This document shows, in pieces, positions 1-64,000 of a DNA stretch of 64,000 nt (position 1 is its first letter; the number at the start of each line of letters is the position of its first letter). Position numbers and translations under genes: made by a program. The stretch lies in the NCBI GenBank assembly GCA_963818475.1, contig CAWFSF010000002.1, positions 672,001 through 736,000 on the forward strand. Direction: 5' to 3'. This DNA is from Nitrospirota bacterium. Its GTDB lineage: Bacteria; Nitrospirota; UBA9217. The notes under the pieces are model-generated. The model was not told the origin of the DNA. It did no database searches and worked only from the letters and a program-made list of their open reading frames with translations.

Positions 1-564
1 GATCACAAGCTTGGCGATCGCCTTGAGCGTATCGAATACCCCGGTGCCTTCGGGAGCAACTGCCTCGAAATCCGGGACGCCGCGGGGGTTCAGCGCACGC
101 CGCATTTCCTGCACCGGCACGACATTCGGCAGGTCGCGCTTGTTGTACTGAATGATATAGGGAACCTTGTCGAGATCATAGCCCTGCTCCGCGAGGTTGA
201 TGCGCAGGTTCTCGACGCTCTCGATGTTCGCCTCCATCCGTTCGATCTGCGAGTCTGCAACAAAGACGACACCGTCCACGCCCTTGAGGATCAGCTTCCG
301 GCTTGCGTCGTAGAATACCTGGCCGGGAACGGTGTACAGATGGAAGCGCGTCTTGAAACCGCGGATCTCGCCCAGGGCGAGCGGAAGAAAGTCGAAGAAC
401 AGCGTCCGCTCGGTCTCGGTCGCCAGCGAGATCATCTTTCCCTTGCTGTCCGGGTTTGTCTTTTTATATATCCACTGCAGGTTGGTCGTCTTGCCGCACA
501 GGCCGGGACCATAGAAAACGATCTTGCAGTTGATCTCTCGGGACGAATAATTGATAAACGACAT
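1..564 (-). CDS. mglA: MglA small GTPase (gliding motility/polarity), 3' end beyond window edge
   Basis: Read manually: [30 protein letters not shown]..., [13 protein letters not shown] and QYNKRD motifs; directly downstream of mglB. Confidence 0.95.
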
Positions 565-614
565 AGAACCGTGATTCCTCTCCTTAACGCATTCAGGAAA
601 TGACCGTGGCGGGG

Positions 615-1109
615 TTAGCCGAAGAGCTTATCAATATCTTCGTCCGTGATCTCCGCAAAGGGCGAATCAGCTGCCTTGCCTGACGTTTTTCCCGTTTCTA
701 CTTTTTCAAGGAGTTGATTGAAGATAGTACCGAGCACGTCAGCGCTCTTTTTCACCCGGAGACGAACAAGGCCGAGCGATGAGCGCTGGTCGAAGATCAC
801 CACCAGGATCACCCGCTGGCCAATGATGGAGATGTGGATGTTGTCGCGCTGGCCTTCGTGGAACAGGATGGAAAATTCCTTCTCACCCAGGAGCTTGGCC
901 ATGCCGCCCGTGGCGGCAATGTTGCCGGCGGTCAGGGAGGCAAGCGACGTGGTATCGAGGTTTTCCGTTTCACCGGTAGCGGCAATGAGCTGGCCGTTCT
1001 TATCCACGAGGAACACGACCTTGGCATTGGCCTGGGCAAGGAGGCGCTGGAGCTCTGCGTCTATTAACTTAAACTCTTCGTCATACATCACGAGATCTTG
1101 ACCCAGCAT
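615..1109 (-). CDS. mglB: MglB roadblock/LC7 domain GTPase-activating protein
   Basis: [12 protein letters not shown]...[16 protein letters not shown]...[12 protein letters not shown]...[13 protein letters not shown]. Confidence 0.93.
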
Positions 1110-1223
1110 AGGTGCTTCTCCTTAGGCGCGGCAAACCATACCGCACGGTAACAGCAGGTTTGGGGCTATTAAACCATACTGACCGTTATATTTCAAGCGT
1201 TTTTTTAATGCATGCCAAACGAA

Positions 1224-1256
1224 AACACAGCCGGGCGAGCAAAACCCGGCTGTGTT
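1224..1256 (-). terminator. Intrinsic terminator after por operon
   Basis: 12-bp perfect stem AACACAGCCGGG/CCCGGCTGTGTT with T-rich tails. Confidence 0.7.
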
Positions 1257-1302
1257 CTTTGTTGATCATTGATTATGAGGTGCGGCAGGATTGGAAGCGA
1301 TG

Positions 1303-2259
1303 TCAGCTCTTCGACATCTCCTGGAGCTTCTTGAGGCTTTCCCAGTCGTTGTCCACAAGCTGCTGGAACTTCTCGAGAAGCCCCTCGTTGCCGGGAGCAA
1401 AGAGATGTTTGAACCGTCCCTGGGGTTTAAGCCACTCGGCGACCGGTTTTCTTCGTTCCTTGGGGTCGTAGTTGATGGTCCATTTTCCGTCCTGTACCTC
1501 ATACAGCGGCCAATAGCAGGTCTCGACCGCGAGCCGCGAGAGCAGGATGGAGTCGTTGGTCTGGGTGCGCCAGCCGCGGTTGCAGGGTGAAACGACACCC
1601 ATGTAGGCCGGGCCGTTCGTGGCAAGCGCTTTTTTCACCTTGGTCATCAGGTCTTTCCAGTTATGGGGCGAGGCCTGGGCGGCATAGGCCACGTTGTGGG
1701 CTGCCATGATGCGCGTAAGGTCCTTGCGGCGCTGTGTTTTTCCCTTGACCAGTGAACCCACCGGCTGGGTCGTCGTATCGGCGCCGAACGGCGTGGCGCT
1801 CGAACGCTGGATGCCGGTGTTCATGTAGGCGCCGTTGTCGTAGCAGATATAGAGCAGCTGATGGCCGCGCTCCATGGCGCCAGAAAGGGCCTGGAACCCG
1901 ATGTCATAGGTGCCGCCGTCGCCGCCGAAGGCGATGAACTTCATTTCCTTCTTGAGCTTCCCCTGCTTGCGGAGCGACCGGTACATGGTCTCTATCCCAG
2001 AAGCCGTTGCCGCGGCGTTTTCGAAGGCGCTGTGCATCCACGGCACTTTCCAGGCAGTGTACGGGAACAGGCAGGTCGAGACCTCGAGGCAGCCCGTGGC
2101 GTTTGCGATCACCACCGGTTCGTCGATGGCCATCAGGACCTGGCGCACGATCGTCGGCGCGCCGCAGCCTGAGCACATGCGGTGGCCGCCCGTAAGCAGT
2201 TCCGGCTTGTGCGTCAGTGATTTCAGGGTCAAGGGTTTTTCCTGTGTCGGTGTGCTCAT
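1303..2259 (-). CDS. porB: Pyruvate:ferredoxin oxidoreductase beta subunit (TPP-binding)
   Basis: GHRMCSGCG, NATGCLEV, GGDGG...YDNGAYMNTGIQRS. Confidence 0.93.
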   Translation of the reverse strand: MSTPTQEKPLTLKSLTHKPELLTGGHRMCSGCGAPTIVRQVLMAIDEPVVIANATGCLEVSTCLFPYTAWKVPWMHSAFENAAATASGIETMYRSLRKQGKLKKEMKFIAFGGDGGTYDIGFQALSGAMERGHQLLYICYDNGAYMNTGIQRSSATPFGADTTTQPVGSLVKGKTQRRKDLTRIMAAHNVAYAAQASPHNWKDLMTKVKKALATNGPAYMGVVSPCNRGWRTQTNDSILLSRLAVETCYWPLYEVQDGKWTINYDPKERRKPVAEWLKPQGRFKHLFAPGNEGLLEKFQQLVDNDWESLKKLQEMSKS

Positions 2260-2309
2260 TGTGTTCTCCTATACACGACATTCTGTGGATGCCGAATGGG
2301 AAATTGTTT

Positions 2310-3500
2310 TCAGTTCCGGACTGTCATATAGTCTTTTACGATCTTGACCTTGCCGCTCTTCGCGACCTCGATGGTCTCTTCGATCACCTTATCAACATCG
2401 AGCGGCATCAGATCCCTGCCGCCGAGACCATAGATCTTGTTGAACAAGAGCGGTCCCTGGCGATAGGGGGAGAGGGCCGGGGCGATCTCCATGAAGAGCG
2501 GGCCGTAGCCGCCATAGGAATCCGCCCGGTCCAGAACACAGACGGCCTTGGCATTCTTGAGCGCGGCGCCGACTTCCTCATACGGGAAGGGCCTGAAAAC
2601 CCGGGGTTTGAGCAACCCTGCCTTCACGCCCTTTTCGCGGTAGCGGTCAACCTCGTCCTTGATCGTACCTGCGGCAGAGTTGAGCGCCACCAGTACAACC
2701 TCGGCGTCCTCGAGGCGGTAGGATTCGAAGAGTTCATATTTACGGCCAAACGCCTTGGCAAACTCGGCGGATACTTCCTGAATGACCTTCTTGGCGTTCA
2801 GCATGGCTTCGTGCTGCGCGCGCTTATGCTCCATATAGTAATCGGGAAGCACCAGGGCGCCGATGCTCTTGGGATTATCGAGGTCCAGGAGCGGGTCCAT
2901 GGCGATGTAGTCGCCGACGAACTTTTTCACTTCCGCGTCGGGAATATACGACATGCTCTCGATCGAGTGGCTGATGATGAAGCCGTCCATGTTGACGGCG
3001 ATCGGCAGCCGCACGTCCTTGTGCTCGGCGATGCGGTACGCCATGATCGTGTTGTCGTAGGCCTCCTGGGCGTTCTCGGAAAAGAGCTGGATCCATCCGC
3101 AGTCGCGCATGCCCATGCCGTCGGAGTGGTCGCCGTGAATATTGAGCGGGGCCGAAAGTGCCCGGTTCACCAGCGCCATCAGGATCGGCAGGCGATAGCC
3201 CGAGGCAATATGCAGCATTTCCCACATAAGGGCAAGGCCTTGCGCGCTCGTGGCCGTTGCCACTCTGCCGCCCGCTGCCGATGCGCCGATGCAGGCGCTC
3301 ATGGCGCTGTGCTCGCTCTCCACGAGGATCGTTTCGGTATCCACCTTGCCGTTCGAAACGAACGACGTGAACGATTCCATGATGCCTGTTGACGGCGTGA
3401 TGGGATACGCCGGCATGACATCGGGGTTCAACTGGCGGAGCGCTTCGGCAACAGCCTGGTTGCCCGTGACCGCCACGGTTTTTGTCGTTGTCACAGCCAT
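2310..3500 (-). CDS. porA: Pyruvate:ferredoxin oxidoreductase alpha subunit
   Basis: TGNQAVA, AYPITPS, VESEHSAMSACIGA, YGLGGRD; start taken at MAVTTTK. Confidence 0.93.
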   Translation of the reverse strand: MAVTTTKTVAVTGNQAVAEALRQLNPDVMPAYPITPSTGIMESFTSFVSNGKVDTETILVESEHSAMSACIGASAAGGRVATATSAQGLALMWEMLHIASGYRLPILMALVNRALSAPLNIHGDHSDGMGMRDCGWIQLFSENAQEAYDNTIMAYRIAEHKDVRLPIAVNMDGFIISHSIESMSYIPDAEVKKFVGDYIAMDPLLDLDNPKSIGALVLPDYYMEHKRAQHEAMLNAKKVIQEVSAEFAKAFGRKYELFESYRLEDAEVVLVALNSAAGTIKDEVDRYREKGVKAGLLKPRVFRPFPYEEVGAALKNAKAVCVLDRADSYGGYGPLFMEIAPALSPYRQGPLLFNKIYGLGGRDLMPLDVDKVIEETIEVAKSGKVKIVKDYMTVRN

Positions 3501-3501
3501 G

Positions 3502-3795
3502 TTATTTGCCCTCCTCTTCCATGACAATGGCCTTGTTGCCTTTTTTGCCCGGGCACTCCATGGCGCAGACGCCGCAGCCTTTGCAGTGGTCGTAGTCGAA
3601 ATCCACTCTTTTTTCATCTTTTACCGGGATCGCGGAATCAGGGCAATAGACCCAGCAGAAGAGACACTGAATGCAGTTCTCCTCGATCCAGCGCGGCTTG
3701 AGCGAACGCCACGAACCGGTCTTATATTCATTCGCATTGCCGGCCTTCAGGATGGTGCCGGCATGGGGCAGTTCTTTCCAGTTCATCTGTTTCAT
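3502..3795 (-). CDS. porD: Pyruvate:ferredoxin oxidoreductase delta subunit (2x[4Fe-4S])
   Basis: KTGSWR, CIQCLFCWVYCP, CKGCGVCAMECP. Confidence 0.92.
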   Translation of the reverse strand: MKQMNWKELPHAGTILKAGNANEYKTGSWRSLKPRWIEENCIQCLFCWVYCPDSAIPVKDEKRVDFDYDHCKGCGVCAMECPGKKGNKAIVMEEEGK

Positions 3796-4367
3796 CCTTC
3801 ATGTACCTCCTCGTATCCGCGCTTCACCGCGGTCAAGTTCCCGTCGATGATCTTCTGGGCGAACTTCTTGCCGAAGCTGCCCTTCACATCATCGAGCAGC
3901 ACTTCCATGGTCACGATTGCTGTGGCCCGGTTCACCGCACCAAGCATGCAGGAGTTCGGCATATTTCTGCCTATGGTTTCGGTTGCGATCTTGGACGCAT
4001 CGATGGTGAAGACCCTTTGGGTCGGCTTGGCTTTCAACTTCGCGCGTATATCCTTTGGGTCTTTGCCCGTGTTGATGATGAAGACAGCGTCGTCTTTCGC
4101 GCCTTCGGCGACATTGATCGCGTCCAGGAGCGTAGCGTCCACCACGGCCACCACACCCGGGTTCAAGACCGGGCAGTGCATCCGAAGGATCTTCTCGCTG
4201 ACCCGGTTATAGGCGCGAAGCGGCGCGCCTGCGCGCTCCGGTCCGTATTCCGGAAATGCCTGCACGTTGCGGCCGCCGGAGAGACACGCATCTGCAAGCA
4301 CCTTGGCCGCGGTCACGGTTCCCTGACCACCCCGGCCATGCCATCTGATCTCAACCATTTCTGCCAT
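3792..4367 (-). CDS. porC: Pyruvate:ferredoxin oxidoreductase gamma subunit
   Basis: EIRWHGRGGQG, FPEYGPERAGAP. Confidence 0.92.
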   Translation of the reverse strand: MAEMVEIRWHGRGGQGTVTAAKVLADACLSGGRNVQAFPEYGPERAGAPLRAYNRVSEKILRMHCPVLNPGVVAVVDATLLDAINVAEGAKDDAVFIINTGKDPKDIRAKLKAKPTQRVFTIDASKIATETIGRNMPNSCMLGAVNRATAIVTMEVLLDDVKGSFGKKFAQKIIDGNLTAVKRGYEEVHEG

Positions 4368-4384
4368 AATAATTTCCTCCTAAC

Positions 4385-4460
4385 TCAGTTCGGAGCATGG
4401 AGTGGAGAGTTCGGAGTGATGTTCTCATTCCGGATTCCGCATTCCGCATTCCGCAATTAA
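4385..4460. repeat. Heptamer-periodic palindromic intergenic repeat (ATTCCGC units)
   Basis: TTCGGAG units followed by ATTCCGGATTCCGCATTCCGCATTCCGCAATT. Confidence 0.65.
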
Positions 4461-4461
4461 C

Positions 4462-5166
4462 TCACATTTCCCTGCGGCCTTCAAGCGCCCGCTGCACCGT
4501 GTTCTCGTCCGCATACTCGATGTCCCCGCCAACCGGGAGCCCGTAGGCGATGCGGCTGACGCTAATGCCGAGTGGTTTGATCAACTTCGAAAGATAGAGG
4601 GCCGTTGTCTCGCCCTTTACTGTCGGATTCGTTGCAATGATGACTTCTTTGACCATGCCGGCCCTGAGCCGCTCCATCAAACCATCGATTTTGAGATCCT
4701 CTGGTCCGATGCCGTCAAGCGGTGAGATGGCTCCCATGAGCGCATGATAGCGGCCCCGAAAAATACCGGTCCTCTCGAGGATAAGGATATTGCTCGGCTC
4801 CTCCACGACGCAGATGCGTGAAGGATCACGCCGGTCATCGCGGCAAAGGCTGCAGACCTCGTCCTCGGTAATGTTATTACAGACCGTGCAGTAGCGGCTG
4901 TTGTTCTTCAGGTCCAGAATGGCCTGCGCGATTCCGAAGGCCTCCTCGCGCGGCATGCCCAGAACGGCGAAGGCAAGGCGCTCGGCGCTTTTTTTACCGA
5001 TACCCGGAAGCCTGGTGAACGCCTCGACCATTCTGCCCATGGCCTGACCCGACACGTCCGCGGCTTGTGCGCCGGCCTTCCCATGCCGGCCTGCGCGTGA
5101 AGAAACCCGGGACGATCGTTCCTGTTCTTTCACCGCTTCCGTCTTGTTCTGACCACCCTGATCCAT
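4462..5166 (-). CDS. recR: Recombination mediator RecR (start uncertain, may be GTG at 5055)
   Basis: LPGIGKKSAERLA, C4 zinc finger CTVC..CSLC, Toprim IIATNPTVKGE. Confidence 0.92.
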   Translation of the reverse strand: MDQGGQNKTEAVKEQERSSRVSSRAGRHGKAGAQAADVSGQAMGRMVEAFTRLPGIGKKSAERLAFAVLGMPREEAFGIAQAILDLKNNSRYCTVCNNITEDEVCSLCRDDRRDPSRICVVEEPSNILILERTGIFRGRYHALMGAISPLDGIGPEDLKIDGLMERLRAGMVKEVIIATNPTVKGETTALYLSKLIKPLGISVSRIAYGLPVGGDIEYADENTVQRALEGRREM

Positions 5167-5253
5167 ATTACGCCGGACTATGGGGTCTTTGGTTATTATT
5201 CCGCACTCCGCCTGTCCTCGGATCCCCACGGAGGAACTCTTTGATCTGCACTT

Positions 5254-5574
5254 CTAGAGCAGCCCCGGAGGAAGGCCCATGCCCGCCGTCAGTTTGGCCA
5301 TTTCGTCCTTCATGAGCTCCTGGGATTTTCTGAGCGCTTCATTGACGGCTGCCGTGACCAGGTCCTGGAGCATCTCGATGTCCTTGGGATCCACGACAGA
5401 AGCATCGATCTTGATCGAAAGGACCTCCTGCCGGCCATTCGCCACGACCGTGACCATGCCGCCGCCCGAGGAGGCCTCAACCGTCTTGCCAGCAGCCTCT
5501 TCCTGGAGCTTTTTGACCCGCTCTTGCATCTGCTGGGCCTGTTTCATCAAATTTCCAATGATATTTTTCGACAT
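5254..5574 (-). CDS. ybaB: YbaB/EbfC nucleoid-associated protein
   Basis: MKQAQQMQ...SSGGGMVTV...LQDLVTAAVNEAL; dnaX-ybaB-recR synteny. Confidence 0.93.
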   Translation of the reverse strand: MSKNIIGNLMKQAQQMQERVKKLQEEAAGKTVEASSGGGMVTVVANGRQEVLSIKIDASVVDPKDIEMLQDLVTAAVNEALRKSQELMKDEMAKLTAGMGLPPGLL

Positions 5575-5724
5575 GCGAGGCCTTTTTGTACCCGAGTAGT
5601 TAGATCGCCTAAAAGGCAAAGGAAGAATATAATAAAAGAACGAGGGCTGCTTTGCAAGAAAAAACGAGGGGTTTATGGAGATATAAAAAATTTAAATGTC
5701 CTTTTTCGTAAGCTCTCTGTCTTG

Positions 5725-7371
5725 TCAGCTCTCCTCGTCGGGATGTTCCGTCTCGATGACCTCTCCGCCGAAAATCCTGAGTGCATCCTGGACGATGGGG
5801 GATTGTTCCTCGGGTTTCTTTTTTGCCGGCGTTTTAGACCGGGCTGTCGATGGTCCGGCATCTTCCTGGCCAAGAGGTTTTATGATGAGCCGAATTTTTC
5901 TGCCCAGCACTTCACCGGCGATCTGCTCAATATAGTCGCGATGCTCCTGCTTTTCGACCTGATCGCGCTGAAAACCCGACGGCAGCCCGAGCGTGAAGCC
6001 CGTATCCGACGTATTGAGCAGTCTGCTCTGTGCAAGATAGGATGCAAGGATCGGTTTTTTCGATTTCAGGGTGCCCATGATCCTCCCCCACTCATCCGAC
6101 GCTCCCCCTCCATCCGGCGCTTCTGCCGGGCGGGGCTGGTGGGAAACCACTGCTGTTTTCGGCACGTACGATCCGGACCGCTCGCTGACCCCGGCTGGTG
6201 CCGGTGCGGACAACACCGTTCCCGGTGTAAGTCTGCTCTCGAGTTCCTTCATCCGGCCAAGCACCTCGGTGAGCGGTCGAAGCGGCGTGATGTGGCAGGC
6301 CTTGACGATGCCCATCTCGACGGTGAACCGCTGGTGAGGCGACCAGCGCATTTCGTCCAATGTTTTTGACAGGCTGTCAAAAAGCAGCAGGAGCTGGTCG
6401 CTTTCGACGCCGGCTGCCTGCTGTTGCAGGTTCTGTATATCGGCGGAGGGAAGTTCGATGATACGACCGGGGTCCGTGGTGATCTTGATGATCATGAGAT
6501 TCCGGATATGCTCGACCAGGCCCGCCAGGAACTGGCGCATGTCGAGCCCCTGCTCAAGCAGGCCGTCGATCTGCTTCAGGAGACCGCCGCTGTCCCGGGA
6601 GAGCAGGCCGGCCGCGAACTGCAACAGCTTTTCCTGGGCAACCGAGCCGAGAGTCGCCTGGAGGTCTTCGTCCTTGACCGCCATGCCGCTGTACGACACG
6701 GCCTGGTCCAGCAGGCTCTGCGAATCGCGCATACTGCCCTCGGCTGCCCGGGCGATCATGGCAAGCCCCTGGTCGGTGATCGTAATGCCCTCGGCAGCGG
6801 CGATCTTGCGAAGCTGATCAATGATTTCGTTCAGGGGAATGCGCTTGAACCCGTAGCGCTGGCAGCGGGAATGGATGGTCGCGGGGATCTTCTGCGGCTC
6901 GGTCGTGGCAAAGATGAAGAGCACATGCGGCGGGGGTTCTTCGAGGGTCTTCAGCAGCGCATTGAAGGCCTCGTTCGTGAGCATATGGACCTCATCGATC
7001 ACGTAGACCTTGTACTTGCCGCGGGAAGGAGCGTATTTCACGGCTTCGCGCAGCTCGCGGATATGTTCGATGCCCCGGTTCGACGCCCCGTCGATCTCGA
7101 TGACATCCACTGACGTTCCCGCCGTGGTCTCGATGCACGAGTCGCAGTGGCCGCAGGGCGTCGGGGTCGGCCCTTCGGTGCAGTTCAAGGCCTTGGCAAG
7201 GATGCGCGCCGTGGTAGTCTTGCCTACGCCCCGGGGTCCGGAGAACAGGAACGCGTGCGCAAGTCTTTTCGTCAAGATCGCGTTCTGCAGCGTTCGCGTG
7301 ATATGCCCCTGGCCGACGACGTCTTCGAAAACCTGGGGCCGCCATTTTCTTGCCAGGACCTGGTAGCTCAT
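5725..7371 (-). CDS. dnaX: DNA polymerase III subunit gamma/tau
   Basis: MSYQVLARKWRPQ, GPRGVGKTT, IDEVHML, SRC motif. Confidence 0.97.
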   Translation of the reverse strand: MSYQVLARKWRPQVFEDVVGQGHITRTLQNAILTKRLAHAFLFSGPRGVGKTTTARILAKALNCTEGPTPTPCGHCDSCIETTAGTSVDVIEIDGASNRGIEHIRELREAVKYAPSRGKYKVYVIDEVHMLTNEAFNALLKTLEEPPPHVLFIFATTEPQKIPATIHSRCQRYGFKRIPLNEIIDQLRKIAAAEGITITDQGLAMIARAAEGSMRDSQSLLDQAVSYSGMAVKDEDLQATLGSVAQEKLLQFAAGLLSRDSGGLLKQIDGLLEQGLDMRQFLAGLVEHIRNLMIIKITTDPGRIIELPSADIQNLQQQAAGVESDQLLLLFDSLSKTLDEMRWSPHQRFTVEMGIVKACHITPLRPLTEVLGRMKELESRLTPGTVLSAPAPAGVSERSGSYVPKTAVVSHQPRPAEAPDGGGASDEWGRIMGTLKSKKPILASYLAQSRLLNTSDTGFTLGLPSGFQRDQVEKQEHRDYIEQIAGEVLGRKIRLIIKPLGQEDAGPSTARSKTPAKKKPEEQSPIVQDALRIFGGEVIETEHPDEES

Positions 7372-7606
7372 AGTAACATTACCTCGGTTAGACTGCTGAA
7401 AATATCATAAAGCGACGGTCGTGATTGAGCTTCTGTTGCTGCTTTTGCGGCGGCAAGGGAGGCGGGGATGAACCGGTGGGCTGTCCTTCGCCCGCACAGA
7501 AGCGCAAAGGTAAACAAGATCTGCGGACAGGTGCCGCTGTTCACTGCGGAGGCAACGAACAGGAACCGTGTCCGCAGCATTCCACGCATTGATCGAGAAA
7601 TAAAAA

Positions 7607-7719
7607 GCTCACAAACCCGGGCTTCCCTGCGGCACACCCGGAACCCGCTTACCGCTGCTTCCTTCCGGACCTGACGGGGTTCACGAGACCGTGGTTGCGC
7701 AGGACCCGGGCTTATGAGC
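7607..7719 (-). ncRNA. ffs: Signal recognition particle RNA (small bacterial type)
   Basis: Minus strand has GTCAGGTCCGGAAGGAAGCAGC helix-8 motif within a long hairpin closed by CCCGGG pairs; upstream of dnaX. Confidence 0.92.
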
Positions 7720-7776
7720 GCATTTCAATTTCGGATTGCGGAGGTGGGCTCGTTGATAATCCGCAATTATATTATA

Positions 7777-7864
7777 TGGCGGAGAGAGTGGGGTTCGAAC
7801 CCACGTTAGGTTTCCCTAAACACGCTTTCCAAGCGTGCGCCTTCAGCCGCTCGGCCATCTCTCC
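7777..7864 (-). tRNA. tRNA-Ser(GGA)
   Basis: GGAGAGA...CACGC-TT-GGA-AA-GCGTG, long variable arm, GTTCGAA, encoded CCA. Confidence 0.96.
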
Positions 7865-7957
7865 GTAGTTTTATTTCGTGGTGTCAATTACGGATTGCAA
7901 TTCAGCAATCCAACTCATACCGGCCTGTTTCTTTTTATGTAAATCCGCAATTATGTA

Positions 7958-8047
7958 TGGCGGAGAGGGGGGGATTTGAACCCCCGGTGGAGTTACCCCC
8001 ACAACAGTTTTCGAGACTGCCGCCTTCAACCACTCGGCCACCTCTCC
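7958..8047 (-). tRNA. tRNA-Ser(CGA)
   Basis: GCAGT-CT-CGA-AA-ACTGT anticodon arm, long variable arm, encoded CCA. Confidence 0.96.
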
Positions 8048-8066
8048 GAATGCGCTGCTTCTATCG

Positions 8067-8546
8067 TTACCGTACCGGCTGCCTCAGGTTCTCAAAAAAA
8101 ACCTGAAGCGCATCGCGGCATTCTGCTTCAAGAATTCCGGGCGTGATGCGGTAGACGTGATTCAACCTGCCGTCACGGACCACATCATAGACCGATCCCA
8201 GAGCGCCGGCCTTGGGATCTCGACACCCGTACACCAGCCTGCCGACTCTTGCAAGCACCAGCGCACCGGAACACATAAGGCAGGGCTCAAGGGTCACATA
8301 CACGGTTGCGTCCGTCAACCGCCATCTGCCGAGCTTGGCCGAGGCTTCACGCACGACCAGTAGTTCAGCGTGCGCGGACGGGTCTTGCCAGGTCTCACGC
8401 ATGTTGTGGGAAGAGGCGATGACGTTGTTTCCGATGACCAGTACCGCGCCGATGGGCGTCTCACCTTCGGCGGCTGCTTTATGTGCCTCGGCAAGCGCAA
8501 GGCGCATGAACTCTTCGTCGGTCGTGTACGCGCCGTCATTCATCAT
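8067..8546 (-). CDS. tadA: tRNA adenosine(34) deaminase
   Basis: DPSAHAE, TLEPCLMC, DPKAGA, LNH motifs. Confidence 0.95.
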   Translation of the reverse strand: MMNDGAYTTDEEFMRLALAEAHKAAAEGETPIGAVLVIGNNVIASSHNMRETWQDPSAHAELLVVREASAKLGRWRLTDATVYVTLEPCLMCSGALVLARVGRLVYGCRDPKAGALGSVYDVVRDGRLNHVYRITPGILEAECRDALQVFFENLRQPVR

Positions 8547-8599
8547 GGTCGCCAAAACATGACCGCAGCGAGCGCTGCGGTACCTTGGTAATATAATAA

Positions 8600-8676
8600 T
8601 GGTGCGCCCAAGAGGATTCGAACCTCTGGCCTACGGATTCGTAGTCCGTTGCTCTATCCAGCTGAGCTATGGGCGC
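8600..8676 (-). tRNA. tRNA-Arg(ACG)
   Basis: GCGCCCA...ACGGA-CT-ACG-AA-TCCGT...GTTCGAATC...CCA. Confidence 0.97.
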
Positions 8677-8682
8677 AAAACA

Positions 8683-8712
8683 GATGCACAGAAGGGAATG
8701 CTTCTGTGCATC
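8683..8712 (-). terminator. Stem-loop, probable terminator or processing site
   Basis: GATGCACAGAAG/CTTCTGTGCATC 12-bp stem followed by TGTTTT on the minus strand. Confidence 0.55.
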
Positions 8713-8735
8713 CAAAACCGTTCTGGTCGGACTGC

Positions 8736-9245
8736 TTACTTGTTCACGCCACCCACGAGCGTGATCGCAACTTGCTCATGTGCGTAGGGATGGATCCCGG
8801 GATGCATGGAATAAAGCCAGCCCTTCCACGCCTCTTTGCCCGGCTCGGTAATCGACACCTGCACTGCAGGATTGTTCGGCTTATCCGATGCGGAGGTGAT
8901 GTCCTTCTCGCCCATCCTGAAATCCGGGAGGAACGCAAGCACCTTGATCTTCATTTTTGTGTTCGGGACCGCCAGCTCAGAACCCACGGCCACGGTATAT
9001 TCTTTCGTGCTCTTGGCGGCCTTATCTTCGATGTTCAACTTCACTGCTTTCCATTTCGCCGTCACTGCAGCGGGAACGACGACCGCGCGGTCGACCTTCG
9101 GCATATCCGGCATCCCCGTCTGCGGCATGCCGCCTTCGGTGCTTGGGTGGCCTGGGGGCAACTGGGGCTTTTCTTCCTTCTTTTTGCAGCCCGCAACGGT
9201 AAAGATGAGGCTGCCGAGCAACAGAGCGACTACCAACTTCTTCAT
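8736..9245 (-). CDS. Lipoprotein, DUF2155-like
   Basis: Lipobox VAGC; FLPDF...SDKPNNPAV...WKGWLY pattern. Confidence 0.7.
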   Translation of the reverse strand: MKKLVVALLLGSLIFTVAGCKKKEEKPQLPPGHPSTEGGMPQTGMPDMPKVDRAVVVPAAVTAKWKAVKLNIEDKAAKSTKEYTVAVGSELAVPNTKMKIKVLAFLPDFRMGEKDITSASDKPNNPAVQVSITEPGKEAWKGWLYSMHPGIHPYAHEQVAITLVGGVNK

Positions 9246-9336
9246 GGTGATACCTCCTTAGGTACGTGAATATGGAATATGCAGGGAAAGCTTCCCTGGT
9301 CGTTCTACCCTTGCCCGCTCATGCTGCGCGGAAAAA

Positions 9337-9426
9337 TGGCGGAGAGGCCGGGATTCGAACCCGGGGTGGAGTCACCCCCACAACTGCTTAGCAGGCAGCT
9401 GCCTTCAGCCGCTCGGCCACCTCTCC
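9337..9426 (-). tRNA. tRNA-Ser(GCT)
   Basis: GCTGC-CT-GCT-AA-GCAGT anticodon arm, long variable arm, encoded CCA. Confidence 0.96.
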
Positions 9427-9495
9427 GTGCTAACGACAAATCTGAAAAAATCTGCATACTACAAATGCTGAACATGAAACGTACTATGATAATAT

Positions 9496-9581
<86 letters not shown>

Positions 9582-9653
9582 GGTATTGATTGTAGATTGT
9601 TGATCGCAGTTTTTGGATGACACAATCCGCATACTGCAATCCGACATCCGCAA

Positions 9654-10955
<1,302 letters not shown>

Positions 10956-10982
10956 TTAGGGTATCATTCTCCTCGAACGTTG

Positions 10983-11783
10983 TCAATAGCTTTTCTTGAC
11001 GATCCTTGTTTCGAGCGCCTTGATCTTGATCTGGATCGCCTCGGGATTCGGGTAGGCCGGCTCGATGTCCTTGTAGAGCTTGAGCGCTTCCGCCAGTTCG
11101 CCTCCGGACTCAAGGCATCCGGCTAGAGCGAACTTGGCCTTGACCACGAGCTCCTGGTCCGGATTGCTGTCAATGGTCTTCCGGTAAAAGATCTTTGCCT
11201 CGTCGAGCTCACCCCTCGAAAAGGCCGTTGTCCCGAGCCTGAAGTAACCGAGCTTCACCTGCGGACCGGCAGGGAACTCATCAACCTGTTGCATCCAGAC
11301 CGTGCGCGCTTCGTCGACCTTCCCTACCCTGAACAAACAGTCGGCCAGGCTATAGAGGCTTTTCTCCTGGATCTCTCGGTTTGAATACCGGGCTGCCTTG
11401 CGATATTCCTCGATGGCGCGATCATAGTCGTTATAGCCCTGTTCATAGATATTGTGGGCGATATACCACTGGGCCTGCGGCGCCATGTCCCGGCGCGGAT
11501 ATCGTTTGAGCAGCAGTCGAAGGGTCTGCAGCGACTTATCGGTCTCGCCCAGGTAAAGAAACTGCGTCACCCCCACCCAGTACAGCGCATCATCAGCGCG
11601 GCTGCTGTAGGGATGTTCCTTGACCAGCGCCAGATACATCCTGGCCGCAGTCTGATACTCTCCGGCATTCCAGTGCTTGGTCGCCGCTTCATACTCGTTC
11701 TGTGCGCCCTTGTCGAATGCGTCACACCCGGTCAGTGCGATAGCGAACAGGAACAGCATCACGAGCTTCTTCATCCTGGCCAC
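10983..11783 (-). CDS. TPR-repeat lipoprotein (BamD/CpoB-like)
   Basis: Lipobox LTGC; repeated YP..ADDALY/APQAQWY TPR helices. Confidence 0.75.
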   Translation of the reverse strand: MARMKKLVMLFLFAIALTGCDAFDKGAQNEYEAATKHWNAGEYQTAARMYLALVKEHPYSSRADDALYWVGVTQFLYLGETDKSLQTLRLLLKRYPRRDMAPQAQWYIAHNIYEQGYNDYDRAIEEYRKAARYSNREIQEKSLYSLADCLFRVGKVDEARTVWMQQVDEFPAGPQVKLGYFRLGTTAFSRGELDEAKIFYRKTIDSNPDQELVVKAKFALAGCLESGGELAEALKLYKDIEPAYPNPEAIQIKIKALETRIVKKSY

Positions 11784-11786
11784 AGC

Positions 11787-14270
11787 TCACGCACCCGGTC
11801 CAGCCGGCGGTTCCGGGGCGGCCTTTTCTCCAGCAGGCTCTTTTTCTTCTTCGCGCTCCACAAGCTTTGCAAAGCTGACCACTTTGTCGTCCGCCTCAAT
11901 ATCGAAGAGCCGCACACCCTGCGTATTTCGGCCCTGAACCGAAATGTCCCGGGCGCGGATCCGCAGGACCTTGCCGTTCGACGTGATCAGGATGATCTCG
12001 TCGTCCTCTGACACCTGGGCCATGCCGGTCACCCGCCCATTCTTCTCGGTGATCTTGAGCGTGAATATACCCTTGCCGCCCCGGCCCTGACTTCGGTAAT
12101 CTTCGAGAGTGCTTCGCTTGCCGTAGCCCTTTTCTGTCACGGTCAGGATCGTCGAGTCGTCGCGCACGATCTCCATGGCGACGACCTCATTACCTTCGTC
12201 GAGCCGGATGCCGATCACGCCCTTACCCGTCCGCCCGATTTCCCGCACATCGGTCTCGGAAAAGCGGATCGAAAGGCCGTCCCTCGTTCCGAGGAACACG
12301 TCGCACTTGCCATCGGTGACCTCGGAGGAGATGAGCTCGTCGCCCTCATCCAGGGTGATGGCGATGATGCCGGAAGGACGCGGATGGCTGTATGATTCGA
12401 GCTCGGTTTTCTTGATGATGCCGTTCTTCGTCGCCATCAGGATGAAGTGGCCCGGCATGAATTCACGGACCGGGAGCGCCGCGGTCACCCGCTCGTCCTG
12501 GCTGATCTGGATGAGGTTCACGATCGCCTTGCCCTTGGCCTGCCGGCTGGCCTCGGGGAGCTGGTGCACCTTGAGCCAGTACACCCGGCCCTTGTTCGTG
12601 AAGAAGAGGATGTAGCTGTGGGCCGATGCCGTGAAGAGGCGCTCCACGAAATCCGTCTCCTTGGTCTCCATCCCCATCTTTCCCTTGCCTCCGCGCCGTT
12701 GTGCGCGGTAGGACGTGAGTGGATTGCGCTTGATATAGCCGGCATGCGAGATGGTGATCACCATCTCTTCATCCTTGATCAGATCCTCGATATCGATCTC
12801 CGAGGCTTGGGGTACGATCTCGGTCCGGCGCTCATCGCCGTACTCTGCTTTTACCGCAAGGAGTTCGTCGCGGATGATCTTCATCACCAGTGAATCGGAA
12901 CCAAGGATCTCGGTCAGCCGTGCGATCTCCTTGAGCACCTCTTCATATTCTGCGATGATCTTGTCGCGTTCGAGGCCCGTGAGCCGCTGCAGCCGCATCT
13001 CGAGGATGGCCTGGGCCTGGATCTCGCTGAGCTTGAACTCGCGCACGAGGCCGGTCCTGGCCTCGTCGGGGTTAGCCGAAGCCTTGATCAGCGCGATGAC
13101 GGCATCGAGGTTGTCCAGCGCGATCTTGAGGCCCAGCAGGATATGCGCCCGTTCCTCCGCCTTCCGGAGATCGTACTTCGTCCGCCTGACCACCACTTCC
13201 CGGCGGTGCTGGATGAAATTCGACAGCAGTTTGCGCAGGTTCAGGACGCGCGGCTGGTTGTTCACCAGGGCGAGCATGATCACGCCAAAGGTGGACTGCA
13301 TGGCCGTATGCTTGTACAGCTGGTTCAGGATCACGGTCGAGATCTCGCCTTTTTTCAGGTCGATGGCAATGCGCATGCCTTCGCGGTCCGACTCATCCCG
13401 GATCTCGGAGATGCCGGTGATCTTTTTTTCCTGCACGAGCTCGGCGATCCGTTCGAGCAGGCGCGCCTTGTTCACCTGGTAGGGAAGTTCGGTCACGATA
13501 ATGCTCTCGCGGTCCCCTTTGCCCTCTTCGATCGCGGCACGAGCGCGCATCTGAATGATGCCCCGGCCGGTGAGATAGGCCTGCCTGATCCCTTCATACC
13601 CGTTGATGAAGCCTGCTGTCGGGAAATCGGGCCCTTTGATCGCGGTCATGAGGTCGGGGATCGTGACCTCGGGATTATCGATCATCATCACCAGGCCGTC
13701 GACGACCTCGGAGAGATTATGGGGCGGGATGTTCGTTGCCATGCCTACGGCAATCCCGGCCGAACCGTTGATCAGGAGGTTCGGCACCCGCGTCGGCAAC
13801 ACGGAAGGCTCGACGGTGGTTTCATCGAAGTTCGGGATGAAATCAACGGTCTCCTTGTCGATGTCGGCGAGCAGTTCTTCCGCTAATTTGGTGAGCCTGG
13901 CTTCCGTATACCGGTACGCCGCCGCCGGGTCGCCGTCAACGGAGCCGAAATTGCCCTGGCCATCGACAAGCCGGTAGCGCATGTTGAAGTCCTGCGCCAT
14001 CCTGACCATGGTATCGTAGACCGCGCTGTCGCCGTGAGGATGGTACTTCTTCAACACCTCGCCGACCACGCCCGCGCTCTTGGAGTATTTCTTGTTATGC
14101 AGCAGCCCTTCACGGAACATGGCGTACAGGATGCGCCGGTGCACGGGTTTCAATCCGTCGCGCACATCGGGGAGCGCCCGCCCCACGATCACGCTCATGG
14201 AGTAGTCGAGATAGGAGGTTTTCATCTCCTGTTCGATATTGATCTGCGATTTTATGTCCTGAGGTTCCAT
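11787..14270 (-). CDS. gyrA: DNA gyrase subunit A
   Basis: [30 protein letters not shown], GyrA box QRRGGKG. Confidence 0.98.
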
Positions 14271-14356
14271 AATTTATGTGCAAATCCTAAATTCGAATTT
14301 CTAAATCCTAAAGCGTTTAGGGTTTCGAGATATTACGCTCTTCGTGCTTCGTTTGC

Positions 14357-16807
<2,451 letters not shown>

Positions 16808-16819
16808 TCACATCCAGAG

Positions 16820-16953
16820 CAAATCCCAAATTGCAAAACACAAATTACAAACAATTTCCAAATATTCAAACCAAAACCACTTGGCGCCTGTTTGACCATT
16901 GGTTATCGGTGTTTGGAATTTATTTGTAATTTGGCGCTTGTACTTTGGAAGTT
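16820..16953. repeat. Heptamer-periodic AT-rich imperfect palindrome between dnaN and gyrB
   Basis: AAATCCCAAATTGCAAAACACAAATTACAAA... mirrored by ...TTTGGAATTTATTTGTAATTTGGCGCTTGTACTTTGG. Confidence 0.6.
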
Positions 16954-16957
16954 ACCA

Positions 16958-18073
16958 TCACACCCGCATGGGCATGACAACGCACTTGTAGTGCTCGTCG
17001 CCCTCTTCCTTGATCAGGCAGGGGCTCAGGGGATCGCTCAGCTCCAGCGAGATGTTCTGCTTGTCCATGGCGGTCAGCACGTCCATGAGATAGCGGGAAT
17101 TGAATCCGATGGCAAGGTCTTCGCCGGTATAGGCCACCGCAAGTTCTTCGCTCGCTTCGCCGATCTCGGGATTGTTCGTGGAGAGCACCAGGCGGTTTTT
17201 TTCGAGCTGCACCTTGACCGCGTTCGTTTTCTCCTTGGACAGGATCGATACGCGTTTTACGGCATGCATGAACTCATCCTTGGCCACAACGATCTTCTTG
17301 GTGTTCTGCGACGGCAGCACCTGCTGATAGTTGGGGTAATTGCCGTCGATGAGCTTCGACACCATGACCAGCCCGTCCCGCTTGAACAGGGCGTGGTTCT
17401 TGCTGAACCCGAGCCGCAGCTCCGTGCCGGAGGAGCCTTCCTCCAGAAGCCGCCGGAGCTCAAGCATTGCCTTCTTCGGGATGATCATGCTCTCTTCCGC
17501 GTGCTTTGCTTCCACGACCCGGTCGATCATCGAAAGGCGGTGGCCGTCGGTGCCGACCATGCGGATGTTCAGGCCGTTCTTGGCCTGGGTCATGTGTACG
17601 AACAGCCCGTTCAGCACATACCGGGCGTCATTTTCGCCGACCGAGTAGAGCGTTTTTTTGATCATGTCCCGGAGCGTTTCGCCGTCGATGGTGATCAGGC
17701 CGTCTTCGGCCACATCGGGCAGCGCAGGGAACTCGTCCTTGGGCAGGCCGACGAGCTTGAACTGCGAATGGCCCGAGACTATCTTTACCCAGCTGCCTTC
17801 GTCAACGCGGATCTGGATATCCTCTGCCGGAAGCTCCCGAACGATCTCGTACATCTTCTTGGCCGACACGGTGACGGCCCCGGGCCGTTCGATCTCGGCG
17901 GCATACCTGCCGCGCAGTCCGATCTCAAGGTCGGTGGCAATGATCTCCAGAGCGCCGTTCTCCGCCGAAAGCAGCATGTTCGACAGGATCGGCATGGTGT
18001 TCTTCTTTTCGACAACACCCTGGATCCGCTGCAGACCCTTCAGGAATTCCTCTTTTTTGATTTTCAGTTTCAT
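16958..18073 (-). CDS. dnaN: DNA polymerase III beta clamp
   Basis: ATDLEIG, GTDGHRL, LIDGNYPNY, GFNSRYL, VVMPMR. Confidence 0.98.
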   Translation of the reverse strand: MKLKIKKEEFLKGLQRIQGVVEKKNTMPILSNMLLSAENGALEIIATDLEIGLRGRYAAEIERPGAVTVSAKKMYEIVRELPAEDIQIRVDEGSWVKIVSGHSQFKLVGLPKDEFPALPDVAEDGLITIDGETLRDMIKKTLYSVGENDARYVLNGLFVHMTQAKNGLNIRMVGTDGHRLSMIDRVVEAKHAEESMIIPKKAMLELRRLLEEGSSGTELRLGFSKNHALFKRDGLVMVSKLIDGNYPNYQQVLPSQNTKKIVVAKDEFMHAVKRVSILSKEKTNAVKVQLEKNRLVLSTNNPEIGEASEELAVAYTGEDLAIGFNSRYLMDVLTAMDKQNISLELSDPLSPCLIKEEGDEHYKCVVMPMRV

Positions 18074-18161
18074 CTAGGGAAGCCTCCCGTGACCATTCGG
18101 AGATAGTATCAGAATCCCCATTAAATAGCAATACAAAATTTACCCTGTTTACCTTTTTATT

Positions 18162-19496
18162 TCAAGATTTTAGCTGCTTGATGAGCGCCTCGATACGGGC
18201 CTTGAGTTCCGGGTCTTTTTCTTTTTTTTCCTCGATCACTTTAATTGCGTGAATGACCGTACTGTGGTCCTTTCCGCCAAACACGTTTCCCGTCTCGGGA
18301 AGCGATGTTCCGACAAGCGTACGGCAGAGGTACATGCCGACCTGGCGCGGAAGGACCACTGCCTTGGTGCGCCGTTTTGATTTCAGGTCCGAGATCTTTA
18401 CGCCGAAGGCCTCGGCCACGACCTTCTGAACAAGGTCGTTCGTAATGATCTTGTCCCGCGCTTCAATGAGATACCGGAGCTCTTCACGGGCCAGCTCCTG
18501 GGTGATCTCCCGGTTGGTAAGCGATGAGACCGCGCCCAGCTTGACCAGTCCGCCTTCAAGCTCCCGAATGTTGCTCTTCATGGTCGTTGCGAGAAAAAGA
18601 GCAACGTCATCGGGCAGCCGGATGGCCCAGAACTCCGCTTTTTTCTTCACGATGGCGATCCTCGTTTCGAGGTCCGGCGGCTGTATATCGGCGATCAGGC
18701 CGGACTCGAATCGCGACCGGAGCCGTTCCTCGATGTCGGGGATCTCTTTCGGCTGGCGGTCGCTGGTGAGGACGATCTGCTTCTGCGCTTCATAGAGGGC
18801 ATTGAACGTGTGAAAGAACTCTTCCTGCGTCCGTTCCTTGTTGGCAATGAACTGGATATCATCGATCAGCAGGATGTCGATATTGCGGTATTTCTGGCGG
18901 AACTCCTCCATCCGCTGGTGGCTGATGCGGTTGATGAGCTCGTTCGTGAACTGCTCGGAAGAGAGATAGGCGACGCGGGTCTTCGGTGATTTGCTCTGGA
19001 TGTGATGGCCGATGGCGTTGACCAGGTGGGTCTTGCCCAGCCCGACGCCGCTGTAGATGAACAGCGGATTATAAGATCGGCCGGGCGCATCCGCCACGGC
19101 CTTGGCAGCTGCATGGGCGAACTGGTTGCTGGGCCCGACCACAAAAGTGCTGAAGATGTATTTTTTTTCGAAGTGGCCTACCCGCTCTTCCCGCGGCTCG
19201 CCCTTTTCTTCCTTCGGCAGCCGGGCAGGCTTCTTTTTTTGGGGCTGTTCGGGCTGAACATAGAAGTCGATCTCCATGTCATCCCGCTTGGTGACCTCTT
19301 TGATCACATCGGTCAGGGTGGTCCAGTGATGCTCCTTGATCCAGTCACGGTGAAACTTGCTCGGCACCTCGATCTGCATCCTGTTGCCTTCGAGGGAAAC
19401 AAGCTTGGACTGGCTGAACCAGGTGTCGTAACCCTGCTTGGACATTCGGTTTTCTATCAGTAATTGTATCTCTTCCCACAGTCTGATCTGATCCAT
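18162..19496 (-). CDS. dnaA: Chromosomal replication initiator DnaA
   Basis: YNPLFIYSGVGLGKTHL, LLIDDIQF, QEEFFHTFN, GGKDHSTVIHA. Confidence 0.98.
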   Translation of the reverse strand: MDQIRLWEEIQLLIENRMSKQGYDTWFSQSKLVSLEGNRMQIEVPSKFHRDWIKEHHWTTLTDVIKEVTKRDDMEIDFYVQPEQPQKKKPARLPKEEKGEPREERVGHFEKKYIFSTFVVGPSNQFAHAAAKAVADAPGRSYNPLFIYSGVGLGKTHLVNAIGHHIQSKSPKTRVAYLSSEQFTNELINRISHQRMEEFRQKYRNIDILLIDDIQFIANKERTQEEFFHTFNALYEAQKQIVLTSDRQPKEIPDIEERLRSRFESGLIADIQPPDLETRIAIVKKKAEFWAIRLPDDVALFLATTMKSNIRELEGGLVKLGAVSSLTNREITQELAREELRYLIEARDKIITNDLVQKVVAEAFGVKISDLKSKRRTKAVVLPRQVGMYLCRTLVGTSLPETGNVFGGKDHSTVIHAIKVIEEKKEKDPELKARIEALIKQLKS

Positions 19497-19532
19497 AAAA
19501 ACCCCAAAAAACGGCCCTGGTTACAAACATGC

Positions 19533-19552
19533 TTATCCACAGGTGTTGATAG
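19533..19552. promoter_or_regulatory. DnaA boxes in the dnaA leader
   Basis: Perfect TTATCCACA (19533-19541) plus inverted near-box TGTTGATAG (19544-19552). Confidence 0.8.
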
Positions 19553-19725
19553 TCTGTTTTTTCCATTGTTTTTCTTGTTGTTACGATTGTGCTCGGAGGT
19601 ATATTGTCCGCTTTTTGTTTGCTCAATTTTGCTGGATTTTTTGCATCTCCGGATGGTCGAATCTAGTACGCATCTTGCAATTTCTTTTTGCTCATGTGAT
19701 TAATGCCTGTTTCAAGAGAGGCATG

Positions 19726-19754
19726 ACTATAACAGAACACGCCAATTCTGGCAA
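19726..19754 (-). promoter_or_regulatory. Putative sigma70 promoter of dnaA
   Basis: Minus strand TTGCCA-N17-TATAGT. Confidence 0.6.
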
Positions 19755-19908
19755 GGTATTTTTATGCTTCACAGCAGCTGCCTGACCGCTTGCCACTGGA
19801 CCACCGTTACTGCTGCAGGCTATTGGGAACGGGTTCCCGCAGCCCGGGAGTATGAGAAGTATCAGTGTTTCCCCAGAGCCGCCATCTTCCCGCTTGGTAA
19901 AAAAGTGC

Positions 19909-19938
19909 TTGACTTCGAAACTCTCGATGCTGTATTAT
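19909..19938 (+). promoter_or_regulatory. Putative sigma70 promoter of tusA-dsrE2
   Basis: TTGACT-N18-TATTAT. Confidence 0.45.
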
Positions 19939-20018
19939 AAAACAAGTGTTTCAAATGCATATTTTATGTTTGTGCTTGCGAACACCTATCTATTTCTCTT
20001 AAAACTGGAGGAGACAAC

Positions 20019-20261
20019 ATGGCTGCGGATATCAAGGTTGATCAGACGCTGGACTGCAAGGGAATGAGTTGCCCCTTGCCCATTCTCAAGACCAAAAAGG
20101 CTGTCGAGGCGCTTACGAAAGGCCAGGTCCTGAAGGTGGAGACTACGGATGCCGGCTCCAAGAACGATATGAGCTCATGGGCCAAGAGGACCGGCAATGA
20201 GATTCTGAACGTCGAGGAAGGCTCCGGCACATTCACGTTTTATATCAAGAAGACCGCTTAA
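20019..20261 (+). CDS. tusA: TusA family sulfur carrier
   Basis: LDCKGMSCPLPILK (CPxP motif); GGAGGAG RBS. Confidence 0.9.
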   Translation: MAADIKVDQTLDCKGMSCPLPILKTKKAVEALTKGQVLKVETTDAGSKNDMSSWAKRTGNEILNVEEGSGTFTFYIKKTA

Positions 20262-20273
20262 GGAGAACTGTAC

Positions 20274-20747
20274 ATGGCAAACAAAAAAATGACGATCATC
20301 GCATCCAAGGGCTCACTGGACATGGCATATCCGCCGCTAATCCTTGCCACCACTGCTGCTGCCATGGATGTGGACGTTACGATATTCTTCACGTTTTACG
20401 GACTTGAAATGATCAAAAAAGGCAACGCGGATAATCTCAAGGTCTCCCCTCTGGGCAACCCGGCCATGCCCATGCCGGTTCCGATCCCGACGCTCGTGGC
20501 ATCCCTGCCGGGCATGGAATCGGTCGCAACGGCGATGATGAAGTCCATGTTCAGCAAACACGGGGTTGCATCCATCGGCCAGCTGCTCGACCTAGCCAAG
20601 GAGGCAGGCGTAAAGCTTATTGCCTGCCAGATGACCATGGATGTCATGGGCGTCAAGCAGTCGGACATCATTGACGGCGTCGAATTCGGCGGTGCTGCCA
20701 CCTGGATGGACCTGGCCGCTGATGCGGACATCAACCTGTTCGTGTAG
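20274..20747 (+). CDS. DsrE2/DrsH-like sulfurtransferase
   Basis: [38 protein letters not shown]. Confidence 0.88.
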
Positions 20748-20780
20748 CACGACCCTTACGGCGCTCTTCGCGCAATCTTC

Positions 20781-20810
20781 AACCGGTTCTGATGCCAGAA
20801 CCGGTTTTTT
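20781..20810 (+). terminator. Intrinsic terminator after dsrE2
   Basis: AACCGGTTCT/AGAACCGGTT stem followed by a T tract. Confidence 0.7.
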
Positions 20811-20865
20811 GTTTTTCTGGCTTTCATTTGCTGGACTTTTTTCCACGTTTATGCTAAAAAAAAAC

Positions 20866-21207
20866 ATGCAGATACCTATCGATCTAAAATATGACGACAA
20901 AGGACTGATTCCGGCAGTGGTCCAGGACTGGCAGAACGGCCAGATCCTCATGGTTGCCTACATGAACGCCGAATCACTGAAGAAAACCGTTGAGACTCGC
21001 CTCACCTGGTTCTGGAGCCGCTCACGCCAGAAGTTCTGGCAAAAGGGCGAGACCTCCGGCCATATCCAGCGGGTCAAGGACATCCTCTATGATTGTGACC
21101 AGGATACGCTGCTCATCAAGGTGGAGCAGACCGGCCCGGCATGCCACACCGGGGAACAGAGCTGCTTCTTCAGGAGCTTCCTGGACAAGAAGAAGGGTGC
21201 CAAATGA
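20866..21207 (+). CDS. hisI: Phosphoribosyl-AMP cyclohydrolase
   Basis: [33 protein letters not shown]. Confidence 0.95.
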
Positions 21208-21551
21208 GCGACAGCTGCATTTTCTGCAAGATCATCGAAAAGAAGATCCCATCCAGGATCGTTTATGAAGATCAGCACGTATTCGCTTTTGAGGATGTCA
21301 ATCCGCAGGCGCCGGTCCATATCCTTGTGGTCCCCAAAAAACATTTACCCGACATTCAGAGCATGGCAGAGATCGATCGGGAGCTTGTGGGCCACCTCTT
21401 TCTTGCAGCAACAAAGATCGCCGCAGATAAAGGTCTTGTTGAAAAGGGATATCGTACGGTGATCAATAATGGCGCCGGTGCGGGCCAGACAGTCTTCCAT
21501 ATTCATCTGCATATTCTGTCGGGTCGGCGCTTTGCCTGGCCCCCGGGATAA
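21204..21551 (+). CDS. Histidine triad (HIT/HinT) protein
   Basis: [24 protein letters not shown]. Confidence 0.93.
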
Positions 21552-21770
21552 CCTACAAACAACTTCGCTGTGCATAACAACCTAACAACCTGTTCAAAAC
21601 CGTAAACACGAGGTTTTCAACAATCCGACCACAGACCATCAACAGGACCGGCCAGAAGTTCTTCCTAATCCTTTCGTTCACTTTTTCAAATGGTTCATGC
21701 TGGTACTCACATTTCCACATCCCCTACTACTACTACTACTAATTTATTAAGTATAGATGTATAGTAGTTC
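21552..21770. other. oriC: DnaA-box cluster with DnaA-trio unwinding element
   Basis: TGTGCATAA (21569), TTTTCAACA (21614), tandem GTACTCACA/ATTTCCACA (21703-21719), CCCC, (CTA)6 at 21724-21741, then an AT-rich tract. Confidence 0.85.
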
Positions 21771-21920
21771 TTACGTCGCTTTGGTGTGAGTTATGTCTCT
21801 TTTTCTTCAGCACCTTTTTATGATCTGTCATAAAAAAAATTAATTGGCCTTGATGACTCTCCCATGGTATGGTTACGGCATCATACCGATCGGTTAAACA
21901 ACTTTCTTCAGGGAGGGCGC

Positions 21921-22289
21921 ATGGAAAACAAGGAATTCGTTTTTGTCATTACCCATTCATACGATGCTATTGAACGCGCGGCAGCTGCGCTCCAGCTTGC
22001 GACGAACATGATGGCCTTTGATGCGAAGATCGTTTTTTTTCTTATGAACGAGGGCGTGCATCTGGCGCGCAAAGGCTTTGTGGATTCCGTTACCTGGCAA
22101 AAAGGTTTTTCCCCGGTTGCCGACCTGATGAAAAGCCTGGTAGAAGACTTTGATTGTAAATTCTACATTTGCGCATCCTGTGTGAAACCTTATGGACTAG
22201 AAGGTGCGGAGTGGATCAAGAACGCAGAGGTAAAACCGGGATCCTACCTGGGTGAACTTTTGATGCAGCGCCAGAACGTGACGTTCTGA
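21921..22289 (+). CDS. DsrE/DsrF family protein
   Basis: FFLMNEGVHLA...YICASC; GGGAGG RBS. Confidence 0.8.
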   Translation: MENKEFVFVITHSYDAIERAAAALQLATNMMAFDAKIVFFLMNEGVHLARKGFVDSVTWQKGFSPVADLMKSLVEDFDCKFYICASCVKPYGLEGAEWIKNAEVKPGSYLGELLMQRQNVTF

Positions 22290-22512
22290 AGACACTCGCA
22301 ATTTCTAAATTGCTCTCATGACCTCTGCCGATCATTCAATTGCCAATGTCTCAGAAAACTGCATTTGACAACTACGGATTTTTTAGACAGAGGCTTCACC
22401 CTTTTATTTTTTCCGCTTTTATCCGGTGTTATTCCGCTCCTTCCGTGTCCAAATGATTTTTTCAATATGATCTTTTCAGTTTTACTGTTGACTACGCACA
22501 TAAGGATTATTC

Positions 22513-22722
22513 ATGAACGAGTTTAAACTGGAAGGTCAGGAATATATCGAATTGAATAATCTGCTCAAGATCATGGGCTTGATCGACAGCGGTGGTATGG
22601 CAAAGATCGTGATCGCCGAAGGGCGTGTCAAGGTGGACGGAGCGATCGAATTGCGGCGACGCTGTAAGATCCGTACCGGCCAGAAGGTCGAATTTGAAGG
22701 GCGCACCGTCGTTGTTGTGTGA
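22513..22722 (+). CDS. S4-domain RNA-binding protein (YbcJ/YaaA-like)
   Basis: EYIELNNLLK..G...SGGMAK..I.EG.VKVDG..E.RRRCKI. Confidence 0.88.
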   Translation: MNEFKLEGQEYIELNNLLKIMGLIDSGGMAKIVIAEGRVKVDGAIELRRRCKIRTGQKVEFEGRTVVVV

Positions 22723-22844
22723 CCAGCCGTTGTAGATATGCCGCGTAACACATCCCCGAGCACACTAGAAAGCACATCGCGCTCCGCTAACTCCTATCCG
22801 ATCGGCTATTTACAGACAGGCAGAATCATGGTATAAAACCAGCC

Positions 22845-23424
22845 ATGAAAAACATTGCTAATTTTCTGTTCGAAGCAGGCATGCTGAAACGGACTCCGCG
22901 CAGCGGCTTTCAGTTCCTCGGGACCGGCGCAGAGTCTGTGGCAGAGCATATCTTTCCGCACCACCTATATCGGCTATGCTCTCGGCAGGCTCGTGCAGGA
23001 TGTCGATGTTGACCGCATGATAAAGATGTGCCTGTTCCACGATCTGCCAGAAGCGCGGACGGGCGACCTTAACTACGTGAATAAAAAGTATGTGGAGGCA
23101 AACGAAAAAAAAGCGGTAGAGGACCTGGCCGGGACCCTGCCCTTCGGCAACGAGATCCGGGAATTGATACTGGAGTTCATCGAGGGGAAGACCGAGGAAG
23201 CGCGCCTGGCGCGCGATGCGGACCAGCTGGAGATGATCCTGGCGCTCAAGGAGTATAAGGACCTGGGGAACAAATACGCCGACGAGTGGCTGGAGTTCTC
23301 GTTGAAGCGGCTTCAGACCGATTCAGCGCGTGAGCTTGCGCGGACCATTCTGGAAACAGACTCATCGCTCTGGTGGTTCAGCGACAAGAGCGACTGGTGG
23401 GTCACCGGCGGCAAGCGTTCGTAA
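22845..23424 (+). CDS. HD-domain phosphohydrolase (YfbR-like), frameshift near 22953
   Basis: MKNIANFLFEAGMLKRTPRSG...ESVAEH continues in another frame as CLFHDLPEARTGD...DADQLE. Confidence 0.8.
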
Positions 23425-24036
23425 TTCCTGATAGGTACGGTCCGTGGTCATGGTCCCGGAAACTTGTATCCGATAAACAGCAGACCGCTGCGTGATGCAT
23501 AATGGTCCACGAGCGGGGCTGTTCGCTCCCGGAAGATCATCCAGTTTTTTTTCTACCAATTCCCGATTATCATCGATGCGCTCTGTCCTGTCCCTGCCCA
23601 CATTCTCTTTGATCCGAAAAAAAACATCGTCAGCAGAACTATCGAGCACAATGAGCGCGTGAATTGTTGCGAGCCCGGCAATGTCCTGCGCCTGTCCGGC
23701 ATGGCGCGGAATGCCGTTCAGGACAAGCAGATCGTGCTGCGAAAATGAAACTCGCTTCAGGAAAAGCGTGAGGATTTTTTTTGCCAGGGGGAAGTGCTCA
23801 TTTTCGAGAAGCAGGCCGCGCTCGAGAACGCCGTGGATAAACGCGAGCTCCTCGAGCGAGTAATCCGCGGAGCGTTCGTTTGCGGATACAGCGCTGCGGA
23901 GCTCAGATCCGAAATCGAGGTGATGACACCGTCGGCCGAACAACCCCTGAAGAGCGATGGCGTCGCCAAGCGGGCTTTTGCCCACGCCGGTAGGGCCCAG
24001 GAGAAGGATGGCATTGATTGGGAAGGGGAATGTCAT
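23362..24036 (-). CDS. Adenylate/nucleoside monophosphate kinase-like P-loop protein (probable compensating indels near 23540-23490)
   Basis: ILLLGPTGVGKS, HLDFGSELR, VLNGIPRHAGQA, R.DD...VEKKL. Confidence 0.7.
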   Translation of the reverse strand: MTFPFPINAILLLGPTGVGKSPLGDAIALQGLFGRRCHHLDFGSELRSAVSANERSADYSLEELAFIHGVLERGLLLENEHFPLAKKILTLFLKRVSFSQHDLLVLNGIPRHAGQAQDIAGLATIHALIVLDSSADDVFFRIKENVGRDRTERIDDNRELVEKKLDDLPGANSPARGPLCITQRSAVYRIQVSGTMTTDRTYQELRTLAAGDPPVALVAEPPER

Positions 24037-24069
24037 AGGAATTGTTGAACGATCAGGGGTCAGACAAAT

Positions 24070-24508
24070 CTATGCAAACCCTGCGATCTTCTTTCTCAAG
24101 CTCTCCAGGCTTTTTCTGGAGGCGATGGTCAGCTCGTTCTCGGGAAGCTTGTCAAGGCTGAACCAGCCGATCTCGTCGCATTTATGCGGCTCTCTGATGA
24201 CGGGCGTCCCCCTGGTGATCCTGCAGATGAAGGAGGGCGAGACCCAGTGCTGCTTCTCGTCAGGAATGATATGGTTCACGACGTCGAGGAGCGACAGGAC
24301 CTCGATCTCGATACCGTACTCTTCCATGACCTCGCGCGCCAGGGCGTGCTCGAGCGTCTCACCGAATTCCACGCTCCCGCCGGGAAACTCCCATTTACCC
24401 GATTCGTTCCTTGCCTCTTTCCCGCGCTTTGGCAAGAAAGACCCTCTTGTCGCGGTCATAGATGATGGCGCCGACCCCGACACCGATATGATCAACACCT
24501 TTTTTCAT
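24070..24508 (-). CDS. NUDIX hydrolase, frameshift near 24430
   Basis: MKKGVDHIGVGVGAII joins to Nudix box GGSVEFGETLEHALAREVMEEYG. Confidence 0.85.
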
Positions 24509-24654
24509 GTTCTGCACAGTACCAAAAATCCCGGGGAAAGTCAAAAGAGTATCAGGTGCTGGCCCGGCGTGAATGCCTCCAACCACGGGAAAGAGAGTTT
24601 TGCGGTTTCTGCAAGAAGATGAACCTAACCTCCGGAAAGAGACCGGTTTTTTGC

Positions 24655-24682
24655 TTGACATATTCCTTTTTTCGCTTATAAT
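24655..24682 (+). promoter_or_regulatory. Consensus sigma70 promoter of the rpmH operon
   Basis: TTGACA-N16-TATAAT. Confidence 0.8.
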
Positions 24683-24719
24683 ACCCCCCTACTCATAACA
24701 AAACAGAAGGAGCAGGACG

Positions 24720-24857
24720 ATGTCGGAAACAACCGCACAAAAGAGCAATCTCAAACAGAAACGGGCACAGGGCTTCAGAAAACGGATGAGCACGGCCACA
24801 GGCAGGAACGTCATCAATCGCCGCAGGGCAAAAGGACGCAAGCGTCTCGCGGTCTAA
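24720..24857 (+). CDS. rpmH: 50S ribosomal protein L34
   Basis: Read manually: [45 protein letters not shown]; upstream of rnpA. Confidence 0.93.
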
Positions 24858-24881
24858 CGCTGCTCCGCTCGGGTGTGCCTG

Positions 24882-25250
24882 ATGCCGTACGCATATCGGA
24901 AGAGCGAACGGATACGCAAAAATTCTGAGTTTGTAGCTACCATGAAGGGTAAAAGACTGTCAGTTGACGGTCTTTCTCTTTTTTATACCCGGAACGAGAC
25001 CGGGAACTTCAGGGTCGGCGTATCGGTCAGCAAGAAACTGGCGAACGCCGTGGGGCGGAACAGGCTCCGGCGACAGCTCCGCGACTGCATCTCCCGGGTG
25101 CTCCGGGGACATACGCTCGGGTATGATCTCGTGTTCGTGGCCCGGCAGGGCATAATAACAGCAGATCATGAGCGCATCCTGAAGGCCGTTTTTTCGTTGC
25201 TGCAGAAGACGGCCCTTCGCGATCAGAAACAGGTGGGCGCAGATCGATGA
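24882..25250 (+). CDS. rnpA: Ribonuclease P protein component
   Basis: [30 protein letters not shown]. Confidence 0.93.
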
Positions 25251-25456
25251 AGCATTTTTTTCTTTACGCTATACGCCTGTACCGGCGTTTTCTTTCTCCC
25301 GTTCTCCCGCCATCCTGCAGGTTCGTCCCGACCTGCTCCGAGTATGCACTTGAGGCCTTTAAGACAAAGAGCACCGTGAAAGCGCTCTGGATGACCCTGG
25401 TCCGCATTTCAAAATGCCATCCTTTTCATCCGGGCGGATACGACCCGGTACGGTAA
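25247..25456 (+). CDS. yidD: Membrane protein insertion efficiency factor
   Basis: [11 protein letters not shown]...[13 protein letters not shown]. Confidence 0.95.
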
Positions 25457-25469
25457 TTTCGGAGGATTC

Positions 25470-27159
25470 ATGGAAACACGAAGATTCATTCTGGCCCTTT
25501 CCCTCTCACTCCTGGTGTTTCTGGTTTACGTCAGGTTTTTCGCACCGCCACCCCCGCCGCAGCAGCCGGAGACGATCGAAACAGCCCAGACCAAAACGTC
25601 TTTGCCCGGTGAAGCGGCTTCCTCGAAGCCTGCTGTAGTACGGCAGAGCCCCGGCGCCATTGCCGGCTCTATTGTCCCTGCTGCAGCGGGAAAGGACATT
25701 GTTATCGAGAGCGAGCTCGTCAAGGTCGTTCTGAGCACGGCAGGCGGCGTGGTCAAGCACTGGGAACTGAAAAAACATATCGAGGCGGACAAGACCGACG
25801 TTGGTCTGGGCGCCCTTTACCGCAAATTTACCGGCACGGCCAAAAAAGAGGTCGAACCGAAAAAAGAACGGGGGCATGTGCAGCTCTTCACGGCCTATGA
25901 GGGCGTACGGGCAGATGATATCGTGTTCCCGCTGACCGTCGTTCCGCTGGACAAAGAGCTGTCGAACGTAGCACGCGTCGAATACCGGTCCAATCTGGAA
26001 CGGGTGCAGCTCGATGAACAAAATCCGTCCCAGACCGTGGTCCTTACGTACACCGGTCCCGGCGGCATGCTGATCGAGAAAAGCCTGACCTTTCATAACA
26101 ACGAATACAAGGTTGACATGGCGGTGCGCACGCAGGGCCTTGAAGGATACACGCTGGACCTCGGCACGGACTTCGGCCTCTCGGACAAGATCAGCCGTGA
26201 CGCCAGCGGCCGCGTCGGCGTCGTGACCATGGTTGACGGCAAGCTGGTCACGGAAAAGATCGACAAAATCAAGGGTGAGCTGCAGCACGCCGGCGCCATC
26301 GAGTGGCTGGGCCAGGAGGACAAGTATTTTACCGCAGCGCTGGTGCATGGCAGCCCGGGCATCGTCACGGTCACGAAAACAACGGCTCCCAAGGAGATCG
26401 GCGACCTGGTCGGAACGCGCCTGACGGTCAAGGACACGTCCGACGAGCACAAGTATACGCTCTTCGCCGGCCCCAAGAGCTACTCGTTGCTCAAGGCGCA
26501 GGGACACGGCATGGAACAAATGGTCGACTACGGGTGGTTCGGCATTCTGGCGAAGCCCATGTTCTGGCTCATGCAGCAGTTCTACGCCATCATCCAGGAA
26601 CTACGGCATCGCGATCATCCTGCTCACGATCGTGGTGCGGTTGATCCTGTTCTACCCGTCGCTCAAGAGCGCCACGGCCATGGAGGAGATGAAGAAGCTT
26701 CAGCCGCAGATGACCGCGCTTCGTGAGAAGTACAAGAAGGACCCCTCCAAGATGAACCAGGAGATCATGAAGCTGTACAAGGACCACAAGGTGAATCCCC
26801 TGGGCGGCTGTCTGCCCATGGTGCTGCAGCTGCCGTTCTTCGTTGCCCTGTACAACGTGCTGTCCGTATCGATCGAACTGCGCCAGTCGCCGTTCATCTC
26901 GTTCTGGATCAAGGACCTGTCGGTCTTTGACCCCTTCTACATCCTGCCGGTGCTGATGGGCGTCAGCATGATCTTTACCATGAAGATGACCTCGACCTCG
27001 GTGGACCCCCAGCAGCAGAAGATCATGATGTACATGAACGTCGCCTTTATCTTCATGTTCGCCTGGCTGCCGGCCGGCTTACTGCTCTATATCACCCTGA
27101 GCAACGTGCTTTCGATCGTGCAGCAGCTCTATGTCAGAAAGATCATCGCCGCCGCGTAA
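25470..27159 (+). CDS. yidC: Membrane protein insertase YidC, frameshift near 26595
   Basis: FAGPK, VDYGWFG in the first frame; NYGIAII, LQPQM, VNPLGGCLP, WIKDLS..DP in the second. Confidence 0.92.
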
Positions 27160-27197
27160 TCGGCTGCTTGTGTTGTATCCAGAACTGAAAAAAAGCG

Positions 27198-27231
27198 AAA
27201 CCGCCCCGGATTTTTCCGGGGCGGTTTTTTG
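27198..27231 (+). terminator. Intrinsic terminator after yidC
   Basis: AAACCGCCCCGGA/TCCGGGGCGGTTT stem plus T tract. Confidence 0.85.
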
Positions 27232-27352
27232 TTAGTCTGGTTTGTTCAGGGATTCGCTGCTGCCCAGCCATGTCACCGGCCCGAGCGTATGCATGCGAAA
27301 TGTTAAAGAGAGCGCTATTAAGTGAGCGCGTGCCTAAATCGGATAGCATTTT

Positions 27353-27559
27353 TCAATATTCAATGACTTTGTTTGCCAGTGCAAGGTCATTTTTGTTAAT
27401 TTGCAGTTTGATGCCACCCAAGGCTAGTGAATAGAACCATTTAATATAAATTGTTCGGTAATCCAGCAGATAGGCAGGAATCTCCTCCGACTCAAGGTAC
27501 CGGCTGGTTGGGATTTTCCATATGAGGAGCCTTATGATAGTTACACAGAAAAACTGCAT
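27353..27559 (-). pseudogene. Degraded DUF2007-like small protein
   Basis: YLESEEIPAYLLD...SLALGGIKLQINKNDLALA pattern; N-terminus looks broken. Confidence 0.45.
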
Positions 27560-27610
27560 TACTCTTCAGGTTCTAAGAAGCTACATTTTTAAATGTAGGC
27601 ATGATTTCGG

Positions 27611-28129
27611 TCACGATTCGCGTGTTCTTAAAAAGTGCCGAGCCTCCCAATACAGCACTGTTATTAGCAAGCTTCCTGAAATAAAAAGTACAATCCAAGC
27701 ATGCGCCGATATGCTTTTGTCTAAAACTGCAAATGTCGGCTCGTCAGCAGAATGCCACACCGTAACAATATTCCCGGCACGATATCCTGCAAGAAGTTTT
27801 TCAACTTTTCGTATGCTTCCATAATTTCTTTTTGTGATGCCATATCTATCTCCGTTGTATTTCTTTCCATTTACCTCATAATCATAACGTATATTAGGGA
27901 AATAAACTATCGATGTTGTTGCACCTGTTGTCGGATTATCAAAGGTCGCTGTTTCTGAGCCTACCTCGGCAGACAAAATTTTCCCGTTCGCAGGTAAAAG
28001 GCTGCTCCGGTGCCGCAATTCACGAACGACAAGATTACCAGATAGGGTAACGATGAAAACAAAAATGAAGCAGATTACTATCGAACCAGTTGATCGAGTA
28101 CTCTTTTTTATTAAGTTGTTTGCTTTCAT
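27611..28129 (-). CDS. DUF3592-like membrane protein, probable integron gene cassette
   Basis: TM - G.ILS...YFPNIRYDYEVNGKKY...GNIVTVWH...P..AVL - TM; AT-rich; ATG lies 12 bp after the attC. Confidence 0.7.
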   Translation of the reverse strand: MKANNLIKKSTRSTGSIVICFIFVFIVTLSGNLVVRELRHRSSLLPANGKILSAEVGSETATFDNPTTGATTSIVYFPNIRYDYEVNGKKYNGDRYGITKRNYGSIRKVEKLLAGYRAGNIVTVWHSADEPTFAVLDKSISAHAWIVLFISGSLLITVLYWEARHFLRTRES

Positions 28130-28140
28130 CTTAAGTATAT

Positions 28141-28199
28141 ATACAACGACAAGCTGACACGCCGACGTAGGTAGGCCGGTGTCAAGCGGCTTGTTAGTC
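28141..28199 (-). mobile_element. Integron attC site (59-base element)
   Basis: Minus strand GACTAAC-AAGCC-GCTTGACA...TGTCAGC-TTGTC-GTTGTAT: R''/L''/L'/R' spacing with an extra base in L''; 59 bp. Confidence 0.72.
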
Positions 28200-28525
28200 C
28201 AATCAGTGTTTATATGAACTCTAACATTGAATATACGCAAAGTCAATGACTTACGGCAACTTCGATTTGACTCTTCCAGAAAACCGTTATTGTTTGATTA
28301 TAAGAATAATCCGGTTTTAGGATTATTCAAATCATAATACGTGCAGAGATTGGAGTCCTATGCTCCTATCCCGAACGAAATCTTGAGACTCTTCGACGCT
28401 GTCATGGAACAAATTGCGATTCCCTCGCTCTCCGCTCTAACTACCGAAAATGGTTTAGCGTCGATATCAGGATAAATCACGTGGCGGGGTCAATGTGGTA
28501 GGTGGGAAGGGTTGTTGGAGCGCCG

Positions 28526-29419
28526 TTACCCCTGCTGGAGGATCTTCCTGATGCGGTCGGCGTACTGCGCGCTTTTGTCATCGCTGGTCACGATCTCGAT
28601 CTCATCCGGCCCGGCAGCGCCGAGGCCAAGCTCTGCTGCGCGGGAGATCTGCTCCTGCTCAAAGATCTTTGTCTCCATGATGGCGTTGTTGCTGCCCAGC
28701 GATTTCAGCATCGCCACGCCGACGGCGTCGATGGCAACGCGGTCCGTTCCGGCAAGGATGACGGCGGCGCGCTTGCGCGTGCCGGTCATGGGGCCCCGGT
28801 CAGTAAAGGCCTCGATCCCATCGAGCACGACCAACGCGGGCGCATAGGCCTGGTTGATCTCTGCGATCATCTTGCGCATGTGCTGGGACGATGAATGGAG
28901 CTCTCCCATATTGTGTTTATGCACCATACCGACAGAGACCTTGAGCGACATCGTGAAAACCGCTCCATAGCCGTGGGTCTTGAGACAGCAGGTGGTCACC
29001 ACAGCTTCAGCATTAAGCACAGACCGTGCAATGTCGAAGCCCGCTCTCCAGTGGCAATCTTCGGGTTTGATGCGGACCCATTGGTCCTGCGGCAGGTCCT
29101 CGAAGTTTATGAGCTGGGCCCCATGCTCTTGACAGAGCCGATCCACTTCTTTTTTCCTGATCACTTCCGAGGTCTCAGTCGGCCCACTCCGGTCGCCGAC
29201 AGTGACAGCCTTGGCGCCCATCTTCCTGAGCTGAACGATCATGCTGCTCAGTGTATCGTTATGCGTTGACCCGGGAAAGGGGTCCGCGGTATTGAAGTTG
29301 GGCTTGAGCAGGACGTTCTTCCCCTGGAGCGTATCGATCTGGAGCAAATTGATCGCGGCTGGGATGCCAGAAGCCCGGTCCGATGTGTTGACGAACGATA
29401 TAATGGATTTTCGTCTCAC
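28526..29419 (-). CDS. DUF362 domain protein
   Basis: VLLKPNFN, LKTH....FTMSLK..VG, LVVLDG, D.VAIDAV. Confidence 0.85.
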   Translation of the reverse strand: MRRKSIISFVNTSDRASGIPAAINLLQIDTLQGKNVLLKPNFNTADPFPGSTHNDTLSSMIVQLRKMGAKAVTVGDRSGPTETSEVIRKKEVDRLCQEHGAQLINFEDLPQDQWVRIKPEDCHWRAGFDIARSVLNAEAVVTTCCLKTHGYGAVFTMSLKVSVGMVHKHNMGELHSSSQHMRKMIAEINQAYAPALVVLDGIEAFTDRGPMTGTRKRAAVILAGTDRVAIDAVGVAMLKSLGSNNAIMETKIFEQEQISRAAELGLGAAGPDEIEIVTSDDKSAQYADRIRKILQQG

Positions 29420-29433
29420 GATGTCCGCTCCAT

Positions 29434-30060
29434 TTATCTTCCCGCCTTGATCACCACAAAGGAACCCTCGCCGTATCCCTTTTTTGTCTGGTCCGGTTCG
29501 CGCATATCATCAAGGTGGCCGAAGAGCGTCTGGCTGAAACTGAACGTTGAGAAGCCCGCCTGTTTGAGATGCGCGAGGAGGTCGTCCACGGTATAGAAGG
29601 TCGCATCCTTGTAGAACAGGCTCTCGCTCTTTCTTTGTTCATAGGCTTTGCCGATGGGACTGTTCCTGTCAACGAAGCCGATGATGAAGGCGCCACCGGG
29701 TTTGAGCACGCGATAAGCCTCCTGAAATGCCCTGTCAATGTCATCCAGAAAGCAGACCGTGGTGACCATAAGTGCTTTGTCGAACTCATTATCCTGGAAC
29801 GGGAGCGCTTCAGCCACCCCCTTGATCACGGTGATGCCGCGCTTTCGCGCGCGCTCTGCCATGGCAATTGACGGTTCAACACCGATCCAGATGCCGAGAG
29901 GCGCTGCGAAGAGGCCGCTGCCCACGCCGATCTCGAGCCCCTTGCCTGGATCAGGCAGGAGCATGCGAATCGCTTCAATTTCTGACTGGTAGGCAAAGGG
30001 ATGTTTTTCGAACCAGGCATCGTATTGTTCGGAGTTTTGTTCGAAGGGTGAGTTGCTCAT
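29434..30060 (-). CDS. Class I SAM-dependent methyltransferase
   Basis: GLEIGVGSG, AEALPF, RVLKPGG. Confidence 0.9.
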   Translation of the reverse strand: MSNSPFEQNSEQYDAWFEKHPFAYQSEIEAIRMLLPDPGKGLEIGVGSGLFAAPLGIWIGVEPSIAMAERARKRGITVIKGVAEALPFQDNEFDKALMVTTVCFLDDIDRAFQEAYRVLKPGGAFIIGFVDRNSPIGKAYEQRKSESLFYKDATFYTVDDLLAHLKQAGFSTFSFSQTLFGHLDDMREPDQTKKGYGEGSFVVIKAGR

Positions 30061-30085
30061 GGGGTTCTCGAAGAAAAGTCAAATC

Positions 30086-30225
30086 TACCACGGAGGCACG
30101 GAGACACTGAGAAAGGCAACCTCGGTTTTAGAGAAAAAAATAACTTCAAGATGACAACTGGAGATTTTTTCGTAACCCGCCAAATCAGCAAAATTTTTTC
30201 TCCGTGTCTCCGTGCCTCCGTGGTA
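30086..30225. repeat. Palindromic MITE/REP-like element with 8-nt periodic arms
   Basis: TACCACGGAGGCACGGAGACACTGAGAAA / TTTCTCCGTGTCTCCGTGCCTCCGTGGTA. Confidence 0.8.
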
Positions 30226-30260
30226 AAAAAGCATTTGTTCCGATTTTATAAAAATCAGGG

Positions 30261-31952
30261 CTACCACTCCATGCTCAGAAACGTGTCCACGACCCGGGGG
30301 TCAAGCTGGGTGCCGGAGAGGGAGCGGATATGTTCGCGGATCTCTTCTTTGGAAATGCCCTGCCGGTAGGGGCGATCCTTTGCGATAAGAGCGTCCCAGA
30401 CATCGGCAACAGCAAAGATGCGCGCCGCAAGAGGTATCTGCTCGCCTTTGAGATTTCGCGGATAACCCGTGCCGTCCCACCACTCATGGTGACAGTACGG
30501 AATGTCCAGGGCCGGACGCAGGTAGGCGATCGGCTGGAGCATCTCGAAGGCAAAGAGGGGGTGTTGACGCATGATCGTCCACTCTTCGTCGGTCAGGGGG
30601 CCCGGCTTCAGCAGGATGTTGTCGGGGATGCCGATCTTTCCGATATCATGCAGGAGCGCTCCGCGCCGCATATGCACCAGCTCCTTTGTTCCAATGCCCA
30701 TGGTACGTGCAAGACGGAGGGTCATTTCAGCCACCCGTTCGGTATGGCGTTCGGTTTCCCTGCTACGAAGATCGAGCGCGCGGGCCCAGCCCGCGAGCGT
30801 GGCATCGTAGGCCAGAGTGACCTCGATGGCCGATTGCTGAAGGTCATCAAAGAGGGCCGCGTTGTCTATGGCAATGGCGGCCTGGGCAGCAAGGGCCTCG
30901 AGGTAGCTCTGCCATTCCGCATCAACGTTCCAGGCTGCGCGGTGCAGCACTTCGAGCACGCCCTGCACCTTCCCCTTTGCCATGAGCGGCACGACCGCGT
31001 AGGCGATGAAGCCCTCGCTTTCGAGCAGCGCCGCGCGCTGGAAACGGCTGGCGGGGTCGCGAAGATCAGGGGCGATGATGCTCCGGTGCTCAAGCGCGGC
31101 AGTGCCGGCAAGGCCTTCGCCCATGCGCAGGCTTGACTGCTCGATAGTAGGGGTCCGGAAACCGCGCCCGGCTGCATAGGTGAGCGTCTGGGTGTCTGTG
31201 TTCAGGAGCAGGACGTCGGCGGCGTCAACGTGGAGTTGGGAGATGACCAGATCCAGGACCTCCGAGAGCGTGATGCGCAGGTCAAGGCTGGAGCTGATGA
31301 TCATGTCGATGGCATGGAGCGCCGTGAGTCGCTGAAGGCGCTTCTGCGCAAGGTCCTCGGCTGCTTTGCGCTGGGAGATGTCGCGGAGGAAGAGCTGAAG
31401 GAACCGCCTGTTGCCGCGCTCCACGGTCGTGCCGCTCACTTCCACGGGTATCCTGCGGCCCTCGCGGTGGAACACGCAGAGATCGCCTGCGATGACCCCG
31501 CCCTTTTTTGCTGAAGTCTCGAGGATCTCCTTGCATTTGTCGGCATATTCTGCAGGATGGATATCACGCTGGTGCATGCCGATGATGGTGGTGCGGGGCA
31601 GGCCGAGAAGATCGCAGGCCCGTTTGTTGGTATCCAGGATGATGCCGGTGTCGGCATCGATGATGAATACCGCGTCGTTTGCCGTTTCGATGAGGGAGTG
31701 GTACTTTTCCTCGGATTCGCGCAGGGCCTGGTCCGCCCGCAGGCCTGCACGGAGCTCGCGCTGGATCGTGAAATAGACCAGCAGGGCGCTGGCAAGAACG
31801 AAGGCCCAGCCCGTGTAGGTCTGGAGCCTGCTCAGGCGGTGGCCCTGGACGAGCTGCTGCAGCGCCCAGCTGGAGACGACGATCCAGCAGATGCCGAACA
31901 CCAGATAGTACAGGACGATGCGGAATGCCGATCGCGATTGGGGCCTGTTCAT
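30261..31952 (-). CDS. Membrane PAS-GAF-HD-GYP cyclic dinucleotide phosphodiesterase
   Basis: Two N-terminal TM helices, PAS, GAF; LLHDIGKIG, HHEWWDGTGYP. Confidence 0.92.
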   Translation of the reverse strand: MNRPQSRSAFRIVLYYLVFGICWIVVSSWALQQLVQGHRLSRLQTYTGWAFVLASALLVYFTIQRELRAGLRADQALRESEEKYHSLIETANDAVFIIDADTGIILDTNKRACDLLGLPRTTIIGMHQRDIHPAEYADKCKEILETSAKKGGVIAGDLCVFHREGRRIPVEVSGTTVERGNRRFLQLFLRDISQRKAAEDLAQKRLQRLTALHAIDMIISSSLDLRITLSEVLDLVISQLHVDAADVLLLNTDTQTLTYAAGRGFRTPTIEQSSLRMGEGLAGTAALEHRSIIAPDLRDPASRFQRAALLESEGFIAYAVVPLMAKGKVQGVLEVLHRAAWNVDAEWQSYLEALAAQAAIAIDNAALFDDLQQSAIEVTLAYDATLAGWARALDLRSRETERHTERVAEMTLRLARTMGIGTKELVHMRRGALLHDIGKIGIPDNILLKPGPLTDEEWTIMRQHPLFAFEMLQPIAYLRPALDIPYCHHEWWDGTGYPRNLKGEQIPLAARIFAVADVWDALIAKDRPYRQGISKEEIREHIRSLSGTQLDPRVVDTFLSMEW

Positions 31953-32021
31953 AGTTCCATCACAGAGCGGAGAGCGGGCCGCCCCGAAGGGTCAAAAACC
32001 GACGAGCCCTGCTCCCCGGTT

Positions 32022-32451
32022 TTATTCAATGGTCCCGAGCTGCAGGTCAAAGGTCAGTTCTTTTCCGGCAAGGGGATGGTTGGCATCGAGCATCAGATCG
32101 GTATCGGTGATACCGACGATCGTAACGAGCGCGGTTTGATCGTTCTCCTGCGTGAGCTCAAGACGCTGTCCCACCTTGGGATTCATGCCCTGCGGCAGCT
32201 GGCTCCGGCTGAAGGTGATAACGAGGTCCTTGCGGTGCTCCCCGTAGGCCTCGAGCAGGGGGAATGCGGACGGTCTTCGAGTCTCCCGGGCTCATGCCGA
32301 TGATCGCCTGTTCGAACCCCGCGATCACCTGTCCGTTGCCGATGGTGAACTTCAGGGGATGACGTTCCTTTGACGTGTCGAACACCGTGCCGTCCGCCAG
32401 TTTGCCGGTGTAGTGTACCAATACGATGTCGCCTTTTTTTGCCTCTGCCAT
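32022..32451 (-). CDS. FKBP-type peptidyl-prolyl isomerase (SlyD-like), frameshift near 32255
   Basis: [16 protein letters not shown]...VIAGFE, then in another frame [16 protein letters not shown]. Confidence 0.88.
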
Positions 32452-32623
32452 GCGTGCTCTCCTTCGTAATAATTGACGCCGGCTCAGGTGTCGGGCCGGC
32501 GGCGTTCTATCAGTTGTGCAGTATAATTCTTCTCATCCTGAACTGCAACAGCTAATTTGCTTCATCACGGCTTGACAAGGCGCGGGTCCTGTTATAAAGT
32601 TGTGCCTTCAGGAGGGACATGCA

Positions 32624-33320
32624 ATGGGAACACCGATAACGATCGCCTATACCTACACGTTCAAGAACGGCATGACCAAGAATTTCACCATGGTCCTGGA
32701 CCGGGCAACGCTGGCGCTGCAGCTGGAGAAGCGGCCGAACCCGCCCCTCTGGGCGCTGTTGACCCATAAAAAGTGCGAGAACTGTCCGCTCAGCGAGCGG
32801 GAGCACCTCTACTGTCCCGTGGCGCTGAACTTCGCGGATATTGCCGAGCAGTTCAAGGACATCGTGTCCCACGAGAACGTCGATGTCACCGTGGCGGTCG
32901 AGGAGCGCACCTATTCCAAGTCAACGACCATCCAGGCGGGCCTGAGCCCGCTCATCGGCATCATCATGACCACGAGCGGCTGCCCGGTCATGGCGCATTT
33001 GAAGCCGATGGTCCGCTTCCATTTGCCCTTTGCCTCGCTGGACGAGACCATCTTCAGGATGGCGACCATGTATCTCATGGCGCAATACTTCCAGAAGCAG
33101 GATGGCAGCGACGCCGCCCTGGACCCTGGACGGCCTGGCGAACGTGTACGCCAAGGTCGGCATCGTGAACCGGGATTTTGCGATACGGCTGCGCGATGCC
33201 GCGAAGAAGGATGCCAACGTGAATGCGCTGGTGAACCTTGATTGTTTTGCCCAGATGGTGCCGCTCGCGGCGGATGATGTGCTGCGGGAGATCAAGCCGT
33301 ACTTCTCGGCGTATTTATAG
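32624..33320 (+). CDS. Conserved hypothetical Cys-containing protein, frameshift near 33118
   Basis: CENCPL...CPVA, SGCP...LKPMVRFHLPFAS, continues as DANVNALVNLDCFA; GGAGG RBS. Confidence 0.7.
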
Positions 33321-33470
33321 CATTACGCAGGGTCAGCTCCTGTGACCGTAATGTCAAAAAAATGAACCACAGAGCACACGGAGAAATTCTCAGACTCAAC
33401 GTGGGGCTTCCCCCTCTGTGCTCTCTTATTCCAGAGTACTTCTCCGAGCTATTTGTGGTTTCAGACAGTC

Positions 33471-35223
33471 TTATCTGCGTAATTTAAACTTTCCTGCCCC
33501 GCTTGACGCCGTCGCTTCCTTTATCAGCCCGTTCAGCTGGTTCTGTACGTCGTCAAATCTGCCGTTCATGGACAAGAGCCCGCTGTAGTTCTTCTGCAGG
33601 TCGGCAAGCTGCTTGTCTGTTTTGGCAAGCACCGCGGCTTTCAGCTCTTTTTCAAGCCGGTCGCCCTGCTCCTGCACAACCTTGCCCACACTGTCCTTCA
33701 GCACCCGGTCGAGGTCGGAGGTGATTTTCACATCGTAGTTTTCAGGCGTTCCCGCGAGGTCGGCCGTCAGGGTGAACTGCGAGACCCTGGACAGGGTATC
33801 TCTGATCGCCGTCGCGAGCAGTCCTGATGCATTGCCGGATCCGGCGCTCAGGCGGGCATCCCGCACCTTCACCACGAGCTTTCCCGTAAGCGCCTGTACG
33901 GTCTTCCGCGCCTGCAGGTCGAGGTCGAGTTCGCCCCTCCTGCAGCGTGACCGGAAGGTCCTTGCTGCCTGACAGGGCAAGGTCCTTCACCCGGTATCCG
34001 CGCAGAGCGTACCGCGCTGTGTCGTCTGCATTTGACGGCGCCACATGGTTCAGGGCGCCGGTGAGTTCCATCGCCTGGGCGGTCTTCAGTTTCTCGCCGG
34101 AGAACGAGAAGGTAAGGGGGCTGCCGAGCACTTGCTGTTCCGGCGTGATATTCCGGATCGTTCCGGCAAACATGCCTGCATCGAGTTCCGCCGAGACCGC
34201 TGTCCGGATGATCAGAAAGTCGGGCAAAGGACGCGATTCCTTGAAGCGTACGTTGACGCCGCGGCCCCGGAGGGGCTTCACGACCTGCTTGTCGCCCTTT
34301 TTATCAACCGCGCTTCGGAACACCGGCTGCAGCCGGTTGTACCAGAGCAGGGACGTGCGCACCCAGGAGCCGATGCTGTCGCCGAACAGCGCCTGGCTCA
34401 TGTTCTGAAGGCCCGCGGTCGAGATGCCGTACTTGTCGCGCAGCCGCCGCACGTCATTCATGGGCGCCTTCTGCATATCCGCGACGAGTTTTTGTGCCGA
34501 GGAAAGATCAGCAGAGAAGGCGGTCCTGCTTTTTTTGAGGCGCTCCAGTTCCTGTTCAAGGTCTTTGGTCAGCGCTCGCACCTCGCCGAGCTCGCCTGCC
34601 AGGCCGGCGATGCCGGACTTCTTCGACTGGTTGATCTTCTGAATGCGGGCCTTATACGCGTCGATGGCTGCCCGGTCAGGCAGCTCGTTCATGCGCTTTT
34701 GCCAGTCATCCTGCCCTCTGGACAGGTCGGCGCTTGCAGTTTCGATCAGCTTCGGCGATTCGAGCTGCTCGGTCTCAAGGATCTTCTTCGCGTCGGGCAT
34801 GCTGAACGATAATGACAGTGACGAGCTCTTTTCCTCGGTTTTTTTCTCCGGCGGCTTCGGCACCCGTCCCGGCCGTGCTCTTTTGGTGTCGAACCGCACT
34901 CCTTCGGCCGCCATCTCGTTCACGATCACTTTTCTGCGCAGCAGGTTCAGGCTGTCGAGCGACAAGGCGATCCGCGCGCATTCGAGGCTGTTCGTTGCCG
35001 GCTCCTCCGGGTTCGTCACCTGCAGTCCATTCAGCGTGATGCCCAGGGGGAACAGCTTCACGTCCGCAGCGGCCAGATCGACCTCTGCGCCGGCCAGGCT
35101 CGTGCCCGCTTTCTCGATCATGCGCTTGACAAAGCCGTCCAGAAAAAAGAGCCAGAGCGTTGTAACGGAGCAGACCACCACCACGAAGGCGATCAGTCCC
35201 TGCCAGCGGATCCACCTCTTCAT
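33471..35223 (-). CDS. TIGR03545-like (AsmA-type) protein, frameshift near 33935
   Basis: MKRWIRWQGL..., GLQVTNPEEP, RGRGVNVRF...LPDFLI, ITSDLD; paired with the upstream TIGR03546-like gene. Confidence 0.72.
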
Positions 35224-35750
35224 GCCGCACCTCCTGTCCAGCCCGAGACCTTTTCGTAGACGCCGTAGAACTTGCTTGCCATGATAATCTGCATGAGTCG
35301 TGTTTTGCGCACCCAGCTCAGGACGTGTTCGCGATACTTCCGGATCAAAGCATTGCTCAGGAGGAAGAGCGGAACGAAGAACAGGATTGCAAAGGCGAAG
35401 CCGCCCATCACCACGGTGTTGTTGAACTTCTGGATCCGCCAGATCGTGCTGTTGTACATGGCGGTCCAAAGCCCTTCCAGCGGCGCCGCGGTCAGGAGCG
35501 CCAGTCCTATCCGGTTGAACAGGGGATCGAGAAGATAGGCGACGCCGGCGAAGAAGCCCGTGCCGAGGAGATAGGCGGACAGGTTCATCCGGATCAGGAG
35601 CACCAGCAGAAGAACGATCACATTAAGGGGGCTGAAGAAGGGCAGGAAGCCGCTCAGCATGGCGAAGCTGAACGCGAGCCCGATCTGCGCGGGATCGGTC
35701 TCCGAGTTCAGGACTTTCAGCAGTTTTGCAAGCATGTTTATCATAAGCAC
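35220..35750 (-). CDS. TIGR03546-like membrane protein
   Basis: LNSETDPAQI, LDPLF..IG..LL, FNNTVVMG, YR. Confidence 0.75.
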   Translation of the reverse strand: MLMINMLAKLLKVLNSETDPAQIGLAFSFAMLSGFLPFFSPLNVIVLLLVLLIRMNLSAYLLGTGFFAGVAYLLDPLFNRIGLALLTAAPLEGLWTAMYNSTIWRIQKFNNTVVMGGFAFAILFFVPLFLLSNALIRKYREHVLSWVRKTRLMQIIMASKFYGVYEKVSGWTGGAA

Positions 35751-35948
35751 CTCTCAGGCTCGTAGTGTGTTTTGCCTAAATCGACGTAACTGGTCAGGTC
35801 AAAATATCATCCGCAGATGCGCACAATCCGTAAAAAGTCTTTTTTGCCACATAAGTCACAAAAGCCACAGAAAAAACTTTTTAATTTTTGAAGGCTCTAC
35901 TATGTGTATTGTGAATTATGTGGCAAGTCGTGCTACTTGCCGCATTAT

Positions 35949-36329
35949 TTACTTCGCCAGGAACGCATCGATCTCCTGAATGAGCACCTGCTGGTCGCTC
36001 GTGATGCGCTTCAGGATCTCCAGCGCCTGCTTCATCTCTTCCATGTCCAGGTTCCTGACATCGCCAGACCGGAGCGAAGCCTGCGCTTTGGCTGAAATTG
36101 CTGCATCCTCGTCAGGTATGAACAGCGCCAGGTTGATGAAGCTCGAGCGCAGCAGGAGGCGCGTCTTCTCATCATCCTGGGTGAGGAAGGTCAGGCTGTT
36201 CTTGACCGCCCACTTGATCTCTTCCCGGGTATGCGAGAGCAGCGACACCGGCGCGCCAAAGGCCCGTGACGAGGCACGCTCCATGGCGATGCCGTAGTCG
36301 TTTAAAATTACTGCAAGCCGTTCGTGCAT
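35949..36329 (-). CDS. Hypothetical protein
   Basis: Closed ORF with host-like codon usage immediately after pgi. Confidence 0.65.
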   Translation of the reverse strand: MHERLAVILNDYGIAMERASSRAFGAPVSLLSHTREEIKWAVKNSLTFLTQDDEKTRLLLRSSFINLALFIPDEDAAISAKAQASLRSGDVRNLDMEEMKQALEILKRITSDQQVLIQEIDAFLAK

Positions 36330-36335
36330 GATGCG

Positions 36336-37933
36336 TTACTGCTCCGATCCTTGATAATGCGCATCGAAGAGGGTCTTGCCCGGCAGGCGTTTCACGCGGT
36401 GGTCTTTGTTCATGCTTGCATGCTCCAGGATCTTGAAAAGCGACTCGACCTGTTCTTCGGCTTTGATCGCCGTCGCCACTTCTTCAACCGTAAAGGAGCG
36501 TCCCGGATCGCTGCGCAACAGGGAGAGGGCATCGTGCTGAAGCTTGATGATCGCGCCTGCCATCTTCTTGCCCGCTTCCACGCCGGGCTGGTGATAGGCG
36601 TTCACGTTCACGAGCGCGGCATAGAGTCCCACGGCCCGCTCATACAGCGCGATCAGGGCGCCGATCGACCGGGCATCGAGCCGGTCGATGGTGATGGTGA
36701 TCGATTCCCGGTTGTTCTCGTACAAGGCGTTCCGCGTTCCCTGGAGATAGGCGCTCAGATAATCGCCGCTGGTGACACCGGGCTCCACTTCGAGCGACGA
36801 GCCGTTGCGGTCATGGAGCACTTCGATGAAGGTGGCGAAAAAGTTGTTCACGCCCTCGCGCAGCTGCTGCACGTAGGCATGCTGGTCCGTGGTGCCCTTG
36901 TTCCCGTAGACCGTGATGCCCTGGTTCACGACCTTGCCGTCCAGGTCCTTCTCTTTGCCGAGCGATTCCATCACCAGCTGCTGGAGGTATTTCGAGAAGA
37001 GCATCAGCCGGTCCTTGTAAGGAAGGATGACCATGTCCTTTGCCCCTTTGCCGCCCGTGGCATGATGCCAGGCAAGGGCAAGGAGTGCCGCGGGATTCGA
37101 GCCAACATCCCTGGACCGTGTTGCCTCATCGCATTGTGCCGCACCTTGTAGAAATTCTTCTATATCTATTCCCTGTAGAGCTGCCGGCAGGAGACCGACG
37201 GCGGACATCACAGATGTTCTCCCACCTATCCAGTCCCACATCGGGAAAGTTGCCAACCAGCCATCTTTTTTTGCTATTTCATGCAGCTTGCTTCCCACTT
37301 CTGTTATTGCAACGGCATGCCGTTCAAAGGAAAGCCCGGCTTTCTTGTAGGCTGCAGCGGCCTCGAGCATGCCGTTCCGCGTCTCAGCGGTGCCGCCGCT
37401 TTTGGAGATGACAATGGTGAGCGTCTTCTGAAGGTCATTGCCGATCTCGGCAAGCACACGGTCTATGCCGTCCGGGTCTGTATTATCCAGAAAGCTGGGC
37501 TTCATCCTGTCTGCGGACGTGCCGAGCGCGCTCGCTATGAATTGGGGGCCCAGGGCTGACCCGCCGATGCCGATGATCAGGATCCTTGAGAAAAGGACGT
37601 ACTTTCGCGGAACGATCTTGCCGGCATGTACGGCAAAGGCAAAGTCCTTGATGGCCTGCACGGTCTCCTCGATCTCGCGCCTGATCTCGGCGGACGGCGC
37701 GCGCTCCGGCTGCACGGAGCCAGTAGTGGCCGACCATGCGGTTCTCGTCCGGGTTCGCGATGCTGCCGGCCTCAAGCGCGTCCATGGCAGCGAAGGCCTT
37801 CTGCATCTCCGGTTCCATCCGATCCAGGAAGTCCGTCTTCAATGTTCATTCTGCTCGTATCGAGCATGAGGCCGATGGAGGGCGTGACGCAAAGACGCTG
37901 CTTGTATTGTTCCCAAAGCTGTTTTGCTTTCAT
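36336..37933 (-). CDS. pgi: Glucose-6-phosphate isomerase, frameshifts near 37840 and 37712
   Basis: [60 protein letters not shown]. Confidence 0.92.
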
Positions 37934-37981
37934 GGTCCGTTCCTTCTTGTAGAAAGGGGATCAGATGATCGTCTGGACGAA

Positions 37982-38230
37982 TTACTTTGCCTCGCTGCCG
38001 TAGACCGCCCTGATCCTGCGGCCGAGTTCGCGAAGCGCTTCGGAGAAGCTCATCCCCTGGCCCATAAGCTCCTGTATGACTGCTGCCTTGCTCAGCTCTT
38101 CGATCACCTTGTCGGTCTGGTCCACGATGTTGCAGCGGTTCTCCCCTTTCTCAAGCTGCTGCGCAATGCAGGTCTCAAGCTGTTCAGGCGAATACTTTTC
38201 GACAAGTTCTTTTATTTCAGCTGTTTTCAT
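37982..38230 (-). CDS. Hypothetical protein
   Basis: MKTAEIKELVEKYSPEQLETCI...ALRELGRRIR; compact ORF upstream of pgi. Confidence 0.65.
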   Translation of the reverse strand: MKTAEIKELVEKYSPEQLETCIAQQLEKGENRCNIVDQTDKVIEELSKAAVIQELMGQGMSFSEALRELGRRIRAVYGSEAK

Positions 38231-38328
38231 AAGAAGGAGACATGGCAACAACTTGTTTGATTTTAGCACAAAACCCCCTTGGTAAGGAAGTGCCGTTTTG
38301 GAAAAATACTGCGGAAGTCGGCCAGCTT

Positions 38329-38414
38329 GTCATTGCGAGGAGCGCAGCGACGCAGCACTCTCTTTTTTCGGGCAGATACAAACTGCGAGATTGCTTCGCT
38401 ACGCTCGCAAAGAC
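38329..38414. repeat. REP-like palindrome (GTCATTGCGAG...CTCGCAAAGAC type)
   Basis: GTCATTGCGAGGAGCGCAGCGACGCAGCACTC / GAGATTGCTTCGCTACGCTCGCAAAGAC. Confidence 0.75.
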
Positions 38415-38491
38415 GGCTTTTTTATCTTTATCGTGCACATCCTGGCAAAAAGATGTTTTGAGACCCTGCGCTTTGTGGTAATATACCGCCC

Positions 38492-39860
38492 ATGTTTGAA
38501 ACGGACACCATATGCGCAGTATCGACCGCGCCGGGACAGGGCGGGATCGGCATCATCCGCGTGAGCGGAGGAGATGCTATTGAGATAGCATCGCTAGTGT
38601 TCCGCTCACGCACCGGGCTCGCTCTTGCTGATGCAATGACCCATACGATCCATTACGGCCATGTCGTAGATGCAGCAGGTGAGATCATCGACGAAGCGCT
38701 GGTGAGCATCATGCGTGCGCCCGCAACGTATACGCGGGAGGATGTTGTCGAGATCAACTGTCATGGCGGCATGATGCCGCTCTGGCGCACCGTCGCCGTG
38801 CTTGTTGCTTCCGGAGCGCGCCAGGCAGAGCCAGGCGAGTTCACGAAGCGCGCGTTCTTGAACGGCAGGATAGACCTTACCCAGGCCGAGGCCGTGATGG
38901 ACATCATTTCGGCGCGCACGGAGCGGGCTCATCAGGCGGCGAACGAGCAGCTTTTAGGCGGCCTTTCGAAAGAGGTCACAACACTCCGCGACCGATTGAT
39001 CGGCATCATCGCATCGGTTGAAGCGGGCATCGATTTTCCCGAAGAAGATATTGAAACCCAGTCCGGTGGGCCCCTGGCGCGTGAGATCGCGGCGCTGGCC
39101 GAGGATGTCGCGTTGTTGCAGTCGAGTTTTGCCGCAGGCAGGATCCTGCGCGAAGGCTTCGCAACAGCGATCGTGGGCAAGCCGAACGTGGGCAAGTCGT
39201 CGCTCTTGAACGCTCTCCTGAAACAGGACCGGGCGATCGTGACCGATATCCCGGGCACGACGAGGGATATTATCGAGGAGTTCCTGAACATCGATGGCGT
39301 GCCGATCAGGATCGTGGATACCGCAGGCATACGACACAGCCATGATGTGGTGGAGCAGGAAGGTGTGCGCAGAAGCCATGCGGCCATCGAATCGGCCGAC
39401 ATCGTGCTCGTTGTGCTCGACAGCTCCGAACCGCTTTCCGACGAGGACCAGCAGGTGCTCAATGGCATCACTGAAAAGAAGGCTGTCCTGGTACTGAACA
39501 AAGCGGACAAGCCGAGGACAGCTTGAGCAGATAGCTTTGCCGCATCAGCAAGTCTCGCTCTCGTGCCGTACCGGTGAAGGGCTTTCGTTACTCAAGAACG
39601 CGATAGCTGCCATGGCCAAACAGGGTATGGTCATGCCGAAAGAGCATGCCTGGGCGGTGAACCAGCGGCATGTGTTCGCCCTTAACCAGGCGAAAGCAAG
39701 CTTGGACAAAGCGCTTGAGTCGGCTAGTGCCGCGCAATCGCCGGAGTTCATTGCTGTCGATCTCCGTGGCGCGCTGGACAGCCTGGGGCTGATTATCGGC
39801 GCGACCTATACGGATGATATCCTGGAGCGGATATTTAGTGAGTTCTGTATTGGGAAATAA
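38492..39860 (+). CDS. mnmE: tRNA modification GTPase MnmE, frameshift near 39525
   Basis: [22 protein letters not shown]; C-terminal IFSEFCIGK in the next ORF. Confidence 0.95.
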
Positions 39861-39876
39861 GGGATGGGAACCGCTA

Positions 39877-40100
39877 ATGAACACTAATGAACGCGAATTG
39901 CTTTTGAAGAATGAGGTTTATCAAATTGTGGGCGCGGCTATGGAAGTATCGAATCAGTTGGGTTGCGGTTTTCTGGAGGCGGTTTATCAGGAGGCTTTGG
40001 GGATTGAACTTGTTGAGCGAAAGACTCGAATGAAAACGGTATGTCAATACAAAGGGGAACCGCTAACAGCCTCAACGCCAGATGTAAAAGAAATTATTAG
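39877..40100 (+). pseudogene. Internally deleted GxxExxY protein flanked by inverted periodic repeats
   Basis: [33 protein letters not shown]; nuclease core missing. Confidence 0.8.
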
Positions 40101-40169
40101 CGTCCATTCGTGTGTATTCGCGGACAAATTCCCCGCTGCACGCAACGGCGAATTGCAAGTTAAACCTTT

Positions 40170-42047
40170 ATGACCCTTCAAAAACCATACGACGTCATTG
40201 TCATCGGCGCAGGCCATGCCGGGTGCGAGGCCGCGCTTGCTGCCGCGCGCATGGGCGCTTCCACGCTCATGCTCACCATGAACCTGGACAGCATCGCGCT
40301 CATGTCCTGCAACCCCGCTATCGGCGGTCTGGCCAAGGGACATCTCGTGAAGGAGATCGATGCCCTGGGCGGGGAGATGGGGAAGATCATCGACCGGACC
40401 GGCATCCAGTTCCGCACGTTGAACAAGAGCAAGGGACCGGCCGTGCGCGGTACTCGGGCCCAGGCAGACAAGCAGCGCTACCGCATTGCTATGAAAGAGT
40501 CGGTCGAGAAGCAGCCGCAGCTTGATGTGAAGCAGGGGCTGGTTGAGAAGCTTCTTGTTGAGGACAACAGGATCGTTGGGGTTGAGACGAACATCGGCGT
40601 TCAGTACCTTTCTTCTACAGTGATCATCACCACCGGCACATTCTTAAAAGGCCTTATTCATATCGGGCTCGTGCACTATCCTTCAGGCAGGGCAGGGGAG
40701 TTCCCGTCAGTTGGGTTGTCTGACAGCTTGAGGGAATTGGGATTCGAGATCGCCAGGCTCAAGACCGGAACACCCGCGCGTTTGAACGGAAGGACCATTG
40801 ATTTTTCGACGATGAAGCCGCAGCCAGGAGACGACCCGGCGCCGTTCTTCTCATTCACCGAAAATATTCATCCACTCCCACAAGTACCCTGCTATTTAAC
40901 TTACACAAGCACAGTTACCCATGAAATAATACGCAATAACCTTGACCGTTCCCCACTTTATGCTGGAATCATAAAAGGTACCGGCCCGCGCTATTGCCCG
41001 TCCATTGAGGATAAGGTAATGCGGTTCTCTGACCGAGAGCGGCATCAGGTCTTTCTGGAACCAGAGGGGCTGGACACTGAAGAGTACTATGCCAACGGCG
41101 TATCAACGAGCCTGCCTTATGATGTGCAGTTGATGTTGTATCGCTCCATCGCAGGTCTCGAAGAAGTTGAGATCATGCGTCCAGCTTATGCTATTGAATA
41201 CGACTTCGCGCCGCCGACACAGATCAAGCATTCGCTCGAGACGAAGAAGATCACGGGCGTTTACTTTGCGGGCCAGATCAACGGGACCTCGGGGTATGAA
41301 GAAGCTGCAGCCCAGGGGCTGATGGCCGGCATCAATGCAGCGCTCTCCGTGCAGAAGCGTCCGCCGCTCATACTCTCCCGTGCCGAAGCATACATCGGTG
41401 TTCTTATCGATGACCTGGTGACGCGCGGGACACTGGAGCCTTACCGCATGTTCACTTCGCGCGCGGAGTACCGGCTGATCCTGCGCGAAGACAACGCTGA
41501 TCAACGGCTCCGCCTTCACGGGCATGAAGTCGGGCTGGTGTCTGACGATGTCTTTCAACAATATAAAGAAAAGCAGTCATCGATCGAGCAGGAGATTTCG
41601 CGGCTCAGAAAGATATGGATAAAACCCGGGCCGGACGTTAATGAACTGTTGCTCAAGAAGGGGACGGCAGCGCTTTCGGCGGAAGCGTCTCTTGACCAGC
41701 TGCTCAAACGGCCGGAACTGGGATACGAAGAGATCGAAAGAATAAGCCCGCCGGAAGAGCCGCTCGCAGCTGCGGCCGAAGAACAGGTCGAGATCCAGGT
41801 GAAGTACGAGGGCTACATTCAGCGCCAGCTCGAACAGGTGGAGCGCTTCGCTTCGCTCGAACAAAAAGAAGTTCCCGCTGACCTGGACTACGACGCCATA
41901 ACCGGGCTCGGCGCCGAGGTCAAACAGAAGCTGAAGCAGGTGCGGCCGGTTTCGCTCGGCCAGGCTTCGCGCATCTCGGGCGTTACCCCGGCGGCGATAT
42001 CGCTTTTGATGGTGGCGCTTGAGAAACGGAAGAGAGGAAGAGCATAG
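40170..42047 (+). CDS. mnmG: tRNA uridine-5-carboxymethylaminomethyl synthesis enzyme MnmG
   Basis: [47 protein letters not shown]. Confidence 0.98.
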
Positions 42048-42068
42048 GGCAACAATGCGGAGCTTTTA

Positions 42069-42162
42069 TCGCGAGAGCGCGAGGGACGCGAGGACGTCAA
42101 GAACAAGGAATGACTTTAGTTCAAGACTTCCTGCTTTCCTCGCGACCCTTGCGCCCTCGCGA
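42069..42162. repeat. Palindromic element with periodic CGCGAG arms
   Basis: TCGCGAGAGCGCGAGGGACGCGAGGA / TCCTCGCGACCCTTGCGCCCTCGCGA. Confidence 0.7.
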
Positions 42163-42205
42163 GATCCAGGTTTTGTTTCTTATTTGAGCAGATTAGGATA
42201 TCACC

Positions 42206-42850
42206 ATGACACCCAGGGAATTATTGATAGCAGGTTCGAAGGAACTCGGCATTGCCCTTTCGATAGAGCAGGTGAACTCCTTCTTTGTCTATCTTGCCGA
42301 GCTTAAGAAATGGAACCGGAAGATCAACCTGACCGCGATCACGGAAGAGCGGGATACGGTGATCAAGCATCTGCTCGACTCCCTTTCCTATTTAAAGGCA
42401 TTCGCTCCCGTGCCGGGCCTGCGGCTTTTGGACATGGGTTCAGGAGCCGGCTTTCCCGCCATCCCGCTCAAGATCGCGGCTCCTGATATTTCCATCACCA
42501 TGGTGGAATCGGTCAAGAAGAAGGCTTCTTTTCTACGGCATATTGTCCGGACGCTTCCGCTGGAAGCAGTGGAGATCCTTGATAAAAGGATGGAAGAGCT
42601 TCCGGATACCTATCTTTCCTCATTTGATATAGTGACGGCCCGAGCCTTTGCCGAGATGCCGGAAGCGCTGGGTCATGGCGTGATGTTCCTTAAACCGGGC
42701 GGGCTTATGATATTGAGCCGCGGGCCGGAGGAAACAATAGCTGATCAAGAACTGGACAAGGCCGGAGTGAAGGTTGAACAACGGCTTGAGCTTGTTCTCC
42801 CGCATTCTGACTATAGGCGCTCGATCTGGGTCTTTAAGAAGGTAGGATGA
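42206..42850 (+). CDS. rsmG: 16S rRNA m7G527 methyltransferase
   Basis: WNRKINLTAI, HLLDSL, DMGSGAGFP, ARAFA. Confidence 0.96.
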   Translation: MTPRELLIAGSKELGIALSIEQVNSFFVYLAELKKWNRKINLTAITEERDTVIKHLLDSLSYLKAFAPVPGLRLLDMGSGAGFPAIPLKIAAPDISITMVESVKKKASFLRHIVRTLPLEAVEILDKRMEELPDTYLSSFDIVTARAFAEMPEALGHGVMFLKPGGLMILSRGPEETIADQELDKAGVKVEQRLELVLPHSDYRRSIWVFKKVG

Positions 42851-42856
42851 TGGCCA

Positions 42857-42872
42857 TGTTCCACGTGGAACG
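42857..42872. promoter_or_regulatory. parS site 1
   Basis: TGTTCCACGTGGAACG, matches the parS consensus; near parAB. Confidence 0.88.
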
Positions 42873-43043
42873 TTCTAATTTCGGATTTCGGATTGCGGAT
42901 TTCGGAATGCGGAATGAAGTACAAACCTATTCCGTTAAAGATTAATCCGCCGTTATCCGGTCCTTATCCGATCTTATCCGTGTCAAAGGTTCTTTAGATT
43001 TTCTCTGTGTCTCTGTGGTTAGCTTTATTACGAAAGAATCCAA

Positions 43044-44111
43044 ATGCTAGACGGTTCACTTACCATACCGCCTGAATGGCGGACAGCTGCTGAAGAGATC
43101 GCGGGCCAGGGCGGGCCGGTGCTGGTCATGGGCGCGCCCGGATCGGGCAAGACTACCTTTTGTCTTTATCTTACCGGCTGCTTCTTCCGTCTGAACAAGA
43201 AGGTTGCCTGGATCGATGCCGACCCGGGCCAGCCTTTTGTCGGTCCTCCGGCTGTATTGTCTCTTTCGCTCTATGCCGATGCCGCCGATCTGCTGAAGCG
43301 CAAGACCGCCACTGCCATGTGCTTTATCGGCAATACCAGCCCGGTGGGCCGTTTGCTCGAAATGATCGCCGGCGTGGAGAAGCTCTGCACCCTTGCCCGG
43401 ACCCTTGAGCCGGATCTGATCGTTATCAATACCTGCGGACTGGTGAACGGCGGCGCTGCCCGGGAGCTCCGGTACCATGAGGTCGACATCCTCGCCCCGC
43501 GCTATGTGGTCGCGCTCCAGAGAACGAACGAGATCGAGCACCTCCTGGCTCCCCATGCTCACCGCGCCGGATTGCTTTTGCTCCGTCTGCCGGTACCGGC
43601 CGATGCCAGGGTCTCGACCCGCGAGGCACGGCAGGCGGTACGGGAACTGCGCTTTAAGGAATATTTCCGGGGAGCGGATTTCCTCGAGATCGCGCTGCAT
43701 GACGTCGGCGTCCACGGCCCTGGGCTTCAAACGGGCGAACGGCTCGGTTTCCGCGACATCAACAAAATTTCGAAGATCATACAGGGCATCGTGGTCCATG
43801 CCGAGCTTTCCGCGGACCGGCTCTTCCTTTTACTGGAAGGCAATTACTCCGAAGAGGAGCTGTATACTGCCAGGCAGCAGTACGGCGTTCGCGAGATTTC
43901 GGTCATGAAGATGTCCGAACTGGACCATCTGCTCATCGGTCTTAATGACAACCAGAACCGCTGCCTCGGCCTCGGAATCCTGCGCGCCATCGATCTGAAA
44001 GAGCAGACCCTGCGGGTGATCACCCCGATCAGGGACGCATCGCCGATCCATAATCTTTCGATCGGCACGATCCGCGTCAGCCCGACCGGGGTGGAACTGG
44101 GGCAGGTGTGA
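43044..44111 (+). CDS. Clp1/Grc3(NOL9)-family polynucleotide 5'-OH kinase
   Basis: Walker A GAPGSGKTT, DADPGQ..VGPP, INTCGLV, R...RE..F..YF, C-terminal LIGL.D....CLGLGIL. Confidence 0.8.
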   Translation: MLDGSLTIPPEWRTAAEEIAGQGGPVLVMGAPGSGKTTFCLYLTGCFFRLNKKVAWIDADPGQPFVGPPAVLSLSLYADAADLLKRKTATAMCFIGNTSPVGRLLEMIAGVEKLCTLARTLEPDLIVINTCGLVNGGAARELRYHEVDILAPRYVVALQRTNEIEHLLAPHAHRAGLLLLRLPVPADARVSTREARQAVRELRFKEYFRGADFLEIALHDVGVHGPGLQTGERLGFRDINKISKIIQGIVVHAELSADRLFLLLEGNYSEEELYTARQQYGVREISVMKMSELDHLLIGLNDNQNRCLGLGILRAIDLKEQTLRVITPIRDASPIHNLSIGTIRVSPTGVELGQV

Positions 44112-44127
44112 TGTTCCACGTGGAACA
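44112..44127. promoter_or_regulatory. parS site 2
   Basis: Perfect palindrome TGTTCCACGTGGAACA. Confidence 0.92.
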
Positions 44128-44172
44128 TTGCAAATGCGGAATGCGGATTGCGGAATGAATGGCAAAGGGCAG

Positions 44173-44432
44173 TTGGACACGGATTTACACGGATGAGCTC
44201 GGATCTAGCAAGGGCCCCGAATCAAAATCTCGCCTTATTGTTGATCTTATAAACTGAAATCAAAAAACATGGACCTCTTTGAAGGAGAAAGTGAGAAGTT
44301 GGGGGAAAAGGGGTAATTGTCTTTTCTTAAGAGTTTATCCCCCCTTCACCATTTTTCTCCATTTCTCCTGAACGGTTCTGCCTCGCGTTTTTATCCGCCC
44401 TTATCCGATGTTACCGCCTCTTCCGTGTCCAA
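44173..44432. repeat. Nested palindromic element (TTGGACACGGA...TCCGTGTCCAA) with an inner purine/pyrimidine palindrome
   Basis: 11-bp terminal inverted repeat; related arms at ~22375-22452, ~42945-42990, 53467-53579 and ~55916-55970. Confidence 0.65.
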
Positions 44433-44494
44433 AGGTTCTTCCCGGGTTTCCTTTTCTTCCCTCGCGCAAATTAGTTTCCAAAAAACGCAACTCT

Positions 44495-44510
44495 TATGAC
44501 CCCCGTCATA
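44495..44510 (+). promoter_or_regulatory. Putative CRP/FNR-family (HcpR-like) binding site upstream of hcp
   Basis: TATGA-N6-TCATA palindrome, centre about 30 bp upstream of -10 TAGTAT (44532). Confidence 0.55.
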
Positions 44511-44584
44511 TGCGATTTACGAAACCTCCTGTAGTATGGCCCTCACCATCAGGAACACATACCACCATTCTCCAGGAGGGAACT

Positions 44585-46273
44585 ATGTTTTGTTATCAAT
44601 GTGAACAGGCAGCAAACGGCAAAGGATGCACCAAGATCGGGGTATGCGGCAAGGACCCGGAGTTATCATCGCTTCAGGACCTCTTGATCTATTCCATGAA
44701 AGGGCTTTCGCTCGTTGCGGTTGAAGGCAGGGGGCACGGCGTCAATGACCAGGAAGTCAACCTCTTCCTGACCAAAGGGCTCTTTTCAACGCTCACGAAC
44801 GTCGATTTCGATCCCAAGCGGTTCGAAACGCTTATCAAGAAGAGCGTTGAGCTCCGCGAAGAACTGAAGGCGAAGGTCAAGAGCAGCAGGCGGCAGAACG
44901 GACTTCACGCACGGCAGCGCTTCCTTTAAACCGGCAGCGACCGTCGAGGCATTGGCAAAACAGGGCCGCGAGGTGAGGGAGCGGGTGCCCGATGCAATGA
45001 TCAACCCCGATATCCAGTCGCTCCAGGACATTCTTCTGTTCGGGCTCAAAGGCGTGGCTGCCTATGCAGACCATGCCCAGATCCTCGGGAAGACCGACGA
45101 TACGGTCTATGCCTTCATGGCCGAAGCTTTGGCTGCCATGACCGGCACCGATCTCGGTCTGAACGAATGGGTCGCGCTTGTGCTGAAGTGCGGCGAGGTC
45201 AATCTCAAGGCCATGGAGATCCTCGATGGCGGCAACACCGGCACCTTCGGCCATCCGGTACCGACCAAGGTCCCGCTCGGCGCGAAAAAAGGCAAGGCCA
45301 TCCTTGTTTCCGGCCATGACCTCAAAGACCTTGATATGATCCTGAAGCAGAGCGAAGGCAAGGGGATCAATGTCTATACCCACGGCGAGATGCTGCCGGC
45401 CCATGGCTACCCGAGCCTCAAGAAATATCCGCACTTCTACGGCCATTACGGTACGGCCTGGCAGAACCAGCACAAGGAGTTCGCGCATTTCCCCGGCGCC
45501 ATCGTGATGACCACGAACTGCATCCAGAAGCCGCTGGCATCGTACAAGGACAATCTCTTTACCTGCGGACTGGTGGGCTGGCCTGATGTGAAGCATATTT
45601 CCGACGGCAATTTCGCTTCTGTGATCGAGAAGGCCCAGGCTCTTCCCGGGCTTCACCGGCCGACGCACCGGGCAAGGAAGTGTTCGCTGGATTTGCGCGC
45701 AATGCGGTGCTCGGCGTGGCGGACAAGGTGATCGATGCGGTCAAGGCAGGGAATATCCGCCACTTCTTCCTCGTGGGCGGGTGCGACGGCGCAAAGCCGG
45801 GCAGGAACTACTATACGGAGTTCGTGGAAAAAGCGCCCAAGGACACCATCGTCATGACCTTGGCCTGCGGCAAGTTCCGCTTCTTTGACAAGAACCTGGG
45901 AGACATCGGCGGCATCCCGCGCCTCCTCGACATCGGCCAGTGCAACGACGCCTACTCGGCGATCCAGATCGCGGTCGCGCTTTCCAAGGCCTTCAACATC
46001 GGCGTGAACGAACTGCCGTTGTCGCTGGTCCTGTCCTGGTACGAGCAGAAGGCCGTGGCGATCCTGCTCTCCCTGCTGTCTTTGGGAATCAAGGACATCC
46101 GGCTTGGGCCGACGCTTCCGGCATTCATCACGCCGAACGTGCTCGACGTGCTGGTCAAGAACTTCGACATCAAGCCCATTGCAGCAACGGCTGAAGAGGA
46201 CCTCGAAACGATCCTCGGGCCCTGCTGGAACAGGACCAAGGCGGAGTGCACCGCAGAAGCTGCGGCCGTGTAA
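44585..46273 (+). CDS. hcp: Hybrid cluster protein (hydroxylamine reductase), frameshifts near 44885 and 45650
   Basis: MFCYQCEQ...[48 protein letters not shown]. Confidence 0.95.
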
Positions 46274-46298
46274 TACGCTCGTATCGATGAAAGTTCAC

Positions 46299-46330
46299 GG
46301 CAGGACGGATTCTTTCGTCCTGCCTTTTTT
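46299..46330 (+). terminator. Intrinsic terminator after hcp
   Basis: GGCAGGACG/CGTCCTGCC stem plus T tract. Confidence 0.8.
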
Positions 46331-46350
46331 ATTGCGCAGATGTTCTTTTT

Positions 46351-46465
46351 ATTTCGGATTGCGGATTTCGGATTGCGGATTAAAACCTCGGGAACCCTGC
46401 CGTTCCATCCTCAGCTAGTTGTCAAAGGTGTTCATTCCGCAATCCGCAATCCGAAATCCGCAATG
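46351..46465. repeat. Heptamer-periodic palindrome (ATTGCGG/CCGCAAT)
   Basis: ATTTCGGATTGCGGATTTCGGATTGCGGATT ... ATTCCGCAATCCGCAATCCGAAATCCGCAAT. Confidence 0.8.
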
Positions 46466-46554
46466 CCATCACCCCGTTTTTCCCTTCCTTTTATCATGCT
46501 CCTATGGTAAATTACCAGTTCTTAATCAGCAGGAGCGGAGGGATCCAGAAGCTC

Positions 46555-47332
46555 ATGGGCAGAGTTATCGCAATCGCCAATCAGAAGGGCGGCGTGGGGA
46601 AGACCACCACCACGGTCAACATCGCTGCCTCGCTCGCTGCGGCGGAAAAAAAAGTGCTGCTCATCGACGCCGATCCGCAGGGCAACTCCACGAGCGGCAT
46701 GGGCATTGACCGCAAGGACATCACCGGCAGCACCTACGACCTCTTTACGGGCAAGAAATCCTTTGCCGAGATCAAAAAAAACACTCACTTCCCCTGGCTC
46801 GACGTGGTGCCTGCCGGCATCGACCTGGTGGGCGTCGAGATCGAGCTCATCCACACCATCGCCCGGGAGCGCGTGCTCAAGAAGGCCATCGCCTTGTTCC
46901 GGGATAATTACGATTACATCTTCATCGACTGCCCGCCGTCTTTGGGGCTTCTGACCGTGAACGCCCTGACCGCGGCCGACGCGGTGCTGATCCCGGTCCA
47001 GACGGAGTACTATGCGCTGGAAGGGCTGTCGGCGCTGATGAACACCATCAAGCTGATCAAGCAGGACCTGAACCCCGATCTTGCGATCGAAGGCGTGCTG
47101 CTCACCATGTACGACAGCCGGAACAACCTGGCCACGCAGGTATCGGAGGAAGTGCGCAAGTACTTCGGCGACAAGGTCTATCACCACCGTCATTCACCGC
47201 AACGTTGCCCTGAGCGAGGCGCCGAGCCACGGCAAGCCCGTGCTGCTCTACGACATCCGCTCCCGCGGGGCGCAAAGCTACCTCGAACTTGCCAAGGAGG
47301 TCATCAACAATGCAAAAGCAGGCGCTCGGTAA
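46555..47332 (+). CDS. parA: ParA/Soj ATPase, frameshift near 47180
   Basis: [25 protein letters not shown]; [14 protein letters not shown] in the second frame. Confidence 0.95.
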
Positions 47333-48155
47333 AGGCCTCGGCGCGCTCATCCCGGACCTGTCCGCGCTCAACGATAAAGAGCGCAAGGCGCTCGGCATCG
47401 CCGAGATCGAGCTGGACAAGATCGTGCCGAACGAGTTCCAGCCGCGGAAAACATTCCAGGACGACGCACTGAAGGAGCTTGCCGCGTCGATCAAAGAACA
47501 CGGCGTGATCCAGCCGATCATCGTGCACCGCATCGGCACGAACTACGGGCTCATCGCGGGCGAGCGCCGGTGGCGCGCGTCACGGCTCGCGGGTCTCAAG
47601 ACCATCCCGGCGCTGGTGAAGGAAGCGACCAAGCGCGAGCTCATCGAGCAGGCCCTGATCGAGAACATCCAGCGCGAGGACCTGAACCCGCTCGAAGCAG
47701 CCGAAGCGTACAAGCGGCTGCAGGACGAGTTCAAGCTGACGCAGGAAGATCTCGCGAAGCGCGTGGGCAAAGAGCGCTCGACCGTCACGAACTTCCTCCG
47801 CATCCTCAGCCTTCCCAAGGAAATAAAGCACGACCTGGCAGAGGGCAACCTCAGCATGGGCCATGCCAAAGCGCTGCTGTCGATGGAGCGCGTGCGCGAC
47901 CAGGTACAGGCCGCGCTCATGATCGTGAAGAAGGGGCTGTCGGTGCGCGAGGCAGAAGCGCTTGCAGGCAAGCTCAAGAATCCCGCAAAAGAGAAAAAAC
48001 CGAAGATCGGCCACGAGCTCAAGGCAGTCGAAGACAAGCTCAGGAAATCGCTCGGCACCAAGGTGAGCATCACGGCCAAGGCCAAAGGCGGCAGGATCGT
48101 GATCGACTATTACTCGGCCGAAGAGCTGGACCGGATACTGGAGAAGATCGGGTAA
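47310..48155 (+). CDS. parB: ParB/Spo0J CTPase
   Basis: [35 protein letters not shown]. Confidence 0.97.
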
Positions 48156-48171
48156 GGGCTCAGAAACTGCA

Positions 48172-48290
48172 AGCCGCAAATTTGCGCAGAAAAGGCGGAT
48201 AAACCAACCCGTGATGGACGCCAGGAGAACAAGTGCTCCACGGTTTACATTAAAGAATTTCATCTGCGTTCATCTGCGAAATCTGCGGCC
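48172..48290. repeat. Palindromic element with 9-10 nt periodic arms
   Basis: GCCGCAAATTTGCGCAGAAAAGGCGGAT / ATCTGCGTTCATCTGCGAAATCTGCGGC. Confidence 0.65.
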
Positions 48291-48324
48291 AAAGATTTGA
48301 AATAATTTCAAGGAGGATCCACTC

Positions 48325-48718
48325 ATGTTAAAGAAGGGTTCAGGCACAACGGAGCAGGGAGAGATCAGGGCATTCCTGGGCAAAGGCACGGAGTTCAAGG
48401 GCGTGCTCAGCTTCGAAGGCACCATCCGCGTTGACGGCAAGGTGGAAGGCGAGATCGTTTCCAAGGACACGCTGATCGCCGGCGACGGCGCATTCCTCCA
48501 GGGCGAGATCACCGTGGGAACGATCATCTCGAGCGGCAAGATCGTCGGCAACATCAACGCGAGCCAGAAGGTGCACCTCCTCGCTCCCGGCACGGTACAG
48601 GGAAACATCAAGACGCCCAAGCTCATCATCGAAGAAGGCGTTACCTTTGACGGCAAGTGCGAGATGGTCGGAGAGAAGAAAGGCCGAGCAGAAGGTCGTT
48701 TCGATGACGGACCGGTAG
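48325..48718 (+). CDS. Bactofilin (polymer-forming cytoskeletal protein), probable frameshift near 48680
   Basis: FLGKGTEFKGVLSFEGTIRVDGKVEG...GNIKTPKLIIEEGVTFDGKCEM. Confidence 0.88.
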
Positions 48719-48927
48719 ATTCTCCGCGACAAACCTCACTATCGCAAGTTCATAGAATGCCCGCACCGCTTAAAAAGAGCGTGAACGAAGCTTGGCAAAT
48801 GGGCTTGCAGGTCGGGTAGGGCAGCACAAAATCCGACGCAATTGAATTTGCATCTTACCCTGATTTTTGTTAAAGTACAAAAAAGCAAATCATGTAAATC
48901 GTTGAAGCTTAAACGGAGGCAGTCACG

Positions 48928-49149
48928 GTGCTCAAACAACTTACAGCGATCATCGAACGTGAGGGAGATGGGTTCGTATCTCTCTGCCCCGAACTTGACA
49001 TTGCGAGCCAGGGCAGCACGATTGAAGAGGCGCGCAACAACCTTCAGGAGGCGCTGGAACTTTTCTTCGAAACGGCTTCACCCGCGGAAGTTAAGCAGCG
49101 TCTGCATGAGGAGGTCTACATAACACGCCTGGAGGTAGCGGTTGGGTAA
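48928..49149 (+). CDS. hicB: HicB-family antitoxin
   Basis: LCPELDIASQGSTIEEARNNLQEALEL. Confidence 0.88.
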   Translation: MLKQLTAIIEREGDGFVSLCPELDIASQGSTIEEARNNLQEALELFFETASPAEVKQRLHEEVYITRLEVAVG

Positions 49150-49363
49150 GCTGCGCGTTTTGTCCGGGAAGGATGCATGCGCTATCCTGGCAAAGCATGG
49201 TTTTGTTGAAGTACGACAACGCGGCAGCCACATCGTGATGCAGAAAAAACTCCCGGACACCACCCTCACCGTGCCGGTCCCGAATCACTCTGAGCTACGA
49301 ACCGGAACTCTTCAATCCATCATTCGGCAGTCTGGAATACTCCGGAGCGAGTTCGAATCATAA
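49142..49363 (+). CDS. hicA: HicA-family toxin
   Basis: GF..VRQRGSH...VPVPNH.EL..GTL.SI. Confidence 0.9.
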   Translation: MGKLRVLSGKDACAILAKHGFVEVRQRGSHIVMQKKLPDTTLTVPVPNHSELRTGTLQSIIRQSGILRSEFES

Positions 49364-49404
49364 ACGCGGAGCCTGACGGAGCCTTAAGAACAAAGGACCA
49401 TGAT

Positions 49405-52400
49405 ATGATCATTATGCATCTCTTCCGCACCCCAGCGCTCTCCGCTTACCAGACCACCGGCCTCTTGACAGCTGCTCAGCAAAAAGTTTCTCCCGCTATT
49501 CAGAAGATCGTGACGGAATTCTGTTTTAACGCAGCCGCAGAAAGCCCGCTCTCAGCCGATGAGATGCGCTTGCTGCGCTGGCTCCTTACCGAGACCTTCG
49601 AACCGAAGAACTTTTCGGACACCTCGTTTCTCAATCCGCAATCCGCAAGGAGACCTGTCCCGATCGAATCGGGAAATCCGCAATTGATTCTCGAAGTCGG
49701 TCCCCGCATGAACTTCACCACTGCCTGGTCCTCCAATGCGGTCTCGGTCTGCCAAGCCTGCGGCATTAAAAAAATAACGAGGATCGAACGCTCACGACGG
49801 TACCGGCTGGACCTTGCTCAGAACGCTTCGCTCTCCAAAGATCAGGAGCGGACCTTCCTTAGCCTCGTGCATGACCGCATGACCGAGTGCCCTTATCCAA
49901 AGCCGCTTGAAACTTTCGAGACCGGCATCAAGCCTGAACCCGTGCGCATCATCCCGCTCATGGAGCAGGGGAGGGCCGCGCTCGAAAAGATCAACCGCGA
50001 GATGGGCCTGGGGCTCGACGACTGGGACCTGGACTATTACACGAACCTCTTTGTAAAGGACATCAAGCGCAACCCGACGAACGTGGAGTGCTTCGACCTT
50101 TCGCAGTCCAACAGCGAGCACTCGCGCCACTGGTTCTTCCGCGGCAAGCTCATCGTTGACGGCAAGGAAGTTCCCGAAAACCTGATGAAGATCGTGAAGG
50201 CGACCTACGACGCGAACCCGAACAACAGCGTCATCGCCTTCAGCGACAACTCGAGCGCCATCACGGGCTACGACATTACCACCATCATCCCCGAGACCAT
50301 CGGCAAACCGTCGCCCTTCCGCCAGACGAAACGGAAGTACCATGTCATCCTGACGGCGGAAACGCACAACTTCCCGTCGGGCGTGGCGCCGTTCCCCGGC
50401 GCCGAGACCGGCACCGGCGGGCGCATCCGCGACGTGCAGGCGACCGGCACGGGCGGCCTCGTGGTCGCGGGCACGGCTGCCTACTGCGTGGGCAACCTCC
50501 GCATCCCGGGGTACGAGCTTCCCTGGGAAGACGCCTCATATGCTTATCCGAATAATCTTGCCTCGCCGCTGCAGATCGAGGTTGAAGCGAGCAACGGCGC
50601 GTCCGATTACGGCAACAAGTTCGGAGAGCCCGTGATCCAGGGATTCACCCGCTCCTTCGGCCTCCGGCTTCCCGACGGCGAGCGCAGGGAATGGCTCAAG
50701 CCGATCATGTTCAGCGCCGGCGTGGGCCAGATGGACGCCCGCCACACGGAAAAGACCGAGGCGCAGAAGGGCATGCTCGTGGTCAAGGTCGGCGGCCCGG
50801 CCTACCGCATCGGCATGGGCGGCGGAGCAGCCTCGTCCATGATCCAGGGCGAGAACGTGGCCGAGCTCGACTTTAACGCGGTGCAGCGCGGCGACGCTGA
50901 GATGGAACAGAAGATGAACCGCGTGATCCGCGCCTGCGTGGAGCTCGGGGAGAAGAACCCGATCCAGAGCATCCACGACCAGGGCGCAGGCGGCAACTGC
51001 AACGTGGTGAAGGAGATCGTGCATCCGGCAGGCGCCAAGATCGAGATCAGGAAGATCATTGTGGGCGATGCAACACTTTCGGTGCTCGAGATCTGGGGCG
51101 CCGAATATCAGGAGCAGAACGCGCTCCTGCTGAAGCCGGAGCACGAGGAACTCTTCCGTTCGCTCTGCGAGCGCGAGAAGATTCCTGTTGCCATCATCGG
51201 CACGATCACGGGCAACGGCTATATCGTTCTGTATGATGAGACAGACAACTCCACGCCCGAGAACCTTGAGCTTGCCAAGGTGCTGGGCGACATGCCGCAG
51301 AAGGTGTTCACGCTCGACCGGAAAAAGACCGAGCTCAAACCGCTCGAACTTCCGAAGGACCTGACCGTGCGCCAAGCGCTGGACCGCGTGCTGCGGCTCG
51401 TTTCGGTCGGGTCCAAGCGGTTCCTCACGAACAAGGTCGACCGCTCGGTCACGGGCCTGATCGCGCGTCAGCAATGCTGCGGCCCGCTCCAGCTCACGGT
51501 CTCCGACGTGGCGGTGATCGCCCAGTCGCACTTCGGCCTGACCGGCGCGGCCATCTCGATCGGCGAGCAGCCGATCAAGGAATTGATCGATCCCGCTGCC
51601 ATGGCCAGGATGAGCGTCGGCGAAGCGCTCACGAACATTGTCTGGGCAGAGGTCTCCGGGCTGGGCGATATCCGCTGCTCTGCCAACTGGATGTGGGCGC
51701 CCAAGCTCCCGGGCGAAGGTTCACGGCTCTATGATGCTGCAATCGCGATGCGCGATGTGATGATCGAGCTCGGCATGGCAGTGGACGGCGGCAAGGACAG
51801 CCTCTCCATGGCCGCAAAAGTAACGAACCCTGATGGAACGCACGAGACCGTGAAATCTCCCGGTACGCTCGTGATCTCCGCCTACGTCACCTGCCCGGAC
51901 ATTACAAAGACGATAACGCCGGACATCAAGATGCCGGGCAAGAGCAGGCTCCTGTTCATCGATCTCGGCAACGGACAGAACAGGCTCGGCGGTTCAGCGC
52001 TTGCGCAGGTCTTCGGACAGGTCGGTGACACGTTCGCCTGATCTCGACGATCCGCAGCTTCTCGCGAGGACGTTCAATGCCGTGCAGCAACTTGTCTCCG
52101 ATGAACTCATTCTCTCCGGCCACGACCGCTCCGACGGCGGACTGGCAACCACACTGCTTGAAATGGCCTTTGCCGGAAACTGCGGCATCGAGATCGATCT
52201 CGGAAAACAGAACGACACGATAGCAGCCCTGTTCTCGGAAGAGCTCGGGCTCGTGATGGAATATCTCCCCTCTGAAGAAGCGAAGATCTTCTCGATCCTC
52301 GACAAGGCAAACGTTCCCTATCAAGTCATCGGCAACACCACGCATGACCAACGCATCACTATTTCAATCCGAAATCCGCAATCCCCCGGCCTGCATCCTC

Positions 52401-53416
52401 TCTCCATTGGAACCGGGGCAGGCGAAATCCGCAATGTCCTAAGCGACTACACGTCACTGCTCCGGGACATCTGGGAAGCGACGAGCTATCAGCTCGATCT
52501 TCTGCAGCGGAACCCCGACAGCATCGAGGACGAGCGGAAGAACATCTATGACCGCAAAGGCCCTTCCTTTGTCGTGCCGTTCATACCAAAGCAGACAGCG
52601 GATGAGCTGTTCTGCAGAACGAACAAACCGAAGGTCGCCGTCATCCGTGAAGAAGGGAGCAATGGGGACCGCGAAATGGTCTCGGCCTTTTTCATGGCCG
52701 GGTTCGAGCCATGGGACGTGACCGTCACTGACCTGATCGAAGGCCGCATCACGCTCGACCAGTTCCGGGGCGTGGTCTTTGTGGGCGGGTTCAGCTATGC
52801 GGACGTGCTCGATTCCGCCAAAGGCTGGGCCGCTTCCATCCGGTTCAACAGAAAGGTCTGGGACCAGTTCGAAAAATTCTATCATCGCACCGACACGTTC
52901 AGCCTCGGCGTCTGCAACGGGTGCCAGCTCATGGCGCTCCTGGGCTGGGTCCCGTGGCGCGGCATCAGCGACGAGCTCCAGCCGCGCTTCATCCACAACA
53001 AGTCGGGACGGTTCGAATCACGCTTCTCGACCGTGAAGATCCTCAAGAGCCCGTCCATTATGCTTTCCGGCATGGAGAATGCCGTGCTCGGCATCTGGGT
53101 GGCGCACGGCGAAGGCCTGGCCTACTTCCCGGACAAGAACATGTTCAAGGAATGCGAACACGGCCTGGCACCGATCAGATACGTGAATGACGAATCAAGG
53201 ATAACTCAAGCCTATCCGTTCAACCCCAACGGCTCGCCCGCGGGCATTGCCGGGCTCTGCTCGCCCGATGGCCGTCACCTCGCCGTGATGCCGCACCCCG
53301 AGCGCGTTGTGCTGAACTGGCAATGGGGCTGGATGCCCGAGGAGATGAAGAAGTCCCTCGCCGCTTCTCCCTGGCTCAGGATGTTCCAGAATGCGCGGGA
53401 GTGGTGCGAGAAATAA
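49405..53416 (+). CDS. purL: Phosphoribosylformylglycinamidine synthase (large fused type), frameshift near 52038
   Basis: QSNSEHSRH, AETHNFP, IHDQGAGG, GGKDSLSM; HDRSDGG, LGVCNGCQ, MPHPER in the second frame. Confidence 0.95.
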
Positions 53417-53466
53417 CAAGAGGTAGTAGCTGCATTTGATTCATGGAATCAAAATCAAGAAGGTAT

Positions 53467-53579
53467 TTTTGACACGGATAACTTCCGATAAAGACTCGGA
53501 TAACGTCGGATTTTTGAACACAACGGTCAGATCTTTATCCGCCCTTATCATACGTTAATCCGCTTCTTCCGTGTCAAAA
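53467..53579. repeat. Palindromic element TTTTGACACGGA...TCCGTGTCAAAA
   Basis: 12-bp terminal inverted repeat with internal CGGAT/ATCCG units. Confidence 0.7.
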
Positions 53580-53601
53580 GATCCGTTTAGATTTATACGT
53601 A

Positions 53602-53874
53602 ATGAACCTTATCTTTAGGCACATACTGTTTCCTGCCCTCGCGCCACTTCTGTTTTTCAGCGTGGCCGCAACACCGGTCGAGTTCTTCGGCTGCCGAACA
53701 CGCGGGCTGCTTGCACTCACGATCGCGCTGGTTGGCGTTCTGGCCGGACTGAGTACGGCCATCATGGGTGCAAAGAGCAGGCTGCGCCGTGACCCGGCGG
53801 CGAACTGGTGGATCTCCTCATTGATCCTGGCCATACCGGCGATCGCAGTGCTTATTATTGCGAGCAGCCGTTGA
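53602..53874 (+). CDS. Small three-TM membrane protein
   Basis: Three hydrophobic stretches; TPVEFFGCRTRGL. Confidence 0.6.
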   Translation: MNLIFRHILFPALAPLLFFSVAATPVEFFGCRTRGLLALTIALVGVLAGLSTAIMGAKSRLRRDPAANWWISSLILAIPAIAVLIIASSR

Positions 53875-53931
53875 CTTCTACACACGGGTACGGTGACAGA
53901 CCCGTCAGGGTTGATTATTGCGAAGAGTTCA

Positions 53932-54195
53932 ATGAAGAATAAACAGCACGCCATGCAGTTTCCCTGCGAATTCCCGATCAAGGTTATGGGTTTGAACACA
54001 GAGGTGTTCCAATCGGCAATACGCGCTATTATCCGAAAGCATGTGAACACTGATGATATCGCCTACTCCAGCCAGCCCAGCCGCGGAGACAAATACCTGT
54101 CCATCACCGCTACCTTCACTGCTCAGAGCAAAGAGCAGCTCGACGCCCTGTACCAGGAATTGAATGGCCACGAACTCGTCCTGATGACGCTCTAG
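53932..54195 (+). CDS. DUF493/YbeD family protein
   Basis: FPCEFPIKVMG, S..GKYLSIT-like segment, QLDALYQEL..HELVLMTL. Confidence 0.88.
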   Translation: MKNKQHAMQFPCEFPIKVMGLNTEVFQSAIRAIIRKHVNTDDIAYSSQPSRGDKYLSITATFTAQSKEQLDALYQELNGHELVLMTL

Positions 54196-54335
54196 AAGCC
54201 CGCAAAAACAACGAACCATCCCCTTGGAAGACCCTCGTCCTTCGCCTCTTTTATCTCATGCTCGAAAATCAAATCCTTCCGGCGGCCCTTAGTAACTAAA
54301 GAATAAAATTCTTCTCAAAATAGCAGGAAAGTTTC

Positions 54336-54424
54336 CCACGAAGAACACGAAGCGCGCGAAGTTAAAATCAATATTTTGATATTGCCTTTTTCGACTTTTT
54401 CGTGATCTTCGTGCCCTTCGTGGT
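54336..54424. repeat. Palindromic element with 9-nt periodic CACGAA arms
   Basis: CCACGAAGAACACGAAGCGCGCGAA / TTCGTGATCTTCGTGCCCTTCGTGG. Confidence 0.7.
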
Positions 54425-54559
54425 GGCTTTTTGGCTCCGGCTTGTTCGGGTTAGGGATTGCAATGAAATGCACCTGCCTTGAAACAGCCGCCTTCGTCTG
54501 CTACAGTAAAAACAGGCACTGCTTTTGGCCCTTTGCCCAAAATCCCGTGACTAGAGGAG

Positions 54560-54838
54560 ATGAACATGAAGAAAGTTCTTGCACTGGTAGTAGTGGCACT
54601 ACTCGCTGCATCTGCAGTTCTGGCAGCCGACATCGTCACGCTCAGTTCGAAGATGGGTGACGTCACCTTTAACCACAAGGTCCACAGCACGGGAACGGAA
54701 TGCACTGTCTGCCATGGAGAGGGCACGCCCGGGAAGCTGACGCTCGAAAAAGATCCAGCACACAAATTATGCATCGCTTGCCATGAAACAAAGAAAGCCG
54801 GGCCTACAAAATGTCAGGACTGCCACAAGAAAAAATGA
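54560..54838 (+). CDS. Periplasmic triheme cytochrome c7 (PpcA-like)
   Basis: Signal peptide; GDVTFNHKVH, CTVCH, AHKLCIACH, GPTKCQDCH. Confidence 0.88.
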   Translation: MNMKKVLALVVVALLAASAVLAADIVTLSSKMGDVTFNHKVHSTGTECTVCHGEGTPGKLTLEKDPAHKLCIACHETKKAGPTKCQDCHKKK

Positions 54839-54847
54839 TCTCCTCCC

Positions 54848-54872
54848 GGGCCCCGCAAGGGGCCTTTTCCTT
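54848..54872 (+). terminator. Intrinsic terminator
   Basis: GGCCCC-GCAA-GGGGCC followed by TTTT. Confidence 0.75.
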
Positions 54873-55084
54873 TTCCGACATTTCAACGCTTCTGCGTTTT
54901 AAAATGTTTTCCTGCTGGTATACGCATGCAACGAGGTCCTCGCGGCCGCCGCGCCGCGAAAATGCGCCTTTTATCTTGACACTCAAAAATGCCGAGTATA
55001 TATTTTTACCAGAACGATGGCGGAGAGGGATGCAGGGGAACGTGCTGCTTTCTTTCCTGACGCGTCATAAGGAGAACATCATTG

Positions 55085-55894
55085 GTGACGACGCGCCTTA
55101 CAGAAGCTCAGGTCACGCAGGCCTGTAAGACCCTTTTCGGATCGGACGTAATTGTCCGCCGGCCTTTTCTTCTGTACATCCAGCCGAGCGGGGCCAAGTC
55201 CGCCTATCGGCGGAAGGCCAAGGAAACGCATCCCGATCTCTTTGCCGGCGCAGATCCCCTTGAGCAGAGAAAGCAGGCCCTGTTGTTCATCGAGATCCTG
55301 AAGGCCTATGATGTGCTGAATGCTTTTTTCAAGCAGCGGGACGAGGGGCTTTGGAAGGAAGTGAAGAAGGCGACGGCGCCACGGACACAGCGTGCAGCAC
55401 CGAAGAAGCCGGAGGCTGCGCGCAAGCAGCCTCCGAAGCCTTCTGAAAAGGCCACGCAGTTCTGGGGAGGCGGGGTCCCGTTCCGGCCGCTCGAGATCGG
55501 CCGCTATCTCTATTACAGCAAGCGCATCTCCTACCAGGCGTTGATCGACGCCCTGATCTGGCAGCGAAACCAGCGGCCCATTATCGGCGAGATTGCAGTC
55601 AGGTGGGGATGGCTCAACGCCGGCGCCATCGACCGCATCGCCCAGTCCAGCGGGGTTTCAGGCCGGTTCGGCGAGAAAGCGATAGGTCTCGGCCTGCTCT
55701 CGTCCTTCCAGGTAAAGACGCTGCTGTCCTTTCAACGGTCACAGCAGGAGCGACTGGGACACTATTTCGTCAAGCACAAACTGCTTGCCAAAGACGACCT
55801 GGAACGCTTTGTCGCGGACCTGCAGGATCACAACGCGCGCGTCGTTGCGCGGTTCATGAGGACCGGCGAGCCCGAGCAGACCGCCAACGCCTGA
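55085..55894 (+). CDS. J-domain (DnaJ-like) protein
   Basis: KSAYRRKAKETHPD...AYDVL; C-terminal repeats IG.YL/IGEIA/FGEKA/LGHYF. Confidence 0.8.
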   Translation: MTTRLTEAQVTQACKTLFGSDVIVRRPFLLYIQPSGAKSAYRRKAKETHPDLFAGADPLEQRKQALLFIEILKAYDVLNAFFKQRDEGLWKEVKKATAPRTQRAAPKKPEAARKQPPKPSEKATQFWGGGVPFRPLEIGRYLYYSKRISYQALIDALIWQRNQRPIIGEIAVRWGWLNAGAIDRIAQSSGVSGRFGEKAIGLGLLSSFQVKTLLSFQRSQQERLGHYFVKHKLLAKDDLERFVADLQDHNARVVARFMRTGEPEQTANA

Positions 55895-56090
55895 CCCTGG
55901 TAACTAAAGATACCATTGGACACGGATAACAGAATAGGCAGTCTAAGCGAACTCGGATAAACGCGGATAGAGACAATGCTGAACTGTTTTTGATCGCTAC
56001 ATGACTACTGCTTTTGATTGCGAAGAGCGTTTCAACTCATAGCTTGGTCCTATCTGCGATCGCGTATATCTTCGCCATGTCGGGTCAGTG

Positions 56091-56842
56091 TTATTCAAGC
56101 GCGACCGTAAAGCTTCCCGGATACCCGCGCTCTGAAAAGTTCTTCTCCGCTTCTTCCGCAGCGCTCAACGACGAGTACTTGCCCGCATAGACGCGGTAGA
56201 AGAGTCGCCATTCACGTTCGTCATGCGCACGTCCGAAAACCCGTAGAGCTTTCGCATTTCCCCGGACAGCCGCTCTGCATTCGCCTTCTCCTTGAACGCT
56301 CCGACCTGCACGGTGTAGTCGCCTGCATCGTAGGAGGCCGGCGCCTTATACTGCTCCTTGCCGCCGTCCTGCCGGTATCCCAGGGCTTCGATCCGAACGA
56401 GCGCTGTGCCGGCCATATCGACACCAAGTGTTTTCGCTGCTGCGTAGGAGAGGTCGAGGATGCGGCCCTTGACAAAGGGGCCGCGGTCGTTCACCCGGAC
56501 CGTTGTTTCGCGTCCGTTCTCCCGGTTGCTGACCTTGAGGTACACGCCGAGCGGCAGGGTCTTGTGCGCCGCGGTCATGGCGTGCATATCGTAGATCTCT
56601 CCGTTGCTCGTTTTCTTGCCGTGAAAGTCCTTGCCGTACCAGCTCGCGACGCCGGACTGCACAAATCCTTCGTGGCTCCGGAGCGGCTCATAGCGCTGGC
56701 CGTTCACGGTGTACGGTTTCTGCGACGCCTTGACCCGCTGCCCCGGTTCGGGCGACTTCGCAACATTTGCTTTTTTTGTTCCGCAGGCTGAAAGAGCCAG
56801 GATACAGCAGAGAACAAGGAGAGAAGGTCTGAATATCCGCAT
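56091..56842 (-). CDS. rlpA: Septal ring lytic transglycosylase RlpA with SPOR domain, frameshift near 56205
   Basis: Lipobox LSAC; GVASWYG, TAAHKTLP, RVNDRGPF, YTVQVGAF. Confidence 0.92.
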
Positions 56843-56966
56843 CGAGCCCCCAGTATGTTGGACTGCTCCTCCTAAAAAACCGTTCCGCAACAGAGAAGAG
56901 TGATGCTATAATACGGATTATCGTATGCAAGAGCAATAATAAATATTGCATCCAAAAGGAGCGACC

Positions 56967-57272
56967 ATGATCAAACATCTGGTGATGTGGAAACTGAAAG
57001 ACGTTGCCGAAGGCGCAACCAAAGAACAGAATGCACGGAAAATGAAAACCGACCTGGAGGCGCTCAAACACAAGATCCCTCAGGTCAGGCAGATCGAGGT
57101 CGGACTGAACTTCCTCCCGTCGGATTCTGCCTATGATGTGGCGCTCTATTCGGAATTCGAGACCGAAGAGGACCTGGCGCTCTACCAGAAGCATCCGGAA
57201 CATCGCAGCGTCGGCGCATTTGTTGCAAAGATCGCGGAGAGCCGTGTTGTTGTTGACTATAAAACGAACTGA
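56967..57272 (+). CDS. Dabb family stress-responsive A/B barrel protein
   Basis: MIKHLVMWKLK...YQKHPEH...VVDY. Confidence 0.88.
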   Translation: MIKHLVMWKLKDVAEGATKEQNARKMKTDLEALKHKIPQVRQIEVGLNFLPSDSAYDVALYSEFETEEDLALYQKHPEHRSVGAFVAKIAESRVVVDYKTN

Positions 57273-57298
57273 GAAGAAGGCTTCCGGCACCAGTGCAA

Positions 57299-57323
57299 GG
57301 GCGGGTTTCAAACCCGCCCCTAC
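57299..57323 (-). repeat. Single GTAG-type REP
   Basis: Minus strand GTAGGGGCGGGTTTGAAACCCGCCC. Confidence 0.75.
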
Positions 57324-57338
57324 TTGTCAGGAGAAACA

Positions 57339-58288
57339 ATGGACCGGATGGTAACAACAAAACCACAGGCTCTCGTCGTCAGTGCCGCAGATGCCGGACA
57401 GCGGATAGATGCATTTGCCGCGCACAGCACGGGCATGTCCCGATCGCGTGCGGCCGGTCTCGTGGAGGAAGGCCATGTCCTTGTCAACGGCAAAGAGCGT
57501 AAAGCCCTCGGCAAAACTGCGACTCGGAGACGAGGTATCTATTCGCCTTCCCGAGCCTGCCCCCGATGACACGCTCATCCCCGAGGACATTCCGCTCCGG
57601 ATACTCTTCAAGGATGAACACCTGGTCGTTATCGACAAACCAGCAGGCCTCGTCGTGTATCCGGCTGCCGGGCATCGAAGCGGAACGCTTATGAACGCTT
57701 TGCGGTATCTGGTGGGCCCGCTGTCCGCTCCCGGTGGGCCGCTGCGGCCCGGCGTGGTCCATCGTCTTGACAAGGACACCTCGGGCGTCATGGTGGTTGC
57801 TCTGGATGACGCGTCCTATTATTCGCTGGTGGAGCAGTTCAGGGCGCGGACGATCCGGCGGGAATACCGGGCACTGGTATTCGGCTGTCCGTCTGCGAAA
57901 GAAGGTGAGATCGATGCGCAGATCGGGCGCTCTACCGCCGACCGGAAAAAAATGTCCGTTCACAGCCACGCGGGCAAGGAGGCAAGGACCTCCTGGAAAC
58001 TCCTCAAAAAATTGAACGGAGCGGCCTTCGTCAGCGCAAAGCTCGGCACGGGAAGGACGCACCAGATCCGGGTGCATTTTCTTTCCCTGGGCCACCCCGT
58101 GCTGGGCGACCGGATCTACGGAGAAAAGACCTCGATCATGCAGAACAACAAACGGATCTCGTTCCCGCGCCAGATGCTTCACGCCGCGACCCTTGGGTTC
58201 ACTGCACCCGGTGAGCAACGAATGGATAAGCTTTGAATCCCCCCTGCCTGAGGACATGGAAAAGGCGCTGACGGAGCTTGGCGGGTGA
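57339..58288 (+). CDS. rluD: RluA/RluD family pseudouridine synthase, frameshifts near 57505 and 58215
   Basis: S4 domain GQRID; DKPAGLVV, VHRLDKDTSG, GRTHQIRVH, GD..YG, LHA. Confidence 0.88.
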
Positions 58289-58375
58289 GACATGAAGGCC
58301 GCGCCTTCAGATTCGAATAGCTGGTGTCTTGACAGATGTCGCTTGTGTAGTGTATTGAAGTATAGGAGGTGCGCC

Positions 58376-58478
58376 ATGAGATCAGTCCTGTCAATAAGTT
58401 TGCCCGATAAGGTTGCCCATGAGCTCGACCGGTTCGCAAAGAGCTAGGGGCGGAACAAGAGCGACGTTGTTAAAGAGC
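58376..58478 (+). pseudogene. Truncated CopG/ribbon-helix-helix antitoxin-like gene at the island border
   Basis: MRSVLSISLPDKVAHELDRFAKS*GRNKSDVVKE; AGGAGG RBS; TTGACA at 58329; internal TAG stop. Confidence 0.65.
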
Positions 58479-58712
58479 GGACGACGCAACGGGTGTAAAA
58501 ACGTTATATAGGCGCCCTAAGGGGGGGCGGCCAGGGCGATACATACAATCCGTTTGACACGATAATTAAATAGGCCTAAGATTAAAATACCACTGTGTAT
58601 TTTCAAGCCCCCGTGTTACAGAAACGTGGGCCGCAAAGGCAGAATAATGAGCTTTGCTCGCTTCTTAACTGAAATCCACGTTTTGAGAATAGCAAGAGAA
58701 GGGGTGTAATAC

Positions 58713-59756
58713 TTGGATATTCTGAATAATAATAGTTTGCGGAAGACTCCAGTTTATGATGTCTACTGGCGTTTTGCAGCTGAGCGGCAGAATATATTCT
58801 TTAACCGGCTTCTTCAAGAAAAAGCACCTTGGACTATGGATCCCATAATGGCTAAATACAAGTTTACCAATACGTACAGAGTGTTGGATAGGGTGAGTCA
58901 GTTTCTGATTTCCAATATAATTAATCCCGATATGGAAAGTGATCTGTCGGATGAGGATAAGCTCTTCAGAATACTCTTATATAAAATCTTCAATAAGATT
59001 CAAACATGGCAATTGCTTGAGGACGCACTTGGGGAACTCTCATGGCGTAGGTATTCTTTCCAAGAGTACGACAGGGTCTTGAGTGCAGCTTTTCAAAATG
59101 GCACTATCTATTCTGCTGCATACATTATGGCATCCGGGAAGAGTGTATTCGGTTGCGAACGAAAGCATCAGAATCACCTGAAGTTACTCGAATACATGAT
59201 GAAGAGCAACATAACCATGAAAGTTGTATCGTCGCAGTCTATGGCTCAACTCTATAATGTGCTGATATCATATCCGCTTGTTGGGCCATTCTTAGCCTAC
59301 CAGTATGCAACAGACATAAATTATAGTTGGCTTACGGACTTTTCAGAGAAAGATTTCGTGGTTGCTGGGCCTGGTGCTCGCGATGGAATAGCAAAGTGTT
59401 TTTCTAATAGAGCATCCTATTCAGATGAAGTTATAATTCGCTCTATGATGGAAAATCAGAATGCTGAATTTGAACGTTTAGGGTTGGATTTCAAAAGTCT
59501 GTTCGGAAGGCCACTACAGCTAATCGACTGCCAGAACATATTTTGTGAAGTCGGAAAATATGCTCGCATCTCACATCCCGACATTAAGGACAAAAGTGGA
59601 CGATTGAAAATTAAGCAGCTCTATCGCACTTCTGGAGCCATCCTCCCACCGTCTTTTCCAGAAAAATGGAGGCTATCAACTGCCGTACACACATTTACTA
59701 ATACTCACCTAGTTCAAGCAAGACTTCGGGGGGGATATTCACTAGAGTTAGGGTGA
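58713..59756 (+). CDS. aGPT-PPlase1-like (alpha-glutamyl/putrescinyl thymine) DNA base hypermodification protein
   Basis: YWRFAAERQ..F, PWT.DPI...YKFTN.YR..DRVSQ, IYSAAYIM, GPFLAYQY..D.NYS, VVAGPGA.DGI, LIDCQN.FCE..KYAR. Confidence 0.8.
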   Translation: MDILNNNSLRKTPVYDVYWRFAAERQNIFFNRLLQEKAPWTMDPIMAKYKFTNTYRVLDRVSQFLISNIINPDMESDLSDEDKLFRILLYKIFNKIQTWQLLEDALGELSWRRYSFQEYDRVLSAAFQNGTIYSAAYIMASGKSVFGCERKHQNHLKLLEYMMKSNITMKVVSSQSMAQLYNVLISYPLVGPFLAYQYATDINYSWLTDFSEKDFVVAGPGARDGIAKCFSNRASYSDEVIIRSMMENQNAEFERLGLDFKSLFGRPLQLIDCQNIFCEVGKYARISHPDIKDKSGRLKIKQLYRTSGAILPPSFPEKWRLSTAVHTFTNTHLVQARLRGGYSLELG

Positions 59757-59919
59757 GAAATGCCGACCATGTGATTTAATCAAGGACATGATGGCCATTA
59801 TCGGTAGTGATGCGCGTGAATTACATGGATATTTGGCCTGTTATCTCGTTTATTTCAAGCGACGATTTTAACCTGAAAAGGGGCTACGCAGGCATGGCTC
59901 GAGTATCGCGAGGATAAAA

Positions 59920-60417
59920 ATGAGCACAACTAATACAAAGAACGTTTTCATTAGTCATCACCACGAAGACGATGCACACGTTGACAAGTTGACAAATTTG
60001 CTTAGCAAGAAAGGATTTAACATCAGAAATAGTTCCATCCGAGCAAAACCAGCGAATCAGGAGCGTTTAGAAAAGGGACTTATCAAGGAGGCAGTGCTCA
60101 AACGTTTGCTCCGGATGAAGATATCCTGGGCAGGGTCGGTTATAGTCCTAGTTGGTAAGGAGACACACTCGCGCCCCTGGGTAAACTGGGAAATCGATCA
60201 GGCGCATAAGCAGGGGAAGAACATTGTAGGCATTTATGAGCATGGACTCAAGGACAAGGTTGATCTCCCGCCTTTTTTAGAAAAGTACAGAACGTCGCAA
60301 GTTGTTGGTTGGGATTCGGATGCTATTATCGACGCGATTGAAGGAAAATCAGTTTTTCAGAATCCCGATGGGACACCTTCTCCTCGGAATGACGGACCTC
60401 ACATAACGTGCAAGTAG
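59920..60417 (+). CDS. TIR-like protein (DUF1863/MTH538, Thoeris ThsB-type)
   Basis: NVFISH, VIVLVGKET..RPWVNWEI......K.IVGI with the catalytic Glu retained. Confidence 0.88.
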   Translation: MSTTNTKNVFISHHHEDDAHVDKLTNLLSKKGFNIRNSSIRAKPANQERLEKGLIKEAVLKRLLRMKISWAGSVIVLVGKETHSRPWVNWEIDQAHKQGKNIVGIYEHGLKDKVDLPPFLEKYRTSQVVGWDSDAIIDAIEGKSVFQNPDGTPSPRNDGPHITCK

Positions 60418-61067
60418 AATCCACAAAATATTTGTACATCTATGTTGTAGATCGAGATTTCGGGTTCGCTCCAAACCCGTTCCATGGGTACTGCACTTTG
60501 GCTACATGTAAGCCAGACATCAGGAGAACAGCTCATGTTGGCGACTGGGTTATGGGCGTTGGCGGACGACGTTTGAATGCGACGGGAAGATGCATATACT
60601 TGATGAAAGTGTCCGAGATTCTTACCTTTGATGAATATTGGTCAGATAAAAGGTTTTGGGTCAAAAAGCCCATCCGAAACGGAAGCCTTGTGATGATGGT
60701 CGGTGACAATGTTTACCATCGGAATAATATCGAAGAGGACTGGACACAAGAAGACTCACACCATAGCAACGAGGATGGCTCTATCAACCATGAGAATGTA
60801 AGGATAGACACAAAATCTATTAATGTCCTTATTTCACATCACTTCTACTATTTCGGTAGCGTCGCGCCAGTAGTCGATTTGTCAACTATTGGCTATAAGA
60901 ATGGAATAGGCCATCGGAAAAAGTCACTGGAAGATTCTAATGTAGCTGTTCTTGTGAAGAAGATTGAAGATCAGTTCAGAAGAGATAGGAATACGGTTAT
61001 TGCTGACCCCATCAATTTTGAGCATGCTTCAAAGCGAGTTGATCAGGGTACTGGGAAAATTAGATGA
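60408..61067 (+). CDS. Nmad2 (nucleotide modification associated domain 2) protein
   Basis: YVVDRDFGFAPNPFHGYCTLATCKPDIR...VGDWV.G, GDN.YH, VLIS..FYYFG. Confidence 0.82.
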   Translation: MQVESTKYLYIYVVDRDFGFAPNPFHGYCTLATCKPDIRRTAHVGDWVMGVGGRRLNATGRCIYLMKVSEILTFDEYWSDKRFWVKKPIRNGSLVMMVGDNVYHRNNIEEDWTQEDSHHSNEDGSINHENVRIDTKSINVLISHHFYYFGSVAPVVDLSTIGYKNGIGHRKKSLEDSNVAVLVKKIEDQFRRDRNTVIADPINFEHASKRVDQGTGKIR

Positions 61068-61109
61068 GTATATCGAGAGGAGCATGTATTCTGAAAGGAG
61101 GAATTATCC

Positions 61110-61748
61110 TTGCCGAATCTTATCAAAATAGCTTTTGATTATACAAAGCCGTCGATGACTATCGAATCCGACTGGTTATTGTTCATTGTTTTATTAGTAA
61201 TCATTCTGCTGGTTGTTATATTGCGTAAGAAGGGATTCTTGTCATGGTTTAACCGATATGATATGGAAGTCGAGATATCAGGAGCACCGAAAATAAAGGT
61301 CAAGGTAGAAAGAAATAATGAAAATCTATTCATTGCCAATCGAATATACATAGAACTGACAACTAGGAAGGCAGCAATTCCTTTTGACGAAGATAATGAT
61401 GTAATCGCAGAAGTTTATGACTCATGGTATAAGTTGTTTGGAATCATTCGTGAAGAAATAAAGAGCGTACCTGGTAGATATCTAAAAGACCACGATCCTA
61501 CTTCTGCCCTAATCGGCCTCACTACAAAAATACTGAATGAGGGATTAAGGCCTCATTTGACACTATATCAGGCAAGGTTTAGAAAATGGTACGAAGAAGA
61601 AAAGGAGCGGCCAGAAAATAAACTATTATCACCTCATGAGATTCAGAGGAAATATCCCGATTACAAAAAATTAGTTGATTCGATCAAACAAGTTAATAAA
61701 ACCCTGACTGAGTTTGCAACCGAGTTGAACAAATTGATAAAAGGTTAG
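61110..61748 (+). CDS. Single-TM hypothetical protein, candidate effector
   Basis: N-terminal TM helix; IYIELTTRK, DVIAEVYDSWY..F...RE.IK, LNEGLRPHLT.YQARFRKWY. Confidence 0.75.
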   Translation: MPNLIKIAFDYTKPSMTIESDWLLFIVLLVIILLVVILRKKGFLSWFNRYDMEVEISGAPKIKVKVERNNENLFIANRIYIELTTRKAAIPFDEDNDVIAEVYDSWYKLFGIIREEIKSVPGRYLKDHDPTSALIGLTTKILNEGLRPHLTLYQARFRKWYEEEKERPENKLLSPHEIQRKYPDYKKLVDSIKQVNKTLTEFATELNKLIKG

Positions 61749-61834
61749 CTGACAAGACCGCAGCGCCGTTCTTTTCAAACCCTATAGGTGCGACACTAAA
61801 CTGGTAGATTTCGAATTTATTCTGTGAAGATGAA

Positions 61835-63400
61835 TCAAGTGATAATTTTTGGAAAATAAGTTTGATATTCAGTGATTTTATCTTTGAGCTTGCTTTGATC
61901 TTCCTCAATAAACGGTAAGATCTTCAGAAATTTTTCATAGGGAATTGCAATACCATTGATTGTAACGACGGGATGACTGCCTGGCTTCGCTTCATATTTG
62001 TACGTTGTTAACGTTTCATCCTTAACCGTAAATTCTAGCGTAAATTTTTTTTCTGTTGAATCGACCCCTATCCTCAATATTTTATTGAACATTTCGACTT
62101 TTGCTTTAAAGAACCCCACCAGTGACTTTTGCTTATATTGGGCGTCCCTTTGTTTGAATTCATAGTCAATAGAAACCATTGTTTCAGAAAACTCATTTAG
62201 TGTAACTGATTCTCCTGGATCGTGAAATGCCATAAGATCAAATGTCGGCCGCCCCCAAAACTGAATTTCATCTACAATCAATAAAAGAAAAGAGAACGTA
62301 TTTGGTTTGAAATGATAAATTTCGTGGCAGGTGTGAGATGCTATCGATCTTAATATTTCTCTTCGGATTATGAATTGACGAGCTTCTTCTTCACCTTTTA
62401 ATGTATCGATATTATCAAAATCAAAGTTGGTTTCAAGAAAGTAAACTAAATTTTTTGCAAGAACTAAGCAACTTATTAAACCATGATCAAATCGTTCGAA
62501 TGACCTTGAAAACTTCAGATAATACTTGGCTTGAATGTGTGTACTAAAAGCGTTTTGAGTTTTAGTAAATAAGCGTTTAATAACTCCATTGTCACTTTTC
62601 TTAACACGCGAACTCAAGTATTTTAAAATTGCATCATTAATAAACTGGTTTTGTTGCGGGAATGCAAAGGAAAACTCGTCGAGTTTTGTTTTTGCAAAAA
62701 ACTTCATCATTTTTTTTAAGTTATCATTTATTTTATCTACCATTCCCAATGGATAACCCAAATCGTGTGTTAATGCTATTATGCACCATATAGCATCCTC
62801 CTCACCTTCAAACAAAACACCATTGTTTCGTCGAGATATATTAAGTTTCTTTTCGGCATCTTGACCTTCTGTTATATCAATATTTGTAATGTGGGGCTTT
62901 ATGTCTTTGTGATCGAAAATATCAATTGGAAATTTATCATCGAAAGAATTAAAAAGTAGGAATTGACCTGTAAGCCAGACTCTAATTAAATGGTAGACAT
63001 GATCTCTATAAAACTGTTCCGCGCCATATAATAACCTTTCAAATTCAATAAAAGTCTTAAAATAATCTTTAAGAGAATAAACACCTAAAGAGCCTTCACT
63101 AATTATTCCATAGGCAGATTTAAGGTCTGGTGGTCTTTTATTAGGTGGGAACTCTGTTAAATCATGCCATTTTAGATATTTAATAGCGTCGATCAAAAGA
63201 CGTTCCCAAAGATTTAAGACAATAATTGGGTCTATCTTTGACGTATCAAAAATATCTTTTAGCTGGGTTTTATCATTTGTATCAGGAAATTTACTTATAA
63301 TTTTTACGGTTTCTTCGGATAAAAATTGAATTCTCCCTTGCTCCTTTTTTAAAAAATCAATAAGAAACTTATCGTCAAGTTTTTGATTAAGTGGAGCCAT
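61835..63400 (-). CDS. HD-superfamily metal-dependent phosphohydrolase
   Basis: YRDHVYH..RV, ALTHDLGYP, DHGLIS, IASH, LLLIVDEIQ.WGRP. Confidence 0.72.
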   Translation of the reverse strand: MAPLNQKLDDKFLIDFLKKEQGRIQFLSEETVKIISKFPDTNDKTQLKDIFDTSKIDPIIVLNLWERLLIDAIKYLKWHDLTEFPPNKRPPDLKSAYGIISEGSLGVYSLKDYFKTFIEFERLLYGAEQFYRDHVYHLIRVWLTGQFLLFNSFDDKFPIDIFDHKDIKPHITNIDITEGQDAEKKLNISRRNNGVLFEGEEDAIWCIIALTHDLGYPLGMVDKINDNLKKMMKFFAKTKLDEFSFAFPQQNQFINDAILKYLSSRVKKSDNGVIKRLFTKTQNAFSTHIQAKYYLKFSRSFERFDHGLISCLVLAKNLVYFLETNFDFDNIDTLKGEEEARQFIIRREILRSIASHTCHEIYHFKPNTFSFLLLIVDEIQFWGRPTFDLMAFHDPGESVTLNEFSETMVSIDYEFKQRDAQYKQKSLVGFFKAKVEMFNKILRIGVDSTEKKFTLEFTVKDETLTTYKYEAKPGSHPVVTINGIAIPYEKFLKILPFIEEDQSKLKDKITEYQTYFPKIIT

Positions 63401-63504
63401 AATCGTTATCTCCGAAAAATACGACAACCACAATGTCGTTGGTCAAAGCTCTATCGAAAACCACAAGCAATAATTTAGACCAGCATATTTACTTTTTAAA
63501 AAAG

Positions 63505-64000
63505 CTATGAGGCCGCCTGTTTGCGCGGAGGAGTTACTTGAATTTGATTTGTTTTTTGGAGGGGGCAAAGTGGATCTGGCCCATGGTAAATGCTGCCAAA
63601 TTTATAATAGCGTTGCGCGACACATCGGCCATTGCAGTAGTTTGATTCGGAGCAACTATTACAACCACTCACCATTGTTACATCAAGATCACGTAGTTGT
63701 TCTAATTCTGAACTATGATGCCATATAGTCTCTAGGGATTGCTTATTTATATTAGCCAACCCAAACTTAGGTGCATGCTTAAAAGCAGGACAAGGTACGG
63801 CTGTGCCATCATAGCTGATTAGTAGAGTAGAAATTCCAGCTTTACATTGAACAGGCGTTATCGTTCTATCCACCATCGAACAGAAATTCATCGGACACCC
63901 TGTTCTAATCTGAACAAAGTCACGAAGCTCGTTTTTAATGGCGACAACTTCATTTATGAATTGATTGAATTCTGTTTGATTTAACTCAAGCCGTTGTTTA
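63505..64000 (-). CDS. Radical SAM protein with SPASM domain, 5' part outside the window
   Basis: CKAG....ISYDG...PC, NI...SL..IW, CNSC....YCNGRC, DPLC; frame open to the window edge. Confidence 0.82.
   Translation of the reverse strand, partial: KQRLELNQTEFNQFINEVVAIKNELRDFVQIRTGCPMNFCSMVDRTITPVQCKAGISTLLISYDGTAVPCPAFKHAPKFGLANINKQSLETIWHHSSELEQLRDLDVTMVSGCNSCSESNYCNGRCVAQRYYKFGSIYHGPDPLCPLQKTNQIQVTPPRKQAAS

Follow-up and report, generated by a model that had tools for sequence, protein, structure and literature searches.

The window analysed here, a stretch of 64,000 nucleotides from a Nitrospirota bacterium (GCA_963818475.1 CAWFSF010000002.1:672001-736000), ends inside an AT-rich island in which a reading of the sequence alone had seen an undescribed anti-phage system. 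Do the genes of this island form one system, and on what might it act? ORF reading located all six genes (A to F) where that sequence-only reading had put them. Its calls of an aGPT-PPlase1-like protein, a ThsB-like TIR, Nmad2 and a radical SAM/SPASM enzyme were borne out by Pfam, and that of a membrane protein by a hydrophobic helix. The features are as follows:

58299-58712, no strand: left edge of the island (L001 compared by blastn with the loci of G254, G135 and G230, sequence reading, GC profile)
58713-59756, + strand: gene A, 347 aa, HMUDK_hel protein of the aGPT-Pplase clade-1 type (PF18723)
59920-60417, + strand: gene B, 165 aa, ThsB-type TIR protein (PF08937)
60408-61067, + strand: gene C, 219 aa, Nmad2 (PF18753)
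61110-61748, + strand: gene D, 212 aa, single-pass membrane protein, no family
61835-63433, - strand: gene E, 532 aa, set of HD-like metal-binding motifs, in no curated family
63505 to beyond 64000 (continuing as far as the equivalent of 64590), - strand: gene F, radical SAM/SPASM, with the SPASM match in the window
64600-65115, - strand: MerR-family gene, beyond the window edge, after gene F
about 65400-67018, strand not given: IS110-family element, beyond the window edge

A mobile island between rluD and htpG

The island is a foreign, mobile, AT-rich insertion. It lies as a low-GC segment in the rluD–htpG interval, which spans ~9.07 kb here versus ~1.06 kb in the same-genus genome G254 (blastn), and its GC content of 0.31-0.46 differs from the 0.52-0.65 of the flanks. 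On the left, the match to the congeneric loci stops near 58298, what remains of an antitoxin-like gene of the ribbon-helix-helix type, containing an in-frame TAG, occupies about 58376-58500, and the drop in GC begins at about 58500. As the sequence-only reading had said, the island is cut by the window edge: beyond 64000 we read the rest of gene F, then the MerR-family gene and then an IS110-family transposase, whose element has a second, 99% identical copy in the genome. Nmad2 is sporadic: of 401 genomes in the phylum, 8 (this one included) have it, and of 63 in the same family, none. Within the window, genes A-B-C-D and genes E and F form two convergent operons.

The TIR–Nmad2 pair

Genes B and C overlap by 10 nt. 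The B product matches PF08937 ThsB_TIR (Pfam, 3.5e-23) and, over its full length, the PADLOC ThsB model PDLC00418 (1.3e-58). Its Glu91, in the motif WVNWEI, and its C-terminal Cys (C164) are invariant in an alignment of 27 sequences, and the position of Glu91 is the one that we take to hold the catalytic Glu of other TIRs. The C product matches PF18753 Nmad2 (Pfam, 4.4e-69), a family whose homologues make up 6196 clusters when grouped at 90% identity and 2376 when grouped at 50% (profile E ≤ 1e-3); among the best 120 homologues, those of full length (at least 93% of the query covered) are 61-79% identical. Many of its polar residues are invariant, including His, Arg and Asn. An EVE fold was tried for Nmad2 and failed.

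In 73 of 80 related metagenome loci, the gene directly upstream of Nmad2 encodes a TIR; in the other seven, less than 132 bp are available upstream. These 80 loci are the ones nearest to the query and not a random sample of the family. Among the 58 dereplicated loci with room for it, 46 have a same-strand TIR ORF ending between -150 and +60 nt from the Nmad2 start, mostly with an overlap of a few bases. Nmad2 genes further off (30-45% identity) lack a TIR and are paired with Nmad3. The divergence of TIR co-varies with that of Nmad2 (r 0.86, n 50) and that of HMUDK_hel does not (r 0.29, n 24); both figures are overstated because related sequences are not independent.

Structure modelling of the TIR–Nmad2 complex scored 0.81 (runs of 0.81, 0.78 and 0.83), with the best of three controls at 0.03, contact agreement of at least 53% and partner pLDDT of at least 90; 58 of 80 solved complexes and 2 of 110 mismatched pairs attained the mark used. 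Since Nmad2 has no solved relative by sequence, a remembered solved structure is an unlikely source of this score, and the model supports a predicted binding of TIR and Nmad2 to each other. In these loci the TIR–Nmad2 pair is the invariant core, whose partners A, D, E and F occur often but can be exchanged.

Partner genes and their recurrence

The A product matches HMUDK_hel (Pfam, residues 12-292, E 2.4e-104), the former aGPT-Pplase1 family, and phrog_2396 (PHROGs, 6.5e-55). It has relatives of at most 38% identity in 435 phage records, some of them annotated as aGPT-Pplase clade 1. Its earlier description as a thymine-hypermodification enzyme needs correcting: the protein consists of the helical domain without the P-loop kinase domain (Pfam), whereas long HMUDK_hel forms in related loci carry an extra Thymidylate_kin domain, and tblastn (E ≤ 1e-4) found no ThyA-like, dNMP-kinase, MazG_C, DCD-like or UDG-like relatives, of the kinds present in related loci, in this genome. 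As the genome has no hmU-making enzymes, a substrate or cue of this type would have to come from an invader or from ordinary pools. Pfam showed no clade-2 aGPT-Pplase among the six island proteins (E ≤ 0.1), nor any PLP enzyme.

Gene D is a candidate effector, with one N-terminal hydrophobic helix within residues 14-47 and a helical part of roughly 170 aa that is predicted to be cytoplasmic. Searches of Pfam, PADLOC, NCBIfam and PHROGs returned no family beyond weak matches, and its homologues number 923. D-like genes occur in 15 of 72 Nmad2 loci (4 of the 19 with full flanks), and on an Aureispira plasmid one closes an all-TIR operon that has no Nmad2.

The E product has 492 homologues and no match in Pfam (E ≤ 0.1), PADLOC, NCBIfam or PHROGs, nor a PDB sequence match by protein or profile. 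Across 24 homologues there is no variation at H145, H148, H223-D224, H317, H367 and D388, with H148, H223-D224 and D388 making up the motif set of HD phosphohydrolases. The HD hydrolase of the sequence-only reading thus stands as to its H/HD/D motifs but finds no family model at E ≤ 0.1, which makes the label one of motifs only.

The complete F product (361 aa) carries a CX3CX2C motif and matches Radical_SAM (2.3e-20) and SPASM (3.1e-10). It reaches the cut-off of no NCBIfam model (best score, PqqE, 124.7 bits versus a cut-off of 381), with best similarities to PqqE/NirJ-type SPASM enzymes. Despite its motif and SPASM domain, we therefore rejected it as a curated RiPP maturase; a non-systematic ORF reading showed no obvious precursor peptide ORF among the tightly packed island genes. 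With prokaryotic viperins (pVip) it shares a radical SAM core in a defence context, but its SPASM domain sets it apart, and this assignment was also rejected: the PADLOC pVip models match only the radical SAM core (residues 15-218, 6.9e-16), which by sequence looks like generic radical SAM similarity, and the viperin model is absent from the best 25 of 55 NCBIfam matches.

The proposal that these genes belong together as a unit that recurs, and are not neighbours by accident, was supported, and their co-occurrence is far beyond chance. All six families share one operon in a metagenome contig (L038), A-F-E-B-C plus a distant D-like gene, and five share a B-C-A-F-E operon of both Parabacteroides distasonis NZ_OY725812.1, whose element has an identical IMG/VR copy, and L095; L093 contains a B-C-TIR/SLOG2-F-E operon. 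Of the 19 fully flanked TIR–Nmad2 loci, 14 have HMUDK_hel and 6 have radical SAM, in every case on the same strand, and across 72 loci F is missing from 64 and E is present in 3. Gene fusions link Nmad2 with TIR (P0375), an HMUDK_hel fragment with TIR and Nmad2 (P0417), Nmad2 with MazG (P0448), Nmad2 with Nmad3 (P0496), and radical SAM/SPASM with E (P0161). Two genomes contain partial sets, namely A-E-F-MerR without B, C and D in G321, where A is split into two ORFs, and E-F-MerR at a contig start in G381, where E is split; as each has a broken gene, both may be decaying remnants.

The 72 related loci also contain co-directional pyrimidine-modifying genes (ThyA-like in 22, MazG in 16, DCD-like in 13, dNMP kinase in 4), and co-directional UDG-like and thymidylate-kinase–HMUDK_hel genes occur too. 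In three of the 72, canonical ThsA+ThsB clusters adjoin the TIR–Nmad2 pair; other company includes TIR_2–SLOG2, SLOG3+TIR_2, TIR–WD40 and AAA_15, and in one related locus a patatin, annotated as a CBASS phospholipase, shares the operon. Plasmids and integrases are common around these loci, and the setting is mobile and defence-like. A search of 50,697 phage records gave no match to Nmad2, D or E. The names Nmad2, Nmad3, aGPT-Pplase and SLOG clusters 2 and 3 reportedly go back to Iyer et al. 2013 and Burroughs et al. 2015 (Nucleic Acids Research). The neighbourhood network seen here is of the same kind as that of the nucleotide-centric conflict systems of Nmad and TIR/SLOG proteins.

Known systems and possible functions

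PADLOC 2.0 named the TIR as a lone ThsB and no system beyond it. In agreement with the earlier statement that no ThsA is recognisable, the island has no domain of a ThsA effector (SIR2–SLOG or Macro/TM), and tblastn (E ≤ 1e-4) found neither ThsA nor SLOG in this genome save a weak SIR2-like match, of 23% identity, elsewhere. The set resembles Thoeris in its small ThsB-family TIR with a conserved Glu, its mobile, defence-island setting and the variable effector-like neighbours of related loci (membrane protein, patatin, TIR–SLOG). It differs in having no ThsA or other named effector here, in its obligate, translationally coupled Nmad2, a predicted TIR binder, and in its ties to hmU-pathway-type, radical SAM and HD-like genes. 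A preprint of 2025 describes Thoeris types I-XI and 29 putative types (bioRxiv 10.64898/2025.12.03.692087), and its main text nowhere refers to Nmad, a kinase or radical SAM; we found no named system matching the gene set, for Thoeris by comparison with the main text of that survey, and no experimental work on the TIR–Nmad2 set in the literature searched.

The other close comparison is with the phage clusters for thymidine hypermodification, in whose published descriptions 5-HMUDK kinase, aGPT-Pplases 1 and 2, radical SAM and PLP enzymes appear (PMC5889632, PMC8989533), including kinase–PPlase1 fusions and radical SAM tailoring, with an aGPT-Pplase of clade 2 serving as an amino acid:DNA transferase (PMC8989533). 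Both have a radical SAM enzyme close to a PF18723 domain and, in related loci, ThyA-like, dNMP kinase, DCD-like and MazG genes; the thymidylate-kinase–HMUDK_hel fusion of related loci resembles gp186 of phage SP10 as described in PMC5889632. Unlike the phage clusters, this set is cellular or plasmid-borne, lacks the kinase, the clade-2 transferase and the PLP enzyme here, has a SPASM domain on its radical SAM enzyme and includes three families (Nmad2, D and E) absent from the phage records searched. Of the parts of a phage-type thymidine hypermodification pathway, the ThyA-like dUMP hydroxymethylase that would supply hmU has no relative in this genome (tblastn, E ≤ 1e-4), and the island shows no P-loop 5-hmdU DNA kinase or clade-2 aGPT-Pplase.

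The presence of the same gene set in unrelated bacteria indicates that it is probably one uncharacterised, defence-like system. More specifically, we propose that the island is a single multi-gene, horizontally mobile, Thoeris-related TIR system working on pyrimidine/hmU nucleotides or DNA, a reading that we see as evenly balanced between right and wrong. Its catalytic or sensing heart would be the TIR–Nmad2 heterocomplex, in which the TIR would keep the Glu used by TIR N-glycosidases and Nmad2 would adjoin that face with its invariant His, Arg and Asn, and whose substrate could be NAD+, a pyrimidine deoxynucleotide or both. The HMUDK_hel protein, which has no kinase domain, may give recognition of 5-hydroxymethyluracil-type nucleotides or DNA, F and E may work as a module of two enzymes, for tailoring or hydrolysis, governed by the MerR-type regulator, and D would be the output that harms the infected cell, a place possibly taken elsewhere by a patatin phospholipase or TIR–SLOG proteins. 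Parts of this scheme are optional, because D is found in only 15 and E in 3 of the 72 loci. The full pyrimidine-modifying set of many loci means, moreover, that a biosynthetic or DNA-modifying role fits at least as well as signalling.

That role leads to a rather unlikely reading, cellular hypermodification of DNA or nucleotides, whereby an hmU-derived pyrimidine would be installed in host or mobile-element DNA as a mark of self or a shield against restriction, with TIR and Nmad2 handling the N-glycosidic bond and the base and the radical SAM and HD-like proteins doing the tailoring. The occurrence of the A family in thymidine-hypermodifying phages, the published radical SAM tailoring and kinase–PPlase1 fusions (PMC8989533, PMC5889632), the co-directional pyrimidine genes and the fusions of Nmad2 to MazG and Nmad3 all speak for it; against it are a genome devoid of hmU-making genes, a kinase-less A, an island with neither clade-2 aGPT-Pplase nor PLP enzyme, the absence of Nmad2, D and E from the phage records, and neighbours that are TIR–SLOG, patatin and membrane proteins, not nucleases. 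Thymine replacement in a cellular genome also has no known precedent.

It is also unlikely that two or three unrelated modules merely share the island, a Thoeris-like TIR–Nmad2(–D) pair beside a separate module of HMUDK_hel and MerR–radical SAM–HD-like genes with a function of its own. Such a division would suit the convergent operons of the window, the partial sets of G321 and G381, the many TIR–Nmad2 loci from which F (64 of 72) or E (69 of 72) is missing and an HMUDK_hel divergence that does not track that of Nmad2, but not the single co-directional, overlapping operons of L038, L093, L095 and the P. distasonis element, nor the constant strand of HMUDK_hel and radical SAM in fully flanked loci, and the broken genes of G321 and G381 may mark these sets as remnants. 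Least probable, and very unlikely in our view, is a counter-defence or addiction cargo in which TIR–Nmad2 would degrade or sequester TIR signals or nucleotides and so shield or stabilise its element: plasmids, integrative elements, integrases and IS elements surround the set, and adjacency to other TIR/SLOG systems is strikingly frequent, yet Nmad2 is absent from the phage collection, the company is that of defence islands, effector-type genes (patatin, membrane protein) share the operon, and the general similarity searches brought up no resemblance to known anti-Thoeris proteins.

A bolder form of the Thoeris-related reading, which we consider improbable, makes the TIR–Nmad2 heterodimer a new immune enzyme joining TIR and modified-pyrimidine chemistry. 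In one version it would make a toxic nucleotide or a signal, drawing on NAD+ and on a base or nucleotide of hmU type that is supplied by the ThyA-like enzymes and kinases of many loci or, where these are missing, as here, by hmU-using phages; in the other, it would fire upon recognition of hmU-type DNA through HMUDK_hel. Either version, if true, would be a bacterial immunity built on the chemistry of phage thymine hypermodification.

Nmad2 is a large, strongly conserved, uncharacterised family spread over distant phyla and plasmids, a close subfamily of which now appears as an obligate partner of a Thoeris-type TIR, linked to phage thymine-hypermodification enzymes. If the set is defensive, it would extend TIR immunity past the scheme of a TIR plus an effector and would point to a chemistry of nucleotides or bases so far unseen in the signalling of immunity. 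With an operon in P. distasonis and numerous homologues in bacteria that can be cultivated, the system is directly testable.

Gene content and insertion of the island

All six ORFs that the sequence-only reading had named are present in the last 5.3 kb of the window (G000:C2:672001-736000, G000 being the window's own genome). Positions in L001, the contig region that includes the DNA beyond the window edge, are window coordinates minus 56000.

Genes of the island within the window (window coordinates, strand, assignment)
58713-59756, plus: gene A, PF18723 HMUDK_hel (E 2.4e-104), helical domain only
59920-60417, plus: gene B, ThsB-type TIR; PF08937 (3.5e-23) and PADLOC ThsB model PDLC00418 (1.3e-58, full length)
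60408-61067, plus: gene C, Nmad2; PF18753 (4.4e-69); 10-nt overlap with B
61110-61748, plus: gene D, single N-terminal hydrophobic helix, without family
61835-63433, minus: gene E, without family match

Gene F starts beyond the window edge. Reading past 64000, where the sequence-only reading had found the island cut off, recovered it complete, as a radical SAM/SPASM protein of 361 aa with CX3CX2C; upstream of it, the L001 contig carries a minus-strand MerR-family gene, then an IS110-family element and then htpG. Searches of Pfam, PADLOC, NCBIfam and PHROGs placed gene E in no family, and the PDB contains no relative of it by sequence; likewise, PDB sequence searches with the Nmad2 profile, the E protein and the E profile returned nothing meaningful. 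Promoter and terminator scans gave counts not above those of shuffled sequence, and among the listed sequencing runs none with RNA carried the sequence, which made up no more than small fractions of metagenome DNA runs.

The island is an insertion between an rluD-like gene and htpG. These genes are separated by about 1.06 kb in G254, a genome of the same genus, versus about 9.07 kb here (L001 2299-11370), and GC content is 0.31-0.46 inside the island versus 0.52-0.65 in its surroundings. Nmad2 was present in 8 of the 401 sampled genomes of the phylum, and E in four, counting the window genome in both cases; Nmad2 was absent from the 63 same-family and five same-genus genomes sampled. The island ends showed no tRNA gene, no Rfam match at E<=0.1 and no convincing att-like direct repeats. 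The IS110-family element lies beyond the window, at L001 9400-11018 (window-equivalent 65400-67018), and, besides a 70% relative, has a second, 99% identical copy at G000:C6:868554-870172; three more sites of contig C5 match its first 130-227 bases, perhaps a repeated target sequence.

A truncated ribbon-helix-helix antitoxin-like remnant with an in-frame TAG occupies the left edge of the island (window 58376-58500), and similar DNA (80-84% identity) is found in three same-genus genomes, away from rluD. Further left, window 54560-54838 encodes a secreted protein of 92 aa whose three CxxCH haem-binding motifs identify it as a small multihaem cytochrome c; it hints at a metal-reducing lifestyle of the host.

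The TIR–Nmad2 pair

Nmad2 retrieved 6196 homologous clusters, has many invariant polar residues and, among the full-length proteins (at least 93% query coverage) in the best 120, shows 61-79% identity with proteins from very different taxa. An alignment-based metagenome scan yielded 599 candidates, 553 of them confirmed relatives, and the best 80 were kept. A homologue of B was detected by tblastn directly upstream of Nmad2 in 73 of these 80 loci, and the remaining seven have less than 132 bp of upstream DNA; because the 80 loci are the nearest relatives of the query, the rule is confined to the window's Nmad2 subfamily and does not extend to all Nmad2. A scan of the genome collection with the single Nmad2 protein gave only three loci. 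Dereplication at 95% Nmad2 identity left 72 loci, excluding the window. In an ORF-based count, 46 of the 58 loci with room for it have a same-strand TIR gene whose end falls between -150 and +60 nt relative to the start of Nmad2. Seven of the 12 misses are distant Nmad2 genes (L007-L012, from genomes of the phylum, and L004, from the genome-collection scan), several of them paired with Nmad3 instead of a TIR; in four others tblastn does detect the TIR, the miss being an artefact of ORF calling or spacing, and one (L096) is without TIR. The identities of TIR and Nmad2 to the window proteins co-vary (r 0.86, 50 dereplicated loci), whereas those of A and Nmad2 do not (r 0.29, n 24), although the p-values overstate this because related sequences are not independent.

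Complex prediction with alignments made for this analysis scored 0.81 (runs 0.81, 0.78 and 0.83), whereas the best of three controls scored 0.03, with a contact agreement between runs of at least 53% and partner pLDDT of at least 90; 58 of 80 solved complexes and two of 110 mismatched pairs reached this mark. The model supports binding of TIR and Nmad2 to each other. The predicted interface comprises residues 96-99, 101, 120-127 and 142-144 of the TIR, just past its invariant Glu91, and residues 25-27, 84-96 and 195-198 of Nmad2, including the invariant His26, Arg90, Asn91 and Gly92, and we infer that both proteins might share a joint active site. No solved structure related to Nmad2 was found by sequence, and an EVE/PUA-like fold was rejected (3.6% probability in hhalign against 24 EVE domains of the phylum). 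All TIRs of the pair have an invariant Cys 1-2 residues short of the C-terminus, preceded by a conserved QNPDG motif (alignment A3); in B this is residue 164 (60409-60411), which the complex model does not name at the interface.

Homologous proteins also include fusions of Nmad2 with TIR (P0375), with MazG (P0448) and with Nmad3 (P0496), as well as an HMUDK_hel fragment followed by TIR and Nmad2 (P0417) that may result from read-through. Weak TIR similarity (20% probability) was seen in the N-terminal extension of P0405, and none in P0416. By eye, P0442 (368 aa) continues after its Nmad2 domain into a C-terminal D...EVK motif like those of PD-(D/E)xK nucleases.

Partner genes and reading of the island

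Partners were counted in the 72 dereplicated loci and in the subset of 19 with at least 4 kb on each side.

Partner genes of the TIR–Nmad2 pair (of all 72 loci; of the subset of 19)
HMUDK_hel: 29/72; 14/19 (13 co-directional)
ThyA-like: 22/72; 10/19
TIR_2–SLOG cluster 2: 18/72; 9/19
MazG+MazG_C: 16/72; 2/19
D-like: 15/72; 4/19
dCTP-deaminase-like: 13/72; 6/19
UDG-like: 10/72; 0/19
SLOG cluster 3 (with TIR_2 protein): 8/72; 4/19
radical SAM/SPASM: 8/72; 6/19 (all co-directional)
Nmad3: 5/72; 2/19
dNMP kinase: 4/72; 3/19
ThsA: 3/72; 2/19
E: 3/72; 2/19

To judge by these neighbourhoods, A, D, E and F belong with the TIR–Nmad2 pair as exchangeable partners. Recurrence of the set, which the sequence-only reading had left to be checked, was found in locus L038, where all six families form one operon (A-F-E-B-C-D-like), its D-like protein having only 29% identity over 85 residues (pairwise E 2e-6). 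Likewise, P. distasonis NZ_OY725812.1 contains B-C-A-F-E as a single overlapping operon adjoining an integrase, identical to that of IMG/VR contig L095, and locus L093 reads B-C-TIR/SLOG2-F-E; in P0161, a radical SAM/SPASM enzyme is fused to E. On an Aureispira plasmid, a D-like gene is the last of an all-TIR operon without Nmad2 (Nuc_deoxyri_tr2, TIR, TIR_2–SLOG2, TIR, ThsB_TIR, D), and D thus seems to have a TIR association of its own. Outside the named clusters, the genes directly downstream of Nmad2 are mostly TIR proteins again: a TIR_2–Pterin_4a (pterin carbinolamine dehydratase) protein (L083:1315-2193), a TIR_2–WD40 protein of 1139 aa (L025:8834-12253) and a TIR_2 protein of 1254 aa (L054:8842-12606); an AAA_15 ATPase and another radical SAM enzyme were also found at this position.

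Two other genomes of the phylum may hold decaying copies: in G321, A (broken into two ORFs) accompanies E, F and MerR, with B, C and D missing, and E is split in G381. In locus L150 (G321:C2:871000-889000), from a different family of the phylum, the A-E-F-MerR island is beside Mu-like/rve transposases and has an RluD-like pseudouridine synthase gene at a distance of about 2.5 kb; the RluD-like neighbour in common with the window island could reflect a shared insertion region or coincidence.

One mobile, defence-like system best accounts for the evidence, and we give this reading an even chance. The steps proposed for it are derived from the domain families of the proteins, their gene neighbourhoods and fusions, and the modelled complex: a TIR–Nmad2 heterocomplex would be the centre of the system, A, F and E would form a pyrimidine- or hmU-directed accessory set, and D would be the membrane output. 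The main rival, a cellular pathway for DNA or nucleotide hypermodification, finds favour in the ThyA-like, kinase, MazG and DCD genes of related loci, but these are missing here and the companions are of effector type, and we regard it as rather improbable. With members of every recurrent family as queries, tblastn detected no ThyA-like, dNMP kinase, MazG_C, DCD-like, UDG-like or SLOG gene in G000, nor any ThsA, in agreement with its absence in the sequence-only reading. Since the hmU genes are missing, as is from A the thymidylate-kinase domain present in 556-600-aa forms, the island is unable to make hmU nucleotides or to phosphorylate hmU by the known route. That two modules are merely adjacent is unlikely, in view of the single-operon arrangements and the fusion proteins.

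Relation to known systems and to phages

The sequence-only reading had proposed an undescribed system; PADLOC 2.0 indeed found no full named system, but it did recognise ThsB, alone. The PADLOC viperin models match only the generic radical SAM core of F; no island protein reached the cut-off of an NCBIfam model. Nmad2 and the SLOG clusters were reportedly defined by Iyer in 2013 and Burroughs in 2015, and these papers may contain an earlier account of parts of this neighbourhood. Full-text literature searches gave nothing on Nmad2, on TIR combined with aGPT-Pplase or hmU, or on Pplase with SLOG; those on aGPT-Pplase1 led to phage-genome papers and those on SLOG, TIR, thymidylate synthase and MazG to a jumbo-phage survey. 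As far as these searches reach, the candidate system, one of the TIR-based kind, is experimentally uncharacterised. A 2025 preprint (bioRxiv 10.64898/2025.12.03.692087) numbers the Thoeris types from I to XI and adds 29 putative ones; its main text makes no mention of Nmad, kinase or radical SAM, and its Table S1 or Figure 1C may list the pair.

Among 50,697 phage records, Nmad2, D and E had no match, and none has a PHROG family; relatives of A (at most 38% identity) occur in 435, many of them ViI-like or other thymidine-hypermodifying phages. The viral-contig scan gave three Nmad2 loci and none for E, though L095 carries an E relative. By these distributions, the TIR–Nmad2 system is cellular, not phage. 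Nmad2 was also found on 17 plasmids; for instance, Gloeothece pP742404 has an operon of patatin ('CBASS cGAMP-activated phospholipase'), HMUDK_hel, MazG, TIR and Nmad2, and on a Sulfitobacter plasmid the TIR–Nmad2 pair is flanked by MazG/UDG genes and a SLOG3/TIR_2 pair.

What the first reader, a model, noticed from the sequence alone, without database searches (positions are those of the whole stretch)
59920..61748. Coupled TIR-Nmad2 pair with a TM protein in the ThsA position
Seen: the Nmad2 GTG (60408) overlaps the TIR stop (60417), and the TM gene follows 42 bp later with an AAGGAGG RBS. The TIR keeps W-V-x-W-E-I with the catalytic Glu. Inference: a Thoeris-like sub-module in which Nmad2 acts as a modified-nucleotide or DNA sensor activating the TIR, and the helical TM protein is a signal-gated effector with an unrecognised receptor domain.
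Basis: inference. Interest (0 to 1): 0.7.

Follow-up and report, generated by a model that had tools for sequence, protein, structure and literature searches.

The report
TIR–Nmad2 defence operon with membrane effector
A small horizontally acquired gene cluster pairs a Thoeris-type TIR enzyme with a protein shaped like a modified-base reader and with a previously unnamed membrane protein that in many other microbes sits right after TIR genes, so it is most likely a new wiring of a known kind of anti-phage alarm system.

Summary
In detail: the gene overlap, the RBS and the WVNWEI motif are as described. The 212-aa TM protein belongs to an unannotated family (at least 923 homologues): one TM helix plus a confidently modelled four-helix bundle. 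In 80 genomes, a TIR or TIR–Nmad2 pair directly abuts it in 63 and a TIR lies within 2.5 kb in 9 more. That is Thoeris anatomy with an unrecognised effector. No ThsA lies nearby, and no ThsA-type SLOG domain was found in the genome.

TIR–Nmad2 is an obligate pair (68 of 68 informative loci). Its TIRs form their own clade, sister to the TM-adjacent TIRs. They keep the catalytic Glu and end in a hallmark C-terminal Cys (85 of 87).

Nmad2 models as a PUA-like (YTH/ASCH/EVE) fold, the fold of modified-base readers.

- The upstream HMUDK_hel gene belongs to the module.
- HMUDK_hel–TIR–Nmad2 is the core of DS-4, an E. coli system validated as antiphage in 2026. The window lacks DS-4's thymidylate synthase and dNMP kinase.
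- Elsewhere, SLOG-domain proteins replace the TM protein.

Verdict: a new variant of a known kind. The biochemistry is untested.

The parts
58450..64000 (.). Low-GC island (GC 0.31-0.46 against about 0.56-0.63 in the flanks). It continues about 1.5 kb past the window end and is followed by an IS110-like transposase and then htpG.
   Evidence: Composition profiles; ORFs beyond the window; Nmad2 found in 0 of 40 related genomes searched.
58713..59756 (+). HMUDK_hel-only protein, 347 aa: the helical domain of 5-hmdU DNA kinases with no kinase domain. It is the third member of the conserved HMUDK_hel-TIR-Nmad2 module.
   Evidence: PF18723 at 2.4e-104; 29% identity, E 2e-26, to the E. coli DS-4-type protein. 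Co-occurs with Nmad2 in 17 HMUDK_hel ORF hits versus 18 Nmad2 loci among 80 TM-centred loci, and in 13 of 28 well-flanked Nmad2 loci.
59920..60417 (+). ThsB-clade TIR protein, 165 aa, with catalytic Glu E91 (60190-60192) and hallmark C-terminal Cys C164.
   Evidence: Belongs to the Nmad2-coupled TIR clade. 57% identical to the E. coli DS-4-type TIR.
60408..61067 (+). Nmad2 protein, 219 aa, translationally coupled to the TIR by a 10-nt overlap. Predicted PUA-like (YTH/ASCH/EVE) fold.
   Evidence: PF18753 at 4.4e-69; model pLDDT 90.7; fold searches; 57% identical to the E. coli homologue.
61095..61101 (+). AAGGAGG ribosome-binding site, 8 nt before the TTG start of the TM gene.
   Evidence: Sequence read.
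61110..61748 (+). Candidate receptor-effector, 212 aa. N-terminal beta-hairpin (residues 5-20), one TM helix (22-40), second hairpin (49-67), cytoplasmic four-helix bundle (70-211). Unannotated family.
61835..63433 (-). 532-aa protein of no Pfam family, with an HD-like motif. Possible accessory of the same neighbourhood; convergent with the TM gene.
   Evidence: No Pfam, PADLOC or NCBIfam hit. Homologues lie beside TIR-Nmad2/HMUDK_hel in L012, L003, L099, L127 and L169. The HD link is a lead only.
63505..64000 (-). Radical SAM/SPASM gene, 361 aa in full; it runs past the window end to about 64590. It lies upstream of the 532-aa gene on the same strand.
   Evidence: SPASM hits; full ORF; 27-30% identical to the radical-SAM genes that precede 532-aa homologues in L099 and L127.

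Best explanation
The four + strand genes (HMUDK_hel, TIR, Nmad2, TM protein) form a horizontally acquired anti-phage signalling system of the Thoeris kind.

1. The ThsB-clade TIR works as an obligate pair with Nmad2, a PUA-like protein. Nmad2 is most likely the part that recognises a nucleic-acid or nucleotide cue of infection. Less likely, it helps make or mature the signal.
2. On infection, the pair produces an NAD-derived small molecule.
3. The 1-TM protein binds that molecule with its cytoplasmic four-helix bundle. The family-wide conserved residues R86, R114, R147, E82, S105 and N143 are the candidate pocket.
4. Binding leads to oligomerisation and loss of membrane integrity, so the infected cell stops or dies before phage is released.

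HMUDK_hel is an accessory of the sensing and generating module.

Shown here: gene anatomy, family links, folds, and conserved synteny with alternative effector partners. Inferred: every biochemical step, the trigger, the ligand, and the way the cell is killed.
For: (1) The TM family is tied to TIR genes. Of 80 genomes from many phyla, including archaea, 47 have a TIR directly upstream on the same strand, 7 have TIR-Nmad2 directly upstream, 9 have a TIR directly downstream, 9 have a TIR within 2.5 kb, and 8 have none. Partners include 1-4 tandem ThsB genes and large Roc-COR-TIR and TIR-Sel1 proteins. On an annotated Aureispira plasmid the homologue follows five TIR/NDT genes next to CRISPR-cas.

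(2) The TIR is ThsB-like.
- Pfam and PADLOC hits.
- The closest solved relatives by profile are bacterial TIR proteins: 8wcf at 2.5e-12, ThsB1 9b7d at 2.6e-10, ThsB 6lhy at 2.8e-10.
- The catalytic Glu is invariant in 54 of 54.

(3) In a 127-row tree, Nmad2-coupled TIRs form one group (support 94/95). That group is sister to the clade holding 44 of the 48 TM-adjacent TIRs; the joint clade has support 98/92.

(4) TIR-Nmad2 behaves as a generator with exchangeable receivers. Of 28 well-flanked loci:
- 10 have a TIR_2-SLOG2 protein.
- 6 have SLOG3 plus TIR_2.
- 4 have the four-helix-bundle family.
- 1 has two of these.
- 7 have none (Pfam).
SLOG is the known receptor of TIR signals in ThsA (read in the introduction of Yirmiya et al. 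2025).

(5) The family also has soluble forms without a TM helix directly after Nmad2 (hhalign probability 98.9%, E 2e-17).

(6) Nmad2 has a PUA-like fold. Only 53 of 48,161 chains reach Z >= 2. The first 26 ranks are nearly all YTH, ASCH, EVE, McrB-NTD or modification-dependent nucleases (Z 7.3 down to 3.4), and unrelated folds start at about Z 3.2. Foldseek agrees.

(7) The core module defends. DS-4 of E. coli (TS, dNMP kinase, HMUDK_hel, TIR, Nmad2) is listed as defensive and replicated in Tables S6-S8 of DeWeirdt et al. 2026. The window's TIR and Nmad2 are 57% identical to an E. coli DS-4-type cluster.

(8) The island is accessory: low GC, a neighbouring IS element, and Nmad2 absent from the 40 relatives searched.
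Against: - Nothing biochemical was tested.
- DS-4 protects without the TM protein, so TIR-Nmad2 does not need this effector. DS-4 also carries a thymidylate synthase and a dNMP kinase that point to nucleotide chemistry.
- The DS-4 authors' HHpred labelled the TIR as NDT/CMP N-glycosidase-like (Table S8).
- Only 5 of 28 well-flanked TIR-Nmad2 loci carry the four-helix-bundle family, and 7 of 28 carry no recognised receiver.
- The only DS-4 row in Table S7 is a weak effect on lambda, whose DNA is not hypermodified (-log EOP 0.93, small plaques). This does not fit a strict 'hypermodified DNA' trigger.
- The bundle has no significant structural or profile match, so a ligand-binding role is inferred only from conservation and context.
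- No TIR fusion with the family was found (weak evidence).
Confidence: 0.55

Rival explanations
1. Nucleotide-modification or nucleotide-poisoning pathway, the DS-4 reading. The TIR-like protein is an N-glycosidase or base-exchange enzyme of the NDT/MilB type that acts on (modified) deoxynucleotides. Nmad2 and HMUDK_hel bind or process the modified base. Defence comes from altering the nucleotide pool or DNA. The TM protein is an add-on of unrelated or secondary role.
For: - DS-4 combines TS, dNMP kinase, HMUDK_hel, TIR and Nmad2, and its authors' HHpred calls the TIR 'NDT'.
- TIR-Nmad2 loci are enriched in TS-like (15 of 80), dCTP-deaminase-like (11), DNMK-like (5) and MazG_C (28) genes.
- More distant Nmad2 genes on viral contigs lack the TIR and sit by DNA methylases, a family A polymerase and MazG_C.
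- The Pfam names themselves come from DNA-hypermodification contexts (recalled).
Against: - The window has no TS, kinase, deaminase or MazG gene.
- By profile, the TIR is nearest to ThsB and bacterial TIRs. MilB does not appear at E <= 1.
- Its sister clade is the TIRs dedicated to the TM family.
- SLOG-type receivers alternate with the TM family.
- No Nmad2 homologue in 50,697 GenBank phage genomes.
Confidence: 0.2
2. Reverse polarity. The TIR is the NAD+-depleting killer, as in other TIR-effector systems. Nmad2 and/or the membrane protein are the sensors that switch it on.
For: Yirmiya et al. state in their limitations section that some unverified 'Thoeris-like' TIRs may be NADase effectors. 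The PUA-like fold would suit a sensor.
Against: - The small single-domain TIR belongs to the ThsB clade.
- The TM family accompanies up to four tandem TIR genes of two clades, the Thoeris pattern of several sensor/generators and one effector.
- In other loci the alternating partners themselves carry SLOG receptors fused to TIR_2 effector domains.
Confidence: 0.1
3. Two independent systems lie side by side in a defence island: a truncated DS-4-type module (HMUDK_hel-TIR-Nmad2) and an orphan Thoeris-type effector gene that lost its own TIR.
For: Defence genes cluster. L004 and L007 carry a TIR-TIR-TM operon and, separately, an HMUDK_hel-TIR-Nmad2 module.
Against: - Nmad2 directly precedes the family on the same strand in 7 of 80 TM-centred loci.
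- The family occurs in 22 of 80 Nmad2-centred loci, including soluble forms found directly after Nmad2.
- There is a 42-nt spacing with a strong RBS and no terminator-like site on the + strand.
- The window's genome has no other ThsB_TIR hit.
Confidence: 0.1

Closest known systems
Thoeris (ThsB TIR plus effector; types I-XI in Yirmiya et al., bioRxiv 10.64898/2025.12.03.692087; abstract, sections 3, 5-10 and 14 read)
   Same: A small ThsB-clade TIR with the catalytic Glu, next to a non-enzymatic membrane protein. The same effector family elsewhere follows one to four tandem TIR genes. Defence-island and mobile context.
   Different: The effector matches none of the named effector domains by Pfam, PADLOC or NCBIfam: SIR2-SLOG, Macro, DUF2270, DUF6650, SLATT, CMP hydrolase. 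The TIR has an obligate Nmad2 partner and an HMUDK_hel accessory, and the paper's text never mentions Nmad. Whether the family is among that paper's 29 predicted effectors could not be checked, because the figures and bioRxiv supplements are not readable here.
DS-4 (working id NTTI) of E. coli, DeWeirdt et al., Science 2026, PMC13092281 (passages and Tables S6-S8 read)
   Same: HMUDK_hel, a roughly 163-aa TIR ending in Cys, and a roughly 220-aa Nmad2, in the same order and with a TIR/Nmad2 overlap. TIR and Nmad2 are 57% identical and HMUDK_hel 29% identical to an E. coli DS-4-type cluster.
   Different: The window lacks DS-4's thymidylate synthase and dNMP kinase. Instead it has the TM/four-helix-bundle gene, plus a convergent radical-SAM/532-aa pair. 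DS-4's mechanism is not described in the text that was read.
Type VI Thoeris effector ThsG (DUF6650, PF20355)
   Same: A small, mostly helical effector found with or without N-terminal TM helices. There is a short motif-level resemblance: hairpin, then a helix with a conserved Arg.
   Different: No PF20355 hit in 61 family members, nor in three genomes that hold the family. hhalign probability is 0.15% for the TM forms and 1% for the soluble forms. Structures were not compared.
PUA-like modified-base readers (YTH, EVE, ASCH, McrB N-terminal domain, VcaM4I / PD-T4-3 sensor domains)
   Same: The predicted Nmad2 fold aligns over 120-137 residues at Z 6-7.3.
   Different: There is no sequence-level membership. 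Nmad2 has its own invariant polar set (D17, C29, C34, R39, K86, D100, N101, H119, D134), which suggests metal binding or catalysis. It is a free-standing partner of a TIR, not fused to a nuclease.

Membership tests
Thoeris | ThsB-type TIR protein | tested here: met
   PF08937 at 82.3 bits (cut-off 21.2). PADLOC ThsB PDLC00418 at 1.3e-58. Profile hits to solved ThsB 9b7d and 6lhy at about 3e-10.
Thoeris | Catalytic glutamate of the TIR | tested here: met
   E91 in WVNWEI. Invariant in 54 of 54 Nmad2-coupled TIRs. Aligns with the Glu of ThsB1 in the HMMER alignment.
Thoeris | Effector gene conserved next to the TIR gene(s) | tested here: met
   63 of 80 loci have a TIR or TIR-Nmad2 directly adjacent; 9 more have a TIR within 2.5 kb; 8 have none.
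Thoeris | Effector of a described type (SIR2-SLOG, TM-Macro, caspase-like, DUF2270, DUF6650, SLATT, CMP hydrolase and so on) | tested here: not met
   No such Pfam, PADLOC or NCBIfam hit for the window protein or for 61 family members. The types whose effector domain the text does not name (III, IX) could not be compared.
Thoeris | TIR makes an infection-dependent signal that activates the effector; phage protection | not testable with these tools
   Needs plaque assays, LC-MS of lysates and toxicity assays.
DS-4 (DefensePredictor) | HMUDK_hel, TIR and Nmad2 in this order | tested here: met
   identities.
DS-4 (DefensePredictor) | Thymidylate synthase and dNMP kinase genes in the operon | tested here: not met
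   None of the six island proteins scanned hits these families. The only other island ORF is a 171-aa HTH-like protein that was not scanned. Upstream of HMUDK_hel the core genome begins.
ThsG / DUF6650 | Match to PF20355 or profile-profile similarity | tested here: not met
   0 of 61 members. hhalign probability 0.15% against 48 DUF6650 proteins. Soluble forms 1%. The language-model lead was weak: 0.77, with the family on 13% of cluster members.
ThsG / DUF6650 | Same fold or oligomeric tube | not tested
Type II Thoeris effector (TM + Macro) | Macro domain after the TM helices | tested here: not met
   No Macro hit. The model is an all-helical bundle after two hairpins.
Type I ThsA | SIR2-SLOG (STALD) protein near the TIR | tested here: not met
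   None in the island or in 13 kb beyond the window. No STALD match in the genome, which is 91% complete; the control genomes did not ring either. Two SIR2_2 hits lie on another contig.
PUA-like superfamily (for Nmad2) | PUA-like beta-barrel fold | tested here: met
   Model pLDDT 90.7. VIA-align ranks 1-26 are nearly all YTH/ASCH/EVE/McrB-NTD at Z 7.3-3.4, against about 3.2 for the first unrelated folds. Foldseek's best E is about 1e-2. The Z values are moderate, so this is a fold-level claim only.
PUA-like superfamily (for Nmad2) | Binds a modified base or nucleotide | not testable with these tools
   Needs binding assays.

The most novel reading that the evidence does not exclude
TIR-Nmad2 is a two-subunit alarm generator. 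A free-standing PUA-like reader (Nmad2, possibly helped by HMUDK_hel) detects a modified or phage-specific nucleic acid or nucleotide and licenses a ThsB-clade TIR, perhaps through the TIR's invariant C-terminal cysteine. The resulting NAD-derived signal is read by a new receptor fold, a four-helix bundle that exists in membrane-anchored and soluble forms. This would make DS-4 and its relatives a Thoeris branch with a separate sensor subunit, and would add a widespread new effector type.
Probability: 0.3. Interest if true: 0.8.

Novelty: new variant of a known kind. Interest (0 to 1): 0.62.

Why it matters
It connects two recent strands of work. DS-4 is a validated E. coli defence system, and the text read here gives no mechanism for it. 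The expanding Thoeris family signals through TIR enzymes.

If the TIR-Nmad2 pair is a signal generator that plugs into either SLOG proteins or this four-helix-bundle family, three things follow:
- DS-4 becomes mechanistically testable.
- A family of at least 923 'hypothetical' proteins from bacteria and archaea gains a role as an immune receptor-effector.
- The PUA-like Nmad2, with the TIR's terminal cysteine, would be an example of how a bacterial TIR is switched on by a separate subunit.

Tried and rejected
- RNA evidence: no RNA holder was listed; only small-share DNA metagenome runs came back.
- Fold of the TM protein: Foldseek against PDB gave nothing at E <= 1e-3. VIA-align's best were Z 9.2 (a designed bundle) and Z 9.0 (ClyA pore, rmsd 8.2). 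These are below the noise level stated for helical bundles, so a ClyA-like pore-former reading was not adopted.
- Weak Pfam hits to KinB_sensor in 15 of 61 members (best E 3.6e-4) were noted as 'sensor-like bundle' only.
- DUF6650/ThsG membership: rejected at sequence level.
- Fused forms: the 'longer' search found one 434-aa protein with an ABC ATPase domain and no TIR fusion (weak evidence).
- Nmad2 against PDB sequences: no real hit.
- The 532-aa protein against PDB sequences: none.
- Promoter and terminator scan: 8 promoter-like sites against 8.8 expected, and no + strand terminator. This is uninformative.
- Literature: a full-text search for 'Nmad2' gave only unrelated papers. 'type III Thoeris/ThcA/ThcB' and 'ThsJ/ThsG/ThsF' gave only cannabinoid and plant papers plus the Yirmiya preprint.
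- The Aravind-group papers that I recall as the source of the Nmad, HMUDK and SLOG families (NAR 2013 and 2015) are not held. What I say of them is recalled.
- Figures and supplements of the Yirmiya preprint could not be read.
Full report
**Observation.**
- The TIR ORF runs 59920-60417, with stop TAG at 60415-60417.
- The Nmad2 ORF starts at GTG 60408, a 10-nt overlap.
- The third ORF starts at TTG 61110, 42 nt after the Nmad2 stop, behind AAGGAGG at 61095-61101.
- The TIR carries W87-V-N-W-E91-I.
- Pfam gives ThsB_TIR (PF08937, 82.3 bits against a cut-off of 21.2) and Nmad2 (PF18753, 232 bits), and nothing for the third protein.
- PADLOC's ThsB model PDLC00418 matches the whole TIR at 1.3e-58.
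- Both start codons are supported by homologue alignments.

**Setting.** The genes lie in a low-GC island (0.31-0.46 against about 0.56-0.63). It starts near 58450 and runs about 1.5 kb past the window end, where an IS110-like transposase and then htpG follow. The island holds:
- On the + strand: an HMUDK_hel-only protein (58713-59756, PF18723 at 2e-104), the TIR, Nmad2 and the TM protein.
- On the - strand: a 171-aa HTH-like gene, a radical SAM/SPASM gene and a 532-aa protein of no family.

There is no thsA there. The genome (91% complete) has one ThsB_TIR hit, no STALD match, one copy of the TM family, and two SIR2_2 hits on another contig. Nmad2 was found in none of 40 related genomes searched: 5 of the same genus, 19 of the same family, 16 of the same phylum. 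The island is therefore an acquired accessory.

**The TM protein.** It has at least 923 homologues at E <= 1e-3, none with a Pfam domain. Identity is 60-70% across Bacteroidota, Thermodesulfobacteriota and Methanosarcinales.

The AlphaFold2 model from 61 sequences is confident (pLDDT 91.8). It shows a beta-hairpin (5-20), a TM helix (22-40), a second hairpin (49-67) and a four-helix bundle (70-211). The basic stretch after the TM helix (RKKGF..) suggests that the bundle is cytoplasmic; this is inference from the sequence.

Across 61 diverse members the invariant residues include R86, K87, D97, Y103, S105, W106, R114, P148, H149, T151, Q154 and W160.

Neither Foldseek nor VIA-align gives a match above the noise for helical bundles. 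Pfam, PADLOC and NCBIfam give nothing. RefSeq calls a plasmid homologue 'hypothetical protein'.

**Linkage of the TM family to TIR.** A pattern scan of one genome per species returned 122 confirmed loci, of which the best 80 were kept. ORFs of at least 60 aa were classed with profiles built from the window's proteins and their first hits.

| Arrangement around the family | Loci (of 80) |
|---|---|
| TIR directly upstream, same strand | 47 |
| TIR-Nmad2 directly upstream | 7 |
| TIR directly downstream | 9 |
| TIR within 2.5 kb | 9 |
| No TIR found | 8 |

Three of the 8 loci without a TIR have under 1 kb of upstream sequence.

Typical operons are one to four tandem ThsB-type genes followed by this gene. 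Larger partners include a Roc-COR-TIR, a TIR-Sel1 and a 1345-aa TIR protein. On an Aureispira plasmid the homologue follows five TIR/NDT genes beside CRISPR-cas. This is the anatomy of Thoeris: several TIR sensor/generators and one effector.

**The TIR-Nmad2 pair.** A scan of metagenome contigs with an Nmad2 alignment gave 589 confirmed stretches, of which 80 were kept.
- In all 68 loci with at least 450 bp upstream, a TIR of about 161-170 aa lies directly upstream, overlapping or a few bases away. Twelve loci were too short to judge.
- The catalytic Glu is invariant in 54 of 54 of these TIRs.
- A Cys lies within the last three residues in 85 of 87 of them, against 8 of 48 TM-adjacent TIRs and 1 of 38 other TIRs. 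The two exceptions are a masked ORF and a truncated ORF. The Cys is kept even where the genes do not overlap, so it is not a by-product of the overlapping start codon.
- In a maximum-likelihood tree of 127 TIRs, the Nmad2-coupled ones form one group (support 94/95; 94% of bootstrap trees). This group is sister to a clade of 56 rows that holds 44 of the 48 TM-adjacent TIRs (98/99). The joint clade has support 98/92. The distal TIRs of tandem arrays form a separate clade.
- By profile search of PDB sequences, the nearest solved relatives are bacterial TIR proteins: 8wcf at 2.5e-12, then ThsB1 9b7d at 2.6e-10 and ThsB 6lhy at 2.8e-10. MilB is not listed at E <= 1.

**What Nmad2 is.** It has no PDB sequence relative. 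Its model (57 sequences, pLDDT 90.7) matches only the PUA-like superfamily.
- Of 48,161 chains, 53 reach Z >= 2.
- Ranks 1-26 are nearly all YTH, ASCH, EVE, McrB N-terminal domains and the sensor domains of the modification-dependent nucleases VcaM4I and PD-T4-3.
- Z runs from 7.3 down to 3.4 over 120-137 aligned residues. Unrelated folds begin near Z 3.2.
- Foldseek lists the same families at E of about 1e-2.

The Z values are moderate, so this is a fold-level assignment. Nmad2 also keeps an invariant polar set (D17, C29, C34, R39, K86, D100, N101, H119, D134), which would suit metal binding or catalysis.

**Partners of TIR-Nmad2.** In the 80 Nmad2-centred loci, the recurring neighbours are as follows.

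| Neighbour | Loci (of 80) |
|---|---|
| MazG_C protein | 28 |
| HMUDK_hel | 27 |
| 223-aa protein with no Pfam family | 24 |
| Four-helix-bundle family | 22 |
| TIR_2-SLOG cluster 2 protein, about 674 aa | 17 |
| Thymidylate-synthase-like | 15 |
| dCTP-deaminase-like | 11 |
| SLOG cluster 3 | 9 |
| 390-aa TIR_2 protein | 9 |
| Radical SAM | 5 |
| DNMK-like kinase | 5 |

Among the 28 loci with at least 3 kb on both sides, the candidate receivers nearly exclude one another.

| Candidate receiver | Loci (of 28) |
|---|---|
| TIR_2-SLOG2 | 10 |
| SLOG3 plus TIR_2 | 6 |
| Four-helix-bundle family | 4 |
| Two kinds together | 1 |
| None | 7 |

The bundle family also occurs as 143-175-aa soluble forms without a TM helix directly after Nmad2. 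These are clearly homologous to the TM forms (hhalign probability 98.9%, E 2e-17). A generator with exchangeable receivers, some carrying the SLOG domain that reads TIR signals in ThsA, is what a signalling system looks like.

**Known systems.**

(a) Yirmiya et al. [quoted passage not shown] The text never mentions Nmad. Their ThsG (DUF6650) occurs with or without TM helices, like the family here. Three tests of a link were negative:
- No PF20355 hit in 61 members, nor in three genomes that hold the family.
- hhalign against 48 DUF6650 proteins gives probability 0.15% for the TM forms and 1% for the soluble forms.
- Only a weak language-model lead pointed there.

Whether the family is one of their unnamed effectors cannot be decided without their figures and tables.

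(b) DeWeirdt et al. (Science 2026, PMC13092281; passages and Tables S6-S8 read) validated an E. coli system, DS-4 (working id NTTI). It has five genes: thymidylate synthase (361 aa), dNMP kinase (185), HMUDK_hel (340), a TIR (163 aa, ending in Cys) and Nmad2 (220). Their HHpred labels the TIR NDT/CMP N-glycosidase-like, and DefenseFinder labels it ThsB_Global. The system is marked defensive and replicated. The single row in Table S7 is lambda at -log EOP 0.93 with small plaques. The text read gives no mechanism.

Such clusters occur in 16 of 5,426 complete E. coli genomes. In one annotated example the cluster lies in a conjugative-element context, with a separate TIR-rich operon nearby. The window's TIR and Nmad2 are each 57% identical to that example, and HMUDK_hel is 29% identical. 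Six-gene versions also exist: DS-4's five genes plus the TM protein, as in L151.

**Interpretation.** The most economical reading is that HMUDK_hel-TIR-Nmad2 is the conserved sensing and generating core of a family that includes DS-4. In this window the core is wired to a Thoeris-type membrane receptor-effector instead of to nucleotide-metabolic genes.

I put 0.55 on the full chain: a TIR-made signal, read by the bundle, leading to membrane damage. Within that, I give roughly 0.4 to Nmad2 being the sensor rather than a co-enzyme. Higher odds, about 0.85, go to the weaker claim that this is a defence locus.

The main rival is the nucleotide-modification reading of DS-4. It is supported by the TS, kinase, deaminase and MazG neighbours, and by TIR-less Nmad2 genes beside methylases and a polymerase on viral contigs. 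It is weakened here in three ways:
- The window lacks all those enzymes.
- The TIR has ThsB affinities.
- No Nmad2 homologue exists in 50,697 GenBank phage genomes.

DS-4's weak effect on lambda argues against hypermodified DNA as the only trigger.

**Possible further members.** The convergent radical-SAM and 532-aa genes may belong to the same neighbourhood.
- Homologues of the 532-aa protein lie directly upstream of the TIR in L012, and beside HMUDK_hel, TIR or Nmad2 in L003, L099, L127 and L169.
- In L099 and L127 a radical-SAM gene 27-30% identical to the window's precedes the homologue, as in the window.
- A language-model search gives an HD-domain lead only: the family is on 16% of the members of a cluster scoring 0.93.

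**Limits.**
- ORFs were called mechanically, and families in the censuses were assigned with profiles seeded from the window's own proteins.
- The 80-locus sets are the best-scoring subsets of larger hit lists, so they lean towards close relatives.
- Relatives are not independent.

Noticed in passing
window 61835-63433 (-) and 63505-64000 (-), continuing to about 64590; loci L099, L127, L012: A radical SAM/SPASM gene followed by a 532-aa protein with no family (HD-like motif, HD lead only) recurs next to HMUDK_hel/TIR/Nmad2 in other loci. It may be a further part of the system, or a second effector or signal-degrading enzyme.
   Followed up: partly
TIR C-termini, e.g. window 60409-60411 (C164); alignment A7: Nmad2-coupled TIRs end in a Cys (85 of 87). 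Subclades of the TM-adjacent TIRs have their own conserved tails (CxVCxxTH, NRTxxxWQ, RPMRRxNS, QMxxNTCE). The role of these tails is unexplained; they could be regulatory, or could form a shared metal site with Nmad2 C29/C34/H119.
   Followed up: partly
L084-L163, e.g. L154 6720-9938, L140 6849-8602: TIR-Nmad2 pairs are often followed by a 674-aa TIR_2-SLOG cluster 2 protein plus a MazG_C protein, or by SLOG cluster 3 plus a 390-aa TIR_2 protein. These look like alternative receiver/effector modules and are absent from the window.
   Followed up: partly
L168-L186 (viral contigs): More distant Nmad2 genes (34-53% identity) on viral contigs mostly lack the upstream TIR (16 of 19). They sit beside DNA methylases, a family A DNA polymerase, MazG_C and a UDG-like protein, or beside a MotA/OmpA-like pair.
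   Followed up: partly
L192 (E. coli NZ_CM129870.1) 12222-15836: Next to the E. coli DS-4-type cluster lies a divergent operon of three TIR-domain genes and hypothetical genes. The cloned five-gene DS-4 unit listed in Table S8 comprises only the TS-to-Nmad2 genes, so this operon was probably not part of the tested system. It could be the natural effector arm.
   Followed up: no
L002 7601-8116 (-) and 8587-9879 (-), just beyond the window end: A 171-aa HTH-like gene heads the minus-strand operon. An IS110-like transposase (430 aa) of higher GC marks the far edge of the island, before htpG.
   Followed up: no
window 54560-54838 (+): A small multihaem c7-type cytochrome-like ORF (several CxxCH motifs), with purL-like genes upstream. 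This suggests a Desulfuromonadales/Geobacter-like host; recalled resemblance, not tested.
   Followed up: no
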